Assembly: GCA_054661495.1 (NCBI GenBank)
Contig: BAAFSQ010000282.1
Span: forward strand, 1-13,022
From: Zygophlyctis sp. KS116
Lineage: Eukaryota; Fungi; Chytridiomycota
Length of the DNA: 13,022 bases
Reading direction: 5' to 3'
Every line of letters starts with the position of its first letter. Position 1 is the stretch's first letter. Shown one piece after another: positions 1-13,022 of this stretch. The translations under genes and the position numbers were made by a program. The notes below the pieces were generated by a model. The model was not told the origin of the DNA, did not search any database, and was given only the letters and a program-made list of their open reading frames with translations.

Positions 1-137
1 TGTTCTTGTAAATGCAGCATCGGTTTACTATCCTGTCTAAAATAAAGTAAAGGAGCAATCAGGCCCATCATGACCAACAGTGCTGTCGCAATCAAAAGTA
101 TTGAATAGAGTTTTGGAGATTGTTTGATACATAGCAT
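1..137 (-). CDS. 5' end of a gene running off the left edge; N-terminal signal-anchor (type II membrane-like) protein
   Basis: ATG at 137 opens MLCIKQSPKLYSILLIATALLVMMGLIAPLLYFRQDSKPMLHLQE with no stop before the edge. A short basic N-terminus is followed by about 22 hydrophobic residues. Divergent from DDI1 across 122 nt. Confidence 0.65.
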   Translation of the reverse strand, partial: MLCIKQSPKLYSILLIATALLVMMGLIAPLLYFRQDSKPMLHLQE

Positions 138-259
138 TTGTGATGACAGTTATTTATTTTTAAGGAAGCGCTATTAATAGCATGAATCTAACAAGAGTCT
201 ATAAATAGATTTATGCTACAGTTGAAATACAGTCTTCACGCATTGCGTCATCGGACCAC
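138..259. promoter_or_regulatory. Probable bidirectional promoter (left-edge gene / DDI1)
   Basis: 122 nt between divergent ATGs. Contains TATAAA near 199 and the palindrome ACGCATTGCGT at 238-248. Confidence 0.5.
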
Positions 260-1253
260 ATGAAAATTTCGGCAGTCAACGACGCTGGCTCCTTGTTTTT
301 CGTTCAGGTTGACGATGGAAATATTAATAGTCTCAAGAATGGCTTAGCGTCTCTCATGGGAATTCCTGCATCGGATCAAATGCTTTTGTTGAATGGTCAG
401 GAACTAACGACAATTTCCCATCTAACTGAAAATGATTTGGTATTGGTTCGGCAAAAGCAAATTACTGCAATGCAAAGGCAGTCTGGAACTGTAATTATAT
501 TTTGTAATATTTTAGAACTATCCTGGAATGTACTCTGACGCAAACTTGGATGTAGAGGCACAGAAGAGAATAGAAGAAGAAATTAAAAGATTAAATATCG
601 CTGAAAACTTATCTAATGCAATGGAATATAATCCCGAATCCTTTGGTAGAGTTGTAATGTTGTATATTCCTGTTAAAGTAAATGGTGTTGCAATTAAGGC
701 GTTTGTTGATTCTGGAGCTCAAGCTACAATTATCTCGCCTTCATTGGCTACAAAATGTGGTATAATGCATTTATTAGATGAAAGATTTTCTGGAATTGCA
801 AGAGGAGTTGGTACTGCAAAGATTTTGGGTCGGATACATTCTGCACCCATTAAAGTTGGAAATTTGTTTTTGCCGTGTTCTTTTACTGTCATGGAGAATA
901 GGGGTGTAGAGTTTTTATTTGGATTAGATATGTTGAGAAGACATCAAGCTGTTATAGATTTAAGTCAAAATATTTTACAGATTGGGGATGATAAAGTTGA
1001 ATTTTTGCCAGAACATGAAATTCCAAATTCAGATTTATTTCAAGAGTCTTCTAATCAGGATGATCAAAATGGACTAAATTCTTCAGCTCAAAATACAGTT
1101 ACGTTACCAAGTCCTTCTCATAATCGTGACTCATATTCAGAGACAAGTATTAATTCATTAATGGGATTTGGGATTTCCAGAAAAGAGGCTATACAAGCTT
1201 TAGATGCATGTGGAGGTAATGTTGATTTAGCAGCAAGTATGCTATTTAACTAA
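260..1253 (+). CDS. DDI1: DNA-damage-inducible protein 1 (UBL, retroviral-like aspartyl protease, UBA), about 322 aa
   Basis: Exons 260-490 and 516-1253. The 25-nt intron 491-515 (gtaattatattttgtaatattttag) joins ...QSGT to NYPGMYSD in frame. Motifs: PESFGRVVMLY, catalytic FVDSGAQATI, GIARGVGT, LFGLDMLRRHQ, and C-terminal UBA (LMGFGISRKEAIQALDACGGNVDLAASMLF). Confidence 0.96.
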
Positions 1254-1287
1254 TAAACTGAATTTATATATCAGAGCTATATCTTTT

Positions 1288-2896
1288 TTAACTAATAATT
1301 CCACCAGACAAGGTTTTAACAGTCACTGGAGATCCATTTACCTTAAATTCAACGTCCTTATACAATGCAACCAAATCAGATGAAATAGAAAAGTCTAGAG
1401 CACACTTTTCAAAGATTTTATGTTTGGGATTCAACACTGCCAATGGCTCATCGGATCCAAAACCTTCAAATTTCACTCTATCTCCGGGTTTGACGTCTGA
1501 TGGGGGATCAAGTAGCTCTACAAGAGTTTTATCTGAATTTGATGCAGCTAGAACCATTCCTTGTGATAAAACACCAGCGAATTTGGAAGGCTTCATGTTG
1601 CAAACCACCAATACAAACTTTCCGATAAAATCTTGTTTAGAAATATATTTGGAAAGTCCTGAGACAATTGTTCGAGGCTCGGGCTCACCTAGATCAATAG
1701 ATTCAATATAAAGGCCATCTTTTTCAGGATGATTATCAACAGTTAATACTTTTCCAACTCTAATATCCAATTTTGAAATTTCAGCAGCGATTTTTGGCTT
1801 TGGAGGAGGGTAAGCCTCATTAGTAAGCTTGATCAACTCTGGATCAGTCGCAAAATCTTTACGAATTGGTTCCAACAAATCGTTCAAAGCTTTCGCTGCT
1901 CCTAATTTCAAGTCCAGCGGATATAATGATTTTGAAGCAAATGCACTTTCTAACTCATCGTATGTTTCAAAAGATATGGGTCCTCCGTGCTTATCTGGAC
2001 GTGGAATAATAAATTTGTAATTTGAATTTGTCAATGAGTTTACGGGGAAAATAACAATCTTTTGTAAAATAAAATTTTTAAATTTACCTTTACAAACGCC
2101 AAAATAGGATTTTCTGTAATATTTCCTTCTTCGCAAAACGCCTTTTTAATTTTAGCTGAAACAGTTGATTCCGAGTCTAATAAATCAACTTTAGAATCAG
2201 CATCTGAAGAAGACATTTTACTTCCCGATAATCCCCCAACCATAAAATTCATCAAATGTGCTCTTTTTTTGTATCCTAAATGAGGTAGATACTTTTCAGC
2301 AAATGTAAATATTTTCCTTTGATCGACACCTCCAAATTGTGCATCAACCCCCAAATATTCTTCATCTAAAGCTTGCAGTAATGGATACACTAACCCAGAC
2401 AATAATGGAGAATCAACTTGTTTTACTACTTCAGCCCCAGCCTTTTTAGCATCATGTTCCGTTGTAATTGCTAATAAACGATAAACATCCAAATTATATT
2501 CCTTTGAAAGTTGAAAGCTTGTTCCAATCACAAACTTTAATTTATCAATTGGAACACCTATAGACTTTAACATTGATTTGATCACTGCTTGATAATATTT
2601 TGTTCGCAGTGCCAGTAATTCCCATGGCGCCTTCATATTATCTAGATAAGCATGCAAATCAGCAAATAGAATTGTAACGGTACAACCGGCAGTTAGAAAA
2701 TCAGCGATTTTAGTCATTGGGACAAAGTATCCAATATGAGGTTTCCCAGTCGTTGCCGTTCCCCAATAAATATTCAGATCCCTTTCGGAAAGAATAGTTT
2801 TCATGGATGCTGTTCCTAAAACCTCTTGTAAATTCCTCGTAATTAATAATAATCTATTCCATTAACCAAAAAACCATACTTTTCATCTGCATTCAT
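1288..2896 (-). CDS. TYS1: Cytoplasmic tyrosyl-tRNA synthetase with C-terminal EMAP II-like/tRNA-binding OB domain, about 517 aa
   Basis: Exons 2896-2880, 2853-2088, 2058-1288; introns 2879-2854 (26 nt) and 2087-2059 (29 nt). Spliced N-terminus is [19 protein letters not shown]. Motifs: [44 protein letters not shown]-domain: LDIRVGKV...[15 protein letters not shown]...[21 protein letters not shown]. Confidence 0.97.
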
Positions 2897-3115
2897 CCTG
2901 TAAAAAAAGACAACCTAAACTTTAGCATTATGACTGCCCATCATGGCACTACAGTCCTTTTGGATTCCGTTATTTGTGAATTTAAGCATTGTGGACCAAA
3001 GCTCCAAGGTCTCATCTATGAATCTTATAATGCAGCTGATCTAATGAGCTGATCTCAACGCCAAGCGCCACTTAGATTCCACGTTCAGAAGCTTTCTGTT
3101 TGTTTAAAAAGATAA
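2897..3115. promoter_or_regulatory. Probable bidirectional promoter (TYS1 / RTC3)
   Basis: 219 nt between divergent ATGs. Direct repeat AGCTGATCT at 3034-3042 and 3047-3055. Confidence 0.55.
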
Positions 3116-3506
3116 ATGACAAAGATCAAGAAGACAGTGACTCCAGTCTCTCCATCTCTTCCTAGCAAAACTGTTAGGATCTTCTATTCTGATAAGCAAA
3201 AGGGGCATGATCAATTCTTTGTGTATGCTCATGAGGATATGATCAAGAAATGGAAAGAAGGTATTGACTCTATTGCTAATGCAAGATAAATCAATTCCAT
3301 TAGTAGATGTAGTTGATAGTTTTGATGTCTTTGATGTCGCCAACGGTGGAGCATCGGGTAAAGCGTTGCGTCCGACTCACTCTGCGCTCTCAAATACTTT
3401 TGGTACTTCAGATGTTAATCACATCATACCAAAAATTCTTGAATCAGGAAAAATCTTGAATATCACTGCTAAAGGACGGAATGATGTTGGCAAGGAATTG
3501 ATTTAA
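3116..3506 (+). CDS. RTC3: Single-domain SBDS N-terminal (FYSH) fold protein, Rtc3/YHR087W-like, about 121 aa
   Basis: Exons 3116-3260 and 3286-3506; 25-nt intron 3261-3285 (gtattgactctattgctaatgcaag). Spliced protein has FFVYA...KKWKEDKSIPLVDVVDSFDVF...GASG...LSNTFGTSDVNHIIPKILESG, the fungal Rtc3/SBDS-domain pattern. Confidence 0.85.
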
Positions 3507-6484
3507 GATTTGTCTTCTAATAACTTTGAGATTCGAGACCAATCCGATCGCATTTGTAAATATGGTTTAAGTAGTCTAAATTCCACTCTGCTTAAAACTC
3601 CATCCTCTACAATTGTGCGTACATTTTCTGGTTTGACAATGAAGAGAGATCCAATTTCACGAAGTAGATCAAATCGCTCCACTAATGATGATATTCCTAA
3701 CAGTGACATGCTTTCATTGTATTTCTGAATATCTTTTGTAATGATAACAGCACCAACTTGATTAGTTGGAAATTTTTGGAAATGGTCAAGAATCAATCGA
3801 GAAAAACTGACACCAATTTCTGAAAGAAAAATATTGCGATTTTGCTGATCAAAGGATGACTCGGTGACAGATTTAAGCAGATTTATAAATTCAATTATAC
3901 TGGCACATGTCTATGGTTAAATCTTGAGTTTTTACAGGAGTGTAGCTGATTTCTAAATTTGGGAGGTCTTCTTTTGGTTTGAAATCAGATTTCTTTTGTT
4001 TAGATAAAAGACTTTCCAACTTTTTTGTAACAACTATCCAGAATTATACTACTTTACTAATCTTACAAAAGACTGTTTTAATAAGAATAGAATTTAATTT
4101 TGATTCCATTGATGAAATAAGTTCATTCTTGTAAAACAATACATCACGGAGTACTGATTTAGAATGCTTAATGACAGGAACCTTTGAAATTTAGAAACTA
4201 TTAATACCACGCAATGTTGAATATGAACATGAAGGAGAGTAACTACATGCTGAACTATCTTGACAATAGGGAAATATCTAAAATTCGGTTCTGATTTGGC
4301 ATCTGTAGTTTCGAGTTCATCCATTATCCTATTTTAAGAAAACTTTAGCATACATATCTAGCATCAGATTTATATATTCGCTGCCTGATGTATTTGCTAA
4401 TAAAATAAATAATGATCCAACATGGCGAGCTCTGAATTTAAGCAATAAATAGATTACATTAAAGAGGGATGGCATAATTCTTTGCATCTGTTTACTGCAT
4501 CAAAATGAATTTTTAGCATTGTAACGATTGAGTTAATCTCGACTGGGAATCCAGAGGATGCTTGTGCTTTTACTTGTTTATCAGGCTGACTGATTATAGT
4601 CATCATTTCATTTACAGTAAGATTAGTCAAAGCTTCCCTCGTTGAAATTAATGACACCGTTCCGTTTTTGTTTCTCTTATACAATTTGCTATGATTTGTG
4701 TGTAATTCAGTGAAGGAATGCAAAATACTCTTAAAAGAGTCGGCCATTTGAGCATGTTCGACTTTGATATAGCGATCCCCTTCCAAATATGGAATAAACA
4801 AATCTTCAAGAGAATGATCGAGAACAAGGGTCAGTGATGCCTTTTTTGTTGTGTTTGCTATTGTCACCTCATCAAACTTGTGCAGTGATGTCACGAGAGA
4901 CTTTGTTTCAGAATGAAGGGTCTTTAAGGTAACCAAATAATCAAGATTTGAATGCTTTCTGGAGTTTTCAATTATCGTCTCTAAGGAAATTTGGACCTGT
5001 ATTAAGTTTTATCTTTATAAATTACCGATTGCGCGAAAATCCGCTGGATAAGCTGCTGCATTACATATATTGGATTAGGGAAAACTAATGAAATAATATC
5101 CCACTCTGATGCACAGCATTTCTGTATATCTTCATACAATTTTTTGATAGTCTCAGGAACTATAGAGGGGTCATACATCAGTGATCTACTTTTAGAAAAG
5201 GAAAAAATGAATACCCAGAGCCTTCTTCGGCAATCATCGATTCTTCCATCACCCTATTAGTAAAAAAGTCATTCTGGTTCAAATAAGTTTGTATGCAAGA
5301 ATTTCCACCATTAAAGTCGAACAGAACATTCGCATATCTCTAAGCACATCAGTTATATAAACTTTACATTCATCGTATCAAAATCTTTATCGGTCCGAGC
5401 TTGGTCAAACTTTGATAGAAACTCTGTTTCAAAAGCTTCACAATACTTTTCAACATTGATTTTAGCCTATACAATGAATTATAAAAAATAATACGCCTTC
5501 CATTCCCACAATATCTATTTCTTTGGATAAGTTCATAAGTCTTCGAGCTATAACTGCGCTCTAAGATAAATAAATTTATAAAACCTTTCTTTCATTTTCA
5601 ACCCCAGAAGTCTTTAATTCATCAAGTCTTTCTGTCTTTGCATCCTTAAATTCAGTAAAAAATTGTATTAAATCTCTTGCATCTGTCGCCCTAGATCTCT
5701 GGAGATCTATTGTCTCTAATTGATCACCTGAACATCAGAGACGCCAAATAACTTACCAATTTGTATGGCCGTTTTAGCAACAGAACTTAACTGCTTCTCT
5801 ATTGAATAAAATGATGTTTTAAGACCCTTCAAAATATTAGTTGATGTAAACATACGGTAAAAGTTTGTCTTATGTCTTCAAGCTTTTTTCTTCTACCTAT
5901 TTCGGTTGCATTAAATGCATCTTCTTGATCTTCAATCTTTTTTCGAACCTTTTTCTTAATCTTGAGAAGTTCTTCTGTAATTGCTTCAAATGATGATAGC
6001 AGTGGCTTTGGATCAAATTCTAGACTATGGAAATAATTCTAGTTACCTGGATCATTCTTAACTTCAGAGCGAGCGTGAATCTTTTCAACAAACTTTTGAG
6101 CATCATAATTATCCTGAGATCAACAAAGCAGAAATATACCTTGAAATAGTCAGCATTAACCGTATCTTTATAATTAAAGTCTGACTTTGGACGAAATGGT
6201 AACATTTCGTTATTAGTATTGTCAAATCTATCAATCTCCTCCCTTGACATATTTGGAATATTTAGTCTCTGATTTGCAACTTTATTTTCTTTGTTTTTTG
6301 ATACAGGAACCTTAAATGCGTCGCTTACATTCATCGCAACAGATGCCGCCCAGTGTCCGGAACTCTCAACAACCGTCACATCAACTGAACGCGGACTCTC
6401 TTTCTTTGTTAATTCACCATTATCTGCAGCAACCACTTGTGCGAGTTTTCCCCAAAGCTTTGATTTTTTTGGTGAAGTTTCCAT
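3503..6484 (-). CDS. SEC10: Exocyst complex subunit Sec10/EXOC5, about 866 aa, 15 exons
   Basis: Introns on the minus strand: 6139-6114, 6046-6020, 5855-5827, 5756-5728, 5584-5561, 5494-5467, 5367-5340, 5214-5189, 5025-4997, 4457-4432, 4353-4329, 4207-4182, 4066-4034, 3935-3911. The exons sum to 2601 nt in one open frame. Motifs: FDPKPLL, IGDQLETID, LFDFNGGNSCIQ, VFPNPIYVMQQLIQRIFAQ, KQKKSDFKPK, FDLLREIGSLFIVKPEN, YLQMRSDW. The true start is taken as ATG 6484; the ORF track's 6520 is a TTG. Confidence 0.93.
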
Positions 6485-6648
6485 GATTACAAACGTTGAT
6501 GAAGTTCGCGTCTTCGGCAAATTCCAATGTTCAGTGATCGGTTTTTGGCAATTTTAAATAGATTATGATTTAAATTTAGAATTGAACAATATATGAGATC
6601 CATGCATAAGATCTAATCATCATTCATTGTAACCGTTTGTTTTGTACA
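6485..6648. promoter_or_regulatory. Probable bidirectional promoter (SEC10 / LRRC71)
   Basis: 164 nt between divergent start codons, with an AT-rich core. Confidence 0.55.
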
Positions 6649-8340
6649 ATGGCGGAAATTTATGGGACTAGTAAATTCCCGTTTTCATCATGGAAGATCC
6701 AATTGAAAGGAATTATGAATATTCAGGAATTTTTGAGAGTGATTATCTGGAAGGATGTAGATCGCAATCCATTTCACCGTTTCTTTTATCAAGAATTGAG
6801 CCAATAGATCTATCAAAGACTATATCAAATTCCAAACTTCCGCTAGTCAAAAAAAATGACTCTGGAGATGCAACTATATCACCAGAACTTGTCAATTCAA
6901 GAATCTCGTCTAATGATTCCAAATTTAGATTTACAAGAAAGATAAACGTTATCACAAGCGAAGATGAAGTTGTCGGAATACAAGTAAGAGGCTGGCAGAT
7001 CGCATTGCCAATGACTGATATTTTGGTTAATTCTATTTTGGCAAGCTCTACTATTACAGTGTTATGGTGAGAAATCCAATTAGTTTAATTAAAGTCTATG
7101 GAATTGTGGTTTAAATGATTCGCAGGCTAATATTCTATCACAATTGGCCAATTCTTCTAATATTAGAGAGCTGATGATTGATCAAAACCCAGGGATCTCT
7201 GATATTCTCTTTGCCGGCTTCATTGGCGAAGACTCTAATATCAAAACCCTGAGTGTCCGATCTAATGATATCGGGGATGGAGGGGCAAAAGCAATTGCGA
7301 CTGCATTGAAACTTAATAGATCGCTTTCAATATTGAACTTGTGGGATAATCGTATCGGGCGAGATGGAGCAGAAGCACTTGCAGATGTAAATTTGAGAGA
7401 ATTAACCGAAGGGGCTAATAGGCAATCAATCTCTGTTTTCACTCTCGTTGGGAAAGAATCATATAGATGATGCTGCCGTGATTTCATTTGGAAAAGTATT
7501 TTAAATTGTTAATATTAGATATTATCAAATCAGATATTATCTATAGAAGAATTACAAATCAGAAGAAAAGTTGTAGCAGAATGGGAAAAACGGCGTGAAC
7601 TTGAAGATGTAATTATTGTTTGATTTCCTTACTTGAAAGAAACAGAAAAAGGGGATATCTCCTGTAGTCAAGCCTGTTGGAAAAGGCGCGAAGCAAGATG
7701 ATCCTAAAGATTCCAAGAAAACTCCTGCTGCTTCAGCAAAGGGAGTTAAGAAACCCGATGCACAAAAAACTCCAAATCAGAAACCACCAAACAGTCCAGA
7801 AAAAAAATCTACCATTGATGAAAAATCCAAAGGAAAGGATTCTATCAAAAAGAATAGTTCTGCGCCTGCTGCAAAAGGTGGAAGAAAGCAATCAGTAGTT
7901 GAAGACGCTGATGGATTAGCAACTGGAGTTTTCTCTCCAGAGCCTCAGCCGTATGCAGAGGAGCCAATGTATGAAATCAATGGCCAGTGGTATATCCTTG
8001 GAAATCGCAGTATCAATAACTTGGACTTGTCATCCAATGAAATTACTGAAACCGGTTTGAATGCTTTATTAGAAGCGATTAGTATTCAAGAGATTACTAA
8101 TGAAGTTGCATCTTCGTCTGATGGATTGATTGGATTGTATAAGCTATCACTCTATGTAAATACCGTATTTTATTAATCATTTAGCTTAATAAATTTGAAA
8201 CAGATCACCCAAAATTAACTGCACTGAATCACTTGCTGAACAAAAAAAATCCATACTATGCAGAAGATGAATTCATGACTGAAAATTCAAGATTAAGTGA
8301 AGTCTCTACAGGAGACAGACTAAAAGATTCCATAGCTTAA
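6649..8340 (+). CDS. LRRC71: RNI-type leucine-rich repeat protein, LRRC71-like (cilium/flagellum associated), about 509 aa
   Basis: Introns 6671-6696, 7067-7094, 7387-7411, 7496-7518, 7609-7639, 8156-8184; exons total 1530 nt in frame. Recognisable blocks: YEYSGIFESDYLEGC, IQVRGW, LCLWNCGLND, LSVRSNDIGDGGAKAIATAL, LNLWDNRIG, a Lys-rich insert, GNRSINNLDLSSNEITETGL and GLYKLSL. These match the LRRC71 architecture as I recall it. Confidence 0.8.
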
Positions 8341-8345
8341 TGAAT

Positions 8346-9825
8346 TTACGATAAGAGATTCAAGATATATTTCCGCAAGCAATCTTTAAAACGCCCATTT
8401 TCACTACTTGTAATATAAACTTCTTTTTTTAGCCCAGTCCCTTGATCTTCTATAATGATACAATCCATTCCTACTGTAATTCGCAGGTTAATAGGCTGAT
8501 TCAGATTTGTGAATTTAAGCAATTCAAGCTCTATAGAAAAGGATTGATTCAAGGATCCATGAACAGTACAGTGATTCGTAAATCTTTGAAATTCGTAAAC
8601 TACAAACCACAGACAAATTCGTCCAACTTCTCTCATCAAGAGAGTATGTAAATTCAACAATGAACACGGCCATACAATATCTTGAGCCTCTAAAGTCAGC
8701 GTATCACCCTCGGAATCACAAATAACAGAAATATTCCACCTAACATTTAGAAAAATCAAATACCTAGAAAAAAAAGTTACCGACCATTTTGTAGTATATT
8801 GAGCATAATCTACTTCAACAGAATACTCCAAAATTCTGTTAATTTTCTTAAAAAAAGCATCCAAAATATGAAAAATCCTATTTTTTGTCCAATGATCAGC
8901 ATGCGCCTTTATCACTGGCAACATCAACAGAGATCTTCAATTAATTTCAAATAAATTACACAACAGAAGTTGAATCACTAGAAATTCCGCGATTTCTAAA
9001 ATTCCTCTTATATACCTCCAACATTCTATACCTCAACATAATCACTAAAATATTCAACCAGTTATCCTCTTCCAACTCCATATCTTGATTCCTAAAGTTT
9101 CCAACTTGTAAAAACTCAAATCCCATCAAAATCCAGTCATTTCCTTTTTTAAAATTTCTATACTTTTCTTCCAGATCCCCCTTTATCAATAATTCTGTAA
9201 TTTCCTTGTCTAAAACTCCAAAACTCGCATTTTCAATCTCTTTAAAGAGCCCTTGTTCTCTAGACTGTAAATCTGTAACTGAAGAAGAAGTCTTATTTTT
9301 CCATTTTAATTTAAGAGACTCTTCTACAACCATTTGAATTTCTAAATCTTTTCTAATTTCTATTTTAAAATCTAAACTTGATCCAATTTTCCCAAATCCA
9401 TAGTCTAACCAAAATCCTCTAGAGTTTTGTAAACTCCAATTCTGTAATTTTAAATTTCTAACCAAATCTATCCATTTCTCTTGTTCTTTACTAGACTTTT
9501 GATATTCCTGAATTTCTCTAGAGAATTTCTCGAGATTTTTGAGTAAAATATCTTGTTTTACATGTACTAATCTCTTTAAATTCCCTGATTCTGCCAAATC
9601 CATTGTAGATTGAGTAATTCGAAGTAAATCTCCCTTTACCGACTTTTCCAGCAAGTCCAAACAAAGATTTAATTCTTCTTTAGCAAAATAAACCAAATCT
9701 TTCCATGCATCTTGAGATTTTTGACTTGAATAAATGGAATGAGCCTTTACATGGCCTGAAACTTTCTCACTCTCTTCAAGATAATCATATTTAACCTCTT
9801 GTAGAGGATCTAGACTCAACTTCAT
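8346..9825 (-). CDS. MED17: Probable Mediator subunit 17 (Srb4/MED17), divergent, about 476-484 aa
   Basis: Exon 9825-8960, 25-nt intron 8959-8935 (gtaatttatttgaaattaattgaag), then 8934-8346 in frame. A possible extra in-frame 24-nt intron lies at 8763-8740. The motifs MKLSLD, AKEELNLCLDLL and EQEKWIDLVRNLKLQNWSL...LDYGFGKIGS resemble the Med17 W..L..LR..W...DYG...GS block. Confidence 0.65.
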
Positions 9826-10421
9826 TTTTTCTTCTTTTTTTTAAGAGCTTCCTCTTCTCGAATCAATTCATTTTGAATTTCTAATCGATCTTGTTCAGAA
9901 ATAATGTTTAATTCTTCCTTTTGTAAAACTTGTTCTTTGGAAGCGACAGTTTTTTGAGATTTCAACTCTTCTTGCTCTTGTTTTTGTTTTTGAATATTAA
10001 AGAGATTAGACGCTTCATTAAAAATAGAATTTCCCCAACCTTTTTTATAGATTTCAGCCTCTTGCATGACTAGATTAACTTCTACTTCTAATTCAGCTTC
10101 AGCCTTTAGTAAATTATCAAAAACCGAATGAGAAATGGCTCCAGATTGAACTAAATTCTGTAAAGGAGCTTTTTCAGCTCGAACTTGAATTATTCTTCCA
10201 ACATCAGTGATTGCTCTTTTTAATAGAGCTGTTGCTAGTAATTTATGATCAATTGGATCTGAAGGATTATGAATTTCAGAGAGTTCTAGATATCGTTGTT
10301 TAGTTAAATGAGGAGGAAAATAGTTTTTAGAATTTCCTTTTCTAACAGAATAATTTTTATAAACAAATATAGCAATTAGAATTCCAATAATGTAAATTAG
10401 AAAATGGCTCCAGTAAAACAT
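9822..10421 (-). CDS. SEC66: ER post-translational translocation subunit Sec66/Sec71, 199 aa, intronless
   Basis: N-terminal TM helix, then YFPPH..KQRYLEL, ALLKRAITDV.RI, L.QSGAI, AEAELEVE..LV.QEAE..KKGWG.SIF.EA, which is the fungal Sec66 pattern. Charged coiled-coil tail. Confidence 0.9.
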   Translation of the reverse strand: MFYWSHFLIYIIGILIAIFVYKNYSVRKGNSKNYFPPHLTKQRYLELSEIHNPSDPIDHKLLATALLKRAITDVGRIIQVRAEKAPLQNLVQSGAISHSVFDNLLKAEAELEVEVNLVMQEAEIYKKGWGNSIFNEASNLFNIQKQKQEQEELKSQKTVASKEQVLQKEELNIISEQDRLEIQNELIREEEALKKKKKK

Positions 10422-10474
10422 TTTTTTATTTACGCTTTAAAGTTTGGCGTTTTTTTTATTTTTTAGGGATTTTA

Positions 10475-10509
10475 TGGATTTTATTTATGGATTTTATTTA
10501 TGGATTTTA
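10475..10509. repeat. 13-bp tandem repeat TGGATTTTATTTA, about 2.7 copies, upstream of SEC66
   Basis: Copies at 10475-10487 and 10488-10500, partial at 10501-10509. TTTTAGGGATT occurs at both ends (10461-10471 and 10505-10515). Confidence 0.8.
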
Positions 10510-10653
10510 GGGATTATTACAAGAATTACTAACGGTAGGCTGAAAGAGATGAATCTTGATTTATTCTTTCAGTCCTGCATTCACCCCTGCCCTATCTTTT
10601 ATACTTGATCTCTCAAACCTAGTCTAGAAATCTTAAATAGTAAAGTATTTAAA

Positions 10654-12558
10654 CTATTTAAAATGTCCTTCGTGAATACTATTGAAAATGGCAAAAATAT
10701 ACTCTTTAGGAGGAAATAACTGAAATTAATTTCTTTTAAAATTACCTGGAATATAGGTCTGGTTGGAGGTCCTTCTTCATTATTTTGCGTGTATAGTCTC
10801 TTTTTTAAAGTTGTATTATATTCTTCCAAGGCAATCAGGTATTCCTTGTTTTTGGTTCTAAATGCTTTCAATCGTATAGATAGATCTTGAAGAATGGCTT
10901 TATTCTTTAATTCCCTAAAATTTAAGTGATTTAGAAATTACAATGGAATATTTATAAAAATATCTCTCTTGTCTCTTCTTAAAGAAGAACGTTTCATGGA
11001 GGGTTTTCTTTTATCTTCAAGTGTTATTATTGACTTTCTAAGATCATCTTGAGATTTTGTATTTGATTTCCTTCGCATGACTTTCCATTGAATTTCTAGA
11101 CTGTCTGCATACTTTAGAATGACTTTTGATCGTGCATGTTGTATTGCTAAGAAAGATCTGACAAAAGATTGGGCTTTAATAACTGCATATCGATATTTTT
11201 TAACAATCTTCATCAATTTAGATGTATCATGAACTTCTTTAAAGAATGTTCGGATAATATCTGCTGCAGAATGTTTTTGTTGTCGGCGGCGGTTGGCAAG
11301 GAATTTGCTAAAGGCTCTAAAATAAGTGATTAAAAACTTACGGTCTTATAATCACAAACGATTTTTGCATCAAGTCAAATAAAATTCGTTTGCGGTAATT
11401 CCTATAATATCGTTGAATTACTATTGCAGCGTGAGTTCTCTTCATTTGAATTTCTTTTAGTTTTCTAGACTCCTATATTATTAAAAATATCTAGAATTAC
11501 AGTTACTGCTTTTTGCATAATGGCAATTCTACTAGCAATAACTACAATAATGAACCATTTTCTTTGCATTAAATGAAATTTTCCAGATTGTTCTTTTTCT
11601 TTTTGATTCATAGCCTAAAATAAGAGAATGATTTTTACAGCAGTTTCAATTTTTTTTTGAAGTAAACGTTTCTTTTTATAGAGAATCTCTTCATCCATCT
11701 TTTTTTTCCTATCCAAAACACTATTTCTATGAAATTCATTTTCTTCCCTCTTGAATTAGACTTGAAATCATGTACCCATTTTCTTAAAAGTTTTGGTCTT
11801 GATTCAGAAGAGAAAGTAATTGTTATTTCTTGACGTCCGGGTGCTGATTGAATTTTTCTACTCTTATTTTTACTATTGCGATATCCGACTTCAAGATTAG
11901 AGTCAATACAATTACCTATTTTTTCTTTGAGTAGTTTGAACTCTATTGGATCAGATTTTAATAGTTTGATTCGGCGAGAGACTTGTTCAGCGATTTCTCG
12001 GACAGATTTTCTTCCTTTGACTCCTTTACCAACAATAGAATCTTTTTGGATCGGTGGAAGAGAAGAATGTCCAGCAGAAGATTTCAAAATCCTATTTTTA
12101 TCAAGTGCTAATGTTGAATTGCTAAACTTGTCATCGGTGCGCCCGTCCAATATACGCTTTGAGACTTCAATAAGCCTTGTGATCTCTGAAATATCACTAT
12201 TAAAAACATCTTTGAGATTGTTCATTTGCTTTCTAAAAGAATCTCCGGCTAATACCGAAGCATTATTTGATTCAGAATGATCGTAATTTAAGAGATCTGC
12301 AAGTTTACGGTTTAGATGGCTGACCATCAATGACATCTCTGGAAAATAAGATGAATGATCATTAGTATCAGTCCTGATCGCAGGTGCTGTCTTTGTGATT
12401 CTGGAGACAAGAACCAAGTCTTTAGATGTGAATAGATCTGGATCGAAATTTTTAAGATTGGCTGAATCTACAATAGCAGGAGCTGATCGAAGCATTCTTT
12501 CTGGCTCATAAAATAAATCATTACTTATTTCTGCCATGTATTCATTGTGTAGACGCAT
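10654..12558 (-). CDS. Uncharacterised basic IQ-motif (calmodulin-binding) protein, about 573 aa
   Basis: Introns 11915-11889 (in-frame, less certain), 11775-11750, 11638-11615, 11500-11473, 11341-11317, 10941-10915, 10745-10720. Exons sum to 1722 nt and end LFPPKEYIFAIFNSIHEGHFK-TAG. IQ motif HAAIVIQRYYRNYRKR plus degenerate AADIIRTFFK and AVIKAQSFVRSFL. Start codon not independently confirmed. Confidence 0.75.
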
Positions 12559-12897
12559 GCTGTATAATACTCAAGATCGGTAATTTAAACCGGAAATATA
12601 ACCATTGGAGTAATTAACTCAGTTAAGTCATCAGTAGGTAATGATCACATTTTTTTCAAATGATGTTTGCTGATCTGATCAATACAGGCTATTTATAAAT
12701 AATGAGGTGAACATCGCTGAATGTCAAGTCTTGTTGCAATTTAGAGCCTTTCGCATTTGTTATACTATTCGTGTCACGTTTTTAGAGCGCAAATTTCCCG
12801 GCCATAAATTAATCTTTTTTATTCATTAATACTTTGTATACATCCCGTTTGCCTGTTTTAATGAGTATTGTGCGGTTGACCATCGCAGTTGGCAAAG

Positions 12898-13022
12898 ATG
12901 AGACCACTAGCAAAAATCGGTGTTAATGCACCTGTACTAGCAGTCAATGACGATTATTATGTATAAACAAGATGTTTCTAATGATTAGGAAGATTTGACA
13001 CCACAAGCTACAATTTCAATTT
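12898..13022 (+). pseudogene. NDUFV2: N-terminally truncated NADH dehydrogenase 24-kDa subunit (NDUFV2/NuoE)-like fragment, running off the right edge; pseudogene or split gene
   Basis: ATG 12898 gives MRPLAKIGVNAPVLAVNDDYY. After a 28-nt intron (12961-12988) it reads EDLTPQATISI. This matches the conserved CVNAP..(I/V)NDDYYEDLTP of NDUFV2, but the upstream EC.GAC and the N-terminal part are not found. Confidence 0.6.

Follow-up and report, generated by a model that had tools for sequence, protein, structure and literature searches.

The stop codon of SEC66 and the start codon of the next gene on the same strand, probably a divergent MED17, share a four-nucleotide ATGA, so that the two genes meet end to start. 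The same junction recurs in relatives and lies in a crowded genome; it is best explained, at a probability of about 60%, by compaction that has left SEC66 and MED17 as independent cistrons, in which the promoter and start site of MED17 would lie in the 3' coding region of SEC66 and the 3' end of SEC66 would lie inside MED17. The window, as the term is used here, is the whole stretch of DNA that was analysed (13,022 nucleotides), and the features of the locus within it are the following.

9822..10421, minus strand: SEC66 coding sequence, a single exon of 199 codons plus a TGA stop, with the C-terminus KKKKKK
9869..9871, minus strand: an ATG that opens a mini-ORF and is the sole further ATG within 193 nt upstream of the MED17 ATG
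9826..9845, minus strand: A-rich tract AAAAAAAAGAAGAAAAA, which codes for the SEC66 lysine tail and provides an all-A context at -1 to -5 for the MED17 ATG
9822..9825, minus strand: ATGA overlap, made up of the MED17 start (9825-9823) and the SEC66 stop TGA (9824-9822)
8960..9825, minus strand: exon 1 of the probable divergent MED17, an ORF with a conserved N-terminus
8935..8959, minus strand: intron of 25 nt (GTAA...AG), predicted from the sequence, which joins exons 1 and 2 in frame (GT+A)
8346..8934, minus strand: exon 2 of MED17, which continues the frame of the ORF at 8346..8927 and ends in a TAA stop

Read on the minus strand, the 3' end of SEC66 is ...GAA GCT CTT AAA AAA AAG AAG AAA AAA TGA, and the program-made list of open reading frames (ORFs) gives two frames, 9822..10421(-) of 199 aa and 8956..9825(-) of 289 aa, that have 4 bases in common. 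The overlap and its coordinates, as reported in a preliminary description of this DNA, are confirmed by the sequence, by the ORF list and by independent assemblies, and the contact between stop and start is of the kind found in termination-reinitiation pairs. Within SEC66, ATGs stand 46, 193 and 242 nt upstream of the MED17 start; the mini-ORF at 9869..9871 comprises 2 codons (ATG AAT TGA) and is out of frame with both SEC66 and MED17.

The name of the upstream gene is borne out by a match to the Pfam family Sec66 (PF09802; E = 1.1e-29; 103.7 bits, with a cut-off of 22.1) at profile positions 15-174 of 180, that is, over most of the length of the profile for this translocon subunit (Sec66, also Sec71). 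The 12.7-Mb assembly contains no second Sec66 locus. Its C-terminal block, LNIISEQ.RLE.Q..LI.EEE..KKKKKK, is kept in the relatives, including the lineages with a TAA stop and a spacer, and the lysine run forms the end of the Sec66 protein in all lineages, whether it is followed by an overlapping TGA or by a free-standing TAA. The lysine codons of this tail are richer in AAA in the overlapping lineages than in the spaced ones. A fusion of SEC66 and MED17 through splicing was considered and rejected, as the last 100 nt of SEC66 contain no GTA-type donor and no usable donor stands ahead of the TGA.

The name MED17, on the other hand, is supported indirectly and not by a Pfam call. Exons 1 and 2 served as separate queries in all searches, and neither of them, nor any of 4 relatives, matched the Pfam family Med17 (PF10156), even at E<=10; a six-frame search of the genome with PF10156 gave nothing, and the control genomes likewise gave nothing. 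Searches of PDB sequences with the single sequence and with a profile returned only spurious PPR and ComM matches for the downstream gene, the ESM Atlas features held nothing pointing to MED17, and an AlphaFold2 model of exon 1 from a 4-row alignment reached a mean pLDDT of 35. The evidence for the name comes from a profile of exon 1 and three relatives, which, when searched against 1.84e9 representatives, matched P0007 (E = 1.6e-4), a protein outside the small clade of the downstream gene itself. P0007, a 472-aa protein from NCBI assembly GCA_027604625.1 (taken to be a chytrid), matches Pfam Med17 at E = 2.1e-15. Alignment of the exon 1 profile with P0007 by hhalign gave a probability of 91.7% over 107 columns, which span the conserved helix YFA+EE..L.LDLL and the NW...DYG..GS block; in the reverse search of the whole genome with P0007, this ORF alone was matched (E = 6.3e-4). 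As its homology to a genuine Med17 is thus both transitive and reciprocal, the downstream gene is probably a divergent MED17.

The predicted protein of this gene is 484 aa long and encoded by two exons, a length close to that of P0007. The size and donor of the predicted intron agree with those of the introns in a sample of the genome, which are 24-31 nt long and have GTA donors. Exon 2 has no family match of its own; it gives collinear tblastx matches to the relative L002, downstream of exon 1 in that contig.

The reading of the ATG at 9825-9823 as the start of MED17 rests on its conservation. An N-terminus of the form MK[LIV]SL[DE]PL is common to 4 relatives (97%, 51% and 46% identity), among which M1-K2-x-S4-L5-x-P7-L8 is invariant, and in the most distant of them (L002/L003) the same methionine follows a stretch of 92 nt that is non-coding and unrelated. 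The preliminary description had placed the next in-frame methionine about 75 codons further on and held the ATG to be required, and both points stand: the methionine is residue 75, and, because this residue is isoleucine in the 97%-identical relative, it is ruled out as a conserved alternative start. Judged by this alignment, the ATG at 9825-9823 is the true MED17 start.

The junctions of the relatives were compared as follows.

L032, an independent Logan assembly of the same organism: ATGA
L004 and L031, metagenome contigs of 97-98% identity: ATGA
L026, Sec66 74% and Med17 about 51% identical: ...AAG AAA AAG AAA AAA AAA TGA, with ATGAAAGTT; ATGA
L005, Med17 51% identical, contig with only 14 nt upstream: AAAAAGAATAAAAAATGA, most simply read as KKNKK-stop and so probably the same overlap
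L028, the most divergent Sec66: ...AAG AAG AAA TGA, where the overlapping ATG opens MKLNL..., probably the start of MED17
L002/L003, Sec66 67% and Med17 46% identical: TAA stop, then a 92-nt spacer
L027, Sec66 69% identical: TAA stop, then at least 57 nt without a MED17 start

The conservation that the preliminary description had left to be checked is thereby supported by the junctions of L004, L031, L032 and L026, and probably by those of L005 and L028. Assembly error is ruled out, because the same junction occurs in L032 and in the near-identical metagenome contigs L004 and L031. In L028, the opening MKLNL... resembles the MED17 N-terminus, and the contig ends 46 nt further. On this comparison of sequences, the overlap is kept in at least two diverged lineages and, in addition, probably in a third, more distant one. 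It does not accompany the gene pair wherever the pair is conserved, as the spacers of L002/L003 and L027 attest. The 92-nt spacer of L002 has a small ORF of its own and a perfect 15-nt direct repeat with copies 54 nt apart, which hints at the trace of an insertion or duplication; for the L027 lineage, a spacer of ~164 nt is suggested by gene calls alone on other contigs. The Sec66 tree is compatible both with an ancestral overlap and later spacers and with a repeated origin of the overlap, and scans of metagenomes for further relatives gave nothing new. Collinearity between the window and L002 extends over 9.5 kb, and Med17 does not adjoin Sec66 in the chytrid that carries P0007; the adjacency of SEC66 and MED17 is therefore a matter of general synteny and not that of a specially preserved pair.

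The setting of the junction is a densely packed genome. Gene spacing, for which the preliminary description had proposed a genome-wide count of ATGA/TAATG overlaps, was measured on a sample of 213 kb (200 kb plus the window), or 1.7% of the 12.7 Mb, using a home-made gene model built on codon usage and intron chaining, with known false positives; among ~110 candidate same-strand boundaries in it, SEC66/MED17 is the sole true -4 overlap. A second apparent -4 overlap, on contig C1, consisted of two exons from a single SNF2-type helicase gene and was discarded as a false positive of the gene model. About 79% of the sample is coding, and spacers are short in all orientations: the distance from stop to ATG on the same strand has a median of ~180 nt with a continuous tail to zero, convergent stops have a median distance of 26 nt (with overlap in 11 of 43 pairs) and divergent starts one of ~190 nt. 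Roughly one in twenty of the sampled tandem boundaries has a spacer of 10 nt or less. Five closely spaced tandem pairs were checked with Pfam.

NMD3, 1 nt, then a membrane-anchored GT49-like gene
Acyl-CoA dehydrogenase (its match reaching profile position 148 of 150), 4 nt, then another ORF
An ORF, 7 nt, then isocitrate/isopropylmalate dehydrogenase (matched from profile position 1)
An ICln-type gene, 10 nt, then the next ORF
An ING/PHD gene, 28 nt, then the next ORF

The sample gave no sign of a distinct -4 class apart from the continuum of short spacers, and the SEC66/MED17 overlap is therefore the extreme end of that continuum and not an isolated oddity. With convergent genes so tightly spaced or overlapping, 3' ends must run into neighbouring genes in any orientation, whether or not there are polycistrons.

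These observations are most readily accommodated if extreme compaction has pushed two separate genes, SEC66 and a divergent MED17, into contact, the SEC66 stop TGA being provided by the MED17 ATG together with the A of the invariant second codon (Lys). From geometry we infer where the two transcripts start and end: MED17 would have an mRNA to itself, with a short leader, whose start site and promoter would fall within the final portion of SEC66 coding sequence, and the SEC66 mRNA would end inside MED17. Overlapping transcription units of this kind are described for microsporidia and nucleomorphs; in microsporidia, transcripts extend into adjacent genes and only one gene is translated (PMC2742732). 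Of the two mechanisms offered in the preliminary description, a MED17 promoter buried in SEC66, with the SEC66 3' end inside MED17, fits the crowding, with its 79% coding share, other tandem spacers of 1-10 nt and convergent spacers that have a median of 26 nt and are often negative.

The base composition around sampled gene starts bears on how such a contact could arise. A is favoured at -3 to -1 (~50% at each position), and the lysine tail of SEC66 is therefore a good initiation context for MED17; the codons of the lysine run would serve twice, as coding sequence and as an A-rich initiation context. A also follows the ATG directly in 44% of sampled starts, so an ATGA overlap forms easily once genes abut. 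Depletion of ATG upstream of sampled starts is confined to ~40 nt, which suggests short leaders in this genome; the MED17 start has 46 ATG-free nt upstream, then the two-codon mini-ORF, and then no ATG to -193. Genes with another gene abutting downstream showed no depletion of ATG in their 3' ends when compared with controls (n=7). The contact between stop and start appears to be tolerated rather than required, because spacing varies among relatives (-4, 92 and at least 57 nt) with the protein ends unchanged. Against a compaction origin stand the absence of any identified promoter motif inside SEC66, which counts against an embedded promoter, and the persistence of the zero-spacer state to ~51% Med17 identity and probably further, with which functional coupling would be compatible too.

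The other mechanism in the preliminary description was such a coupling: a bicistronic SEC66-MED17 mRNA on which ribosomes would terminate at the SEC66 stop and resume at the AUG that overlaps it, with help from the A-rich tract, which is unstructured. We regard it as unlikely. The stop/start overlap is of the exact AUGA type and has persisted for long, in at least two and probably three diverged lineages; the context of the AUG is A-rich and good, the A-tract and the AUG are unpaired in the predicted RNA fold, and the enrichment of AAA among lysine codons where the genes overlap would also fit. In yeast, moreover, induced 80S-mediated reinitiation proceeds independently of cis-elements (PMC11952965). 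However, the upstream ORF of 199 codons is long, and the cis-elements that might tether a ribosome were looked for in vain. In eukaryotes, reinitiation downstream of long ORFs is as a rule highly inefficient. The TURBS-like motif UGGGA (TGGGA in the DNA) is absent from the 110 nt upstream of the junction in both the window and L026, and nucleotide conservation beyond coding constraint was not found in these 110 nt; synonymous positions over the final 110 nt of SEC66 are free to differ between the window and L026, and there is therefore no sequence-specific element embedded in the end of SEC66. The 161-nt junction folds no better than shuffled sequences (z -0.37), with no special RNA structure; no Rfam family matched in the window, and a scan for sigma-70 promoters and terminators yielded nothing relevant. 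In addition, the other abutting pairs are separated by gaps of 1-10 nt and do not overlap, and the spaced relatives (92 nt with its own small ORF; at least 57 nt) keep the gene pair, because of which coupling is not the general mechanism of the clade. The more far-reaching proposition, that SEC66-MED17 is an anciently conserved bicistronic unit with AUGA reinitiation in the absence of a TURBS-like element and that other near-abutting pairs behave alike, is quite unlikely. Leaky scanning as a route to MED17 is excluded, because four further ATGs lie between the start of SEC66 and the MED17 ATG.

A polycistronic precursor from which monocistronic mRNAs are made, by cleavage or by trans-splicing near AGs upstream of the ATG, is very improbable. 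In every lineage, AG dinucleotides do occur among the 15 nt that precede the ATG, and many genes on the same strand nearly abut; those AGs, however, are parts of AAG lysine codons, sampled starts have no enrichment of an acceptor-like signal upstream, and the SEC66 mRNA would lose its stop codon. Spliced-leader trans-splicing is not known from fungi. There is an even slimmer chance that the junction is an artefact or the product of a wrong gene model, with an assembly error or with a stop or start other than those read here. Such doubt could draw on the lack of a Pfam call for MED17 and on an AlphaFold model that is unusable, but independent assemblies agree exactly on the junction, diverged relatives have it as well, both protein ends are conserved at the amino-acid level up to the junction, and the end of SEC66 lacks a donor of the GTA type. 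Finally, -1 slippage of ribosomes on the poly-A tract to make some SEC66-MED17 fusion protein is scarcely credible: the MED17 frame is indeed the -1 frame of SEC66 and AAA AAA (nine A in L026) before the junction is a slippery context, but a membrane-anchored Mediator subunit would be biologically senseless, the fusion is impossible in the spaced relatives and MED17 has its own conserved methionine start.

The overlap indicates the degree of compaction that a free nuclear genome can reach outside microsporidia and nucleomorphs, in that the gene for a Mediator subunit has dispensed with upstream non-coding DNA altogether and has long been evolutionarily stable in this state. If MED17 is transcribed separately, the coding sequence of another gene contains its promoter and start site, and the locus, together with several hundred similar pairs (an extrapolated figure), would offer a natural setting in which to test minimal promoters and terminators of eukaryotes. 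If the mRNA is bicistronic instead, the locus would be a rare cellular case of reinitiation following a long ORF; were the same true of other near-abutting pairs, eukaryotic ribosomes would be making genome-wide use of prokaryote-like coupling in a cell. In both cases, intergenic regions of zero length need to be allowed for by gene finders and in expression studies of such genomes.

Several known systems invite comparison. Polycistronic nuclear loci are described in green algae, where translation is by leaky scanning (PMC7896298, PMC11291117). As in those loci, two unrelated conserved proteins are encoded back to back on one strand here; unlike them, in which leaky scanning needs an AUG-poor upstream region, SEC66 contains four further ATGs. 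The termination-reinitiation systems of viruses (calicivirus AUGA with TURBS; influenza B M1/BM2 UAAUG) share with SEC66-MED17 an overlap that follows a long upstream ORF. The defining feature of viral TURBS is an upstream motif, UGGGA, that is complementary to 18S rRNA; in contrast, UGGGA is missing within 110 nt in the window and in L026, and neither a conserved RNA element nor a conserved structure accompanies the junction. A UAAUG case of termination-reinitiation is described for hypovirus CHV1 (PMC2699510). Operon coupling in bacteria, through ATGA or TAATG, involves the same four-letter overlap of stop and start between genes on the same strand. It differs in that the genes here are eukaryotic, nuclear and functionally unrelated, with no mechanism of the Shine-Dalgarno type and a shared mRNA that is hypothetical, and in that the -4 spacing does not stand apart from the continuum of short spacers.

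In spacing, the likeness is to compacted eukaryotic genomes: microsporidia (Encephalitozoon cuniculi, Antonospora locustae) and nucleomorphs have, as here, very short or negative intergenic distances. In microsporidia, transcripts run into neighbouring genes, and translation of each gene is taken to rely on a message of its own (PMC2742732), an arrangement that the transcripts we infer for SEC66 and MED17 would share. Gene order is strongly conserved among relatives in compacted eukaryotic genomes, and the 9.5 kb of collinearity with L002 conforms to this pattern. Unlike microsporidia, the organism here is a flagellated chytrid-type fungus of ~12.7 Mb; and whereas microsporidia have almost no introns, this genome is very rich in them, at 24-31 nt each. 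Overlapping genes and overlapping transcription in compacted eukaryotes are already known; what is new is a conserved example in an intron-rich chytrid lineage.

The packing of the genome was estimated from a 213-kb sample, composed of the window and the contigs L006–L025 of the same genome (1.7% of the 12.7-Mb assembly) and annotated with a home-made gene model that has known false positives. In this sample, coding density reaches about 79%, the ends of convergent genes are separated by a median of 26 nt with overlap in 11 of 43 convergent pairs, and introns of 24–31 nt with GTA donors occur at a frequency of about 0.8 per kb. Besides SEC66 and the probable MED17, same-strand genes nearly touch at four loci of this sample, with gaps of 1–10 nt:

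L021:7166-7171, same strand, NMD3 followed by a GT49-like gene, gap 1 nt
L018:2381-2389, same strand, acyl-CoA dehydrogenase followed by an ORF, gap 4 nt
L025:6077-6088, same strand, ORF followed by an isocitrate/isopropylmalate dehydrogenase, gap 7 nt
L011:3490-3504, same strand, ICln-type gene followed by an ORF, gap 10 nt

Positions 3136-12558 of the window are fully collinear over about 9.5 kb with L002:3423-12656, a relative's locus from another metagenome, at amino-acid identities of only about 45–70%; gene order in the clade of these two is very stable. Three further features belong to this neighbourhood or to its counterpart in L002:

Window 7144-8176, plus strand, leucine-rich-repeat gene of ribonuclease-inhibitor type, split by mini-introns
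L002:5909-6000, SEC66–MED17 spacer of 92 nt
Window 10471-10509, perfect 13-nt tandem repeat in three copies (TTTATGGATTTTA as read on the plus strand), intergenic, upstream of the SEC66 start

The leucine-rich-repeat gene converges on the 3' end of MED17, the two stops lying about 170 nt apart, and the same arrangement is found in the relatives' loci L002, L003 and L004. The L002 spacer, which contains a mini-ORF of 12 codons and a perfect 15-nt direct repeat (AATTAAAGATTTAAA) with copies 54 nt apart, may have arisen secondarily, through an insertion or duplication between two genes that once abutted. Upstream of SEC66, the tandem repeat, flanked by CCCTAAA-like motifs of telomere or telobox type, lies in a 177-nt spacer into which the promoter of SEC66 and the 3' end of the IQ-motif gene upstream must both fit.

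Window positions 9825-9842 code for the C-terminus of Sec66, which ends in KKKKKK in all relatives. This ending would fit the C-terminal di-lysine (KKXX) pattern of ER retrieval, provided that the tail is cytosolic, as it is in yeast Sec66.
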